Shown here piece after piece: positions 1 to 64,000 of a DNA stretch of 64,000 nt (the first letter of the stretch is position 1; each line of letters opens with the position of its first letter). Under the pieces are notes generated by a model, which was given only the letters and a program-made list of their open reading frames with translations, was not told the DNA's origin and searched no databases. The DNA is from Alphaproteobacteria bacterium (lineage in GTDB: Bacteria; Pseudomonadota; Alphaproteobacteria; Rs-D84): contig JAFZXK010000019.1 in NCBI GenBank assembly GCA_017616785.1, forward strand, positions 5,321-69,320, written 5' to 3'. A program made the translations under genes and the position numbers.

Positions 1-99
1 CCCAGAACTTGTAACAACAAGTCCGGATTGCGTGTTTATGATGATTGATGTGAACCTGCGTGTGGCAGAAGGAACTTTGGAAAACCTGCCCTTTATGGT

Positions 100-225
100 C
101 TAGTGTTTTTTCAACACTTCTTGCGACAACATATTTACCAAACCGACAAATTCATCGGCGGTGATTTTGTATTCTGGATTTTTCGCAAAGAATTCCAATA
201 TTGCGGTATATAAAGGTTTCTCCAT
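100..225 (-). CDS. small hypothetical protein, 41 aa (MEKPLYTAILEFFAKNPEYKITADEFVGLVNMLSQEVLKKH)
   Basis: Below the ORF-track length cutoff. ATG at 225-223 is preceded by AAGGAG with a 6-nt spacer. Its stop shares a CTAG with a convergent + strand frame ending at 103. No family recognised. Confidence 0.3.
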   Translation of the reverse strand: MEKPLYTAILEFFAKNPEYKITADEFVGLVNMLSQEVLKKH

Positions 226-485
226 TTTTTGCTCCTTTAATTAGTTTTCGAAAATGTTAAAAGCATTAAAACGGTTGGATGTTCACGACTATTGACATCA
301 GAAAATAGTAGGCCTTATTCATTTATCTATTCGACCTCATCCAACCTTGGCCGGATGTTTTTTGTCATCGCTGACACTGATGTCGAACAATAAGATAGGC
401 CGTGACACCCAATTGGCGAAACACTAATTCATCAACACAGGGATAATATCATAGAAAAAGATTAAAATCAAAAGGAAAAAAATCC

Positions 486-1556
486 TTAGGACAAGAACGC
501 GGTAATCTGGTCTTGCATTTGAAATGTGCCAAGGACGACCCATGCAATCACACCCGATATTAGCAAAATACCAACAGTGTTCAACGCATCGGACAAAGAT
601 TCAATTTTCCGAACAGATTCTTCCAAATACTCGTTTGAAATATGATTAAGGTTTTCATCAAAATCGTTCATATCCGAATACACCGCCAAATCGCCAATCA
701 ATTCTTGGCTTGGAAAATCCAGCCCTGTATTTTGCAATGCATTCCCAAGGTTATCACCGTTCGCAATATGTCGCAAAGTTTTATCCAAAATATTGCGCAG
801 ATATTTATTTGCATTATCGGCAATAACACGCATCGCGTCCGGTATGGAAACGCCCGCGGAAACCATCGCGGCCATTGACATCATCCAACCAACCGAAACA
901 CGAATCTTATAAATATTCCATGGTGGCAACTTATCAAAAAACGCGCGCAACCGCCCCGACCAAGTCGGCAAAGATAACCACGAAAAAACTATAACTAAAC
1001 AAAAAACGAACGCGATAAATTTCCAATACTTTCCCGCCCATTCCGATAGCCAAATCAAAGACGCCGCACCACCGGTCCAAACCATACCTTCACCGGCAAC
1101 CTCGGCCAACGGCGGCACAAGGTAAATTCCAACCATAATGATAATGCCGAACACCAAAACCAACAATAATAACGGATACGCAATTGCGCCGAACACCGCA
1201 CGACCGATGCGTTTATTTGCAACAACAATTCGACCAACATTTTCAAGTGCGACAATCAAACTTGACATATTACTGGATGTAAGCAGTAATGTTTCTTCGG
1301 TTGGAATCCAACCACGCGTGGCCTCGGAAAAACTAAGCCCGCGTTCAAGATTCATTTCCCATTCGCGCAAACATATTGCAAAAGGTTCGTTCGGCCGCGC
1401 CCCACCGTGGGATTCCGTCATTTGCAAACGATTCAACGCATTCACCAATGTAAAATCGTTTTTAAGCAACGACACCAATTTGCGCCAAATCGCAATACGC
1501 TTGTCGGTGCTAAACCGACAAACCATTTTTGCATAAAAAATTTCAACACTTGTCAT
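486..1556 (-). CDS. type II secretion/type IV pilus platform protein, GspF/PilC family (PilR-like of IncI/PAPI-1 type IVb pili)
   Basis: 356 aa polytopic protein with GspF-type layout (cytoplasmic helical domains alternating with TM segments). Lies directly downstream (3-nt gap) of a GspE/PilB-type ATPase. Confidence 0.7.
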   Translation of the reverse strand: MTSVEIFYAKMVCRFSTDKRIAIWRKLVSLLKNDFTLVNALNRLQMTESHGGARPNEPFAICLREWEMNLERGLSFSEATRGWIPTEETLLLTSSNMSSLIVALENVGRIVVANKRIGRAVFGAIAYPLLLLVLVFGIIIMVGIYLVPPLAEVAGEGMVWTGGAASLIWLSEWAGKYWKFIAFVFCLVIVFSWLSLPTWSGRLRAFFDKLPPWNIYKIRVSVGWMMSMAAMVSAGVSIPDAMRVIADNANKYLRNILDKTLRHIANGDNLGNALQNTGLDFPSQELIGDLAVYSDMNDFDENLNHISNEYLEESVRKIESLSDALNTVGILLISGVIAWVVLGTFQMQDQITAFLS

Positions 1557-1558
1557 TT

Positions 1559-3181
1559 TTAGTAAACCCCCGGTCTATCCAGCAACCCAACCCAACGTTC
1601 CAATTCATCAACACCAATTATACCCTGTAACATCAACGAACACGCAGATTCTTTTAATGTGCGACCGTCCATTTCTTCCAACCAATACTTTACCGCTTCG
1701 TCGGTTTGTCCGGCAAGTGCCAATTGCAAGAAATCACTGTTCGTTATAATTATTTCTCCCGCCTTGATACGCCCCATTGTTCCGGTTCCGTTACAGTGTT
1801 CACATCCCGGACCACGAACATAAACTTGATTTAAACCCAAATCGCCAAAGGCATCAACCACGCGACCATATTCTGAATATTCTGGGTGATTTATCAACCG
1901 TTCACGACAATACGGACAAAGCCGTTTGAACAAACGCATAGAAATAAGTCCGCGCATCATTGTTTCTTCTTTTAACTTAAACGATTCGACCCCCATATCC
2001 AACAATCGTACCAAAGCCGCCATCGCAGAATTCGCGTGCAAAGTTGTCCAAACATTATGCCCTGAAAGCGCACCTTTGACCGTCAATTGTGCCGCGGCCA
2101 AAGTTCGAATTTCACCAACCATCAATGTATCAGGGTCACTGCGCAATGCGGCCGCCAACGCTTCGGTATATTCGTTTTCGCGTTGTTCTTCGTTAACAGT
2201 ATTCACAACCGGAATTTGGTGCGCACCAAAGATTTTTTGTTCAACCGGGTCTTCAACAGTAATAAGGTTTATTTCGTAATGATGTTCTTTTAACATCAAC
2301 ACCATATTGCGAACAAGTGTCGTTGATTTACCGGAACTGGTTGGACCCGCAACAACAACCAGACCTGTTGGAAACGAACGCAACCGATGCAAAAGTTTCT
2401 GTTCATATTTTCCAAATTCTTGTTCGGTTGTAATACTTTGCGACGGGTTGTCATAAAGCAATCGCATAACAACATATCGCGACCCGAACGCAACCGGATT
2501 GAATTGCATACGAATACTAAGCACACCTTCGGGCAAATATAAATCCTTTGTCCCACGCAGCGGCGTCCGACCATCTTTTTGTGCGGATTGATATTCGTTT
2601 TGTGCATAGTTTGAATTTGAAATATCCGCCGACGCGAACGCGGCACGAACAAAAGATTCGCCCCACCCCGAATTAAATTCTAAAACGGGTTGCATACTGC
2701 CATCTATACGAAAATAAATTGTTGTTTGGTCTGCAACCTCTATATGAATATCAGAAACTTTTTGGGCGGCGGCCTTAGCAACTATATCGATAAAATCTTT
2801 CTGCATTTGATTGTTGTAATCGACACGCGACCGCGACCCACCAAGTTTACTTTCATAATGTTTATATACCGCCGAAAGCAAACCTAAATCAGAATAAAAC
2901 GGCGACAACATAGCGCGATTTTTCTTTCGCAATAAATCAAGGAACGCAAGCACCCGCCCATCATACCGATGTGTCCGCGAAATAATCAAACCGCCATTTG
3001 AAAAATACGCTAATAAACCCTGGGTTTCTTTTGGTAATTCAAATTCACCACCACTTGCGGTTAGTAATTTATTATTTTCAGAAAAAAGATATTCCACAAT
3101 TTCATCCGCGTCCGCCCGTTCCATGCCAACGGGCACAGTTGGTCTTTTATCAAAAGAAATATCTTCTGAAAAATCTTTCAT
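1559..3181 (-). CDS. GspE/PilB-family secretion ATPase (PilQ-like ATPase of type IVb pili)
   Basis: Walker A GPTSSGKSTT, Asp/His box region (LMVGEIR, HNVWTTLH), and tetracysteine motif CPYC...CEHC typical of GspE/PilB ATPases. Confidence 0.85.
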   Translation of the reverse strand: MKDFSEDISFDKRPTVPVGMERADADEIVEYLFSENNKLLTASGGEFELPKETQGLLAYFSNGGLIISRTHRYDGRVLAFLDLLRKKNRAMLSPFYSDLGLLSAVYKHYESKLGGSRSRVDYNNQMQKDFIDIVAKAAAQKVSDIHIEVADQTTIYFRIDGSMQPVLEFNSGWGESFVRAAFASADISNSNYAQNEYQSAQKDGRTPLRGTKDLYLPEGVLSIRMQFNPVAFGSRYVVMRLLYDNPSQSITTEQEFGKYEQKLLHRLRSFPTGLVVVAGPTSSGKSTTLVRNMVLMLKEHHYEINLITVEDPVEQKIFGAHQIPVVNTVNEEQRENEYTEALAAALRSDPDTLMVGEIRTLAAAQLTVKGALSGHNVWTTLHANSAMAALVRLLDMGVESFKLKEETMMRGLISMRLFKRLCPYCRERLINHPEYSEYGRVVDAFGDLGLNQVYVRGPGCEHCNGTGTMGRIKAGEIIITNSDFLQLALAGQTDEAVKYWLEEMDGRTLKESACSLMLQGIIGVDELERWVGLLDRPGVY

Positions 3182-3183
3182 TT

Positions 3184-3861
3184 TTAATTACCATTTGCAA
3201 CATTCAGTGTTTGAATTTCACCGTCCTTTGAAAACACAACACCTTCGTCCAAAGATATAGATTTAACCGTATATCCATCCAAATCTTTACCAACACTCAA
3301 CTTTTTATTTTGACCATTAGCCAGGTCTTGAACGGTTGCCTGCAACTGCGAACCGGCACCATATACATTTAACAATTTATATTTTTTTGTTATTTCGGTT
3401 TCCGCCTTTGGTTGCGGTTGTTCGCTGTATACGGGTTGCGCCGGCGCATACGATGGCGTTGGCGTTGCGACGCGGGCCGTCAATGCCTCGCGTTCATTTT
3501 CCAAACGCTTTGCTTCATTTTGCAAACGCGCACGTTCTGTTTCAAATTCTTGCTGTTGCTGTTCTGCGCGGCCGGACAAAGTATCAATTTCCATATGCAA
3601 CTTTATTTTTTCCGCCGCCAATCTATCCAAATCAAGATTTAACTGCGCGCGTTCTTTTTCCAATTGCATTAAAACTTTTTCTTGTTCCAAATCCGTGATT
3701 TGTTGAAAAAGTGAACCGTTTACATCGTATTGTTCTATTGCATCTGCGGAAAATTGTTCATTTGCCGCATCATCAACATCAACAACAACATCAACCGCAT
3801 AAGACACCGATGTTACTCCAAACACAAACGCACATAATAAAAGTTTAATTTTGTTTTGCAT
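3184..3861 (-). CDS. PilP-like type IVb pilus biogenesis protein (signal peptide, long coiled coil, C-terminal beta domain)
   Basis: N-terminal signal sequence MQNKIKLLLCAFVFGVTSVSYA and Q/E/R/L-rich coiled coil. The C-terminal segment YKLLNVYGAGSQLQATVQDL...GYTVKSISLDEGVVF resembles PilP-family domains. Position between the PilO-like gene and the ATPase matches the pilO-P-Q-R order. Confidence 0.5.
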   Translation of the reverse strand: MQNKIKLLLCAFVFGVTSVSYAVDVVVDVDDAANEQFSADAIEQYDVNGSLFQQITDLEQEKVLMQLEKERAQLNLDLDRLAAEKIKLHMEIDTLSGRAEQQQQEFETERARLQNEAKRLENEREALTARVATPTPSYAPAQPVYSEQPQPKAETEITKKYKLLNVYGAGSQLQATVQDLANGQNKKLSVGKDLDGYTVKSISLDEGVVFSKDGEIQTLNVANGN

Positions 3862-5131
3862 AGATTATCACCTCATAGTTCCATGTTTTTCTGTTGGCAT
3901 TCCATGACACTTTTGTCATATAAACACCACCAAAATCTTCAAAAATTTTCATTAACTCATCTGGTATAAATTTTGTTTCCACTGTTATTTCTGCGAAATA
4001 TACATCGGCCGATTGCGAACCATTTGAAAAAACCTCAACACTTGGCGAAACATTTGCGTCTATATTTATCGATTGGAAACGACTTGTCAATTCGCGCACA
4101 ATTGTATCAACATCGCGCAAATCATAAGATGGATATAACTCACGTTCCGGCAACTTTGCACGAACCAAAATTTCATCATCGTTCATTTCTTGGACAAAAA
4201 CCCCGGGCATAATATCACCGGCAATAATGTAAAAATCGTCCAATGTTCCAAAAGACCGCTTAAACCTTGCCGTGACATATGCTTCACCACATTCAACCAT
4301 TGTTTGATTCCAACCAATAATCTGTTGCATTAAAAAGCCAATCGCCCGATAACATAAATCTGCGCGTTCAAATGGGTCCGGCAAAGAATCAAACGGCAAC
4401 ACAAGTGGTTGATACACCGGTTCTTGCCTTATATTAAATTGTTCGTCCAGCTCCCTATCTTTTTCTTCAATTTTTCGTTTATATTCTGCGGCCAATTCCG
4501 GATTTATTTTTGAAATTTGTGGCTTTGGCACAAAGACCCGATTTATCGGTTCACGAAAGAGATACAGAAACGCCAAGGCAAAAATAACAAACAAAACCAA
4601 AGACATTATCCCGGACGCAAAACGACTTATCGGACGCAACACACCATGAACACGACCGGAAATCAAATCCAATAAATTTCTATCGACCGCGCGTGGAATT
4701 CCCCAAGACGCCGGCGCAAATGTCGCATTCCAATCAGGAATATCATTTAATTCTGCATATTTTTCACGCGCGCTGTTTTCGTCATTAAATAACAAATCTT
4801 GTAAAATAACACCGTTTCTAACCGCGACCAAAACGAATTTATCTTGGACCCTGAACGCGCCAAGCATCGAAGAATACCCCGGCAAAGCATTTATAATTTC
4901 GATTGCGATTGACGGCATTCCTGACCGCAAACCATTAGACCGCGCGCCAAGCCCGACCATTTCATTATATCGAATATAAAGGTTCAAACGCCGGTCAATT
5001 CCATTTGCCAATTTCTGCGCATACGCCCGCGTGGTAAAGCCGGCCACCATCGGTTGCCATATCAATCCCGATGCATATTTTTTTCGTTTAATATAGATAT
5101 ATTGACCTGACAAATTCTCTCTCTGGTTCAC
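3845..5131 (-). CDS. PilO-like (IncI/PAPI-1 PilO2-type) type IVb pilus biogenesis protein, bitopic
   Basis: 428 aa with a single central TM segment (IMSLVLFVIFALAFLYLF). First gene of the four-gene block, and its size and position match R64 pilO. No motif-level proof. Confidence 0.4.
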   Translation of the reverse strand: MNQRENLSGQYIYIKRKKYASGLIWQPMVAGFTTRAYAQKLANGIDRRLNLYIRYNEMVGLGARSNGLRSGMPSIAIEIINALPGYSSMLGAFRVQDKFVLVAVRNGVILQDLLFNDENSAREKYAELNDIPDWNATFAPASWGIPRAVDRNLLDLISGRVHGVLRPISRFASGIMSLVLFVIFALAFLYLFREPINRVFVPKPQISKINPELAAEYKRKIEEKDRELDEQFNIRQEPVYQPLVLPFDSLPDPFERADLCYRAIGFLMQQIIGWNQTMVECGEAYVTARFKRSFGTLDDFYIIAGDIMPGVFVQEMNDDEILVRAKLPERELYPSYDLRDVDTIVRELTSRFQSINIDANVSPSVEVFSNGSQSADVYFAEITVETKFIPDELMKIFEDFGGVYMTKVSWNANRKTWNYEVIIYAKQN

Positions 5132-5168
5132 CCGAAAAGATTATAACACAAAACGAATATCTAATTCC

Positions 5169-5202
5169 AGTGTTAATTATAGTGATGAGTGTTAGTGTAA
5201 GT
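5169..5202 (+). repeat. degenerate heptad array, TTAGTG(G)-type on + strand
   Basis: agtgttaattatagtgatgagtgttagtgtaagt. Residues 5181-5197 form a 15/17 inverted match with 5234-5250. Confidence 0.7.
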
Positions 5203-5210
5203 TATTAAAG

Positions 5211-5232
5211 AAAAACGGGCGCAACCGCGCCC
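5211..5232 (-). terminator. rho-independent terminator after the 143-aa lipoprotein gene
   Basis: GGGCGC-aacc-GCGCCC hairpin followed, on the minus strand, by a T-run (aaaaa on +). Confidence 0.65.
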
Positions 5233-5233
5233 G

Positions 5234-5265
5234 CACTAACACCAATCACTAACCACTTACACTTA
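5234..5265 (-). repeat. degenerate heptad array (CCACTAA-type on + strand) containing the stop codon of the lipoprotein gene
   Basis: cactaacaccaatcactaaccacttacactta. The stop codon (5263-5265) is the last unit of the array. Confidence 0.75.
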
Positions 5266-5694
5266 TTGCACGCATCCGCCGCCGGCGACACCACCAAATG
5301 CACCGCCACATGGTTTCAATTCATATTCCGGCATTGGTTTATCAGTTTTTGTAGTTTTTACCGCGTGTATATTTGGACATTCATAAACATTGGCCGCCAA
5401 AACAAATGCGCGTTCCGGTCCGAACAAAACCCATTCATTTGGTCTTGTCCGTTGGCTAACCAACCAATAGGCATTACCCGGTCGCGCCTGGTCCGCGATA
5501 CGGTTTTCCAAATAGCGCCGTGCGTCTTCTTGGTCGTAAACAGAAACTTCGGATTCTATTTTATAAAGAAAAATACACCCAATCGGTTCACCATCAAGTT
5601 TCTTGATATACTCACTGCCATTTTCATTTTTAATATACCCGCCACAACCGCAAAGCGCAAGCAATCCAAAAAACAAACCAAGATATTTTTTCAT
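5263..5694 (-). CDS. small lipoprotein (possibly DUF4156-like)
   Basis: Lipobox LLALCGCGG after a hydrophobic leader. 143 aa with a Gly/Cys-rich C-terminus. The family assignment is tentative. Confidence 0.6.
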   Translation of the reverse strand: MKKYLGLFFGLLALCGCGGYIKNENGSEYIKKLDGEPIGCIFLYKIESEVSVYDQEDARRYLENRIADQARPGNAYWLVSQRTRPNEWVLFGPERAFVLAANVYECPNIHAVKTTKTDKPMPEYELKPCGGAFGGVAGGGCVQ

Positions 5695-5717
5695 TATAAA
5701 TCCCCTCTTTTAATTTT

Positions 5718-6677
5718 TTACGCGTCTATTATATCATAATTATCTGAATTACTAAACAATTTTTTAAGTAACATGTTGTTCATTGCATGGCTGCCTTTAT
5801 AAGATTCCAAATTACCAACAATAAAACCGCCCGATGTGAACATATCGCCAATTGCATCAATAATTTTATGCCGCACAAATTCATCAGGCCAATAAATACG
5901 ATTTAATGTTTTTTCGCCGCCATAGTCCAAAACAATAACATTTTTTTCATCCGCACCGCGCGCCATACCATGCGCTTTTAGGTAGCTCCATTCTGAATAT
6001 TTCCCAAATGTCCGCGCAGACGCAATATTTTTTATAAAATTTTCAACCGACCACTTTGTTTCATCAAAAGAATACACAAAACTTTGTTTTCCAATAATTG
6101 GCTCTGGGTACACCAATGTCGCCTTGATATTCAGGGCTTTATCCTTTGACGGCGAAAGTTTAACAAACCCGTCCGACCGCCGCCCGGAAAATAAATTTGA
6201 AAAAAATATAGTTACGCGTTGCCAAATCGGCAACCCACGCAAAACTTCACGCGCGGTGACAACAATGGGTTTTCTCACAATAATTTTTTTATATTTTCCT
6301 TTTGTAACACCGGCCTCTATTATTCGGCGATAAAACAAACTTGCACTGCCGTTCATAATTGGGACTTCGGCACCATCAACATCAATCAACGCACTATCAA
6401 CCCCCGCGATAAAAAGTGCCGCCATCAAATGTTCAATTGTTTTCACATGCGCGCCATTCAAATTACCAATTGTTGTATTACGCATTTTTGTATCCGAAAC
6501 ATTATCATATGTTGCGGCAATCAAAGATTTATCATCCAAATCAACACGACGAAAGAATATTCCCGGTTTATCAAAAGGCCGCACAACCATATTCACCGGC
6601 AATCCCGAATGAATACCGACACCCGAACATACAACATTTTCTTTTAATGTGCGCAATTTAATTTCTCCTTTAACCAA
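5718..6677 (-). CDS. lpxC: UDP-3-O-acyl-N-acetylglucosamine deacetylase
   Basis: RTLKENVVCSGVGIHSG N-terminus and HKIIDAIGDM motif. The true start is probably the internal TTG at 6656, preceded by AAAGGAG. Confidence 0.9.
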   Translation of the reverse strand: MVKGEIKLRTLKENVVCSGVGIHSGLPVNMVVRPFDKPGIFFRRVDLDDKSLIAATYDNVSDTKMRNTTIGNLNGAHVKTIEHLMAALFIAGVDSALIDVDGAEVPIMNGSASLFYRRIIEAGVTKGKYKKIIVRKPIVVTAREVLRGLPIWQRVTIFFSNLFSGRRSDGFVKLSPSKDKALNIKATLVYPEPIIGKQSFVYSFDETKWSVENFIKNIASARTFGKYSEWSYLKAHGMARGADEKNVIVLDYGGEKTLNRIYWPDEFVRHKIIDAIGDMFTSGGFIVGNLESYKGSHAMNNMLLKKLFSNSDNYDIIDA

Positions 6678-7558
6678 TCAAAAAATCTGTCGTCTATTTT
6701 TGTTTCCAATCGCGCAAATTTTATTTTTTCACGCACATCCGCCGGTAATCTCACCCAATCTTTTTCGGTGGTAACAAGTTTTGCTTTTTTACGTTTTGCG
6801 CTTTCAAACAAACCTTCTATATCTTTTTCTGTATATTGATAATGGTCGCCAAATCCGCGCCGCGCCACAACCCCCGAAAGCGAATTAAAGAACTTTTTCG
6901 GATACCCAATTCCGGCAAAAGCAAATAACCGTTCACCCTTTGGATACGGCGACACAGTTTTATTTTCGGCGTAAAAAATCGGAATCCCGGTTGGCAAAGC
7001 AAACTTTTTGCGTGGATTTTTATTTCTTATCACAATAATTGCATCGGCATTTTGAATATGCTTTTTTGTTTCGCGTAACGGACCCGCTGGTAACAAAAAC
7101 CCATTACCAAACCCCATACCTTCATCAAAGACATAAATAGAAATATCCTTGGCAATCGATGGATTTTGCAAACCATCATCCATAACAATTGGCCCATTAT
7201 CACCCTTTTGCCGATTTAACAACAATATATTACTTTTTCGATGACCAACATGAACCGCAATTCCATCAGACATAAGCATTGCGGCCTCGTCCCCGATATT
7301 GTTTGTGCTTGCCGTCCTTTTGTAACCACGCATAACCACGGGCGCATCTAAAAAATTTGCAATTATCCGCACAATAGGCGTCTTGCCCACACCACCGGCA
7401 AAAATTCCACCAACACAAATAATTTTGCGCCGCGATTTATACGCAAACAATTTCCGCCATCCATAAACAACGCGCCCTATTCCATAATAAATGAACGCTA
7501 TGGGTAATAATAAAAAACTAAGCGGCGTTTTATGTAAAAACCACCAAGGTGTCTTCAT
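6644..7558 (-). CDS. lpxK: tetraacyldisaccharide 4'-kinase
   Basis: P-loop GGIFAGGVGKTPIV characteristic of LpxK. 304 aa. Confidence 0.85.
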   Translation of the reverse strand: MKTPWWFLHKTPLSFLLLPIAFIYYGIGRVVYGWRKLFAYKSRRKIICVGGIFAGGVGKTPIVRIIANFLDAPVVMRGYKRTASTNNIGDEAAMLMSDGIAVHVGHRKSNILLLNRQKGDNGPIVMDDGLQNPSIAKDISIYVFDEGMGFGNGFLLPAGPLRETKKHIQNADAIIVIRNKNPRKKFALPTGIPIFYAENKTVSPYPKGERLFAFAGIGYPKKFFNSLSGVVARRGFGDHYQYTEKDIEGLFESAKRKKAKLVTTEKDWVRLPADVREKIKFARLETKIDDRFFDWLKEKLNCAH

Positions 7559-7559
7559 T

Positions 7560-8339
7560 TTATTTATACCTTTTTGTAAGTTTTGGTTCCCTGCCCTCTC
7601 TCTTTGCCTTTTTGAAATCAGCGGCTTTCAAATCCTGTTCCACCACCGGCAAACCAAATTCCGCATCTAATTCACGCAGTTGCCCAACCATAGTATTTTC
7701 TAATTCCTTGCGACGCGCTTCAAAATCACCGTCCGATATTTTTGAATCAATATACATCGGTTCCCCAACAATACACTTTACGCGCGTAAAAGGATAGACC
7801 AACAAATACCTATCCCACCGGCGTTGAATCCAAACATGCCGCGCCGAAAAGCAAACCGGAATAATCGGCGCGCCGGTCATTTTTGCAAAATAAAGCGCAC
7901 CTTCTTGGACACGCAGCGACGGTCCACCCGGACCATCCGGGGAAATACAAAGCGAATGGTCGCCACGCCGTAAAACCCGCACCCCATCGCGCAAGACAGA
8001 TAAACCGCCATTATGTGAACTGCCATAAATCGCGCGCAGACCAAAAAGATGTTGTAACTTTGCCATCATACGACCATCTTTGTGTTTGCTTGCCACCGCA
8101 TACGATTTCATACCACCCAAACATACAATCGGCGACAACATAAAACTGCGCCCGTGCCAGAACACAAAAATTGCCGGTTTATGCCGAAATTTCTTAAAAG
8201 TTTCATAATTTACAATCTTTTTCCGACATGTAAAATACACAAACCACATCAGCATCGCCATAACCCCGGCGATAATCCATTGAAACAGCGCCAACCCCAG
8301 AATTGGTTCCCAAAACTTTTTCCAAATCTTTCTAAACAT
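7560..8339 (-). CDS. DUF374-family (lysophospholipid acyltransferase-like) protein
   Basis: FWHGR...SPDGPGGP motifs typical of DUF374, a family usually found beside waaA/lpxK in alphaproteobacteria. Confidence 0.7.
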   Translation of the reverse strand: MFRKIWKKFWEPILGLALFQWIIAGVMAMLMWFVYFTCRKKIVNYETFKKFRHKPAIFVFWHGRSFMLSPIVCLGGMKSYAVASKHKDGRMMAKLQHLFGLRAIYGSSHNGGLSVLRDGVRVLRRGDHSLCISPDGPGGPSLRVQEGALYFAKMTGAPIIPVCFSARHVWIQRRWDRYLLVYPFTRVKCIVGEPMYIDSKISDGDFEARRKELENTMVGQLRELDAEFGLPVVEQDLKAADFKKAKREGREPKLTKRYK

Positions 8340-8398
8340 AACAACGCAATTTTACCAACAAAAAAATCAGATTTCAAGCACACAGTAGGTATTGCGAC

Positions 8399-9100
8399 CT
8401 AGCCGCCGAAATAAACCCAAATTGCGAGTGGCCCCAAAACCGCGGTCATAAGGCCGGATAATACTATAGTCAAACTGCTAAAAGAACCTTCAATTTGGCC
8501 CATTTCCATCGCTTTGACGGTCCCGGCGGCGTGCGCCGCGTTTCCAATCGCTATTCCGCGCGATATCGGGTTTTTAAGTTTCAACCACTTACATAATTTA
8601 TCACTAACCGATGCACCCAAAATTCCTGTCACTATCACTGCCGATACGGTCAAAGATACAATTCCGCCAAGTTTTCTGGTTATTCCGACCGCCAAAGCCG
8701 TAGTTACTGAAATCGACACCAAAGACCGCGCAATCACATCCGCCAAACCAAATAAAATTACAACTATACAAACCGACGCAACGGACGCCACACACCCAAC
8801 AAAAACCGCAAAAAGTATAGTCCAAATATGTCTTTTCAAAAGCGGTAATTGCCGATACATCGGCACGGCAAAGCAAACCGTTATTGGGACAAGAAAATAT
8901 GTTAAATACTTTGCACTAAAATTATAGTTTTCATACGGAATTCTGAACAAAAGCAAAAAAGCAATAACTATCATTGTTGCCAAAAAAAGCGGTGTAGTAA
9001 AAGGATTTGGAAATTTTTTATTTATAAAACTTGCGACAACAAATGCGCCCACGGTCAGAACCACACCAAAATATATCGAAGATGTTATCATTTCCATCAT
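8399..9100 (-). CDS. lrgB: LrgB/CidB-family membrane protein
   Basis: 233 aa polytopic protein overlapping (ATGA-type) a LrgA-like holin-like gene. LrgB-type sequence features. Confidence 0.75.
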   Translation of the reverse strand: MMEMITSSIYFGVVLTVGAFVVASFINKKFPNPFTTPLFLATMIVIAFLLLFRIPYENYNFSAKYLTYFLVPITVCFAVPMYRQLPLLKRHIWTILFAVFVGCVASVASVCIVVILFGLADVIARSLVSISVTTALAVGITRKLGGIVSLTVSAVIVTGILGASVSDKLCKWLKLKNPISRGIAIGNAAHAAGTVKAMEMGQIEGSFSSLTIVLSGLMTAVLGPLAIWVYFGG

Positions 9101-9450
9101 TTTTTATCCCTATGATTAAGGAAAAAATCCGCGGTTTTTCCGGTTATAACCATTGTAACAAAATATGCCAATACTAACATAAGAACTAAATACACCCATA
9201 TTCCCGATATTTCCGGCCAAATATCAATGACCGCCACCGCCGGCGCAACAAAGAACAACGCCATAACACTGTGAAACCAATCGGCGACATCTGCAACCCA
9301 CTCTAATTTTACAACTTTTACACAAAGCGCAATGAATAACAGCAACAAACCATAAATACTGCCGGCGATAGGCAACGGTATCAGGTATTCACACAATTCC
9401 CCAAGGAATACAAAAAACAAAATTATCATAAATTGAAGCAAATACCGCAT
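9097..9450 (-). CDS. lrgA: CidA/LrgA-family holin-like protein
   Basis: About 117 aa with four TM segments, directly upstream of lrgB. ATG at 9450 is preferred over the GTG at 9486. Confidence 0.7.
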   Translation of the reverse strand: MRYLLQFMIILFFVFLGELCEYLIPLPIAGSIYGLLLLFIALCVKVVKLEWVADVADWFHSVMALFFVAPAVAVIDIWPEISGIWVYLVLMLVLAYFVTMVITGKTADFFLNHRDKK

Positions 9451-9557
9451 ATGACTCTCTCTGACAAGTATTTTACCTAAAAACACAAAAAATTAAAAGA
9501 ACAAATTGTTTTTCGTTTGACAAATAAAAAAGAACATATATAATAATTCGCGTTTAT

Positions 9558-9634
<77 letters not shown>

Positions 9635-9647
9635 GTTTAAACAAAAA

Positions 9648-9676
9648 ACGCACCAATTTTTGGTGTGTTTTTTTGT
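9648..9676 (+). terminator. rho-independent terminator after tRNA-fMet
   Basis: acgcacca-atttt-tggtgtgt hairpin followed by a T-run. Confidence 0.65.
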
Positions 9677-9804
9677 TTAAATCGTTTGTGGTCCCTGGTT
9701 TGTAAGCCGCAACGAAGTTGCCGGTTCAAAATTTGTATATGAGAACGAGCATCAGCGAAGTTCGAATAACTACAAATTTGCGCGCAGACACTTTGTGTCG
9801 AGCG

Positions 9805-9826
9805 AAATCCATCCCCCGCAACCAGA
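9805..9826 (+). repeat. direct duplicate of the tRNA-fMet 3' end (att-like)
   Basis: aaatccatcccccgcaaccag is identical to 9615-9636. It is followed by its own hairpin plus T-run (9833-9857). Confidence 0.85.
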
Positions 9827-10036
9827 GTTTCAAAACCGTCCACAAGGGCGGTTTTTTGTTAGAAACCCAATACCTACAAAAAGTTCGAAAGTTGATATTA
9901 AAAAAGTGGCTAATTTTTGATACTTTCGAACTTTATGGTCAGTTTACAATAGTTTTGTTGATATAGGGTATTGTTTAATTTATTGACTTTTCTGCTTCTC
10001 ATGTTATGTTTTTGTTGTGTAATAAAAGGAATTAAG

Positions 10037-10546
10037 ATGGTGTTACCTACGAAAATTGGTCATAATGCTTGGGGACAGACCGCATTATTAATAGAGATTA
10101 CTTATAAAAATGACCCAAAATGTATATCTGCAGATATTGCAAAATCCTTTTACGAATTGGTGGAAACAAATCAGAATAAAAAAGATTTTGTTGTTACCCG
10201 TTCTAAACCTGGGATGAACATAGCAGATAAAGCCTGTTTTGTTGATTTTATATATAATATTGAATTATTTAACCAACATTTGTGCACTGTTTTTGAATTT
10301 GATTGTTTTGGGGGCGGACTCAATTTTTACGATGTAGAATTTCAGAACCAATACTATAGTGATAGAGATTTAACAATGTGGCTGTTTAAATCTATCGATT
10401 ATAAAAAATATAAAAGTATAGGTGATATGGTTGTGGCACGTTGGAATAAAGACGAAGAAAAGAGAAAAGCCGAATTAAACAAAAAAACTAATACTGATGC
10501 CGTGGCTTTTTTGGGTTCTTTCATAAAAGAAAAACAATATCAGTAA
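10037..10546 (+). CDS. hypothetical protein (ORFan)
   Basis: Open frame. The ATG at 10037 is preferred to the TTG at 9971. No recognisable domain. Confidence 0.5.
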   Translation: MVLPTKIGHNAWGQTALLIEITYKNDPKCISADIAKSFYELVETNQNKKDFVVTRSKPGMNIADKACFVDFIYNIELFNQHLCTVFEFDCFGGGLNFYDVEFQNQYYSDRDLTMWLFKSIDYKKYKSIGDMVVARWNKDEEKRKAELNKKTNTDAVAFLGSFIKEKQYQ

Positions 10547-10790
10547 GAAAATATGGATTCAATCTCTTGTTCAATTTTGATTATGTCGGCTCGGGAACTG
10601 CACGCCGAGCACAACCACGAATTTTCTAAAAATACTGCGATTGCGGTATTTTTGTTTAGAAAATTCAGTGCCGCAGCATCACGGCATTGTTTCACAATGA
10701 CGGGTGACGGGCTATTTCATATTTGAACCACACTGCTTCGGTGGTTCACCACAAAGATTAGGCAGACGACAGTATGCTGATTATAAAAAA

Positions 10791-10821
10791 ACTTACACTT
10801 ACCACTACCACTAACCACTAA
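10791..10821 (-). repeat. degenerate heptad array (CCACTAA-type on + strand), not attached to a gene end
   Basis: acttacacttaccactaccactaaccactaa. Confidence 0.7.
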
Positions 10822-10863
10822 AATATGATATAATTACCGCATATGAAAAATATGGGGGGACAA

Positions 10864-11445
10864 ATGAATAAAATTTTATTATCGATATTTGCCGGCTTAA
10901 GTATAATATTTTCTGCAAATGCGGCACTGGACCAAAATTCATGTCTTGAAAATCCTGATGAATTTGTGTGGGTTGATGCAACAAACGGATGTATCCCAAT
11001 TAATCCATGTACCGACGATAAAATCAAAGAGACTTATTGTAAATCTGTTAATTCAATGATTCCCGAAGAATTCAAAGAAAAATTCGCAAGCGTATATACC
11101 AAAGAAGTTATGAACAAAAACGCACAAGATATACAACTGCTTGATTCAATTAAAGACAATGAATACACATCAATTAAAACCACTGATGGCGAATATTATG
11201 TAATAGAATCTATGAATTCAGAAACTGATGAATCATATAGCACACTTAATATGATTAAAATAGCATGCGCGGCGTACGGTTATAACACAATAACAAATGA
11301 AAATATCAACTGTTTAGGTGTAGACAACCAAATACAATGTAAAAATATCGCCAATTTTGCTTCACAACTTGCCAACGAACCTGTATCCGACAATTTTGTT
11401 GAAAAGACGTCGGAATATAAATCTTACTGTGAATTAGGATTATAA
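10864..11445 (+). CDS. secreted cysteine-rich hypothetical protein
   Basis: Signal peptide MNKILLSIFAGLSIIFSANA. Multiple Cys in the mature part. No family recognised. Confidence 0.55.
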   Translation: MNKILLSIFAGLSIIFSANAALDQNSCLENPDEFVWVDATNGCIPINPCTDDKIKETYCKSVNSMIPEEFKEKFASVYTKEVMNKNAQDIQLLDSIKDNEYTSIKTTDGEYYVIESMNSETDESYSTLNMIKIACAAYGYNTITNENINCLGVDNQIQCKNIANFASQLANEPVSDNFVEKTSEYKSYCELGL

Positions 11446-11466
11446 TTAATATTATAATTTTCCTGG

Positions 11467-12282
11467 TTATAGATATTTATCCTTATTCTGTAAAAGTTTA
11501 TCTAATATATACATTGGTATAGGTTTCCGATTATCAATATCGCCATACATCCCAAGTTCCCTGTTTATTTTGCTCGGGCTATGATAATCGCTGCCGCCAC
11601 TGGCCAGTAAATCATTCCTTTGCGCCAAATCTACAACAAAATCTGTATATTCGTCTGTTTGGCCCGACTGATATACCTCTATACCATCGATTCCGTATTG
11701 TTTCAGTTCGCAAATAAAATCTTGTAAATTATTACTATCTATACCCTTTGTTCTGTTTGGATGCGCCAATATCGCCAAACCACCGGCACGATGAATCATA
11801 TCTATTGCCTCGCCATATCCAAACGGGGGTTGTAGAAAGTGTTCAATAACAAAGGTCTTATCTATACCCTTGCCGGTATCTATCATCATTTTGATAAAAG
11901 CATCCCTGGCCCCGATAAGTGTTTCGTATTTTTCCTTGGTATAACCATAGTTTTTTAGCGACTGTTCTACGTATTCCCTGCGGATAATAGCTTTGTTATT
12001 TATCTCTTCAAACCGTTTTAGAAACAATCCAATAATATGCGTATTTCTTTCACAGGAAACTTCTAACCCATTTATAAAGTTGATACCTATTTGCTCGGCT
12101 GCATTTGCCGCCGCACACAATCCATCGACATTGTTATGGTCTGTTAAAGCAATATATTTTAGTCCTTTTTGGGCGGCCAACTCAACCAATTCACTTGGTG
12201 ATAAAACCCCATCCGAAGCATTACTGTGCGTATGAAAATCTATCATATCAATTTCTTTTTTCTTTACATTCATGCCTGGCAT
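11467..12282 (-). CDS. PHP-domain phosphoesterase (TrpH/YciV-like)
   Basis: DFHTHSNASDG...ALTDHNNVDG PHP metal-binding motifs. The start may be the internal Met at 12246. Confidence 0.8.
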   Translation of the reverse strand: MPGMNVKKKEIDMIDFHTHSNASDGVLSPSELVELAAQKGLKYIALTDHNNVDGLCAAANAAEQIGINFINGLEVSCERNTHIIGLFLKRFEEINNKAIIRREYVEQSLKNYGYTKEKYETLIGARDAFIKMMIDTGKGIDKTFVIEHFLQPPFGYGEAIDMIHRAGGLAILAHPNRTKGIDSNNLQDFICELKQYGIDGIEVYQSGQTDEYTDFVVDLAQRNDLLASGGSDYHSPSKINRELGMYGDIDNRKPIPMYILDKLLQNKDKYL

Positions 12283-12317
12283 TATATCATAGAAACCAAC
12301 AATAAAAAGGTTTTATT

Positions 12318-13088
12318 ATGATAATTGGTATGGTCAGATACGCAATTCCGAACAGTTTTATGAATTCGAATAATTCGCGTTCTTTATTGCAATTATACGA
12401 GGACCCATATTTTTCAGACCGGTTTAATATCTTTCGCAATATAACACTGCCATCTTTTGCAGGGCAAACAAGCCAGGATTTTGTATTATGTGTATATCAT
12501 ACGAACTTGATTCCAGATGATAAAAAGGTATTGTTTGATAACCTTGCCAAACAATATCCTTTCCTAAGAAATGTTTACACAGCCGGCAAAATGGACATTC
12601 CGGATGATTTGAAAGAACAGCAAATGCTGACATTCCGAATAGATAATGATGATGGTATGGCCTTGGATTTTATTGAAAAATTGCAACAAATCAAAGAAAT
12701 CGTTGGGAATAAAACATCAAATTTTGCGATCAGCATTCCACATATGCGAAAAATCGCCAGGATTGATAATTTTTTGTATCAAACATTGGAAACGGATTTT
12801 ATATCAAATTCTATGGGCTTGGCGTACCTTGGGAACGATGGGCGCACTGTTATGAACCTGGGTAATCATACCAAGGTTGCTTATTCCACCCCAATGCTGA
12901 TGGTCGCCGGCAATGGCGGCCTACAGGTAATAAATGGTTATAATGTGGCCAATGGTTTTAAGAAAGTATATCAAAACCAATCGGATATGGCTATTTTAAA
13001 TCAAAAAGATATGCAAAACCTGCTGGTCAAAGACGGATATGCCAAAATAGATTTATCTTGCCTGCCCATCATAGATAAAAGTAGATAG
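12318..13088 (+). CDS. putative glycosyltransferase (rhamnosyltransferase-like family)
   Basis: LPSFAGQTSQDF and RIDNDDG (DxD-like) motifs reminiscent of the Rhamno_transf/GT2-like family. Tentative. Confidence 0.4.
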   Translation: MIIGMVRYAIPNSFMNSNNSRSLLQLYEDPYFSDRFNIFRNITLPSFAGQTSQDFVLCVYHTNLIPDDKKVLFDNLAKQYPFLRNVYTAGKMDIPDDLKEQQMLTFRIDNDDGMALDFIEKLQQIKEIVGNKTSNFAISIPHMRKIARIDNFLYQTLETDFISNSMGLAYLGNDGRTVMNLGNHTKVAYSTPMLMVAGNGGLQVINGYNVANGFKKVYQNQSDMAILNQKDMQNLLVKDGYAKIDLSCLPIIDKSR

Positions 13089-13128
13089 TATTTGTGTATT
13101 TTATGCTTTTTATGATATTAATTTTTAT

Positions 13129-13160
13129 CCACTAACCACTAACACTACCACTTTCTACTA
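13129..13160 (-). repeat. degenerate heptad array (CCACTAA-type on + strand) beginning at the ychF stop codon
   Basis: ccactaaccactaacactaccactttctacta. The sense strand reads TAG TAG AAA GTG GTA GTG TTA GTG GTT AGT GG. Confidence 0.8.
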
Positions 13161-14237
13161 ATTATTAAACAAGAAATGGCAAATATCGCCTTCTTGCATG
13201 ACGTAGTCACGCCCAACAAGGCGCATTTTACCCGCCTCTTTGACCGCAACTTCACCACCAAGTTTAATATAATCATCTGGTGAAATTATTTCTGCGCGTA
13301 TAAATCCCTTTTCAAAATCGGTATGAATTTTACCCGCCGCCTGGGGCGCGGTCATGCCCCGCGTTATTGTCCACGCATGCGCTTCCTTAGGCCCAACAGT
13401 ATAAAAAGTTTGCAGCCCCAGCGTTTCATATCCGGTTTTTATCACCTGCTCTAACCCCGATTGTTTCAAACCCAAATCATCCAAAAACATTTTTCTTTCA
13501 TCCGGATTTACAATCTGCGCAATTTCCATTTCGATTTTCCCAGATATAATTAAAACAGGATTTTTTGCACCAAACTTTTGTTTTACCGCGTCCGAAAATT
13601 TGTTTCCACTTGCGGCGGCGGCTTCTTCGACATTGCATACATAAATAACCGGTTTAGATGTTAGCAAATTAAACGGTTTACTATCGATATCAACATCGCG
13701 CGCCGGCACAGATTTTTCAAGATTTTCTTTTATAACATTCGCATCGGCCAGCATTTTTATAGCGACTTTGTCCAAACCATGCGCCTTTTTTTCAAGATTT
13801 TTTATCTGTTTATTCAAACTTTCAAGGTCGGCCAACATAAGTTCGGTTTCAATCGTATCAATATCGGCAATCGGGTCAATCCGCCCATCAACATGAACAA
13901 TATCATCGTTTTCAAAGCAACGGACAACATGAATAATTGCGTCTGTTTCTAATATATTCCCCAAAAATTTATTTCCAAGTCCTTCGCCCGTTGATGCGCC
14001 ACGCACCAAGCCCGCAATATCAACAATTTCAAGTTGTGTTGGTATAATTTTCGCCGAATTATCAACCGCCGCCAATTTATGTAATGTTTCATCCGGCACA
14101 ATTACGCGCCCGGTATTCGGCTCTATGGTGCAAAAAGGATAATTTTGCGCGTCCGCCGCCGCACTTTGTGTTAACGCATTAAATAAAGTAGATTTACCCA
14201 CATTTGGCAATCCAACAATTCCACAATTGAAACCCAT
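13158..14237 (-). CDS. ychF: ribosome-binding ATPase YchF
   Basis: MGFNCGIVGLPNVGKSTLFNALT N-terminus and C-terminus ...GDICHFLFNN as in YchF. The upstream 18 codons of the ORF were judged spurious. Confidence 0.92.
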   Translation of the reverse strand: MGFNCGIVGLPNVGKSTLFNALTQSAAADAQNYPFCTIEPNTGRVIVPDETLHKLAAVDNSAKIIPTQLEIVDIAGLVRGASTGEGLGNKFLGNILETDAIIHVVRCFENDDIVHVDGRIDPIADIDTIETELMLADLESLNKQIKNLEKKAHGLDKVAIKMLADANVIKENLEKSVPARDVDIDSKPFNLLTSKPVIYVCNVEEAAAASGNKFSDAVKQKFGAKNPVLIISGKIEMEIAQIVNPDERKMFLDDLGLKQSGLEQVIKTGYETLGLQTFYTVGPKEAHAWTITRGMTAPQAAGKIHTDFEKGFIRAEIISPDDYIKLGGEVAVKEAGKMRLVGRDYVMQEGDICHFLFNN

Positions 14238-14265
14238 AACAAAATCCTTTATAATATATGTAAAT

Positions 14266-14952
14266 ATGTCATACATGTGGAACAAATTCAATATAAAAAC
14301 CTTTCCGTCCGAAACAATCGTTTATGTTGACGGTATTTTTCAACCCGATATTTCGACCTTAGATGAAACGGAAAACTTCGCAAAAAAATACGATTTACCT
14401 ATACATATTATATATATTGGAAAACCAGAACGCGAAAATACATTAAATATAAATATCACCGCCGAAAATCAACCTGTATTTTTGACCGTTGATATAGAAA
14501 ATAATTTCCCGGGTTTTTTGAATATTTTTATCAAAAATTCCGGGAAAAATTCTGAATTACGTGGACATATAATAGTAAAAAATTACTCTGATTTTGCCGG
14601 AAAAATCATCGCCGAACACACCGCACCCGATACCGGAATTTTAATTCAAACCAAAATAATAGGATATAAAAACAGTTACTCTCGCCTTTCCGCGATGGCA
14701 ATTATAAATAAAGATTGTTCAAATACTAAATCAGACATAATTCTTGCCGGACACACAACCGACAATAGTGCAAAAATTCGTTTCATCCCGTCCCAGCGTA
14801 TAAAATCAGTTCCTGATTTTGCGGAACACAGTGCATATATAATGCATGCGACCGAAAAACAAGAAAACTATCTGCGCAGTGCCGGTCTTTCGGGGGCCGA
14901 GGTCAAAGATGCAATAACCGAAGCATTCACAAAAGATTTTAACCTGTTTTAA
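14266..14952 (+). CDS. short SufB/SufD-family protein (orphan)
   Basis: The C-terminal region HSAYIMHATEKQENYLRSAGLSGAEVKDAITEAF parallels the SufD/SufB segment H.A.vG.ld.eq.fYL.sRGl...A...i..aF. About half the usual length, with no sufBC nearby. Confidence 0.45.
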   Translation: MSYMWNKFNIKTFPSETIVYVDGIFQPDISTLDETENFAKKYDLPIHIIYIGKPERENTLNINITAENQPVFLTVDIENNFPGFLNIFIKNSGKNSELRGHIIVKNYSDFAGKIIAEHTAPDTGILIQTKIIGYKNSYSRLSAMAIINKDCSNTKSDIILAGHTTDNSAKIRFIPSQRIKSVPDFAEHSAYIMHATEKQENYLRSAGLSGAEVKDAITEAFTKDFNLF

Positions 14953-14957
14953 TCCAA

Positions 14958-14996
14958 ACAAAAATCGGTATTACCAAACATATGGAAATACCGAAA
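14958..14996 (-). terminator. rho-independent terminator after rpmJ
   Basis: tcggtatt...aataccga stem, followed on the minus strand by TTTTT. Confidence 0.5.
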
Positions 14997-15017
14997 AAAT
15001 AATATAAAAACAATAGA

Positions 15018-15152
15018 TTATTTACGCTTAAAACCCTGTTTCGCCTTAAACTTTGGGTTATCAGGGTCCATCAAAATAACCTGTTTACCACGGCGAACCT
15101 GTTTAATGTTTCCGCGTTTTTTCCATGCCTTCAAAGAACTCAAAAACTTCAT
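15018..15152 (-). CDS. rpmJ: 50S ribosomal protein L36 (short alphaproteobacterial type)
   Basis: Not in the ORF track. Translates to MKFLSSLKAWKKRGNIKQVRRGKQVILMDPDNPKFKAKQGFKRK, matching bL36 (…VRR.G…NP.fKArQG). Confidence 0.85.
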   Translation of the reverse strand: MKFLSSLKAWKKRGNIKQVRRGKQVILMDPDNPKFKAKQGFKRK

Positions 15153-15235
15153 ATCTAATCCTTTTTGCCCTGGCATTATAAACAGTTTTTCACAAAAATC
15201 AAATAATATATTTATTTTGTTGTTGTTTATTACCC

Positions 15236-15411
15236 TGTTGAAAATGTTAAAAATACAATTTTAACAAAGTTTTCAACATTTTTATCCAATTTTTCAGGTA
15301 TTTTCCGCAATTTTATTGAAAAATCACCCATGTTGAAAAAGTGTTAAAAAGTTTATAAGTTTTCAACAATTTCAACAATTACAGATTTTTATTTTTTATG
15401 CTTGTTGAAAA
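15236..15411. promoter_or_regulatory. iteron-like array of TGTTGAAAA 9-mers upstream of virB3
   Basis: Exact copies at 15236, 15331, 15403 (+) and 15270, 15360 (-). Variants at 15314 and 15369. Flanking TGTTAAAAA at 15245 and 15342. Confidence 0.6.
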
Positions 15412-15430
15412 ATGTGGAAATTGATATAAT
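15402..15430 (+). promoter_or_regulatory. predicted sigma70-type promoter of virB3-virB4
   Basis: TTGTTG (-35), 17-nt spacer, TATAAT (15425-15430). It overlaps the last TGTTGAAAA copy. AGGGGGA lies upstream of the ATG at 15463. Confidence 0.4.
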
Positions 15431-15462
15431 AAAAATACGCGTAGGGGGAAAATCGACACAAA

Positions 15463-15765
15463 ATGAAACAACAAGTGCTAAAAGCTTTGGCGAATCCGTC
15501 GCATCTATTTTATGTGCCATATACTTTGGCGGTTCTGAATTTTATGATTCAGTTTATTATTTTTATAATTTTATACACAATTGGCATATTTATTTTCCCG
15601 GACAAAGTGAATGACTATTTTAATCCGCTGTTTTTCATATTGTCGGTTTGCTTGGTTCATATGATATTGGCGCGTTATTCGCGGCGCGACCCGCAACTTG
15701 GCCAAATTTTGATTGCAAAGATAAAGATGATAAAAGATAAAATTCCACGGAGATTGCCCGCATGA
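15463..15765 (+). CDS. virB3: type IV secretion system protein VirB3
   Basis: 100 aa with two TM segments and a C-terminal ...RRDPQLGQIL motif as in VirB3/TrbD. Overlaps virB4 by ATGA. Confidence 0.75.
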   Translation: MKQQVLKALANPSHLFYVPYTLAVLNFMIQFIIFIILYTIGIFIFPDKVNDYFNPLFFILSVCLVHMILARYSRRDPQLGQILIAKIKMIKDKIPRRLPA

Positions 15766-18179
15766 TACCCGAATTTTTTAGATATTTTGCCGGCAATGGA
15801 TTTTCAAATACCGTAACACTTACTGTTATGGCGGTTGCGGTTATATTCGTATTTATTGTGTTGCTGATGTATATTCCGACCATTGTTAAACATGTTTTTC
15901 CAAAGTTTGGTTATAAACATTATGCTGAATACATACCGTTTACAACGGTTTATACCGATAATTCAATTGAACTAAGTGATGGATGTTTAATTCGTGTTTA
16001 TTCACTTGCCGGTGTTCAAACCAGTATGCAAACCGATGAACAACGTGAAAAGTTCCTTGATTTGCGTGCGCAACTTTTTAACCAAATTCATGACCAAAAT
16101 GTAGTGCTGCGATTTTTTACTGTGCGTGATGCGGTTGCGGAAAATACCGACTATGAATTTGACCAACCGGTATTACAAAAGATTTATGATAAATGGCATT
16201 CCCAAGGGTTAAAGATATTTTTGAATAATTATTATATTGTATTATCTGTGCGTGGCGCGCATGCGCGTGATAAACTGAATCAATATGGAAATTATATTGA
16301 ATCAATCCTTGCCCCGTACAAGCCAGAAGTTCTTGATAACAAATCGCGCAACAATATGGCAAAGTTTTTTGGTCGTATACTTTCACCAATTACAAAGCCA
16401 TCGCCCGCGGTATGTGATGATAAAATAACCGAAAATACAACTGTTGATGATGTAGAATTTTTATCAAACGGAATTGTTAAATATATAAGTGGTAATTATG
16501 AATATTTTGCGGCACTTATATCTTTCCGCGCTGCGCCGGATTATTTAGACGAAGATTTTTTTGATTCTGTGAACACAATACAAACAGAAATGATTTGTAT
16601 GAACGGTTTCAAAATAATGGGTGCCGCGGATGTCGAAGCGGTAATGCGCCAACGCCGCAGTGTTGCGAACAAAGAAAACGATACAACCGAAGAACAAATT
16701 TCAAGTGCAGAATCAATTATGGATGAAAATATTTCTGGGAATCAAACGCTTGTAAATTATTATCCACTCTTTATGGTTTTCGCAAAAAGCGAGCAAGAAT
16801 TAAAAGAACATATTGACGAATTCAAAAAGATTTCTGCGTCATTTGGTGTTTCACCAATCCAAGAAAACTTTGCAACCAAGGTATCTTGGTTTTCTGTTAT
16901 ACCGGGGTTTGATACATTTCCGCGCACTTTCAAAATGTTGTCGCGTGCGGCGGCAATCAGTGTTCCAATGTCATCTGCGCCACGCGGGATATCAAATTCG
17001 GACTGGGGTCCGGGACCACTTGTTATATTCCCAACGGCCCAAGGTACACCGTATCAATTTCAATTTCATGTATCTGATAAACCGGCGGCGGTTGGCCATA
17101 CACTTACGATTGGTCCGACCGGTGGTGGTAAAACAACATTGTTTTCGTTTCTTATTGCGCAATCAATGCGGCATCCAAAATTAAAAGCGTTTTTCTTTGA
17201 CCGTAACAAAGGTGCCGAAATATTCACGCTTGCAACGGGTGGAAAATATATAACAATGCAAGGCAAAGAAAAAAATGAAACGGGATTTTTGGCGCACCTG
17301 AATCCACTTAAAATGTCTGATACCGCCGCAAATCGTGGATTTTTGCGCCGTTGGTTGGCAATGATTTCGGAACAATCAGACCCGATTTCTGACGATGAAA
17401 TTGCGCGTGCAGTTTCGGTGAACTTTGATTACTTGGTTGATAAAGACCGGATGTTAAAAAATCTTTGGGAAAGTTGTTTTTCATCATCTGGGAAAATGCG
17501 CGCCGCGTTAAAGAAATGGGTTGACCCATTGCAATACGGCGACATCTTTAATGAAGAAACCGATACACTTGACCTGCAATCGCGCCTTACGACTTTTGAT
17601 TTTACCGAAATTTTACAAGACCCAGTTTTGGCGCCGGCGGTTATCTCATATATATTACACAGAATAAATAATACAACGGTCGCCGGTGGAAATCCGTCAC
17701 TTATTATGATTGATGAAACGGCACCGATGCTTGAAAATAAAATGTTTTGTGATAATTTTATCGCCGGTCTCCAAGAAGGTCGTAAAAATCGTCAGGCATA
17801 TATGGTAGCATTTCAGCGCGCAAATGTTTTGGATAAACTTGGCATTGGTGATGTAGTTCGTGGCCAGGCACAAACGATTATGTTTTTCCGTAACCCGGCG
17901 GCGGATGCGTCTGATTATGAACATTGGAATTTGAATCCACTGGAAATGGCGTTTATCCAAGGCAAAGCGTATCCGAACCTTAAACGCGCGGTTTTGTTAT
18001 CACGACCGGTAAATAATGAATCGGTTATTTTGAATACTGAACTTGGTGGATTGGGCAGTTTGCTTAAATTATTTGAATCCGGGCGTTCGTCTGTGTTACT
18101 TGCCGAAGAATTGTATCGCCAATACGGTTCGGCGTTCGTTGCAGAATACCTTAAAAAACAAGGTGCGGGCGATATATAA
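15762..18179 (+). CDS. virB4: type IV secretion system ATPase VirB4
   Basis: 805 aa with Walker A GPTGGGKTT and Walker B IMIDETAPML. Overall VirB4/TrbE/CagE layout. Confidence 0.9.
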   Translation: MIPEFFRYFAGNGFSNTVTLTVMAVAVIFVFIVLLMYIPTIVKHVFPKFGYKHYAEYIPFTTVYTDNSIELSDGCLIRVYSLAGVQTSMQTDEQREKFLDLRAQLFNQIHDQNVVLRFFTVRDAVAENTDYEFDQPVLQKIYDKWHSQGLKIFLNNYYIVLSVRGAHARDKLNQYGNYIESILAPYKPEVLDNKSRNNMAKFFGRILSPITKPSPAVCDDKITENTTVDDVEFLSNGIVKYISGNYEYFAALISFRAAPDYLDEDFFDSVNTIQTEMICMNGFKIMGAADVEAVMRQRRSVANKENDTTEEQISSAESIMDENISGNQTLVNYYPLFMVFAKSEQELKEHIDEFKKISASFGVSPIQENFATKVSWFSVIPGFDTFPRTFKMLSRAAAISVPMSSAPRGISNSDWGPGPLVIFPTAQGTPYQFQFHVSDKPAAVGHTLTIGPTGGGKTTLFSFLIAQSMRHPKLKAFFFDRNKGAEIFTLATGGKYITMQGKEKNETGFLAHLNPLKMSDTAANRGFLRRWLAMISEQSDPISDDEIARAVSVNFDYLVDKDRMLKNLWESCFSSSGKMRAALKKWVDPLQYGDIFNEETDTLDLQSRLTTFDFTEILQDPVLAPAVISYILHRINNTTVAGGNPSLIMIDETAPMLENKMFCDNFIAGLQEGRKNRQAYMVAFQRANVLDKLGIGDVVRGQAQTIMFFRNPAADASDYEHWNLNPLEMAFIQGKAYPNLKRAVLLSRPVNNESVILNTELGGLGSLLKLFESGRSSVLLAEELYRQYGSAFVAEYLKKQGAGDI

Positions 18180-18180
18180 T

Positions 18181-18813
18181 ATGTTAAAAAAAATTTTGTT
18201 TTTTATTTTGTTACCGATATCTGTGATTGCGGATGATTGTGTTCAATATAAAAAAACACCATTTGTAAATATAAAAAATCCAGAATGGACCAAGACGGTT
18301 GTTTTATCTGATGACCCAATGGATGAGTATAATGGAAAATATTTTTCTTTTAAATTGCACGGAATTACTGAAACAAGTTTTATGGAAAAATATGAAATAG
18401 ATTTTAATGTTATTCCTGAATATGATGGGTATTGTATAGTGGTCAATGGTGTTGATGCGGTTGTTGGTTATGAAAATTTTTTGGTCAAAATTGATAAATC
18501 GCATAAAAAAAATTCTTGTTCATATAATGCGGTTTTGAAACACGAAGAAAAACATATCAATGCATATTTATCAATTCTAAAAGATATGGAACCCGATATA
18601 AAAAATTCGATTTTTAATGCGATGAATTCCGTTATGCCAATATTTGCGCCGGACATAGAAAGTATAGATTCATTGCTTGATGACCTTTATAAAAAATTAG
18701 AAAATCATCCAGAGTTGGTTTTATTACATCAAAAAATAGACGCCGCCCAAGAAATTCGTAACAAACGCATCGACCAAGACGAAGACCATAACGAATTGAA
18801 ACAGTGTGAATAA
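18181..18813 (+). CDS. secreted protein with HExxH motif (possible DUF922-like Zn-peptidase)
   Basis: Signal peptide MLKKILFFILLPISVIA. LKHEEKHINAY contains HEEKH. The ATG at 18181 is 2 nt after the virB4 stop. Confidence 0.45.
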   Translation: MLKKILFFILLPISVIADDCVQYKKTPFVNIKNPEWTKTVVLSDDPMDEYNGKYFSFKLHGITETSFMEKYEIDFNVIPEYDGYCIVVNGVDAVVGYENFLVKIDKSHKKNSCSYNAVLKHEEKHINAYLSILKDMEPDIKNSIFNAMNSVMPIFAPDIESIDSLLDDLYKKLENHPELVLLHQKIDAAQEIRNKRIDQDEDHNELKQCE

Positions 18814-18841
18814 AGTGGTTAATTGTTTGTTTTATTAATAT

Positions 18842-20452
18842 TTACACTAACAACTCAAACTTTTCACGCATACGAACCAATTCATCGTCTATACGGCGGA
18901 TTTCGTCGTTTACATCATTTTCACCAGATAAACCACGAACTGTTAAATCGTGTTTTTGTTTTTCCAAACTTTCAATATATTTTTGCAATTTTAATGATAC
19001 CAAATATTTTTCTGCCGCATCAAATTGCAAACCACAATCGGGAACATTTTCGGAAAAGTCAAGATTAAATTTACTAATAAAATCACCATACCTTTCGGCC
19101 AATTCTGGATATTTATTTATTATTGAAATAATAGTGTTTTTAACAATTGTATCAATTTCCGGAACTTCTATACGCACCGTTTCCGATGTTTTTTTCCATT
19201 TATGCCATTGATTAAATTTTCGTGAATCGTATTCATGTTCGTATTCCGCACGCAATAATTTATCGGTTATTTTTTCCAATTGTGATTTTAAAAATTTTTC
19301 TGCCTGGACTTTACCCGCCGGCGTATTGACCAAATAATTTTTATTCGCAATGTTCCACAAAAAGTCAACTAATGGAATTGCAGAATCAATAATCTTTTTC
19401 ATATCATCTGTTTTTCCATTTCGCAAAATTTCATCCGGGTCTTTGCCACCGGTAACAAAGGCAAAACGCACATCAGAATTATCACGCAAAAAAGGCATAA
19501 TTATTCCACATGCGCGTGCGGCGGCTTTTTGCCCTGCCCCGTCGCCATCAAAACAAAAAATAATATTTCTATTTGCCTTGCATAAAATTGCAATATGGTC
19601 TTCGGTAAGTGCGGTGCCAAGTGGTGCAACGGTTTCACCAAAACCATGACATTGCATTTGAATTGCATCAATTTGACCTTCGACAATAATTGCGCGATTT
19701 GCGCGATGAATCGATTCGCGTGCGAAATTAAAACCAAACAGTGTTTGCCGTTTGTGAAACATTTCTGTATCGGTTGTGTTTATATATTTGGGTTCGGACC
19801 CATCGAGCGACCGCCCAGAAAAAGCAACAATTTGCCCACGCGCATTAAAAATAGGAAACATTAATTTATCACGAAAAAAATCATACATGCCGTATTCACC
19901 GCGGCGTGCAAGACCCGTCGCAACAAGTTTATCTTGATGTACATTTACAAATTTGTTTGAAATAATATTATTTTTCGGTGCGTATCCAATACCATATTTT
20001 TTTATCATTTCATCACTAAACCCACGGCCACGAATATATGAAAGTGCATGTGCACCATCGGGCGTAAAAAGTTTTTCTGCGTATAACTTTGCCGCCGCCG
20101 CGGTAATAGTGATATAAGATTGCTCCGCGTCAATTTGGTGCTGTGTTTTTGGTTTGTATTCCGGTAATTTTAACCCCGCCATATCGGCAAGTTCCGCAAT
20201 CGCCGCACGGAAATCAATATGTTCCATTTCCATAGTGAACGAAATAATGTCACCATGTTTTCCGCAACCAAAACAGTGGAAAAAACCCTTATCTTCATTG
20301 ACCGAAAACGACGGAGTTTTTTCATTATGAAATGGACAACATCCCCAATAATTTTGACCTTTTTTAACAAGCGGTACACGACGGGACACGACATCGACAA
20401 TTGAAAGTCGTTCACGCAATTGGTCGGTAAAATTATTGTCATATTTTGTCAT
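18842..20452 (-). CDS. dnaG: DNA primase
   Basis: Zinc-ribbon CCPFHNEKTPSFSV...CFGCGKHGD and TOPRIM region (EGQIDA, FDGDGAGQKA). Confidence 0.93.
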   Translation of the reverse strand: MTKYDNNFTDQLRERLSIVDVVSRRVPLVKKGQNYWGCCPFHNEKTPSFSVNEDKGFFHCFGCGKHGDIISFTMEMEHIDFRAAIAELADMAGLKLPEYKPKTQHQIDAEQSYITITAAAAKLYAEKLFTPDGAHALSYIRGRGFSDEMIKKYGIGYAPKNNIISNKFVNVHQDKLVATGLARRGEYGMYDFFRDKLMFPIFNARGQIVAFSGRSLDGSEPKYINTTDTEMFHKRQTLFGFNFARESIHRANRAIIVEGQIDAIQMQCHGFGETVAPLGTALTEDHIAILCKANRNIIFCFDGDGAGQKAAARACGIIMPFLRDNSDVRFAFVTGGKDPDEILRNGKTDDMKKIIDSAIPLVDFLWNIANKNYLVNTPAGKVQAEKFLKSQLEKITDKLLRAEYEHEYDSRKFNQWHKWKKTSETVRIEVPEIDTIVKNTIISIINKYPELAERYGDFISKFNLDFSENVPDCGLQFDAAEKYLVSLKLQKYIESLEKQKHDLTVRGLSGENDVNDEIRRIDDELVRMREKFELLV

Positions 20453-22686
20453 TACTTTTTACGAAACCTTTTCGTTGGTTTCTTGTTATTTATCAAATCA
20501 ATTGCGGTTTCTAAATCTGGTTGTTCTTTGACATTAACATTGACTTTGTTCGACGAAATATACGCGCCATAACGACCGGTCGGATAGAAATAAATCATTT
20601 TATCGGTTGCGGGATTTTTGCCGATTTCAATTGGTTCCGCTTTTTGCTTTCCGCTGGCCAATAATTCATTTGCAATTTCAAGTGTTATTGTATCCGCAGT
20701 ATATTTTTTCGCGGCGGCATTTTTCTTGCCATCCGTTACATATGGACCAAAGCGCCCAATACGGAAAGAAATTCCGTTACCCAAATCCTTTGGTTCGGTT
20801 TTTGTTTGCGATTTTTCCGCCGCATCATTTGGTGTCATGCGTGCGGTATAATCACATGTTGGATAATTTTCGCAACCAATAAATGGCCCAAACTTTGAAA
20901 GTTTTATTCCCAATTTTCCGCCACATTTTGGACATTTATTATTGCCATCGGCAAACATATGCTTTGTCATAAATTTATTTATTTCGTCGATAATATCGGT
21001 TGTTTTTATATCGCGTGCGCCGGAAATCATTTGCTTTGTATCACCCCAAAAATCATTTAATGCGGACAATTTATCAACATTTCCATTTGAAACATCGTCC
21101 AAAGTATCTTCGGTTTTTGCGGTAAAGTTCACATCAACCAAATCGGCAAAATACTTTGCCAAATACGCCGCAATCACCCAACCGCCGGATGTAGGATGAA
21201 AACGCCGTTGTTTGTCTTGTTCGACATATTTTCTGTCCACAATCGTTGACATAATCGTCGCATACGTTGATGGTCGGCCGATACCAAGTTCTTCTAATTT
21301 TTTCACAAGTGATGCTTCGGTATATCGTGCGGGTGGCTGCGTAAAATGTTGTTCCGGTGTTATTTCAGAAATTGTGATTTTATCACCAACGGAAAGTACC
21401 GGCAATTTTTCATTTTCTTCATCATCAGAATCATCTTTATCTTCGATATAAACCGCCATAAAACCGTCAAAAGTCCGCGTTGTTCCAACGGTATGAAAAG
21501 TTGCAATTTTATCATAGGTCAAAATATCAACGGACACAGAATCGAATTCAGCGTTCGTCATTTGACATGCGATTGTGCGTTTCCAAATCAATTCATAAAG
21601 TTTCTTTTCATCACCGTCCAATTCATGCGCCGCGCTTTCAAAGTGTGTTGGTCGAATTGCTTCGTGTGCTTCCTGGGCATTTTTTGATTTTGTTACATAA
21701 ATATTCGGGGACGCGGGCAAAAATTTATCACCATAATTTTTTGCGATAAAGTTTCGAATTTCATTTACCGCTTCGTTTGAAAGGTTTGTTGCATCGGTTC
21801 GCATATATGTAATAAACCCATTTTCATAAAGTTTTTGCGCAACAGACATGGTTTTCTTTGATGAAAAATAAAGTTTGCGTGCGGCCTCTTGTTGCAGCGT
21901 ACTTGTTGTAAAGGGCGCATACGGTTTATGTGAAACTTTTTTCTTGTCTATACGGCTAATTCCGGCGCATAGCGGCGTTTTTAATTTTGATAAAATCGCA
22001 TCAACATCAGATGAATTTTTTAATGTCATCTTTTCAATTTTTTCAGAATTAAAATATGACAGACCCGCATTAAAAGATTTTTTATTGAAATCACATTTCG
22101 CCTTTACCGACCAATATTCTTTTGCGACAAAATCTTCGATTTCGCGTTCGCGGTCAACAACCAATTTAACCGCAACAGATTGCACGCGTCCGGCGGATTT
22201 CCCAAGGTTGCGCCGCCAAAGCAGTGGCGATATTTCAAACCCAATAAGGTAATCCAACGCCCGCCGCACCAAATATGCGTCCACTAAATCGGAATCAATT
22301 TCGCGCGGATTTTTAATTGCGTCCATTACCGCATTTTTCGTAATTTCATGAAATGCAACACGATAAATTGGCGTTTTCCCAACCAATTTTTTCGAATTTA
22401 ATATATCAAGTATATGCCACGCAATTGCTTCCCCTTCGCGGTCAGGATCGGATGCAAGGTAAACCGCATCGGCCTTTTTAACCTCGTCCGTGATAAGTTT
22501 AATTTGTTTTTCTTTGCCGGGCATAATTTGCCAACGCATTGCAAAATCGTGTTCTGTATCAACACTACCGTTTTCCGGAACAAGGTCGCGCACATGTCCA
22601 ACCGATGCAATAACACGCCACCCGCGCCCAAGGTATTTTTCAATTGTTTTTGCTTTTGACGGGGATTCAACAATAAGTAAGTTCAT
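20452..22686 (-). CDS. topA: DNA topoisomerase I
   Basis: MNLLIVESPSKAKTIEKYLG start and C-terminal Zn-ribbon CPKCGG...CENYPTCDY. The 33 upstream codons of the ORF overlap rodA and were judged spurious. Confidence 0.93.
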   Translation of the reverse strand: MNLLIVESPSKAKTIEKYLGRGWRVIASVGHVRDLVPENGSVDTEHDFAMRWQIMPGKEKQIKLITDEVKKADAVYLASDPDREGEAIAWHILDILNSKKLVGKTPIYRVAFHEITKNAVMDAIKNPREIDSDLVDAYLVRRALDYLIGFEISPLLWRRNLGKSAGRVQSVAVKLVVDREREIEDFVAKEYWSVKAKCDFNKKSFNAGLSYFNSEKIEKMTLKNSSDVDAILSKLKTPLCAGISRIDKKKVSHKPYAPFTTSTLQQEAARKLYFSSKKTMSVAQKLYENGFITYMRTDATNLSNEAVNEIRNFIAKNYGDKFLPASPNIYVTKSKNAQEAHEAIRPTHFESAAHELDGDEKKLYELIWKRTIACQMTNAEFDSVSVDILTYDKIATFHTVGTTRTFDGFMAVYIEDKDDSDDEENEKLPVLSVGDKITISEITPEQHFTQPPARYTEASLVKKLEELGIGRPSTYATIMSTIVDRKYVEQDKQRRFHPTSGGWVIAAYLAKYFADLVDVNFTAKTEDTLDDVSNGNVDKLSALNDFWGDTKQMISGARDIKTTDIIDEINKFMTKHMFADGNNKCPKCGGKLGIKLSKFGPFIGCENYPTCDYTARMTPNDAAEKSQTKTEPKDLGNGISFRIGRFGPYVTDGKKNAAAKKYTADTITLEIANELLASGKQKAEPIEIGKNPATDKMIYFYPTGRYGAYISSNKVNVNVKEQPDLETAIDLINNKKPTKRFRKK

Positions 22687-22687
22687 C

Positions 22688-23833
22688 TTAGTTTCCTTTT
22701 GCAGATAATTGTTGGTCTTTGTGTATGTGCGCATTTTCGCAAAGTCCAAAGCCGAACAGAAGTGATAATAAACTGCTGCCGCCAAAGGACATTAGTGGTA
22801 ATGGCACACCAACGGTTGGCACAAGTCCCAAAACCATGGATATATTTATAAAGTAATAAATGAAAAAGTTCAACATAAAACCAAAACATACCAATTGACC
22901 AAACCGATTTCGGCACGTTTTCGCGGCCCAGAACAAAACGATGATAATAAAAGTATAAATCATAAGTATCGTCATCGCGCCCAAAAACCCAAATTCTTCG
23001 CCAAGCATCGTGAATATAAAATCCGTCTGTTTTTCCGGCAAGAAAGATTGTTGTGATTGTGAACCCTTCATATAACCTTTGCCGATTATGCCGCCACTGC
23101 CAAATGCGATTTTCGCCTGGTTTATTTGATAACCGGCGCCTTGGGCATCATGGTCAGGGTCCAAAAATGTTATAATTCTTTCGCGTTGATATTGATGCAG
23201 ACCACCAAACCAAACGACCGGCGCGGCCATAACCGCCAAAATCGCGCCGATAATAAACCATTTCTTGTTTGCACCAACAATATAAAACATTCCAATCGTA
23301 ATCATTGCAATAGACAACGCCGTCCCCAAATCCGGTTGCATAACAATAAGTCCAAACGGAAACAGCATAAGCAAAAATGGCACAATATAATTTTTGAACT
23401 GATTTAATTCGACTGAATTCATCCACGCAAAATATCGTGCCAACACCAACACAAGCGCCATTTTGAACGGCTCGGACGGTTGGATATGCATGAACCCAAG
23501 GTTTAACCAACGCTGGGCCCCCATGCCTGTATGGCCAACAAAAGTAACCAAAATAATCAAAATTGTTGCGACCGCATATATTCCGTATGCGGACTTTATC
23601 CAAAGTTTTATGTTGGTAAATGTGGCAAAGAAAAAAAGCCCAAACCCAAGAATTATTTTCATCAGTTGTGATAAAGCAAACGGCCGCCATGCACCACCGC
23701 CGGCGGAATACAGAATAAGTTCAGAAAACACCAACACAAGACACATCGGAATAAACATTGCCAAAGAAAAACGGCTAAGTTTTTCGGAAAAACTCATCAT
23801 ATTTGCATTTGAAACGCGTGTCTGCCTGCTCAT
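22688..23833 (-). CDS. rodA: peptidoglycan glycosyltransferase RodA (SEDS family)
   Basis: FtsW/RodA/SpoVE-type 10-TM protein immediately downstream of PBP2. Confidence 0.88.
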   Translation of the reverse strand: MSRQTRVSNANMMSFSEKLSRFSLAMFIPMCLVLVFSELILYSAGGGAWRPFALSQLMKIILGFGLFFFATFTNIKLWIKSAYGIYAVATILIILVTFVGHTGMGAQRWLNLGFMHIQPSEPFKMALVLVLARYFAWMNSVELNQFKNYIVPFLLMLFPFGLIVMQPDLGTALSIAMITIGMFYIVGANKKWFIIGAILAVMAAPVVWFGGLHQYQRERIITFLDPDHDAQGAGYQINQAKIAFGSGGIIGKGYMKGSQSQQSFLPEKQTDFIFTMLGEEFGFLGAMTILMIYTFIIIVLFWAAKTCRNRFGQLVCFGFMLNFFIYYFINISMVLGLVPTVGVPLPLMSFGGSSLLSLLFGFGLCENAHIHKDQQLSAKGN

Positions 23834-25599
23834 TTTTTTAACAATTCCTTCATTACCGTGGCAACGCTGCGTGCGGCGGAACCACTGGACCCGGAATGTT
23901 CAGTAATCACGCATACGGCGTATTTTGGGTTGTCCGTTGGTGCATACCCAACAAAAAGCCCGTGATTCCGCATATGCCATTCAAGTTGTTCGTTTGTTAA
24001 AACCCCAGATGCGCGTTCCGCCTTGGAAATACTGCGAACTTGGGATGTTCCGGTTTTGCCACCCATTTTTGCGCCGTCAACATTTATCGCACTGCCCGCC
24101 GCGGTTCCGCCGGGTTTAAGGACTTCTTCTAAACCGTTTAGAACATATTTTTGATTCTTTTTTTGGATTCCGATACTTTCAAATTTTGGCTTTTTATCCG
24201 TCTTTATAAAACGCGGAACAACGCGTTTATTTGATGCAACGCGCGCCACCATAACCACCAATTGCATACAGTTCACAAGTATAAATCCCTGTCCTATTCC
24301 GGAAATAACCGTATCGCCATGAACCCAATTCGAACCAATATTTGTTTCCTTCCATTTTCTATCGGGTATAACACCGGCCATTTGTTTAGAAATAATATCT
24401 TCGATGTATTTTTCAGTAAGTCCCAAACGGATTGCCATTTGTTTAATCGCATCAATCCCAATGCGCAACGCCATTTGATAAAAATAGATATCGCAAGAAT
24501 GTTTAAGTGCACCGACAACATTTACATGCCCATGACCCTTGTGTTCCCAACAGTGATATCGCCGGTCGCCATAATCCCAATACCCCGGACAAAATATCGT
24601 TTCATTTGGTGTGATTGCGCCGGATTCCAACCCCGCAAGTGCGACAACCATTTTAAATGTTGAACCGGGCGGATAAAGACCTTCGAACACTTTGTTCATA
24701 AACGGTTTTGCAAAGTTACTACGCAATCCCGCAATATATTCTTCGGCGTCATCGCCCGAAAAGTTATTTGGGTCAAAACTTGGGGTCGACGCAACCGCCA
24801 ATATATCGCCGGTTTCAATATCCAACGCCACGCCACATCCCGATTTGTAAAGTGTAAGCGAATCATACAACGCGCGTTGCGCAGATTCATCTATGGTTGT
24901 TCGAATGTCTTGCCCAACAATCGGTTGTTCATATTTTGTTTTATCTTCGCCGGTAACGCGTCCAACCGCATTTGTTATCATGACCGTTTTTCCCGGAATT
25001 CCGGCAAGGTTTTTATTAAAAACTTTTTCTAATCCCGTGATACCGCATGTATAAAAAGGTGTATTCGCAACCGGTTTTTCCGGCGCACCGACATAACCAA
25101 AAATTTGTGCGCCGGCGGGTCCCATTTCATATTTGCGCGCGAATCCATCCTGAATATGTAATCCCAAAAGATTTTTTGCCTGAATCCCCGCAAGCACATT
25201 CCAATCAGTATTTTCACTTATTAAAACCGGCTGAAATTTTGGTTGTTTTTTTATGTGTTTCCAAATCGTTTTTACACGTTTTTCTGGTAAATTTAATTCA
25301 CGCACAACGGTATTAATAAGGCCTTCTAAATCATCCGTTTCTTCGGGAATAACATATAACCTGTAAATTGGCGCATCATAAGATATTGGCGCACCATTGC
25401 GTGATAGAATTTTACCACGCTGGGGCATATTTATTTGAATTCTAAATGAATTATTTTCACTTTTTTGTTTATAATCACGATAGTTAAAAACCTGCATCTG
25501 TAACATTCGCAAAATCAATACGGATGTAAGAATAACACCCCCCGTAAGGAATAATGCACTACGTCGGTCAAATTGTTTTGATATTTCACTGTCAATCAT
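23830..25599 (-). CDS. mrdA: penicillin-binding protein 2 (elongasome transpeptidase)
   Basis: SxxK PGSTFKM and KTGTS (GGKTGTSQV) motifs. Sits between mreD and rodA. Confidence 0.9.
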   Translation of the reverse strand: MIDSEISKQFDRRSALFLTGGVILTSVLILRMLQMQVFNYRDYKQKSENNSFRIQINMPQRGKILSRNGAPISYDAPIYRLYVIPEETDDLEGLINTVVRELNLPEKRVKTIWKHIKKQPKFQPVLISENTDWNVLAGIQAKNLLGLHIQDGFARKYEMGPAGAQIFGYVGAPEKPVANTPFYTCGITGLEKVFNKNLAGIPGKTVMITNAVGRVTGEDKTKYEQPIVGQDIRTTIDESAQRALYDSLTLYKSGCGVALDIETGDILAVASTPSFDPNNFSGDDAEEYIAGLRSNFAKPFMNKVFEGLYPPGSTFKMVVALAGLESGAITPNETIFCPGYWDYGDRRYHCWEHKGHGHVNVVGALKHSCDIYFYQMALRIGIDAIKQMAIRLGLTEKYIEDIISKQMAGVIPDRKWKETNIGSNWVHGDTVISGIGQGFILVNCMQLVVMVARVASNKRVVPRFIKTDKKPKFESIGIQKKNQKYVLNGLEEVLKPGGTAAGSAINVDGAKMGGKTGTSQVRSISKAERASGVLTNEQLEWHMRNHGLFVGYAPTDNPKYAVCVITEHSGSSGSAARSVATVMKELLKK

Positions 25600-26047
25600 T
25601 TTGAACCGCCTGAATTGTTATAATCATTGGAATGTAAATTATACACGTAATTGCAAAAACAACAATCCCATAAAGTAAATTTATCCAATTTATATGTTGC
25701 CCAATCATAAATAAAATTATTGGTCCAACAAAAGTCATAAACGCGTATACGCCGTATTTCTTGGTATGCGTCAAATCGACAACCGTTTGCAATTTTACAA
25801 TCGTATAAAATAAACAGTAATATATCGTCCACACAAAAACAGTTCCGAATTTATAATCAAGTAAAAAACACATCAATAACGCGAACGGTGCAAAATACGG
25901 GGTGTGCCGAATAAAAGAACAATAAAAAATTGGTATGATACAAAGAACACCCGCCGGATTTAGCCATGGACAAGACAAACGCCACAACGCAATTGTGATT
26001 AAAAACGGAAAAGCAATTTTTAAATATCTTATAATTTCGTGCTTCAT
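25592..26047 (-). CDS. mreD: rod shape-determining protein MreD
   Basis: Small polytopic protein. Its ATG overlaps the mreC stop (ATGA at 26044-26047). Confidence 0.75.
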   Translation of the reverse strand: MKHEIIRYLKIAFPFLITIALWRLSCPWLNPAGVLCIIPIFYCSFIRHTPYFAPFALLMCFLLDYKFGTVFVWTIYYCLFYTIVKLQTVVDLTHTKKYGVYAFMTFVGPIILFMIGQHINWINLLYGIVVFAITCIIYIPMIITIQAVQND

Positions 26048-26868
26048 TGGTATTCGCCATTTTCGCCAGTGAATTTTAACACAATCACGCGTGAAACATT
26101 CCACGGCAATACAACATCTACATCTGATTCATTTTTCATTTCACCGACATATATTCCCGGTGGCAAGATTCCACTTATGTTACTGGTAATCAGTTTTATA
26201 CCTTTTGCACCTTGAAATTTATGGTCGCTAAAGAAACCAACGCTTGGATTGTTCGAACCGTCCCCGCGCATAAATCCATGAACTTCGGACCCGGCAATAC
26301 GCACCGCGATATTTGTCCCAGAATCAATAAGCGACCGCACGCGCGCGAAATGTAACCCAGAATCAATCACCGTACCAACCAGTTTGTTTTCAAAAGAAAT
26401 AACAACCATACCCGGTTCAACACCATCCGCCGCGCCACGATTTATCATAAAAGTTTCATGATGAACCGCGAAATTATCATACATAACATCGGCAATAACC
26501 GTTTCATAGTCCGTATTTCGTGCAACGCCCAATTCACGAATAAGTTTTTTGTTTTCAAGTATCGCGACATCGCAATCCGTCTGTTTGGCCAATGCCGCGG
26601 CAAGTTTTGCACGCAGTTCGTTGTTTTCTTCTTCTAATACAGAAACCTTGTGAATTCGCTTTATTATTTTTCCGCCGGCGCGAAACGGCCAACTAATCGC
26701 ATCGCCAATCGCGTTAAAAACCGGAAAAGTGGCGTGCGCAATACTATTTGCGAACCTAAAATTCGGCTTTGCGACAATAATATATATAGCGATGGCGGGA
26801 ACCAAACCCCCAAACGCCACGGCCTTTACGATTGTGCGCAACCTGGAAGATACTTTTTTGGAACTCAT
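26044..26868 (-). CDS. mreC: rod shape-determining protein MreC
   Basis: N-terminal TM, coiled coil (EEENNELRAKLAAAL), then beta-rich domain. Conserved position upstream of mreD. Confidence 0.85.
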   Translation of the reverse strand: MSSKKVSSRLRTIVKAVAFGGLVPAIAIYIIVAKPNFRFANSIAHATFPVFNAIGDAISWPFRAGGKIIKRIHKVSVLEEENNELRAKLAAALAKQTDCDVAILENKKLIRELGVARNTDYETVIADVMYDNFAVHHETFMINRGAADGVEPGMVVISFENKLVGTVIDSGLHFARVRSLIDSGTNIAVRIAGSEVHGFMRGDGSNNPSVGFFSDHKFQGAKGIKLITSNISGILPPGIYVGEMKNESDVDVVLPWNVSRVIVLKFTGENGEYQ

Positions 26869-27008
26869 GTCGCGGCAAGTTTAGACAGAAAAAAATGATT
26901 ATTCAATAAAAACTTGATTTTTGCATAAATTGTGTCATAATCGCGGGGCAAACAGTTCGAAATGGCATAAAGGCATTGCCATAAGGACATTAACAAAAAG
27001 AGGTAAAA

Positions 27009-27212
27009 ATGCCAAAATTAAAAACAAAGTCATACTTGAAAAAACGTGCAAGAATGACCGCAACCGGTAAAATCAACGTTCGCCGGAATGCCCACAAAAA
27101 ACTTCTGCGTAAAAAGTCCGCGCGTGCAAATAACGCTGGGTCCAAGCCGCAGTATTTAAATGATAACATGGTGTCACAGGCAAAAATCTTGGCGCCGTAT
27201 GGTTTGAAATAA
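27009..27212 (+). CDS. rpmI: 50S ribosomal protein L35
   Basis: [22 protein letters not shown]... is typical bL35. Confidence 0.93.
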
Positions 27213-27225
27213 AAGGGGGCACAAA

Positions 27226-27591
27226 ATGGCAAGGGTAAAACGTGGAACAACGGTTCGTCAAAAACACAATAAAATTCTTGAAAGGGCTAAGGGGTTCCTT
27301 GGCCGGCACAGCAGCACTTACCGTGCCGCGCGTGAAAAATCAGAAAAGGCGGGTCAGTATGCATATCGCGACCGTCGTACCAAAAAACGCGATTTTCGCG
27401 GTTTGTGGATTGTTCGTATCAATGCCGCGGTCCGTCCGTCTGGGATTACATATAGCCAGTTTATGAACGGCCTGCACAAGGCGGGAATCGAACTTGACCG
27501 CAAGGTTTTGGCGGAAATGGCGTATGCAGGGGACGCGAATTTCGCAAAACTGATTGAAACCGCAAAACGATTTATTGCCGGGGATAAATAA
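27226..27591 (+). CDS. rplT: 50S ribosomal protein L20
   Basis: [24 protein letters not shown]... is typical bL20. Confidence 0.95.
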
Positions 27592-27672
27592 AACCCTTGG
27601 CGGCGAATTGTTTTTCGTTTATGATTATGGGGCCGCGACATGCGACCCCATATTTATTAAAAGGTAAAGGAC

Positions 27673-28623
27673 ATGATACAAGAAAAAATAAAAGAAACGA
27701 AATCTTTGACTGAATTACAGGAATTATACACATCTGTGTTCGGTAAAAACGGCACAATGACCGCGCGGTTAAAAGATATGAAAAATTTGGACAACGATGC
27801 GCGCGCGGAACTAAATCGTGAAAACGCGGAATTGCGCGAATTATTCAGAACACGCCAATCGGAAATCGAAGCGGCCGAATTAAACGCGGCACTTGCCACA
27901 CAAAAATTGGATGTGACATTGGATGCCGAACCCGAAAATCGCGGAACAATTCATCCGGTGACGATGGCGCTGTCTGAAATATCCGAAATCTTGGAATCAT
28001 TTGGTTATACACATCACACTGGACCCGAAATCGAAGATGATTGGCATAACTTTACCGCGTTGAATACACCCGATTATCATCCGGCACGCGATATGCAAGA
28101 TACATTCTTTTTGAAAAATGGCAATGTAATGCGCACCCAAACATCGGCAATTCAAATTCGTGCGATGGAAACCGACGGCGTTCCGATTAAAATGTTTGCA
28201 ACCGGTTCAACATATCGCAAAGAAATGGACGCAACCCACGGTCCAATGTTCGGGCAAATCGAAGGGTTATATATAGATAAAAATGTCACACTGTCCGATT
28301 TAATTGGTGATATTCGCGCATTTTTCAAACGATTCTTTGGACTTAGTAATGTTGAATTGCGCATTCGTCCATCATATTTTCCTTTCACCGACCCAAGTAT
28401 AGAGGTTGATATGAAATGGAACGGGGACAAATGGCTTGAAATGATGGGTGCCGGTATGGTTCATCCAAATGTTTTGCGCAATTGCGGCATTGACCCAGAT
28501 AAATATCAAGGTTTTGCGTTTGGGTTCGGTTTGGACCGACTTGCGATGTTGAAATATAACCTGCCGGATTTGCGTGATTTGTATGGAAATGATGTTCGGT
28601 GGCTAAAAACATGTGGTTTTTAA
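27673..28623 (+). CDS. pheS: phenylalanine--tRNA ligase alpha subunit
   Basis: HPARDMQDTFF and class II motifs (GSTYRKE, FGFGLDRLAML). Confidence 0.93.
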   Translation: MIQEKIKETKSLTELQELYTSVFGKNGTMTARLKDMKNLDNDARAELNRENAELRELFRTRQSEIEAAELNAALATQKLDVTLDAEPENRGTIHPVTMALSEISEILESFGYTHHTGPEIEDDWHNFTALNTPDYHPARDMQDTFFLKNGNVMRTQTSAIQIRAMETDGVPIKMFATGSTYRKEMDATHGPMFGQIEGLYIDKNVTLSDLIGDIRAFFKRFFGLSNVELRIRPSYFPFTDPSIEVDMKWNGDKWLEMMGAGMVHPNVLRNCGIDPDKYQGFAFGFGLDRLAMLKYNLPDLRDLYGNDVRWLKTCGF

Positions 28624-28638
28624 TAAAAGGTGTAGAAA

Positions 28639-30945
28639 ATGAAATGGACATTTGATTGGCTAAAAGATTATTTGAAAACGACGCTTTCTGCGGCGGAAAT
28701 TGCGGACCGGTTGACACAAATCGGATTAGAGGTCGAAGATTTATCGGCACCCCTGCCCCCGATTGCGGCAAAAATTGTCGAATGCAAACCCCATGAAAAC
28801 AGCGACCACCTGCATGTTCTTATGGTTGACGACGGTTCGGAAAATTTGCGTCAGGTTGTATGCGGTGCGCCAAATGTTCGCGTTGGTATGATATCTGCGC
28901 TGGCACGCCCGGGCTGTGTGATACAGGGGCACGAAATTCAAAGTGGAAAATTGCGTGGCGTTGTTTCCGACGGCATGATGTGCAGTGGGGAAGAACTTGG
29001 TGTAAATGACGATGATACGGGAATTATCGAATTACCAAGTAAAACAAAAATTGGTTCACCGGTCGTTGATTGTCCAACGGTCTTTGACGCGGGTATAACG
29101 CCGAATCGTCCGGATTATTTGGCGGTGCGCGGTGTTGCACGTGACCTTTCGGCGGCCGGTGCCGGCGAATATATTGAACCAAAAGATGATGCGTTTGCGG
29201 TGTCGGGCAATGCGCGCAAAGTAAACATTAAAACAGATAAATGTCGCGCATATAAACTTGCGGAAATTCACAATATAAAAATGGCACAAAGTAATTCAAC
29301 CGTGGCATCACGTTTGCGCGCAATCGGAATAAACCCAAAGAATGCGCCAATCGACGCAACAAATTATATCTGCTATGACATGGCGCAACCAATGCACTGC
29401 TTTGACGCGGACGAAATTCATGGCGATATAACGGTGCGCTTGGCGAACGATTGCGAAGAATTTACCGACCTGTTTGGAAACAAGCACGAATTGAAAAATA
29501 CAGACATAGTCATTACTGATGAAGATGGTGTTCTTGCGCTTGCCGGGGTTGTTGGTGGTGCGCGCGGTTGTACACATGATAAAACCAAAAATATAATTTT
29601 GGAAAGCGCATACTTTGACCCGGTCTGTGTTCGCAAAACATCAAAACGGCTATCGATATCGACCGACGCGTCGTATCGTTATGAACGTGGCATTGACCCA
29701 ACAATAACGGGCCCCGCATTAATGTGCGCGGTAAAGATTATTACCGATGTATGTGGTGGCACGGTTGCGGGATTTTCTGCGGCGGGAACGGATACGCCGA
29801 CCAATACCACTATTGAATTTACGCCTGATATTTTTGTTAAGAAAACTGGTATAGAAATGCCGGCCGCGGAAATGGAAAAAATATTAAAGAAACTTGGCTA
29901 TACGGGGAATTTTGGCGGAAAAAAGTGGAAAATTACGGCGCCAAGTTCACGCACTGATGTTCATATTCCGGAAACGGTGGTTGCGGATTTAATTCGTATC
30001 TATGGGTATGATAAAATCGCCCAAAACGATACGCACACAACGGGCGACGCGGTGCGCAGTGATAATTTTGATTTGCTGACCAAGAAAAAACTTGCGGCAC
30101 GGGGCCTTAACGAATGCCGTTCGTATGGTTTTGGAAATTCCAGAACAGAAGAAATTCTTTCCAATAAACCGTCTGTATACGTTGCAAATCCTATCATAGC
30201 GGACTTTGATACGGCGCGAAATTCGTTGCTCGGCATTTTGCTAAATGCTGTTTCGGAAAATGAAAAACGCGGGTATCCCGATTTGAATTTGTTCGAAATG
30301 GGAACGGTGTTCGATGGCGATAATCCGAACGAACAGCATACCGAAATCTGTATTGTTCGCACCGGTGTAACATCACCAAAACATTGGCAAAAGCGCAATC
30401 GGCCGGTTGATATATATGATGTAAAGGCGGATATTGTTTCGCTTTTGAACGGTCAAAACTTTACGATTGAAACTGATAACCCGCCACTTTGGGCACACCC
30501 GTACCGTTATGGTTGCATTATGCAGGGCAAAAAGAAACTCGGTGAATTCGGTGAACTGCACCCGATGGTCGCAAAAAAATTGAAAATCAAAACAAACGTG
30601 GTTATTGGTATTATAGATAATATCGATAACTTGCCGCGACGGGCTTTGCCACGCGGGCCGATTTCGATGGGTGAATTCCAACCGATAACGCGCGACTTTG
30701 CGTTTATTGTGCCGTCCGATTTCCCGGCGGAAAAATTGGTTGCGGCGGCGCGTTATGCGACAAACCCGGTATCACGTGTGGTTGTGTTTGATTCGTTTGA
30801 AATGCCGGACGGCAAAAAGTCCGTTGCATTCACGGTTACATTTACCCCACGTGAAAAAATGTCGGAAAGCGATTTAGCCAAACTGCACAGCGACATAATT
30901 GCGGCGGTCGAAAAGAAATGTCCCGCACATGTTCGCGATAAGTGA
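28639..30945 (+). CDS. pheT: phenylalanine--tRNA ligase beta subunit
   Basis: MKWTFDWLKDYL start, tRNA-binding and B3/4/B5 domains. 768 aa, following pheS. Confidence 0.93.
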   Translation: MKWTFDWLKDYLKTTLSAAEIADRLTQIGLEVEDLSAPLPPIAAKIVECKPHENSDHLHVLMVDDGSENLRQVVCGAPNVRVGMISALARPGCVIQGHEIQSGKLRGVVSDGMMCSGEELGVNDDDTGIIELPSKTKIGSPVVDCPTVFDAGITPNRPDYLAVRGVARDLSAAGAGEYIEPKDDAFAVSGNARKVNIKTDKCRAYKLAEIHNIKMAQSNSTVASRLRAIGINPKNAPIDATNYICYDMAQPMHCFDADEIHGDITVRLANDCEEFTDLFGNKHELKNTDIVITDEDGVLALAGVVGGARGCTHDKTKNIILESAYFDPVCVRKTSKRLSISTDASYRYERGIDPTITGPALMCAVKIITDVCGGTVAGFSAAGTDTPTNTTIEFTPDIFVKKTGIEMPAAEMEKILKKLGYTGNFGGKKWKITAPSSRTDVHIPETVVADLIRIYGYDKIAQNDTHTTGDAVRSDNFDLLTKKKLAARGLNECRSYGFGNSRTEEILSNKPSVYVANPIIADFDTARNSLLGILLNAVSENEKRGYPDLNLFEMGTVFDGDNPNEQHTEICIVRTGVTSPKHWQKRNRPVDIYDVKADIVSLLNGQNFTIETDNPPLWAHPYRYGCIMQGKKKLGEFGELHPMVAKKLKIKTNVVIGIIDNIDNLPRRALPRGPISMGEFQPITRDFAFIVPSDFPAEKLVAAARYATNPVSRVVVFDSFEMPDGKKSVAFTVTFTPREKMSESDLAKLHSDIIAAVEKKCPAHVRDK

Positions 30946-30994
30946 TCCCCTTCGCTGGCGAAGGGGTCCGGCGGAACCGCCGGGGGTAGTGGCG
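30945..30994 (+). repeat. GC-rich double-hairpin palindromic element (copy abutting the pheT stop)
   Basis: atccccttcgctggcgaaggggtccggcggaaccgccgggggtagtggcg. Near-identical to 36323-36374. Confidence 0.85.
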
Positions 30995-31049
30995 CGATGA
31001 TACTTTGAATCATCGTTTTTCCCGGCATTTTTGAACATTTTTATCATTT

Positions 31050-31073
31050 CGGCCGGCATTGCCGGCCTTTTTA
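31050..31073 (+). terminator. rho-independent terminator downstream of pheT
   Basis: ggccggc-att-gccggcc followed by ttttt. Confidence 0.7.
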
Positions 31074-31195
31074 TGCAAAATTTACAAAAAAGCCGGCTTT
31101 TTTGTTGCAAATTCCATTTTTTATGAAAAAATCATTTTTTTGTTGCAACTTCTACCACGTTTTTTAGTATGATACAAACAAAGAAGGAGTATAAA

Positions 31196-31666
31196 ATGAA
31201 AGCGATATTTGCAGAATCATCTAATGGTTATATGGCGCGTGGTCCAAAAGACGATATGTCATGGACACCGGGATTGGATAAAAAAATATTTAGTTTGTTA
31301 ACGGTATTCGATAGCGGTAAATGTGTATGTTCAAACAAAACTTATGCCCTGTTGCCACAGAAAATGCTTTCCGACCCTGCACGCAGGTATATCATTGCGG
31401 AAAAAACAGGGCCAAACTCTCTTGTTGCACTAAACCAGGTTTATCATGATGATGCGATTTTAATTGGCGGTCCAACAATCTTAAAAGAGGCATACAATTT
31501 AAGCATACTAAATACAATTGTTGTAACAACGGTAAAAACTGAAATTATGGCGGACCCAAAATACAAGAATCCATTGGCAGATGTGTTAAAAAATCCGGTA
31601 AAACGAATTGATTTTGGCGGCTTTGTAATAAGTGTATATAAAACGCAACACGGCAAAGAAAGATAA
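31196..31666 (+). CDS. dihydrofolate reductase-family (RibD C-terminal-like) protein
   Basis: MKAIFAESSNGYMARGPKDDMSW...ILIGGPTILKEAY pattern. AAGGAG lies 6 nt before the ATG at 31196. Tentative. Confidence 0.45.
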   Translation: MKAIFAESSNGYMARGPKDDMSWTPGLDKKIFSLLTVFDSGKCVCSNKTYALLPQKMLSDPARRYIIAEKTGPNSLVALNQVYHDDAILIGGPTILKEAYNLSILNTIVVTTVKTEIMADPKYKNPLADVLKNPVKRIDFGGFVISVYKTQHGKER

Positions 31667-31717
31667 TTAAAAACTTGAAAAACCAAATAATGTTATGTAA
31701 AGTGTGTGTCACGTAAC

Positions 31718-31793
31718 GCCGGTGTAGCTCAGTTGGTAGAGCATCTCATTCGTAATGAGGGGGTCGTAGGTTCAAGTCCTATCACCGGCACCA
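31718..31793 (+). tRNA. tRNA-Thr (CGU)
   Basis: GCCGGTGTAGCTCAGTTGGTAGAGC..., anticodon loop TTCGTAA, T-loop GGTTCAAGTCC, CCA encoded. Confidence 0.93.
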
Positions 31794-31799
31794 CAAAAT

Positions 31800-31844
31800 T
31801 TTGTTAGCCCATGCAAAAAAGCGTGGGCTTAAAAAATTTTAGTG
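31800..31844 (+). repeat. 44-45 bp direct repeat, copy 1 (contains hairpin agcccaYgc-aaaaaa-gcgtgggct)
   Basis: tttgttagcccatgcaaaaaagcgtgggcttaaaaaattttagtg. The second copy is at 31949-31992. Confidence 0.85.
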
Positions 31845-31948
31845 CCTCGGCGTAGCAATTGCGTTTATCGATAATTATCCGTTTGAAAACAGAGTTTGTT
31901 TTACCGAACTTACTCACTGGCGAAGACGGACAGAAATTCCAGATACTA

Positions 31949-31992
31949 TTTGTTAGCCCACGCAAAAAAGCGTGGGCTTAAAAAATTTAGTG
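31949..31992 (+). repeat. 44-45 bp direct repeat, copy 2
   Basis: tttgttagcccacgcaaaaaagcgtgggcttaaaaaatttagtg. One substitution and one 1-nt indel relative to copy 1. Confidence 0.85.
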
Positions 31993-31996
31993 TGTA

Positions 31997-32377
31997 TTAC
32001 TTAGAACGTAGTGCGCTGGACACCGCTGATGCAAGAACAGAGGTTCTTTTCATGTTTTCATAACGTTCTTGGGCGATTTCCGCCAAATAATGCGAAAGTT
32101 TGGGTGTTATCGGACAAATCTGTTCAATATTTGTTCCTTTTTTCTTTGAAATATATGCCGGTCCTGGAATTCCACCACACCAAACGGTTCCCGCAGATGA
32201 AAAATGAATAATATAATCATCAAAATTGCATCTTTGTGGGGTCGGTAATTGATGCACGGTCTGTTCAAAATAAGAAACACTGATAATGGTAGTATTCTGC
32301 AATGCGGTAACAATATAGCAAATGTTTTTCTTATTTATTTCTTGCTCTATGCTTTTTTCCATATTTTTTGTGTCCAT
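31997..32377 (-). CDS. hypothetical protein (ORFan, 126 aa)
   Basis: Open frame in an otherwise gene-free gap between tRNA-Thr and ileS. No domain recognised. Confidence 0.4.
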   Translation of the reverse strand: MDTKNMEKSIEQEINKKNICYIVTALQNTTIISVSYFEQTVHQLPTPQRCNFDDYIIHFSSAGTVWCGGIPGPAYISKKKGTNIEQICPITPKLSHYLAEIAQERYENMKRTSVLASAVSSALRSK

Positions 32378-32529
32378 TGCATTAATCCTTTTTTTTATAC
32401 TCTACATTAAATATGTACATTGTCAAAAAAATACTGGAAATTTTGTATTTTGTGTACTAAACTTGCCCCGTGATGAAAACAAAAGAGATAATTATTATAA
32501 GATAAACTGGCTATGCGCTTTGGCGATGG

Positions 32530-32556
32530 CCCGGGCGCAGGTGCGCCCGTTTTTTA
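32530..32556 (+). terminator. terminator-like hairpin plus T-run about 30 nt upstream of the ileS start (possible leader attenuator)
   Basis: cccgggcgc-aggt-gcgcccg followed by tttttt. No + strand gene lies upstream for it to terminate. Confidence 0.45.
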
Positions 32557-32584
32557 TGATAATCGCAAATAGGAGCAAACAAAA

Positions 32585-35500
32585 ATGGCATACCCAAAAA
32601 CAGAACCAAAGGCCGATTTTCCAAGTTTGGAACACGAAATAATGGAATTTTGGCGCGCCGACGATACTTTCCATAAAAGTTTGAATAAAACAAAACTTGG
32701 CCACCCGTTTACTTTTTATGATGGTCCACCGTTTGCAAACGGTTTGCCACATTGGGGGCATTTGGGTGTGTCCGCGGTCAAAGATATGGTTGCACGCTTT
32801 CAAACGATGCATGGAAAATATGTTGAACGCGCCCTTGGGTGGGATTGTCATGGATTACCGGCCGAAGCGTCCGTTGAAAAAAAACAAGGCCACACCGCCA
32901 AGGATATTGTTGGCTCTGATGGCATAGCCGCGTTTTGTGATATGTGTCGCGCCGATGTTATGACATATTCTAATGAGTGGTTGCGGTTTATCGAACGTGT
33001 TGGCCGTTGGGTTGACGGCGGCGACGGGTATGGATATCGCACAATGGATAAAAACTTTATGGAATCTGTAATATGGGCGATGAAGACATTATATGAAAAG
33101 GGTCTGCTTTATAAAGATTTCAAAGTGAATCCATTTGATTGGAAATTGGGAACGGTGCTTTCTAATTCCGAAGCGTCAAGTGAATATCAAGATATTGTCG
33201 ATGATACTGTAACTGTATGGTTTGAACTTGAAAATGGCGACCGCGCAATTGCATGGACAACAACGCCGTGGACTTTGCCGGCGAATTCGGCACTGGCGGT
33301 GAACAATAATATGAAATATGTTCGTATGAAACATGACGACGGTCATGTGTATATCTTGGCGGAATCGCGTTTGTCGGCATACGAAAAGATTTTTGCAAAC
33401 TCGGAAAACCTTGGAACGGTGATGGGATCTGAATTGGTCGGGTTGCATTATAAACCAATTTTCCCATACTATACGGATTTGGCAAAGAACGGTCACGGCC
33501 TGTATACGGTGATTTCCGGCGATTATGTGTCGGACAGTGATGGAACGGGTATTGTTCATATCGCGCCCGCATACGGTGAAGATGACTATATAGTGGCCAA
33601 GGCGATCGACCCACAATTTCCGGTTATATTAAATGTTGATGATTATGGAAACTTTGATTCGACGGTTACCGAATGGGCGGGTGAAAACATATTTGTTGCA
33701 AATCCAAAGATAATCGATTGGTTGCGCGCGAACGGAATATTGGTAAAAAAAGACCAACATAAACACAGTTATCCGTTTGGCCCGCGCAGCAAAGAAAAAC
33801 TTATCTATCGTGCAACGGACGCATGGTATGTTGATGTGCCAAAGATTCGCGACCGGTTGGTTGAAATAACGAAAAACGATACAACATGGACATCGGCGGG
33901 TAATCGATTTATGTCATGGATTGAAAACGCGCGTCCATGGGGAATTTCGCGCAATCGTTTTTGGGGCGTGCCTTTACCAATTTGGGAACGGGATGGTGAA
34001 TATAAAATATTTGGTTCGATTGCCGAAATGGAAGGATTCTTTGGCACAAAAATCGAAGATTTGCACCGTCCAACATTGGATGCGCTGACAAAGGACGGAT
34101 GGAAACGCATACCCGATGTCTTGGATTGTTGGTTTGAATCGGGTTCTATGCCGTTTGCGGCCCTGCACTATCCATTTGAAAACAAAGATATATTCGAAAA
34201 AACTTTCCCGGCGGACTATATTATCGAAGGTCAAGACCAAACACGCGGATGGTTTTATCATTTAATGATAATGTCTGTTGCGTTGTTTGATAAACCGGCG
34301 TTCCGTGTCGTGTCTGCAAACGGTATGGTTGTTGATGAAAACAAAAGAAAGTTTTCAAAATCACTTAGGAACTTTGTTGACCCAACACAGCAACTTGAAA
34401 CATACGGTGCGGACGCCGTTCGTCTGTTTATCTTGGGCAGCAATTTTATGAAGGCCGAACCGGTGCCAATCGATAAAGAAGGCAAAGTGTTCAATGAATC
34501 AATCAAGACGATTTTAACACCGCTTTGGAATGCATATCATTTCTTTACATTATATGCGAACGCGGCGAATATAACCGCACATGATGTTTCCGCCGCGCCG
34601 GCACGAAATGTCTTGGACCGGTATATTTTATCGGAAACAAATGTTTTGATTGGTGTTGTGGATAACGCATTGCGCGAATATAAACCAGATGTCGCAGTCA
34701 AAGAATTTGTTCGATTCCTTGATGTGCTAAACAATTGGTACATTCGTCGGTCGCGTGCGCGTTTTTGGGACGAAGATACGACAGCGTTCAACACGCTCTA
34801 TACGGTGCTTTGTACCGTATGCCGCGTTTTGGCCCCGCTTGCGCCATTTGTTACAGAATATATCTATAAAAATCTAACAGGTGCGGAATCTGTGCATTTG
34901 GAATCTTTCCCGACCGTCGGCGAATATGACGAAAAGATAGTTTCCGATATGCGTCGTGTTCAAGAAATTGTTTCGGTTGGAAAGCAACTGCGCGAACAAT
35001 ATAAATTGCGCAATCGGTTGCCACTGAATAAATTGACTGTTGCGGGTGGTGCGCCAATGACCGAATATACAAACATTATTCGCGATGAATTAAATGTAAA
35101 ATCGGTAGAATGGATTGATAATACCGCAAAGGTCGCCGACAGTTTCATATATTTAATCACACCGAAAATTGGCGCGCGCCTTGGTGGTGCTTTGCGCGAC
35201 ATCGTGCCAATGGTGAAACGCGGCGATTATGAACTGGTGGGTGATAAATTGATTGTTGGCGAATATACACTAAACGCGGACGAATTTGAAAATCGTTTGA
35301 ATATTCGCGAAGGTGTAACGGGAATGCCACTGCCGGATAATACCGCGGTTGTTGTGTTGGATACGGAACTAAATTCCGAACTTATCGCCGAAGGTTTGGC
35401 GAACGATGCATTGCGCTTTATCCAAGATACTCGCAAAGCGTTGGGTTTGGATGTTTCTGACCGAATCAATCTTATCTATACGGCGGATTTGGCGCTGTCT

Positions 35501-35629
35501 GGCGCGTTGGAACAACATAAAAAGCGCATAATGTCGGACGCGTTAATACGTGAAATGTCGCCGGGGCCGGCCGAACATTTTACGGAAATCGAAGGGTATA
35601 ACTTTGGAATCTCTATACAAAAGGTGTAA
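32585..35629 (+). CDS. ileS: isoleucine--tRNA ligase, type 2 (eukaryote-like)
   Basis: FYDGPPFANGLPHWGH (type-2 HIGH region) and KFSKS. 1014 aa without the C-terminal Zn-finger of type-1 IleRS. Confidence 0.93.
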   Translation: MAYPKTEPKADFPSLEHEIMEFWRADDTFHKSLNKTKLGHPFTFYDGPPFANGLPHWGHLGVSAVKDMVARFQTMHGKYVERALGWDCHGLPAEASVEKKQGHTAKDIVGSDGIAAFCDMCRADVMTYSNEWLRFIERVGRWVDGGDGYGYRTMDKNFMESVIWAMKTLYEKGLLYKDFKVNPFDWKLGTVLSNSEASSEYQDIVDDTVTVWFELENGDRAIAWTTTPWTLPANSALAVNNNMKYVRMKHDDGHVYILAESRLSAYEKIFANSENLGTVMGSELVGLHYKPIFPYYTDLAKNGHGLYTVISGDYVSDSDGTGIVHIAPAYGEDDYIVAKAIDPQFPVILNVDDYGNFDSTVTEWAGENIFVANPKIIDWLRANGILVKKDQHKHSYPFGPRSKEKLIYRATDAWYVDVPKIRDRLVEITKNDTTWTSAGNRFMSWIENARPWGISRNRFWGVPLPIWERDGEYKIFGSIAEMEGFFGTKIEDLHRPTLDALTKDGWKRIPDVLDCWFESGSMPFAALHYPFENKDIFEKTFPADYIIEGQDQTRGWFYHLMIMSVALFDKPAFRVVSANGMVVDENKRKFSKSLRNFVDPTQQLETYGADAVRLFILGSNFMKAEPVPIDKEGKVFNESIKTILTPLWNAYHFFTLYANAANITAHDVSAAPARNVLDRYILSETNVLIGVVDNALREYKPDVAVKEFVRFLDVLNNWYIRRSRARFWDEDTTAFNTLYTVLCTVCRVLAPLAPFVTEYIYKNLTGAESVHLESFPTVGEYDEKIVSDMRRVQEIVSVGKQLREQYKLRNRLPLNKLTVAGGAPMTEYTNIIRDELNVKSVEWIDNTAKVADSFIYLITPKIGARLGGALRDIVPMVKRGDYELVGDKLIVGEYTLNADEFENRLNIREGVTGMPLPDNTAVVVLDTELNSELIAEGLANDALRFIQDTRKALGLDVSDRINLIYTADLALSGALEQHKKRIMSDALIREMSPGPAEHFTEIEGYNFGISIQKV

Positions 35630-35632
35630 AAA

Positions 35633-36034
35633 ATGAAAGAAAATAAATTTTTGTTTTATGGTTGTGTAATTCTAACATTTGTGTGCGCAATGCTGTTGCT
35701 TTTCCGCGTTTCGATTCATACAAGTTTTTCTTATGAACCGACCGAAGAAGCATTAGAAGCCGCAGATTTGAACGAATTTTTCGTTGATGATTCTGAAAAA
35801 AGCGCCACTGCGGATGATTTTATTGAATGTTCATCGCGCTTTAAATCCCAGGTTTGGATGAGTGACACCGATAACGAAACAATCGAACGCTATCGCGCGG
35901 CGAACACGGTAACATGCAAATGCGAATTCGACGGCACAATAGTTGAAAGAACAAAAATGTATCAGTATTCATCTGAACAAGACGCGGCCGAATTGGATTG
36001 CAACAATAAATGCGTGGAAATTTGTGCTGAATAA
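35633..36034 (+). CDS. membrane-anchored cysteine-rich hypothetical protein
   Basis: N-terminal TM FLFYGCVILTFVCAMLLLF and C-terminal Cys cluster (CKCEFDG...CNNKCVEIC). 3-nt gaps to ileS and nth. Confidence 0.5.
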   Translation: MKENKFLFYGCVILTFVCAMLLLFRVSIHTSFSYEPTEEALEAADLNEFFVDDSEKSATADDFIECSSRFKSQVWMSDTDNETIERYRAANTVTCKCEFDGTIVERTKMYQYSSEQDAAELDCNNKCVEICAE

Positions 36035-36037
36035 AAG

Positions 36038-36715
36038 ATGATAACGCCGCGGGATTTTTTCGAAATTGTTCCGAAAAATCTGAATATGGAAATTCGTTCG
36101 GAATTGTATTCGACGAACGAATTTACCTTTGCGGTTGCGGTAATACTTTCGGCCCAGGCGACCGATAAAAAAGTGAACGAAGTTACACCCGCCCTATTCC
36201 GCGTTGCGCCGACACCACAAAAAATGTTGGAACTTGGAATCGACGGGCTAAAAAAATATATTCGTGTTATTTCTTTTTTCAATAACAAGGCAAAAAATAT
36301 AATCGCACTTTCAGAAAAGTTAATCCCCTTCGCTGGCGAAGGGGTGCCGGGCGGCGCCCGGCGGGGTAGTGGCGATTGGAAATTCCCGCAAAAATATCAC
36401 AATCGTGCGGAACTTGTAAAATTACCGGGCATCGGGCAAAAGACAGCAAATGTTATAACAAATGTTTTGTGGAATGCACCGAACATTGGTGTTGATACAC
36501 ATGTGTTTCGGCTTTCGCATCGGTACGGTTGGGTAACGGACGGCGCGAACACACCCGAAAAGGTCGAAAAGGAATTGTTGAAAAAAATTCCAAAAAAATA
36601 TCATGCAATAACAAATCACGTGATGGTCTTGTTCGGTCGATATACCTGCACGGCACTGCGCCCGAAATGTGAAAATTGCCCACTTTCCAAAATTTGCGAT
36701 TTTTATAAAGGATGA
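36038..36715 (+). CDS. nth: endonuclease III, carrying an in-frame repeat insertion
   Basis: LSAQATD, HhH LPGIGQKTANV, VDTHVFR, and 4Fe-4S cluster CTALRPKCENCPLSKIC. Confidence 0.9.
   Translation: MITPRDFFEIVPKNLNMEIRSELYSTNEFTFAVAVILSAQATDKKVNEVTPALFRVAPTPQKMLELGIDGLKKYIRVISFFNNKAKNIIALSEKLIPFAGEGVPGGARRGSGDWKFPQKYHNRAELVKLPGIGQKTANVITNVLWNAPNIGVDTHVFRLSHRYGWVTDGANTPEKVEKELLKKIPKKYHAITNHVMVLFGRYTCTALRPKCENCPLSKICDFYKG
36323..36374 (+). repeat. GC-rich double-hairpin palindromic element inserted in-frame in nth
   Basis: atccccttcgctggcgaaggggtgccgggcggcgcccggcggggtagtggcg, translated as IPFAGEGVPGGARRGSG. Paralogous to 30945-30994. Confidence 0.85.
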
Positions 36716-36723
36716 TTTTATTA

Positions 36724-37050
36724 TCATTTAACCATGTATGGGTCTGTATATGGCCGGTTATAAAGTTTATTTTGGGCGGCAACATACATATCGTATAAAT
36801 TATTCTTAACGTTTTCAATTGAATTGCAATAATCAAGTAATTCATCTCTTTCAAAAACAAATATTCTGATGCAAGATACACTAAAATTCTTACGGGCTTT
36901 TTGTTCTTCGTAAATTATCGTATGTGACCCAAAAATATAGTATGCGCGATAAATTTTGTGCGATAAAAGGTGTTTTTTATCACTGTTCCCAGTGACGATG
37001 TTATTGTGCAACGCAATATAGAAATCGTGCTTCTGATTTTCTGACATCAT
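36724..37050 (-). CDS. hypothetical protein (108 aa)
   Basis: Open frame 10 nt downstream of mnmG on the same strand. No domain recognised. Confidence 0.45.
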   Translation of the reverse strand: MMSENQKHDFYIALHNNIVTGNSDKKHLLSHKIYRAYYIFGSHTIIYEEQKARKNFSVSCIRIFVFERDELLDYCNSIENVKNNLYDMYVAAQNKLYNRPYTDPYMVK

Positions 37051-37060
37051 TTTAAATTCC

Positions 37061-45964: not shown

Positions 45965-46040
45965 AAACAGAACGCATTATAACAAAGAAAATACCGATTG
46001 CAAGAATTTAGTGGAAGCGCATCGCATGGAATCTGTTCCA

Positions 46041-47606
<1,566 letters not shown>

Positions 47607-47623
<17 letters not shown>

Positions 47624-47843
47624 AATTCCAACCTATATCGGCCTTTGGCTTATATGGTGTTACCAGCGTTTAATATCGCCGGCGTTCGGTGGTCGTGCGG
47701 TTTGCCGCTTTACCCCGACATGCAGTGAATATACCAAAACGGCAATTTTACGATATGGATTGTTGCGCGGAACGGTTATGGGAATACGCCGAATTTTGCG
47801 CTGTCGTCCGGGTGGTGGCTTTGGTTTTGACCCCGTTCCTTGA
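47607..47843 (+). CDS. yidD: membrane protein insertion efficiency factor YidD
   Basis: YQRLISP...CRFTPTCSEYTKTAILRYG...RILRCRPGGGFGFDPVP. Confidence 0.9.
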
Positions 47844-47906
47844 CAATTTGGGGTTTTAAGGTTAGAATTCGGGTAACATAAAAGAATTTTTACAAAAGGA
47901 TAAAAA

Positions 47907-48347
47907 ATGTCATTTCGTTCAACCGTAGAATCCATGTCCAAGATTATGGATGATATGGGAATAACAGAACTTGATTTGGAACGCCAATTTTTGTTTGGCG
48001 TGTATCGCAAGCATATTCATCTGTCAAAGCAGTCGGGTATTACAATGCCGACTTTGCCGATATCTGAAAACGCCAAACATACAAACAGTGAACCCGCCGA
48101 TGCGGCGACATCTGGGTATGCGTTGAAATCGCCAATGGTCGGTGTTGCATACCTTGCCCCGGAACCGGGCGCAAAGCCATTTACCAAGGTTGGTGCATCG
48201 ATAAAGGCCGGCGATACGGTAATTTTGGTCGAAGCTATGAAAACATTTAACCCGATTAAATCTGACAAGGATGGTGTCGTCAAAGAAATCTTGGTTACCG
48301 ATGGCCAGGCGGTTGAATTTGACCAACCATTGATAATTATTGAATAA
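47907..48347 (+). CDS. accB: acetyl-CoA carboxylase biotin carboxyl carrier protein
   Basis: Biotinyl-lysine motif VEAMKTFNPI. Confidence 0.9.
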   Translation: MSFRSTVESMSKIMDDMGITELDLERQFLFGVYRKHIHLSKQSGITMPTLPISENAKHTNSEPADAATSGYALKSPMVGVAYLAPEPGAKPFTKVGASIKAGDTVILVEAMKTFNPIKSDKDGVVKEILVTDGQAVEFDQPLIIIE

Positions 48348-48355
48348 GAAAAATT

Positions 48356-49714
48356 ATGCCAAAGATAAAGAAAGTTTTAATTGCCAATCGTGGCGAAATT
48401 GCGTTGCGAATAATTCGTGCGTGTCGCGATATGGGCATTCGCACGGTTGCGGTGTATTCAACCGTTGATCGTAATGCTATGCATGTGCAATTAGCGGACG
48501 AATCGGTATGTATCGGTCCTGGACCGTCCAAAGAATCATACCTTAATGAATCTGCAATATTGACGGCGGCATTGCTGACTAATGCCGATGCGATTCACCC
48601 GGGCTATGGATTTTTATCGGAACGTGCGGACTTTGTGCAAAAGGTTGAACAACATGGTTTAATCTGGATTGGACCGGACGCCGCGATGATAAATAAAATG
48701 GGTGACAAAGTGAACGCCAAAAAGACCGCTATTGAATGCGGACTGCCGGTGGTGCCGGGGTCTGATGGTGCGGTCGATACGGTCGAAGATGCATTAAAAT
48801 GGGCGAAAAAAATCGGCTATCCGGTTATGTTAAAGGCCGCCGCCGGTGGTGGTGGTCGCGGTATGCGGCCCGTAATGAACGCGGACGAAATGCGTGAGGC
48901 GTTCGAAGTTACCAAGAACGAGGCCCGCAGTGGTTTTGGCGATGATACACTTTATATTGAAAAGTTATTATTGCGCCCGCGGCATATTGAATTTCAGGTC
49001 CTGGGCGATAAACATGGCGATGTTGTGATATTTGGTGAACGCGATTGTTCATTGCAACGGAAAAACCAAAAGTTGATGGAAGAATGCCCGGCCGCCGCGC
49101 TTACCCAAAAACAACGCGACGATATGATTGAAATTTGTAAAACGGCGGCAAAGAAAATGGGCTATACAAACGCCGGCACATTCGAATTTATGTACGAAGA
49201 TGGCAAGTTCTATTTTCTTGAAATGAACACCCGGCTTCAGGTTGAACACCCCGTAACCGAAATGGTGTATGGTGTTGATTTGGTGCGCGAACAAATTCGC
49301 GTTGCGGCGGGTGAAAAGTTGGGCTATACCCAGGCAAATGTTATCCCGCATGGCCACGCGATTGAATTCAGAATCAATGCCGAAGACCCGGAAACTTTTG
49401 TGCCTTGCCCTGGCAAAATTACATTGTATGCGCCGTCGGGCGGACTGGGTGTTCGCGTGGACAGTGCGGTTTACACCGGATACACAATTCCGCCAACATA
49501 CGATTCAATGATTGCGAAATTGATTGTGCACGCGCAAACGCGGTCGGCGTGCATTATGCGTGCGGAACGCGCATTGGATGAATTTGTTATCGAAGGTGTT
49601 AAAACAACAATCCCCTTACAGAAAAAATTGCTAAACAACCGCGATGTCCGTACATTGAATTTTGATAATCATTGGTTAGAAGCATATTTGAAAAAAGAAA
49701 ATAAAAAGAAATAA
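48356..49714 (+). CDS. accC: acetyl-CoA carboxylase biotin carboxylase subunit
   Basis: KKVLIANRGEIALRIIRAC, ATP-grasp GGGGRGMR, EMNTRLQVEHPVTE. Confidence 0.95.
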   Translation: MPKIKKVLIANRGEIALRIIRACRDMGIRTVAVYSTVDRNAMHVQLADESVCIGPGPSKESYLNESAILTAALLTNADAIHPGYGFLSERADFVQKVEQHGLIWIGPDAAMINKMGDKVNAKKTAIECGLPVVPGSDGAVDTVEDALKWAKKIGYPVMLKAAAGGGGRGMRPVMNADEMREAFEVTKNEARSGFGDDTLYIEKLLLRPRHIEFQVLGDKHGDVVIFGERDCSLQRKNQKLMEECPAAALTQKQRDDMIEICKTAAKKMGYTNAGTFEFMYEDGKFYFLEMNTRLQVEHPVTEMVYGVDLVREQIRVAAGEKLGYTQANVIPHGHAIEFRINAEDPETFVPCPGKITLYAPSGGLGVRVDSAVYTGYTIPPTYDSMIAKLIVHAQTRSACIMRAERALDEFVIEGVKTTIPLQKKLLNNRDVRTLNFDNHWLEAYLKKENKKK

Positions 49715-49738
49715 AAAACCGGCAGATGCCGGTTTTTT
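49713..49738. terminator. bidirectional terminator between accC and sspB
   Basis: aaaaaaccggca-gat-gccggtttttt. Confidence 0.7.
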
Positions 49739-50201
49739 ACTTCTTTCTCTTCCTAAACTCATCCAACGACACCACGCGGCCGTCGTCCGGAATTGTATCA
49801 CCGGTGCCGTCCAAAGGTAATTCAATATCGTTGTCTGGTGCGTTGCGTTCGGGGCCTTTGTGGAAAGACAACATAAAATCAACCGATGGGTCTTTGAATT
49901 CAACCAACGCCGAAAACGGAACACGAATAAAGAACGGACGTCCATCAAATGTCAATTGCACACCGAATTCTTTGTCGGATACATGCAGGTTATTATACGA
50001 ATACTGTAACACAATCGTCATAATGTCGGGATAACGTATACGCAGGAAATCCGGCAACACAACGCCCGCATCGTGCGTACGAAAAGTTATAAAAAAATGC
50101 ATTCCGTCGCCAAGCCCATTTATCTGTGCATGAATCAACGCTTCGCGCACAACGGATTTTAACGCATTATCTAATAAAGATTGATAATCTATCTTTGCCA
50201 T
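49737..50201 (-). CDS. sspB: ClpXP adaptor SspB (alphaproteobacterial type)
   Basis: HFFITFRTHDAGVVLPDFLRIRYPDIMTIVLQYSY...DPSVDFMLSF closely parallels Caulobacter-type SspB. Confidence 0.8.
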   Translation of the reverse strand: MAKIDYQSLLDNALKSVVREALIHAQINGLGDGMHFFITFRTHDAGVVLPDFLRIRYPDIMTIVLQYSYNNLHVSDKEFGVQLTFDGRPFFIRVPFSALVEFKDPSVDFMLSFHKGPERNAPDNDIELPLDGTGDTIPDDGRVVSLDEFRKRKK

Positions 50202-51287
50202 TTATTTTTCCCCTTGCGCACCGATTATATTACTTACATTACCATTTGCGCAAGTAACAAATGTTGCATCCACAATATCGGCAAAAATATCCGCATCGAT
50301 TCCGGTTGCCCAAACCTGGGCCGATGCGTTGGCCAATTCATCAAACAATTTTTTTCGTGCGTTTTTATCCAAATGCGCGACGGCTTCATCAAGTAAAATA
50401 ATTGGTGTTGCGCCGGTTTTTGTATGAACCAATTTCGCATGCGCCAATATCATTTTTAATAGCAAAGTTTTTTGCTGGCCGGTACTGGTAAGGTTCGCCG
50501 GCAAATTCAATTCGCGATTAAACACGCCAAAGTCGGATTTATTTACGCCGTCCAAAATCATTTTATCATTGATAAGTTCGCGATTTGATTTAAGGTATTC
50601 CAAGTATTTCCTTTCGGCGGTTGCGGCATTTGATTCCATAATCATTGATTCGACCATACCGTCAACCGAAACGGCGGCATCGGTTAAAAAGTAATTGATT
50701 TCCCCGGCGTATTGAATACGTGCCGCGGCAATTGCGACGGCGGTCGCGGCAATTTGTGCATCCAACGCGTCAATCCATTTTGCGTTTGCGCCCGCTTTTA
50801 ATGCGCCGGCGCGTTCGGATAAAAGTTTCGTGTGTCGCGCAACGCGCCCTGCGTGCGCGGAATCAAAACTTGCGGCCAATCGGTCAAAAAACGCGCGCCT
50901 ATCGGCCGCCGCATCGATAAAGATTCTGTCTTCGCGTGGTGTAATCCAAACAATGCGCATACGCGCCGCCAATTCGGAAAGTGTCGCCGCATCGCCATCA
51001 ATTTTTGCATGACGATTTGAATCGCCGTTATTAAAGTAAACGCAAATTTCCGTATCATCCGAAAGTTCGCAAATAACCGAAAAACCGCCGTCACCATCAA
51101 AGCGTGCAATATCTGTCATTGGTGCGCCGCGCATTCCGCGGTCGCCCGACAGCATTGATACAGCCTCTATAATCGCGGTTTTACCCGTACCGTTTGCACC
51201 CGTAATGATAACATTGCGATGACCGCCGGTTGAAAACCGGCACGAAGTATGATTACGAAAATTGGTTAAGATTAAACGACTTATCAT
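50202..51287 (-). CDS. recF: DNA replication and repair protein RecF
   Basis: MISRLILTNFRNH start, Walker A GANGTGKTAIIEAV, signature STGQQKTLLL, and Walker B ILLDEAVAHLD. Confidence 0.9.
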   Translation of the reverse strand: MISRLILTNFRNHTSCRFSTGGHRNVIITGANGTGKTAIIEAVSMLSGDRGMRGAPMTDIARFDGDGGFSVICELSDDTEICVYFNNGDSNRHAKIDGDAATLSELAARMRIVWITPREDRIFIDAAADRRAFFDRLAASFDSAHAGRVARHTKLLSERAGALKAGANAKWIDALDAQIAATAVAIAAARIQYAGEINYFLTDAAVSVDGMVESMIMESNAATAERKYLEYLKSNRELINDKMILDGVNKSDFGVFNRELNLPANLTSTGQQKTLLLKMILAHAKLVHTKTGATPIILLDEAVAHLDKNARKKLFDELANASAQVWATGIDADIFADIVDATFVTCANGNVSNIIGAQGEK

Positions 51288-51392
51288 GTTGCATAGGTTA
51301 AGAATTTTCCAACACCTTTGCAAGGTATTGTTATATGCACAATTAAAACGGGACAGTTTGCAGGGGCTAAATAGGCACGTAACGTGGTTTGT

Positions 51393-51468
51393 CATGGCGG
51401 GCTCGGTCCGCCATAGGGCAAAATAAGTTTATAATGACACCCCTATTGCGGCTCGGAGGCCGCAATGA
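51393..51468. repeat. pair of GC-rich hairpins sharing a GGCTCGG core, arranged as an outer inverted repeat (tgtcat...atgaca)
   Basis: atggcgg-gctcggt-ccgccat at 51394-51414 and attgcggc-tcggag-gccgcaat at 51445-51466. Confidence 0.7.
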
Positions 51469-51616
51469 CAAAGGTGCTCGTAAAATCAGATACTGTGTTA
51501 TGGTTTGGTTATTCAAATCACGCAAACCCGCACGTTTGCTTTTATCAAAATAATATGCTATAATATAACTGATACGGGCGGTTGACGTTTAATTTCTATA
51601 ACAAAAGGAGCGCGAA

Positions 51617-51829
51617 ATGGCATTATTACGTAAACTACTTGAAGCAGACAAAAAAAGAAAATACAAAAAATTAGTACGTGCTACGGCTGATTATTCTAAA
51701 AAGAATCCGTTTGAAGATGAACAAAAGAAAAAAGCAAAATATGATAAAGCGGCAGCCAGGTTAAAAAAATTAGAACAAATAGAAAATAAAGCAAGAGCCA
51801 GAAGAACGACTGTTTCAAAGGGCAGATAG
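51617..51829 (+). CDS. small lysine-rich hypothetical protein (70 aa)
   Basis: Open frame with AAGGAG upstream and a strong terminator downstream. No family recognised. Confidence 0.5.
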   Translation: MALLRKLLEADKKRKYKKLVRATADYSKKNPFEDEQKKKAKYDKAAARLKKLEQIENKARARRTTVSKGR

Positions 51830-51855
51830 ACGTTCATTTAATTAATGATTCAAAC

Positions 51856-51883
51856 AAAAACACCGGCTTTTGCCGGTGTTTTT
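51856..51883 (+). terminator. rho-independent terminator
   Basis: aaaaacaccggc-tttt-gccggtgttttt. Confidence 0.75.
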
Positions 51884-51895
51884 GTCTTAAAAAAC

Positions 51896-51969
51896 TGGAG
51901 GCTTGGGTCGGAATCGAACCGGCATACAAGGATTTGCAGTCCTCTGCATAACCACTCTGCCACCAAGCC
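51896..51969 (-). tRNA. tRNA-Cys (GCA)
   Basis: The reverse complement is GGCTTGGTGGCAGAGTGG...GACTGCAAATCC...GGTTCGATTCC...CCAAGCCTCCA, with discriminator U73. Confidence 0.92.
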
Positions 51970-52054
51970 ATGAACAGCCATATAATCCTAGCAAAAAAAA
52001 TTTATTTTTCAACACAAAAAATATATAATAAAAACACCAAAAGGTCAAGAAATA

Positions 52055-53380
52055 ATGAGTTTTGAAAAAATTCCTTTGCTGCTTATTTTTGTGTGTTCTT
52101 TCGCGTATGGTGCGAACGAAGATTGCTTGTCGCGCAAAAATGCGCCAGACGAGATTTTGGATTTACAGGCCGTTATTGAACTGGGGTTATGTCGCAATCC
52201 CGAAACTATGTCAGCGTATTATTCTTATGAAGCCGCGCGTTATAATAAAAACGCCGGATACGCAAATTACTTGCCCGCCGTCAATGGCAGCGCATCTATG
52301 AACAAGAACTATCAAAATCACGATTGGGAACCGTGGCAATACGGCGCATCAATCTCCGCATCGTATTTGATATTTGATTTCGGTAAAAGATTGGCGGATT
52401 TGAATCAGTTATCTTCGACATGGCGTGCGATGGGATTTGATTATGACGACCGTGTGCAAAACTATGTATACGGCGTAATTGGTGCGTATTACGCGTTATT
52501 AAATGCGGACGCGGATGTCGAAAGTGCAAAATCATTACGCGTTGTTGCGCAAACCGCACTTGACACCGCGAACAAAAAATTCAAAGCCGGTGTTGTTGCG
52601 CGTGCCGATGTGTTAAAGGCGGAAACGACACTCGCAAGTCGTGATTTGGATTTGGAACGCGCAAAAAACAATCGTGAAATTGCCAAAGGAACATTACTAA
52701 CCAAACTTTCATTTCCGGCGGACGGCGAAATTACAATTGCCGATATGCCAAAAGATTTTGGTTCGCCGCATGAAAACCGCGGTATTGATGAATTGATAGA
52801 AATCGCGCGAAAGAAACGCCCTGATTTGTTGCGCGCATCGGCGAACAAAGACGCCGCGTGGCACCGCCGCAACAGTATGTTTTTGAAAAATTTACCAAGT
52901 ATCAGTGCGACCGGAACGCTTTCGTGGAACGATAATAATCGCGATTACATTTATGACGACAATTCACATACCAGTGGCAGTATCGGTATCCGTGCGTCTA
53001 TGCCTATATTCGCGGGATTCGCAAATATGTACGGCATACGCAGCGCCCAAGCATCGTACGAAGGCGCAACAGAAACATTGCGTAATGCAAACGATAACGC
53101 AATGCTTGATGTGTTCAGTGCATATCAGAATTACAAAACCGCCCAAACCGTTTTATCGCAAACGGAAACATTACTAAAATCCGCAACGGAATCAGAACGC
53201 GTAACCGCCGGCATGTATAAGGTTGGTCGCGCAACAATGCTTGATTGGCAAACGGCGCAATCTGAATTAGTATCCGCGCAAAAACAAAACAACGCCGCAA
53301 AGTACGATTTGTTTGTAAAACGCGCGGCGGTTGCACTTTCCATCGGCGATATCAAATCAGAAATTGAAAAGGAAGAATAA
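52055..53380 (+). CDS. TolC-family outer membrane efflux protein
   Basis: Signal peptide and two OEP repeats with typical coiled-coil segments. First gene of the efflux operon. Confidence 0.8.
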   Translation: MSFEKIPLLLIFVCSFAYGANEDCLSRKNAPDEILDLQAVIELGLCRNPETMSAYYSYEAARYNKNAGYANYLPAVNGSASMNKNYQNHDWEPWQYGASISASYLIFDFGKRLADLNQLSSTWRAMGFDYDDRVQNYVYGVIGAYYALLNADADVESAKSLRVVAQTALDTANKKFKAGVVARADVLKAETTLASRDLDLERAKNNREIAKGTLLTKLSFPADGEITIADMPKDFGSPHENRGIDELIEIARKKRPDLLRASANKDAAWHRRNSMFLKNLPSISATGTLSWNDNNRDYIYDDNSHTSGSIGIRASMPIFAGFANMYGIRSAQASYEGATETLRNANDNAMLDVFSAYQNYKTAQTVLSQTETLLKSATESERVTAGMYKVGRATMLDWQTAQSELVSAQKQNNAAKYDLFVKRAAVALSIGDIKSEIEKEE

Positions 53381-54564
53381 TGTCAGAAGAAGTGAAACAT
53401 TCTTTTATCCGGCGATTTTTTGCATGGCTTTGGCGTCACAAATGGTGGTCGTTGACAGTAATACTTATTTTATTGGCCGGTGGCACTTGGTGGATAATTG
53501 CGTCTATTGGCGACAAAGTCGAATATGTAACCGTAAATGTTTCGCGTGGCGATATAAAACATGTTGTAACCGCGACCGGTGAAATAAATCCGGTGAACAC
53601 CGTAAGTGTTGGTTCGCAAGTTTCTGGTACAATTGAAAACATCTATGTCGATTACAATTCGCGCGTAACCAAGGGTCAATTACTACTTGAAATTGAACCG
53701 TCTGTATTACAGGCAACCGTTGACGAAGCGCGCGCCGCACTGGATTCGGCAAAATCGCAATTGAACCTTGCCCGAAATGATTACGAAAGGAATAAAACTC
53801 TTTACGATTCGGGTTATATTGCGCGCGCCGAAATGGAACAATCGCAAACAAATTATGAACAGGCACAGCAAAGTGTAAAGCGTATGGAATCGCAATATGA
53901 ACGCGCGGTAACAAACCTTTCGTATGCAACGATAACATCGCCGGTTGACGGCACGGTAATTTCGCGCAAGGTTGATAAAGGTCAAACGGTGGCCGCATCT
54001 TTTCAAACGCCCGACCTGTTTGAAATCGCCGAAGACCTTTCGAAAATGCAAATTGAAACCGCGGTATCAGAGGCCGATATTGGTGTAATCAAAGAAGGTC
54101 AAAATGTAACTTTTACCGTTGATGCATATCCGCGTAAAACATTTAACGGAATTGTAAAACAAGTTCGACTTTCGCCAACAACCACATCAAATGTTGTTGT
54201 TTATACGGTGGTAATAGATGTGGATAATGCGGATTTGAACCTTATGCCCGGAATGACGGCATTTGTTACGATACTTGTTGATGCGGCCAAAGATGTATGG
54301 AAAACGCAAAATGCGGCGTTTCTTGTTCGCAATTTCAAAAACATTATAACCGATGCACCGGATAATGTAAATCCAAATGAATATATTGCGGTCCTGCGCG
54401 ATGGAAAACCGGTGTTTATTAAATACACCAAGGGACTTATTACCGCAACCGAAACGCAAATTGTATCTGATGAATTAAAACCCGACGACAAAGTTATTGT
54501 TGGACGCGTCGGCCAATCAACAAGTTCTGCCGCAACCCAGGCGCGCCGCCGTGGACCGTTTTAG
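53380..54564 (+). CDS. macA: HlyD/MacA-family periplasmic adaptor
   Basis: N-terminal TM, GEINPVNTVSVGSQVSGTI lipoyl-like hairpin, coiled coil, and beta-barrel domain. Confidence 0.8.
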   Translation: MSEEVKHSFIRRFFAWLWRHKWWSLTVILILLAGGTWWIIASIGDKVEYVTVNVSRGDIKHVVTATGEINPVNTVSVGSQVSGTIENIYVDYNSRVTKGQLLLEIEPSVLQATVDEARAALDSAKSQLNLARNDYERNKTLYDSGYIARAEMEQSQTNYEQAQQSVKRMESQYERAVTNLSYATITSPVDGTVISRKVDKGQTVAASFQTPDLFEIAEDLSKMQIETAVSEADIGVIKEGQNVTFTVDAYPRKTFNGIVKQVRLSPTTTSNVVVYTVVIDVDNADLNLMPGMTAFVTILVDAAKDVWKTQNAAFLVRNFKNIITDAPDNVNPNEYIAVLRDGKPVFIKYTKGLITATETQIVSDELKPDDKVIVGRVGQSTSSAATQARRRGPF

Positions 54565-54566
54565 AT

Positions 54567-55310
54567 ATGATAAAGAAAAAAGAAAATATAATTTCAATGA
54601 ATAAAATTTGTAAAAGTTTTCCATTGGAAATCGGTGGACGCCAACAGGTTTTGTTTGATATCAGTTTTAATGTTTCGTCCGGTGAATTTGTTGCAATTAT
54701 GGGGCCGTCGGGTTCGGGCAAATCAACATGTATGAATATCATTGGCGCGCTGGATACGCCAACATCCGGCGTATACGAACTTTATGGAAAAAATATAACG
54801 AATATGACGGCGGATGATTTGGCGGTTGTTAGAAATGAATATATTGGTTTTGTTTTTCAAAATTTTAACCTGTTGCCGAAACGAAATGTCTTGGACAATG
54901 TAATGTTGCCATTGATGTATCGTGGTATGTCCCCAGACGAAAGAATCCGCCGTTCACGTGAAATGTTACGACGCGTTGGACTTGATAATTTTGAAACATA
55001 CCTGCCCACGCAACTTTCGGGCGGAATGAAGCAACGCGTTGCAATTGCGCGCGCACTTGCCGGCGACCCAAAACTAATTTTGGCGGACGAGCCAACCGGC
55101 GCCCTTGATTCGAAAATGGGAAATGAAATCTTGCGGTTTTTCAAGAAACTAAACGACGAAATGGGAATCACAATAATTATGATAACGCATGAATTTGATA
55201 CCGCGCAGTATGCGAAACGCCTTATACATATTTACGATGGACGAATAAATTATGACGGCGCGGTTCCAAAAAACGAAGATGCACTAAACCGAAAAACACG
55301 TGGAAAATAA
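54567..55310 (+). CDS. ABC transporter ATP-binding protein (MacB/LolD-type)
   Basis: Walker A GPSGSGKST, signature LSGGMKQRVAIARAL, and Walker B LILADEPTGALD. Confidence 0.9.
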   Translation: MIKKKENIISMNKICKSFPLEIGGRQQVLFDISFNVSSGEFVAIMGPSGSGKSTCMNIIGALDTPTSGVYELYGKNITNMTADDLAVVRNEYIGFVFQNFNLLPKRNVLDNVMLPLMYRGMSPDERIRRSREMLRRVGLDNFETYLPTQLSGGMKQRVAIARALAGDPKLILADEPTGALDSKMGNEILRFFKKLNDEMGITIIMITHEFDTAQYAKRLIHIYDGRINYDGAVPKNEDALNRKTRGK

Positions 55311-55312
55311 AC

Positions 55313-56530
55313 ATGACATTTAACGACATACTAAAAGAATCTTGGCTTTCAATCAGTGCGAATAAAATTCGTTCGTTTTTAACGGTGCTTGGAATCATAA
55401 TCGGTGTGTTGGCGGTTGTGATAATGGTTGCGGTCGGCGAAACAGTGCAAACAGAAATCACAGACCAATTTTCATCACTTGGCACAAACACAATTGTCAT
55501 ACGTGCGGGCGCGGCGCGCATTGGTGGCGTGCGCAGTGGAAACCTGCAAACCCTTACCACCGATGATGCGGCGGTTATTGCGAAATTACCGGATGTTGCG
55601 GCGATTACCCCGGTCCAGGCATCCGGTGTTCAGGTTGTATATGGAAATAAAAATTGGGCCACGTCAATGATTGGTGTGTATCCGGACTATACAACCGTGC
55701 AAAGCGTTGACATTGAATACGGCGCGTTCTTTGATGAAATTGCCGTTCGCAATGCATCTACATACGCCGTAATCGGTCCCAAAACCGCAACAGAACTCGG
55801 TATGGATAAAAACCCGGTCGGCGAAGTAATTCGTATTCAAAATGTTCCATTTGTCGTTGTTGGCGTTGCCAAAGAACGTGGCGACACGGCGATGGGTTCC
55901 CAAGACGACATGATTATGATACCGATTACAACACTAAAAAAACGATTGCAAGGCAGCAAGTTTCCAAATTCCGTTAGTATGATTGCGCTTAAACTTTTCC
56001 AAGACGCGGATAATTCTGTTGTCATTGACCAGGTTTCCGCCCTGCTCCGCGACCGCCACCGCCTAAAAGACGGCGATCAAGACGATTTTCAAATTATGGA
56101 TATGCGCCAGATTATGGAAACGATGACGACGGTAACGGGGTATTTGAAACTTTTGCTTATTGCAATCGCGGCGGTATCACTTTTGGTCGGTGCGATTGGC
56201 ATTATGAACATGATGCTGGTATCGGTTGCAGAACGCACGCGCGAAATCGGCATACGCAAAGCCATTGGCGCGCGCGAAGCCAACATAATAACGCAATTTT
56301 TGGCGGAATCGATAATGATATCTTTTATCGGTTCAATGATAGGCCTTGTGCTTGGCGTTGGCCTTTCCCAAGGCATAGGGCGATTTATATTGGGTTATAA
56401 TGTGCCGTTTAGTTTATGGCCGGTTGCACTTTCGATAACTGTCGCGGTTGTTGTCGGCCTTGCGTCCGGGGTTGTGCCCGCAATAAAGGCCGCCAAACTA
56501 AACCCGATTGACAGTTTAAGATATGAATAG
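55313..56530 (+). CDS. ABC transporter permease, MacB/FtsX-type
   Basis: MacB_PCD-like periplasmic domain between TM1 and TM2. C-terminal FtsX domain (ERTREIGIRKAIGA). Confidence 0.85.
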   Translation: MTFNDILKESWLSISANKIRSFLTVLGIIIGVLAVVIMVAVGETVQTEITDQFSSLGTNTIVIRAGAARIGGVRSGNLQTLTTDDAAVIAKLPDVAAITPVQASGVQVVYGNKNWATSMIGVYPDYTTVQSVDIEYGAFFDEIAVRNASTYAVIGPKTATELGMDKNPVGEVIRIQNVPFVVVGVAKERGDTAMGSQDDMIMIPITTLKKRLQGSKFPNSVSMIALKLFQDADNSVVIDQVSALLRDRHRLKDGDQDDFQIMDMRQIMETMTTVTGYLKLLLIAIAAVSLLVGAIGIMNMMLVSVAERTREIGIRKAIGAREANIITQFLAESIMISFIGSMIGLVLGVGLSQGIGRFILGYNVPFSLWPVALSITVAVVVGLASGVVPAIKAAKLNPIDSLRYE

Positions 56531-56532
56531 GT

Positions 56533-57414
56533 TTATTTTGAAAATTTCCGTGCCATATTGAACAATAATGGAGTGTGGATTTTAAGTTTCTTTGCACGTT
56601 CATTTAACGCATGCAACGCGGATAGCCCCTCAACTGTGCCGACCGGTTTTTCACCGTTGGCAATTGCGACACCGGCGGAAAAATTACGACTGGTGGTTGA
56701 TGTGGCGGTAAGTAACAAATCACCAACACCGCACAAATCAGAAAAAGTTTCCAATTTCGCACCCATTTTAAGGCCGATTTGTATAACATCTTTCCATGCG
56801 TTTGTCATGTAAAGCGCAGATTCATTTTCACCCTGCCCTTTTACTTTGATATAGCCACTTATTACGGAAACAGCGTTTTTACCAACGCCGCAAATTTCTG
56901 TTCCGATTATATCGCGCGTTGGGCTAATAAACATTTTATTGAAAATTTTTTTACCTACACATTGAATTTCTTTGCCACCCGCAAGTGTGGAACCCGTCGG
57001 AACACCGCGTGCAACCTCGGCTGCGAATTGCGGACCGGAAAGTACACCGATATTTTTTTTCGGTGTTTTAATTGTTTCGTGCAAAACTTCTGTCATAAAT
57101 TTTCCGGTTTTTGGCTCGGCGCCTTTGGTACAAATAATTATCGGCTGTTTGTTATAGTGGCAACCGGCCCTTGCCAATGTTTCACGAAAGAACATTGCAG
57201 GCGTTACCACAACCCAGGCACCACAAGATTCTAATTCGGCCATATCCTGTGTTATTTTTATATTGTTTGGTAATGATGCGCCATCAAAATGCGCGTATTC
57301 CCCATCAAAAGACCACAAAATTACACCCGTTCCACCATTTGCAATACAATGTGCCAGTGCCGTTCCCCAAGCGCCTGCGCCAATAATACCAACAACAGTT
57401 TTTACAGGTTTCAT
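56533..57414 (-). CDS. gpsA: NAD(P)H-dependent glycerol-3-phosphate dehydrogenase
   Basis: IIGAGAWGTALA Rossmann motif and GpsA-type C-terminal domain. Confidence 0.85.
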   Translation of the reverse strand: MKPVKTVVGIIGAGAWGTALAHCIANGGTGVILWSFDGEYAHFDGASLPNNIKITQDMAELESCGAWVVVTPAMFFRETLARAGCHYNKQPIIICTKGAEPKTGKFMTEVLHETIKTPKKNIGVLSGPQFAAEVARGVPTGSTLAGGKEIQCVGKKIFNKMFISPTRDIIGTEICGVGKNAVSVISGYIKVKGQGENESALYMTNAWKDVIQIGLKMGAKLETFSDLCGVGDLLLTATSTTSRNFSAGVAIANGEKPVGTVEGLSALHALNERAKKLKIHTPLLFNMARKFSK

Positions 57415-59021
57415 TTTATTTTCCTTATTTTTTTCTCTATATTCGGCACGACGGTCAATCCATCGGCGGACAGTTCAATTGCCCGTTCATACGCTGTGCG
57501 CGCCATGGCATCCTTGCCTGCGGCAACATACGCATCGCCCAAATGTTCAAACAATGCGGAACAAGTATTTGCCGTTCCCGCAATTTTTTCAAGAATATCC
57601 AACGCGGCACTGTTTCCTTCGCGTACGGCGACAACCACCGCAACCGTATCCCACGCAACAACATCCATCGGGTCGCGCTTTATCATCGCCATTGCATAGT
57701 GATACGCATTTTCGATTTCGCGATTCTGTGCGGCCCATATTCGTGCCTGAATTGCCAAGATTTCAGAATCTATCGCCTTTGTTTTTGATACATCATGGAT
57801 ATCAGATTGCGCCCGTTCATAATCGCCGAACATCATATACACAAACGCACGCCGTTTTTTTAGATATGCCGCCCCAGATTCCGAAAGTTTTTCATTATCC
57901 AATGTACGGTTTATCACGCGCAACGCGGCCGATTTGTCCCCTGCCCTGATATGTGCCGCAACAATTTTGTTTAACGCCGGAATAAAGAGTCGGTTTGTGG
58001 CCAGAATTTTTTTCATTTCATTAACCGAATCCGTCGTTTGCATCTTTGCAAAAAGGTAAAACGGACTGCCGCTGGAAATAGAATCAAAATAACGTGCATA
58101 ATTTCCCCGTGTGTTCGCAAAAAACTGTCCGGTGTAGTAGTTTGCCATATCTTGAAAGAATTGCGTTTCTGGGCCGACTATTTGCGCAAAACGCAACATT
58201 AATACCGAAAGGTCCGAATAAAGCATTATTTGCGTGTGCGAAACATTTTGTATCACATTAAACGCCAATTGATTTTTTATTCCCGCAAAGTTGGTTTCCC
58301 ATTCTGGAATATCATCATAGTGCGCCAAAAACATCCCGCTGGGCGTTTCCGAAAAACTTTTACGCAAAATTTCCGCATTTTCGTCCATTCCATGCGCACG
58401 ATAAAACGACATGATATAAAGGTAATCGTTGATATTCATAAAGTCCGTACGCACATTTGCAAACGCGCCGCCGGCCTTTTCGATATCACCCGTTTCGGCG
58501 TAAATTTGTCCACGAACAAACATTTTCCACGCGGGATTCGATTCGGATTTTTCGATATATTTCAAAACATCGTCTGTGTGCCCTGCCCCAACGCCGGACC
58601 AAATACGAAAAGGCATGTATACGGCGGATTTGTTCGTATAGAACCGTTTGTGCATTTCGTTCCAACGGTCGTTTTTTGCCAAATATGCATCGTACATCAT
58701 GCGCGATGCAATTGTTTGCTCGTTCGCCAAAGATTCAACATTTGTTGGAATATGCCCGGCAAGAAATTCAATCAATGCGTGGGTATCTTTTGTAACATCA
58801 TATCCAACATCGGCAAATGTCGTGGCAAATTCGTTCGCCTTGTCGAAATCGTTCGCATAGACCGCATGCTGGGCCGCCAAAAAATCGCCGTATTTTGTCG
58901 GTTGTAATTCGCCGGATTCCTGTGTTTTTTCGACAAAAAACATACGCGATGATGTAATATAGGCCAAAACACCGACCACAACAAATAAACCTGTAAAAAA
59001 TATCGTTTTTAATTTTGCCAT
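57411..59021 (-). CDS. membrane-anchored TPR-repeat protein
   Basis: TM anchor MAKLKTIFFTGLFVVVGVLAYI followed by helical-repeat sequence. The ORF's upstream 57 codons overlap rsmG and were judged spurious. Confidence 0.6.
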   Translation of the reverse strand: MAKLKTIFFTGLFVVVGVLAYITSSRMFFVEKTQESGELQPTKYGDFLAAQHAVYANDFDKANEFATTFADVGYDVTKDTHALIEFLAGHIPTNVESLANEQTIASRMMYDAYLAKNDRWNEMHKRFYTNKSAVYMPFRIWSGVGAGHTDDVLKYIEKSESNPAWKMFVRGQIYAETGDIEKAGGAFANVRTDFMNINDYLYIMSFYRAHGMDENAEILRKSFSETPSGMFLAHYDDIPEWETNFAGIKNQLAFNVIQNVSHTQIMLYSDLSVLMLRFAQIVGPETQFFQDMANYYTGQFFANTRGNYARYFDSISSGSPFYLFAKMQTTDSVNEMKKILATNRLFIPALNKIVAAHIRAGDKSAALRVINRTLDNEKLSESGAAYLKKRRAFVYMMFGDYERAQSDIHDVSKTKAIDSEILAIQARIWAAQNREIENAYHYAMAMIKRDPMDVVAWDTVAVVVAVREGNSAALDILEKIAGTANTCSALFEHLGDAYVAAGKDAMARTAYERAIELSADGLTVVPNIEKKIRKIK

Positions 59022-59047
59022 TTGTGAAAATATGCTACAATAATAAT

Positions 59048-59620
59048 ATGAATAGTAAAGAAAAATTTGCACTTTATGCTGAAATTTTGCGCGATTGGTC
59101 GCGGCGGATGAATCTTGTGGCGCCAAGCACGCTAAATGACCTTGAAAACCGACACTTTGCGGATTCCGCGCAATTGGCGGATGTTTTGCCACACGATGTT
59201 GATATTATTGATTTGGGATCGGGTGCGGGCTTTCCGGGTGTTGTTTTGGCAATTTTGGGTTGGAACGTAACCTGTATCGAATCGATTGGCAAAAAAGTTT
59301 CTTTTCTAAATGAATTAAAAGAAAAACTTGAACTTTCGAATTTAACAATTTATCACGGACGTGTTGAAAACTTTTTCCCGGCTTTTTTGAATAAAAATAT
59401 TAAAAAAGCCGGGAAATTTGTTATAACCGCACGCGCTTTTGCACCACTTGTGAAGATTTTGGACTATGTTCGCGGAATAAATTGCCGGCTTTTTTTGCTA
59501 AAAGGCCGGGAGATTGAACGCGAAATTGCTGACGCGAAAAAGAAATATCGGTTTGATTACGAACTTGTTCCATCAAAAACCGGCGATGGATTTATAATAA
59601 TTGCGCGATTCGGTCGGTAA
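59048..59620 (+). CDS. rsmG: 16S rRNA (guanine527-N7)-methyltransferase RsmG (GidB)
   Basis: SAM motif DLGSGAGFPGVVLAI. Conserved position before parAB. Confidence 0.88.
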   Translation: MNSKEKFALYAEILRDWSRRMNLVAPSTLNDLENRHFADSAQLADVLPHDVDIIDLGSGAGFPGVVLAILGWNVTCIESIGKKVSFLNELKEKLELSNLTIYHGRVENFFPAFLNKNIKKAGKFVITARAFAPLVKILDYVRGINCRLFLLKGREIEREIADAKKKYRFDYELVPSKTGDGFIIIARFGR

Positions 59621-59633
59621 TTTCATATGAAAT
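59620..59633. promoter_or_regulatory. parS-like 14-bp perfect palindrome, copy 1
   Basis: ATTTCATATGAAAT, compared with canonical parS tGTTTCACGTGAAACa. Confidence 0.45.
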
Positions 59634-59679
59634 AAAAAACAACTTGTTGTTTTTACGGTGTTTTTATATTGTGTGCAAA

Positions 59680-59693
59680 ATTTCATATGAAAT
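59680..59693. promoter_or_regulatory. parS-like 14-bp perfect palindrome, copy 2
   Basis: Identical ATTTCATATGAAAT exactly 60 bp downstream of copy 1 and upstream of parA. Confidence 0.45.
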
Positions 59694-59799
59694 AACGCAT
59701 AATTTGTTGATTTTAGTATATTTTTATTTTTTAATTTTATTTCTTGACCGCGTCGAGTTTCAAATGTATGCTTGCAAATGAAAAAGGAAAGGTGTGAAT

Positions 59800-60573
59800 A
59801 TGACGGAAATAATTGCGTTTGCAAATCAAAAGGGTGGTGTTGGAAAAACCACAACGGCGATAAATCTTGGGGCGTCGCTTGCGGCAATTAAAAAACGCGT
59901 TTTGTTGATAGATTTGGATTCCCAAGGTAACGCCGGAACTGGTCTTGGATTTGTGCGTTCTTCGCATTCGCAAAGTGTTTACGATGTTATTATGGGACTA
60001 TCAAGTGCGGCGGAAAATATACTTTCAACCGCGGTTCCGGGAATGCATATATTGCCTTCGACCCAGGCGCTTGCCGGCGCAGAGGTTGAATTGCTGGATA
60101 TGGAAAACAAGGAATATCGCCTGCGCGATGCGTTGCGGCCGATTATGGAACATTATGATTACATATTGCTAGATTGTCCACCGAATTTGGGTTATATAAC
60201 GTTAAACGCGCTAACGACCGCAAATCATGTTATTATACCGCTGCAATGCGAATTTTTCGCGTTGGAGGGGGTTTTGCACCTTATAAATACAATCAAAGGG
60301 ATTCAACAAAAATGGAACCCGGAATTGGATGTTTTGGGTGTTTTGTTGACCATGTACGACCGGCGTTACGGTATGACGCGCGATGTCGAAGATAATGTTC
60401 GTGAAACCTTTGGCGATTTGGTGTTCAAAACGGTTGTTCCGCGCAATGTCCGCGTAGCAGAGGCGCCAAGCCACGGCAAGCCGGCATTGTTTTACGATTT
60501 TAATTCCAACGGTGCCCAGGCGTATTTGCGCTTTGCGACCGAGGTTATTCAAAAAATAGAAAAGGGGGAATAA
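59800..60573 (+). CDS. parA: chromosome partitioning ATPase ParA/Soj
   Basis: Deviant Walker A NQKGGVGKTTTAINL. The alternative start is 59794. Confidence 0.92.
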   Translation: MTEIIAFANQKGGVGKTTTAINLGASLAAIKKRVLLIDLDSQGNAGTGLGFVRSSHSQSVYDVIMGLSSAAENILSTAVPGMHILPSTQALAGAEVELLDMENKEYRLRDALRPIMEHYDYILLDCPPNLGYITLNALTTANHVIIPLQCEFFALEGVLHLINTIKGIQQKWNPELDVLGVLLTMYDRRYGMTRDVEDNVRETFGDLVFKTVVPRNVRVAEAPSHGKPALFYDFNSNGAQAYLRFATEVIQKIEKGE

Positions 60574-60574
60574 T

Positions 60575-61459
60575 ATGGGAAAATTTGGCCTTGGACGGAA
60601 TTTGATGGATTTACAAAGTGAAATGGGCAACGTGCCGGAAATATCGATTCTTAGTGGTACCGAACGCGTCGTCGTTCGCCAAATACCAATTGCGCAAATC
60701 GGCGTGAATCCGGACCAGCCGCGCAAAACCTTTACACCCGAAGATTTGGCAGATTTGGCGGCGTCTATAAAAGAGAAGGGCATACTACAACCAATTTTGC
60801 TGCGCTCGGTGAAAAATCGGCCATATTTGTATGAAATTGTGGCGGGTGAACGGCGTTATCGCGCAAGTAAAATGGCGGGACTGGCGGAAATTCCGGCGTT
60901 GGTAAAGAATTTGGCGGACAATAACGCCATGGAAATTGCGCTAATTGAAAATGTGCAACGCGAAAACCTGAACCCGATAGAGGAGGCCGCGGCGTATGTA
61001 AATCTGATGAATAAGTGCGAATACAGCATGGCGGATGTGTCGCATTTAATTGGAAAATCCGAAAGTTACATCCGGAATTTGGTGCGTTTGAATGGGTTGC
61101 CCGCGTCGGTCAAGAAAATGGTAGAGCAGGGCGCACTTTCCGCATCGCACGCGCGTGCAATTACCGTTGCCGAAGATCCGGAAAAAATGGCGCGTGAAAT
61201 TATCGCGCAAAAGTTATCGGTCGCGGACACCGAAAAACGTATGAAAAACGCGGCGCGTTCCGACAAAAACCGCAAATTTACAAACAAAACTATGGACGCA
61301 AAGACCGTCAAAGAATTGACGCAAAGGGCAGGGCGCGCATTATCCGCCACGGTTAAAATTACCGAACGTCGTGGTGGCGCGGGTGTGATAACAATTTCAT
61401 TTAACTCACGCCCCCAGTTGAACGAAATAATAGATAAAATTGCCGGCCGAATCGCATAA
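60575..61459 (+). CDS. parB: chromosome partitioning protein ParB/Spo0J
   Basis: NPDQPRK, GERRYRASKMAG (ParB box), and HTH region. Confidence 0.92.
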   Translation: MGKFGLGRNLMDLQSEMGNVPEISILSGTERVVVRQIPIAQIGVNPDQPRKTFTPEDLADLAASIKEKGILQPILLRSVKNRPYLYEIVAGERRYRASKMAGLAEIPALVKNLADNNAMEIALIENVQRENLNPIEEAAAYVNLMNKCEYSMADVSHLIGKSESYIRNLVRLNGLPASVKKMVEQGALSASHARAITVAEDPEKMAREIIAQKLSVADTEKRMKNAARSDKNRKFTNKTMDAKTVKELTQRAGRALSATVKITERRGGAGVITISFNSRPQLNEIIDKIAGRIA

Positions 61460-61490
61460 AATTATCAAAAAAGCCGGGAAAGTTGACAAA

Positions 61491-61522
61491 AGTGGTCAGT
61501 GTTAGTGGATAGTGGTTAGTAA
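61491..61522 (+). repeat. degenerate heptad array (TTAGTGG-type on + strand) about 30 nt downstream of the parB stop
   Basis: agtggtcagtgttagtggatagtggttagtaa. Confidence 0.75.
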
Positions 61523-61553
61523 AAAAACACCGGCAATCGCCAGTGCAAGAATT

Positions 61554-62429
61554 TTATTGACGACCACCATGTTGCATCTGTTTTATTTGCATCGCTCGTT
61601 CAAATCGCTCTATATTTTGTTCAAGTTTAAGACTGTCTCTAAAGAAATCTATCAGTCCTAAGCCACTTTCTTTTTCTTCTCGCAACGCTTCTGCCAATGC
61701 ATTTGATAACCCATTTACTTCGTCTAATCTTCTTTTTTGCCTTTTTATACGTGAAACTGTGTAAGGTCGGGCTTCTAAGACAGTGTTCATCATTTGGTAA
61801 ATAAGTCGAATGATAATGTCATAATTTCCACCGTTCTGCATACCAATTTCTTTATTTAACGCTGCAAAATTGCACTCAGAAAGCATTTCAAATATATCCA
61901 ATACGCTTTCACCAAAAGTGTTTATGCCATCGTTACTGTTAATTATTGCGAGCATAGCATACAGGCTGTATTCTGTATTCCAACCGCCGGTCATAAGATT
62001 TTTTATGTTTAATATATTAAGAAGATTGTGAGCCGCATGAAGTCCAACTTTATTCTGTTGGAGTGCTTCCCCGTATTTTTTTATGTCGAATAAGATTTTA
62101 GATGTATTTCCGAGTACGGACAAGGCCAGTTCCAAATAATTAGAAAAATTTGCGTTTAACGCCCTGGCGTATTGTTCTCTCGTTTTGGCTAAATCATATA
62201 ATTTCTTCAATATAACCGCTATGGAACGCGCAACAACATAATTGGGTTTATACTCATCATAAACTTCCCGCAACCCGTAAAGCATAACCCCAATATCGGA
62301 ATCATATGGTCTATCTATGTTTGTGTCTTTATGCATCAATTCCGGTAATTTTTCCAATTCTTTTATAACCTTTTCTTTATTATAATGCATTTTATAGTCA
62401 TATTCATACCAATCAGTATAGAAAGACAT
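61554..62429 (-). CDS. hypothetical all-helical protein (291 aa ORFan)
   Basis: Long open frame, visibly more AT-rich than parB and pal. No domain recognised. Confidence 0.55.
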   Translation of the reverse strand: MSFYTDWYEYDYKMHYNKEKVIKELEKLPELMHKDTNIDRPYDSDIGVMLYGLREVYDEYKPNYVVARSIAVILKKLYDLAKTREQYARALNANFSNYLELALSVLGNTSKILFDIKKYGEALQQNKVGLHAAHNLLNILNIKNLMTGGWNTEYSLYAMLAIINSNDGINTFGESVLDIFEMLSECNFAALNKEIGMQNGGNYDIIIRLIYQMMNTVLEARPYTVSRIKRQKRRLDEVNGLSNALAEALREEKESGLGLIDFFRDSLKLEQNIERFERAMQIKQMQHGGRQ

Positions 62430-62676
62430 TTCACAATCCTTTTGTTATTGAATTTATAGGTTGGAGTTTAAGAACAATTTATATAAAAAATTGTGTGTCT
62501 CGCACCTAAATACCGCCATAATTATACCACACAATCTGGCCAAATGCAACATTTTGAATGTTGAATCCAAGTTATACCGCCAAAAGGCGGTATCCCGTCG
62601 TCACAGGTTGAAACCACTAGATCCCGCGTTTCCGCGGGATGACGGCAAAAAAACACCGGCAATCACCGGTGTACAA

Positions 62677-62700
62677 AAAAACGCCCAAACGGGCGTTTAT
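62677..62700 (-). terminator. rho-independent terminator after pal
   Basis: The minus strand reads aaacgcccgtttgggcgttttttt. Confidence 0.75.
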
Positions 62701-62701
62701 A

Positions 62702-63118
62702 TTATTTAACGGTCGTTGTGGCGTTGCGGTTAAATTTCCAAACCTTTTCGCCAGTTCCCTTGACCAATGGGCGTTCTTTACCATAAGAAATGGTAGAGAT
62801 GCGTTTTGCATCAACGCCTTCGTTCACGATAACGCGCTTTGCGGCGTTCGCACGACGTGCACCCAGTGCAAGGTTATATTCCGTTGAACCGCGTTCGTCG
62901 CAGTTACCGGCAATTTGAACCTTTACATCATCGTGAGATTTCAGGTATGCCGCCTGACCCAGCAAGTTATCATGCGCCGCATCGGAAATTTCCGAAGAGT
63001 TAAACGCAAAGAAAACGCGCTGGTTTTCGATTGATTCCGGTTCAACAACAGTCGAACCACCGCACGCCGCCAGAAGCCCAGCCGCGCCAGCCAATAAAGC
63101 AAAGTTTTTTATTTTCAT
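62702..63118 (-). CDS. pal: peptidoglycan-associated lipoprotein (OmpA-family)
   Basis: Lipobox LLAACGG and OmpA-like motif GNCDERGSTEYNLALGARRA. Confidence 0.9.
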   Translation of the reverse strand: MKIKNFALLAGAAGLLAACGGSTVVEPESIENQRVFFAFNSSEISDAAHDNLLGQAAYLKSHDDVKVQIAGNCDERGSTEYNLALGARRANAAKRVIVNEGVDAKRISTISYGKERPLVKGTGEKVWKFNRNATTTVK

Positions 63119-63245
63119 GAAAATACTCCCTTGAGTTTATGTTGCTCATGTTATAGTGTATACGAAAACGATTATAAAATCAAGCAGAATTAAAAAGGAC
63201 AGATAAAATATGAAAAAAATCCACGTAATTGCCACAACAAGGCGA

Positions 63246-63294
63246 GGAACGACACCTCCCGGTGCTTCGCACCGTACTCCTCTGGCCAGAGGAG
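63246..63294 (-). repeat. GC-rich palindromic element (inverted orientation)
   Basis: The reverse complement is ctcctctggccagaggagtacggtgcgaagcaccgggaggtgtcgttcc. Confidence 0.75.
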
Positions 63295-63341
63295 AACTTG
63301 GTTCGTGCCGGTATGATGCAAAAGTTCCCCTCAATCGGGCC

Positions 63342-63370
63342 CCGCGAAAAACGTGCAACGTTTTTCGCGG
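63342..63370. repeat. perfect 13-bp-stem hairpin
   Basis: ccgcgaaaaacgt-gca-acgtttttcgcgg. Confidence 0.8.
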
Positions 63371-63377
63371 GTGATGT

Positions 63378-63428
63378 CCTAGAGGGGTGCCCTCGCTGTA
63401 GCGTAGCGAAAGCGGGGCGGGGTGTCGT
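63378..63428 (+). repeat. GC-rich palindromic element (variant)
   Basis: cctagaggggtgccctcgctgtagcgtagcgaaagcggggcggggtgtcgt. Shares AGGGGTGCC and the GGGGTGTCGT tail. Confidence 0.7.
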
Positions 63429-63468
63429 AATAAATAATCAACATCAATAAAAACAAGGAACAACATCG

Positions 63469-64000
63469 ATGAATAATGATTTGCTGCGTGATTTAGTTAT
63501 GGCGGGGGTTCGTTGGGAACTTTCGGACGAAACGGTCGGGTTTGTGGTTGAATCTGAGCCGCGCGCGCCGCGCGTGCGAACGGTTTCGAATGTTGTGCCA
63601 CCGATATCACCGGTATCAACTGTATCAATTGAAACGGCAAAGGCAATGGCGGAAAGACCGACAACAACCGCGGTTTTGAATCGTATGATATATGAATTCA
63701 ATCATCCACTGCGCGCGGGCGTGTCAAATGTTGTTGTTCCGCATATCGCACCGAATCCGAACGGCGTTTTGGTTATTACTGATATCCCATCAAGCGAGGA
63801 TGACGCCACTGGGCGCGTTTTGTCGGGTGCGGCGGGCGAACTGTTTGATAAAATGATGGGGGCAATTGGAATGTCGCGCGACAGTGTTTCAATTTCGCCG
63901 ATTTTGTTTTGGCGAACCCCGGGGGGGCGCACGCCGTCGCGCACAGAACTTGATTTGGCGCGGCCGTTTGTGAACCGGTTGCTAGAATTAATTGAACCAC
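63469..64000 (+). CDS. uracil-DNA glycosylase family 4-like protein (partial, runs off the window)
   Basis: Not in the ORF track (no stop in window). MNNDLLRDLVMAGV... with VITDIPSSEDDATGRVLSGAAGELFDKMMGAIGMSRD resembling the family-4 UDG motif GE.PG..ED..G.pF.G.aG.LL..mL.aIGl.R. Confidence 0.65.
   Translation, partial: MNNDLLRDLVMAGVRWELSDETVGFVVESEPRAPRVRTVSNVVPPISPVSTVSIETAKAMAERPTTTAVLNRMIYEFNHPLRAGVSNVVVPHIAPNPNGVLVITDIPSSEDDATGRVLSGAAGELFDKMMGAIGMSRDSVSISPILFWRTPGGRTPSRTELDLARPFVNRLLELIEP

Follow-up and report, generated by a model that had tools for sequence, protein, structure and literature searches.

The window analysed here, a stretch of 64,000 nucleotides (64 kb), comes from an uncultured gut alphaproteobacterium and encodes an endonuclease III (nth) that carries a short GC-rich element in frame, and a second copy of this element lies in the non-coding DNA at the 3' end of pheT (Table 1). 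In the nth copy (copy 1) a 5' ATC leads into a first hairpin, which is followed by a T linker, a second hairpin and the tail GGGGTAGTGGCG. The preliminary description of this DNA had placed a two-hairpin element in frame within an intact nth, and its location, its folding and the open reading frame all bear this out. It had also called the pheT copy (copy 2) near-identical, which holds for hairpin 1 (23 nt) and for the tail (12 nt), both identical between the two copies, but not for hairpin 2, which reads CCGGCGG-aa-CCGCCGG in copy 2 against GCCGGGC-ggc-GCCCGGC in copy 1 and is palindromic in both; the ungapped identity of the two copies is 79%. The window has exactly two occurrences of the 23-mer ATCCCCTTCGCTGGCGAAGGGGT, where 100 shuffles lead one to expect none, and both copies fold as DNA into two adjacent hairpins (-18.3 and -16.3 kcal/mol, z -2.5 to -3.5). 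Relaxed searches of the whole 64 kb recovered no copy beyond these two. Copy 2 begins on the A with which the pheT stop codon TGA (30943-30945) ends. Copy 2 is missing from the syntenic locus L001, whose pheT has the Pfam domains tRNA_bind, B3_4, B5, tRNA_synthFbeta and FDX-ACB, and in the alignment the empty site, AAGTAA joined directly to AGTCGACG, is unlike the element ends. The terminator-like hairpin that directly follows copy 2 may have come in with it, since the alignment shows this hairpin to be likewise missing from L001.

Table 1. Genes, element copies and their parts in the window (positions counted from its first nucleotide).
Feature	Position	Strand	Basis
pheT, 768 aa	28639..30945	+	ORF; alignment to syntenic L001 gene
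Element copy 2, non-coding, pheT 3' region	30945..30994	+	Sequence, fold
Terminator-like hairpin directly after copy 2, CGATGAT-actttga-ATCATCG then TTTTT	30995..31020	+	Sequence
nth (endonuclease III), 225 aa + stop	36038..36715	+	ORF list, Pfam, PDB phmmer
Element copy 1, in frame in nth, conceptual translation IPFAGEGVPGGARRGSG	36323..36374	+	Sequence
Hairpin 1 of copy 1, 8 bp, CCCCTTCG / CGAAGGGG, loop CTGG	36325..36344	+	DNA fold
Hairpin 2 of copy 1, 7 bp, GCCGGGC / GCCCGGC, loop GGC	36346..36362	+	Fold
Tail GGGGTAGT-GGCG with GTAG tag, in-frame G S G	36363..36374	+	Same in both copies

The product of nth is assigned by Pfam to HhH-GPD (9e-24), HHH and EndIII_4Fe-2S, and a PDB phmmer search with it recovers 2abk (2e-42). 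Alignment to 2abk and 1orn shows the residues LPGIGQKTANV, VDTH and CTALRPKCENCPLSKIC, with the catalytic Lys (GQKTAN) and Asp (VDTH) and all four Cys retained, so that the window gene has both the Cys-x6-Cys-x2-Cys-x5-Cys cluster and the HhH-GPD fold of this enzyme. Comparisons among insert-bearing nth alleles give dN/dS values of 0.04-0.12 at dS of 0.9-2.5; nth is under purifying selection despite the insert. An AF2 model of moderate quality (pLDDT 73, 42 close sequences as input) matches the EndoIII fold at a Foldseek TM of 0.64-0.70 and renders insert residues ~99-117 as a coil between helix 81-98 and the HhH motif, with pLDDT below 50 at residues 102-110. The insert is therefore predicted, by this model, to form a disordered loop ahead of the HhH motif, the encoded peptide being Gly/Arg/Pro-rich and probably disordered. 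The loop that precedes the HhH motif differs in length among Nth proteins and is a naturally variable surface loop. Judged by its intact reading frame, catalytic residues, dN/dS and modelled fold, the enzyme with its insert looks functional, as the preliminary description had supposed, and the model also agrees with its placement of the insert in a surface loop.

Relative to E. coli Nth (2abk) and Geobacillus EndoIII (1orn) the window protein has ~16-17 extra residues at the insert site, in keeping with the longer linker originally noted against the E. coli enzyme. The alignment of orthologues that had been proposed for delimiting the insertion does so: the segment is missing from many orthologues at 75-90% identity, and the net gain over the closest empty ones is 36 nt, or 12 codons. 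Orthologue DNA was gathered allele by allele; a metagenome scan with the Nth alignment returned mostly Nth genes at 42-50% identity, and peptide patterns were too generic. The alleles L003, L204, L207 and L209 are empty. Conserved ancestral motifs, [YF]DD..W[VK] and IPTNKD.FV, are retained in empty alleles, so that the empty state is the ancestral one, and by sequence comparison the segment in nth is an insertion that is polymorphic across orthologues. Filled and empty alleles are intermixed on the Nth tree, from which the number of independent gains and losses cannot be read because it is a simple NJ reconstruction of ~190 residues. The filled variant of the window recurs in P0001, on independent contigs. 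Among nth alleles the upper stem of hairpin 1 varies through compensatory changes, the hairpin tops being GCTGGC, CACGTCTCGTG and TGGCTTTGCCG with the peptides FAG, FTSR and FGFA, and hairpin 2 together with the tail is 100% identical in L001, L205, L206, L208 and L210 at a near saturation of synonymous sites. Outside a tract of ~150 nt around the insert, L210 and the empty allele L209 share 97-100% identity; within it they share only 44-72%, and the tract of L210 instead matches the filled alleles L001 and L208 at 85-92%; on these identities L210 is an empty-type backbone with an imported tract of ~150 nt. It also holds a tandem 36-nt module (a 72-nt double insert), and the segment FPVVGEGDWK of P0009 looks like a remnant of the insert. 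Two of the empty alleles, L003 and L204 (ATC CCT TGT ...GGT GAT TGG), share the downstream GDWK flank with filled alleles and may conceivably represent the exact target or an excision footprint, but L207 and L209, also empty, have no sequence resembling the element ends.

The preliminary description had envisaged a repeat family occupying both coding and non-coding DNA, and further copies were indeed found in both, across several phyla. One pattern scan yielded more than 119 loci, distributed over Bacteroidota, Alpha-, Beta- and Gammaproteobacteria, Deferribacteraceae and Ignavibacteria, the carriers including gut Alphaproteobacteria incertae sedis and Bacteroidales; Parabacteroides sp. PFB2-10, Caedibacter taeniospiralis 51K, Francisella novicida and Ca. 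Enterousia MAGs are among them. Because the pattern includes the GTAG tag, every locus that it recovered has one, and the tail GGGGTAGT also occurs in nth alleles retrieved through protein homology, independently of the pattern; Francisella has the tail variant GAGGTAGT and Hydrogenophilales the variant GGGGTGGT. Over 46-57 nt the unit forms a double stem-loop comprising hairpin 1 (TTC-CCCTTC...GAAGGGG), a TG linker, hairpin 2 and the tail, and the tag, when read as GTAG, sits 3' of both hairpins. The family alignment and statistics were based on 148 copies with conserved blocks. The base of the hairpin-1 stem, CCCCTTC/GAAGGGG, is the family-wide conserved core, invariant and fully paired (alignment A2). 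Hairpin 2 is hypervariable though always self-complementary, with 99 distinct sequences among the 148 copies, a perfect stem of at least 4 bp in 126 of them and a GNA triloop in 82, the usual loop being cGNAg. Altogether 93.3% of cells are paired, against ~49% when the partners are slid, the covariation score of 0.339 (versus 0.112) was matched in none of 500 shuffles, and both sides have changed in five of the seven hairpin-2 pairs.

Approximately 5% of copies lie inside Pfam-verified genes and the remainder outside. In-frame copies in other Pfam-verified genes were found in priA, mnmE, a Mur ligase gene, a GH2 gene and the gene for a T9SS-sorted protein, and for several copies the distance to a stop codon is -1 to +4 nt. 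Tail-to-tail pairs with spacers of 16-470 nt occur, as do singletons and head-to-head dimers. Copy number is two in 64 kb of the source genome, and the nth copy is the only one in ~60 kb of close relatives; in other genomes, L029 and L050 have 5-6 copies within 1.5-5 kb. Copies show no clear bias in orientation with respect to the gene upstream of them (45 sense, 35 antisense; the accompanying tally of copies within long ORFs, which takes in spurious frames, was set aside), and a strand test by G.T versus A.C mismatches is uninformative because the stems are almost always perfect (11 mismatches, none of them G.T or A.C). Viral contigs gave only 13 hits and thus nothing to suggest phages as the main carriers of the family. 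In Rfam, the window and nine element-rich loci had no family at gathering score, a permissive mode produced chance-level matches only (PyrR, miRNAs, FtrB at 18.9 bits), and FtrB had zero matches in three Francisella-type loci; in F. novicida, FtrB begins beside one of the element copies. No description of the repeat family or of its association with DUF559 genes was found in Rfam or in the literature searched, including that on REPtrons and on Francisella repeats, and within this scope the family appears to be previously undescribed.

That association consists of nine loci at which inverted or flanking element copies surround small DUF559 (Vsr-like) nuclease genes, with full DUF559 genes or fragments abutting the element tail in L029, L050, L113, L052, L074 and L102. 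The enclosed ORFs match PF04480 (DUF559) at E values of 1e-25 to 2e-31; NCBIfam returns 'DUF559 domain-containing protein' only, below cut-off, and PADLOC assigned the enclosed DUF559 genes to no defence system. The nine loci include three DUF559 homologues picked by taxon alone (from Francisella novicida, locus L224, from an alphaproteobacterial MAG and from Hydrogenophilales), all of which were flanked by copies; at one of these three loci it is the heads of the copies, not their tails, that point towards the ORF. In the window no DUF559 gene stands beside either copy and, given this and the low copy number, the family need not be mobile at present in the source lineage. The link as seen in these sequences is one of association only, and DUF559 could be cargo, or its surroundings a preferred landing site.

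The 52-nt segment is, with high probability, a copy of a non-autonomous REP-like miniature repeat that is translated as an extra loop of a functional Nth. Translation as a simple extra loop is the expected outcome because the frame is stop-free and the length is a multiple of three. The insert would spread between related lineages via short homologous-recombination tracts, of which the one mosaic allele, L210, affords a direct view, and would turn over as 36-nt modules are duplicated or lost between the direct repeats (GAAGGGG or GGGGTAGT) that it contains. More speculatively, primary mobility might be driven in trans by a small DUF559 (Vsr-like PD-(D/E)XK) nuclease in a REPtron-like arrangement, the nuclease replacing the RAYT tyrosine transposase, and the perfect stems might be kept by a DNA-level hairpin process (template switching, hairpin repair) rather than by slow compensatory mutation. 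The hairpin 2 shared by nth alleles could in principle be kept by joint coding and structural constraint.

We give practically no credence to the alternative in which the segment belongs to Nth itself, as ancestral or lineage-specific sequence, or arose by misassembly, and resembles the pheT copy by coincidence. These are the two findings that the preliminary description had named as capable of overturning it, and their only point of support is the variable length of the pre-HhH loop; they are refuted by exact agreement with a non-coding copy over 23 nt and 12 nt, unexpected by chance, by the spread of the family over hundreds of independent assemblies, by the same nth variant on other contigs (P0001) and by the existence of empty alleles. 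The size of ~50 nt and the hairpin at the start of the insert recall the coding gap of T4 gene 60 and the GC-rich 'byps' of Magnusiomyces mitochondria. That the insert should stay untranslated through a ribosome bypass of this kind (for a byps-related preprint see 10.1101/2022.08.31.505936), or be removed from the mRNA, is nevertheless very improbable, as a programmed bypass element has an out-of-frame or stop-bearing gap with take-off and landing codons, whereas all of the ~12 filled alleles, the 72-nt double insert included, are divisible by three in length and free of in-frame stops. No stop follows a take-off codon, the one stop-containing frame (G GGG TAG T) is never that used by in-frame copies, and Rfam shows no intron-like or ribozyme match. 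Exaptation, whether through a property newly conferred on Nth by the loop or through an effect of the hairpins in the mRNA (on stability, pausing or regulation), would suit the pairing kept in coding sequence across different hairpin-1 tops that alter the peptide, the identity of hairpin 2 between alleles with saturated dS, and the filling of the nth site in many lineages that otherwise have few copies of the family. We consider it improbable all the same, since many close relatives do without the insert, its peptide is not conserved, the loop is predicted to be disordered, unrelated proteins carry the element too and most of its copies are non-coding, and recent recombinational transfer accounts for the identity across lineages.

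With the segment read as a REP-like repeat copy, two agents of mobility can be weighed. It is possible, though doubtful, that a DUF559 nuclease and not an HUH/RAYT transposase mobilises this cross-phylum, two-hairpin, GTAG-tagged family, which encloses the nuclease gene. Repeated occupation of nth would then represent nuclease-stimulated, homing-like gene conversion, and the perfect yet hypervariable hairpin 2 would arise by hairpin nicking and resynthesis; if true, 'DUF559 cassettes' would rank as selfish elements of a new class, and DUF559, a large domain of unknown function, would gain a role. We think it unlikely that the family is a classical REP moved by RAYT/TnpA-REP (HUH Y1) acting on single-stranded hairpins near GTAG, with DUF559 genes as passengers or favoured neighbours. 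Triloops of the cGNAg type are typical of very stable DNA mini-hairpins and fit a single-stranded DNA substrate. The GTAG hairpin, both types of dimer, the post-stop positions and the copies in repair and replication genes likewise fit GTAG REPs as described (PMC3733652). However, clustering of the ORFs within 400 nt of 146 copies (~0.8 Mb) disclosed no recurrent tyrosine-transposase-like ORF, whereas DUF559 recurred nine times. Absence from such fragments weighs little because RAYT genes are usually single-copy. The tag also lies 3' of the hairpins here and 5' of the hairpin in E. coli REPs, on the strand reading GTAG, although the E. coli polarity may not be that of all 24 GTAG REP families.

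Since in-frame palindromic repeats are known from Rickettsia palindromic elements (RPEs) and from tagged REPs, the behaviour seen in nth is not new in itself. The analysis adds the conservation of repeat blocks over Bacteroidota, several proteobacterial classes, Deferribacteraceae and Ignavibacteria, which is unusual for REP-type repeats and implies horizontal spread or a conserved trans-acting partner. It also adds the reproducible physical link to DUF559, which could explain movement without a RAYT as well as the role of one DUF559 subfamily. The nth allele series (empty, hairpin-1 variants, tandem, remnant, mosaic) displays the spread and turnover of the insert, with reading frame and hairpins both maintained within an essential-looking enzyme. 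In practice, proteins with such inserts look more divergent than they are, which can mislead the annotation and phylogeny of MAG proteins.

Among known systems, bacterial MITEs inside genes (ERIC/RU, Correia, Coxiella QMITEs; PMC2759123, PMC5896051, PMC10969869) are likewise small and non-autonomous and can, where translated in frame, contribute peptides, but they have IS-matching terminal inverted repeats and target-site duplications. The ends of the present element, TTCCCCTTC... and ...GGGGTAGT, are not mutual inverted repeats, no target-site duplication was seen at the filled-versus-empty junctions of pheT or nth, and no IS with ends matching the element was found. Mitochondrial GC clusters, Allomyces DHEs and hairpin elements (PMC4478555, PMC2800124) are GC-rich, mobile-looking one- or two-hairpin modules in AT-richer genomes that sometimes lie in coding or rRNA sequence and diversify while pairing stays; they are organellar, of unrelated sequence and not known to be associated with a DUF559 gene, and they resemble the element in anatomy alone. 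The group I intron homing endonuclease I-Bth0305I is tabulated in the Vsr-like/DUF559 clade (PMC3424549), which places at least one selfish homing nuclease in the clade of the element-enclosed DUF559, although the latter is encoded by a free-standing gene between hairpin repeats and is not intron-borne.

The preliminary description had likened the element to RPEs (Ogata et al., 2000, 2002, cited in PMC3733652), palindromic repeats that are both intergenic and in frame in still-functional genes, where they add surface peptide segments. The parallel in in-frame behaviour stands, the present element lying in frame inside intact conserved genes (nth, PriA, MnmE, Mur ligase, GH2); by description it is set apart by its different sequence and its occurrence in many phyla, and its size of ~50 nt and its hosts argue against membership of RPE-1 to RPE-8. 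RPE-1 measures 100-150 bp and is confined to Rickettsia. Among systems already described, the element is by analogy most closely related to the GTAG-tagged REPs and REPtrons (Di Nocera et al., 2013, PMC3733652; Nunvar 2010, PMC2817692; Ton-Hoang 2012, PMC3333891), and not only to the RPEs. According to PMC3733652, GTAG REPs are short GC-rich stem-loops (units of 20-40 bp) with an unpaired GTAG or GTGG end tag and compensatory stem variation, occurring as singletons and as head-to-head or tail-to-tail dimers just 3' of ORFs, some touching the stop, with a gene enclosed by inverted copies and with intragenic in-frame copies already reported, notably in DNA repair and replication genes. The present element is likewise a palindromic stem-loop with compensatory variation and an unpaired GTAG end, mostly intergenic near ORF 3' ends. 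It differs in having two hairpins (46-57 nt), one a conserved and one a hypervariable module, in sharing blocks across several phyla where REP families are mostly species- or genus-specific, and in enclosing a DUF559 Vsr-like nuclease gene instead of a RAYT gene, none of which was seen near the copies. On the strength of these likenesses we regard the element as a REP/RPE-like selfish repeat whose in-frame behaviour is of a known kind.

Both copies of the element reported in the preliminary description were recovered, one in frame within nth and the other directly after pheT, overlapping its stop codon by one base (see table). The window has exactly two occurrences of the 23-mer ATCCCCTTCGCTGGCGAAGGGGT (0 expected), and relaxed searches of the 64 kb found no third element copy. 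The copies had been called near-identical, which holds for two of three modules, hairpin 1 and the tail GGGGTAGTGGCG being exactly alike, but not for hairpin 2, which differs in sequence between them yet is self-complementary in each. The pheT copy is missing from a syntenic locus in another genome (L001), where the empty junction (AAGTAA followed by AGTCGACG) bears no likeness to the element ends, indicating that the repeated unit takes in TCCCCTT... through ...GGGGTAGTGGCG.

Locations of element copies, their host genes and further repeats (window positions unless a locus is named)
Feature	Location	Strand	Remarks
Element copy 1	36323-36374	+	within nth ORF; read as IPFAGEGVPGGARRGSG
nth ORF	36038-36715	+	intact, 225 codons
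Element copy 2	30945-30994		begins on the A of the pheT TGA stop codon
pheT	28639-30945		TGA stop codon shares its last base with element copy 2
In-gene copy	L039		PriA (Pfam)
In-gene copy	L010		Mur ligase (Pfam)
In-gene copy	L096		GH2 glycosidase (Pfam)
In-gene copy	L099		T9SS-sorted protein (Pfam)
In-gene copy	L057		MnmE (Pfam)
(N)NTAGTG hexa-/heptamer arrays	46042-46089, 13130-13150, 10803-10823, 5240-5263, 41793-41816	-	intergenic; e.g. TATTAGTGGCTAGTGTTAGTGTGAGTGGTTAGTGGGTAGTGGGTAGTG
(N)NTAGTG array outside window	L050:5400-5440		intergenic
AT-rich long hairpins, TTCCCGGC-TTTTT...AAAAA-GCCGGGAA	14497-14556, 31010-31106, 37294-37355, 59366-59422, 61431-61494		intergenic; second repeat family, families D1/D2 and I1-I5
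40-nt hairpin-containing repeat, TTTGTTAGCCCAYGCAAAAAAGCGTGGGCTTAAAAAATTT	31800-31839, 31949-31988		two copies, 98% identical, 149 nt apart

The host ORF encodes endonuclease III, with Pfam HhH-GPD (9e-24), HHH and EndoIII iron-sulfur domains and a match to E. coli Nth 2abk (2e-42). Alignment with the E. coli and Geobacillus enzymes places ~16-17 additional residues after the helix that closes with ...KAKNIIALSEKL and ahead of the HhH motif, bearing out the proposal that the linker is longer than that of E. coli Nth by about the element's length. A search of 5.8 billion protein sequences returned thousands of relatives, the best 120 of which (75-96% identity, uncultured Alphaproteobacteria) have 199-241 aa, mostly 213-241. 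Among 42 of these 120 in an alignment, many close orthologues lack the insert (e.g. LQKIPC-DGDWKFP, LKEIPTNKDNFVFP, LAEYDDNSNWVFP) and others have a related one in the same place (FPFAGEGGDRGTRWGSGDW, VPFGFAEGGDRGTRWGSDTDETQW, VPFTSREGGDRGTRWGSSENW), identifying the segment as an insertion. At the DNA level, both hairpins and the tail are present in filled nth alleles; the empty site has the sequence ...ATC CCT TGT GAT GGT GAT TGG (L003), ...GAA TAT GAT GAT AAC TCA AAT TGG (L207) or ...ATT CCA ACA AAC AAA GAT AAT TTT (L209), and the net gain over the nearest empty alleles is 36 nt.

As far as sequence can tell, filled nth is still functional, as had been proposed: window Nth keeps the catalytic Lys (GQKTAN), the Asp (VDTH) and the Cys-x6-Cys-x2-Cys-x5-Cys cluster, and pairs of insert-bearing alleles have a dN/dS of 0.04-0.12 with dS 0.9-2.5. 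An AlphaFold2 model of moderate quality (mean pLDDT 73, pTM 0.63; TM 0.64-0.70 to EndoIII structures) predicts that insert residues ~99-117 form a coil lying after helix 81-98 and before the HhH motif, with pLDDT <50 at 102-110, consistent with an extra loop. All filled alleles, the double insert included, are in frame and free of stops, which argues for plain translation of the insert over ribosomal bypass. About 5% of copies in the wider family lie within Pfam-confirmed genes, and every in-gene copy is in a stop-free frame, most often ...GAA GGG GTG ... GGT AGT, none using the TAG-containing frame; those verified, a small sample, are all in sense orientation.

In a neighbour-joining protein tree that excludes the insert region, alleles with and without the insert are intermixed in at least 8 sub-clades. 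The empty state is ancestral, since empty alleles have conserved motifs in common; one Nth relative (P0009, FPVVGEGDWK) looks like it holds an insert remnant. Hairpin 2 and tail (GGGGACCGCGGGACGCGGTGGGGTAGT) are 100% identical in filled L001, L205, L206, L208 and L210 despite synonymous sites near saturation, and their hairpin-1 tops vary with compensatory changes (GCTGGC, TGGCTTTGCCG, CACGTCTCGTG, CACTTGTG). L210 is 97-100% identical to empty L209 along the gene except for ~150 nt surrounding the insert, where it has 44-72% identity to L209 and 85-92% to filled L001 and L208. This switch shows entry of the insert into an L209-like gene by a short recombination tract, be it through nuclease-stimulated recombination or ordinary allelic exchange, and recombination would directly explain why diverged alleles have hairpin 2 in common. 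In L210 the modules are arranged in tandem (hairpin 1, hairpin 2a, CGGGGTAGT, TGC GAAGGGG, hairpin 2b, GGGGTAAT), that is, an additional 36-nt module between direct repeats; because the outer stem of hairpin 2a is that of window hairpin 2, the window allele could stem from such a tandem through loss of the second module.

The pattern CCCTTC-N4-14-GAAGGGG-N8-30-GGGGTAGT, scanned against one genome per GTDB species, matches at least 119 stretches (~17 by a rough chance estimate). Listed matches include rumen and gut Bacteroidales, Parabacteroides isolates, Flavobacteriales, Chitinophagales, Ignavibacteria, Deferribacteraceae, Ca. Enterousia, other Alphaproteobacteria, Caedibacter, Francisella, Polaromonas and others; a handful from GC-rich genomes look fortuitous. 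At several loci there are 2-6 copies, on both strands. The family consensus reads aaTTC-CCCTTC-(top)-GAAGGGG-TG-(hairpin 2)-(A)CGGGGTAGT, with a lineage-specific extension after it. No Rfam family matches the element. Across 148 copies there are 99 distinct hairpin-2 sequences, with a perfect stem of ≥4 bp in 126 (mean 4.54 versus 2.65 in shuffles) and a GNA triloop in 82. For 11 distinct copies of the window copy's length class, 93.3% of cells are paired (~49% with partners slid), covariation scores 0.339 (reached by 0/500 shuffles) versus 0.112, and both sides changed in 5/7 hairpin-2 pairs. Since stems very seldom contain mismatches, and never G.T or A.C ones, the arms vary without visible intermediates, and they probably diversify through a process at the DNA level that works on the hairpin. 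At L050:5400-6920, six full copies and several solo hairpin-1 units are densely packed within a longer composite repeat (hairpin 1 - AATTTTTAGTATCTGGAATCGGATTGCAGAGAGTTTAAC - full element), suggesting that some genomes have higher-order repeat units.

When ORFs lying up to 400 nt from a copy were clustered, the sole recurrent small family was PF04480 DUF559 (E 1e-25 to 2e-31), a Vsr-like PD-(D/E)XK nuclease domain, and no transposase recurred. Two copies bracket a full DUF559 gene in L050 and L113 (tails pointing inward) and in L029, and fragments adjoin the tail in L052, L074 and L102; ~0.5 Mb of control Nth loci contain one DUF559 gene, which has no neighbouring element. As an independent test, three DUF559 homologues were chosen for taxonomic spread only from 2456 relatives found by protein search, and the element flanks all three. 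The Francisella novicida ORF (L224) lies within an inverted copy pair, starting 8 nt after one tail and ending inside the other copy; an alphaproteobacterial MAG has copies on both sides, heads toward the ORF; and Hydrogenophilales have the same layout with a variant (CCCCTCC...GGAGGGG, tail GGGGTGGT), the DUF559 gene sitting between hsdS and the remainder of a type I restriction-modification operon. One variant copy lies within hsdS (L228:753-791, ORF 68-1486; same position in L229-L235), and a tandem pair overlaps the 3' end of that gene. The L224 gene (locus 1-3408) has an MmeI-type restriction-modification gene on one side and a KAP-family NTPase gene on the other, a defence-island-like context. 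NCBIfam and PADLOC gave only generic or sub-threshold matches for element-flanked DUF559 proteins, and our literature search found no paper linking DUF559 with a repeat family. The Vsr/DUF559 clade contains a known homing endonuclease (table in PMC3424549).

Other repeats were also observed. The array at 5211-5263 and that in L050 run directly into a GC hairpin and T-run (AACGGGCGCAATCGCGCCCGTTTTT), and the array unit GGGTAGTG is similar to the element tail GGGGTAGTGG. The AT-rich long hairpins look like bidirectional terminators, and the 40-nt repeat pair lies just downstream of a tRNA gene (31718-31790). A Francisella tularensis LVS ftrB deletion primer (PMC3091763) ends in GGCTTGCGAAGCAATACGGGGTAGTG, hairpin 2 and tail of the element family, directly adjoining the deleted segment of this sRNA gene, and the FtrB probe has GGTAGTC followed by a cGTAg hairpin. 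Because both carry element-type sequence, FtrB may be transcribed from, or processed at, an element copy or decayed cassette; the Rfam FtrB model had no match in the Francisella-type loci examined.

The element is not a MITE, as it has neither terminal inverted repeats nor a target duplication. Assignment to the GTAG-REP super-family is plausible, but the fit is imperfect, because the element has two hairpins, a tag on the 3' side, blocks conserved across phyla, and DUF559 instead of a RAYT (REP-associated tyrosine transposase) as its associated gene. Enclosure of a gene by repeats resembles the REPtron, a RAYT gene between REPs (PMC3733652, PMC3333891), with a nuclease replacing the tyrosine transposase. 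Likeness to mitochondrial GC clusters and double-hairpin elements is anatomical only. Neither the family nor its cross-phylum spread, modular anatomy or DUF559 association appears to have been described. The RPE-like behaviour first suggested is supported by an in-frame repeat in an intact gene, an established kind of event: the element acts as do RPEs read in frame in Rickettsia genes (cited in PMC3733652) and the GTAG-tagged REPs of Di Nocera et al. (same source), which are reported to have intragenic copies in repair and replication genes too, and is a REP/RPE-like selfish repeat that Nth tolerates in a surface loop.
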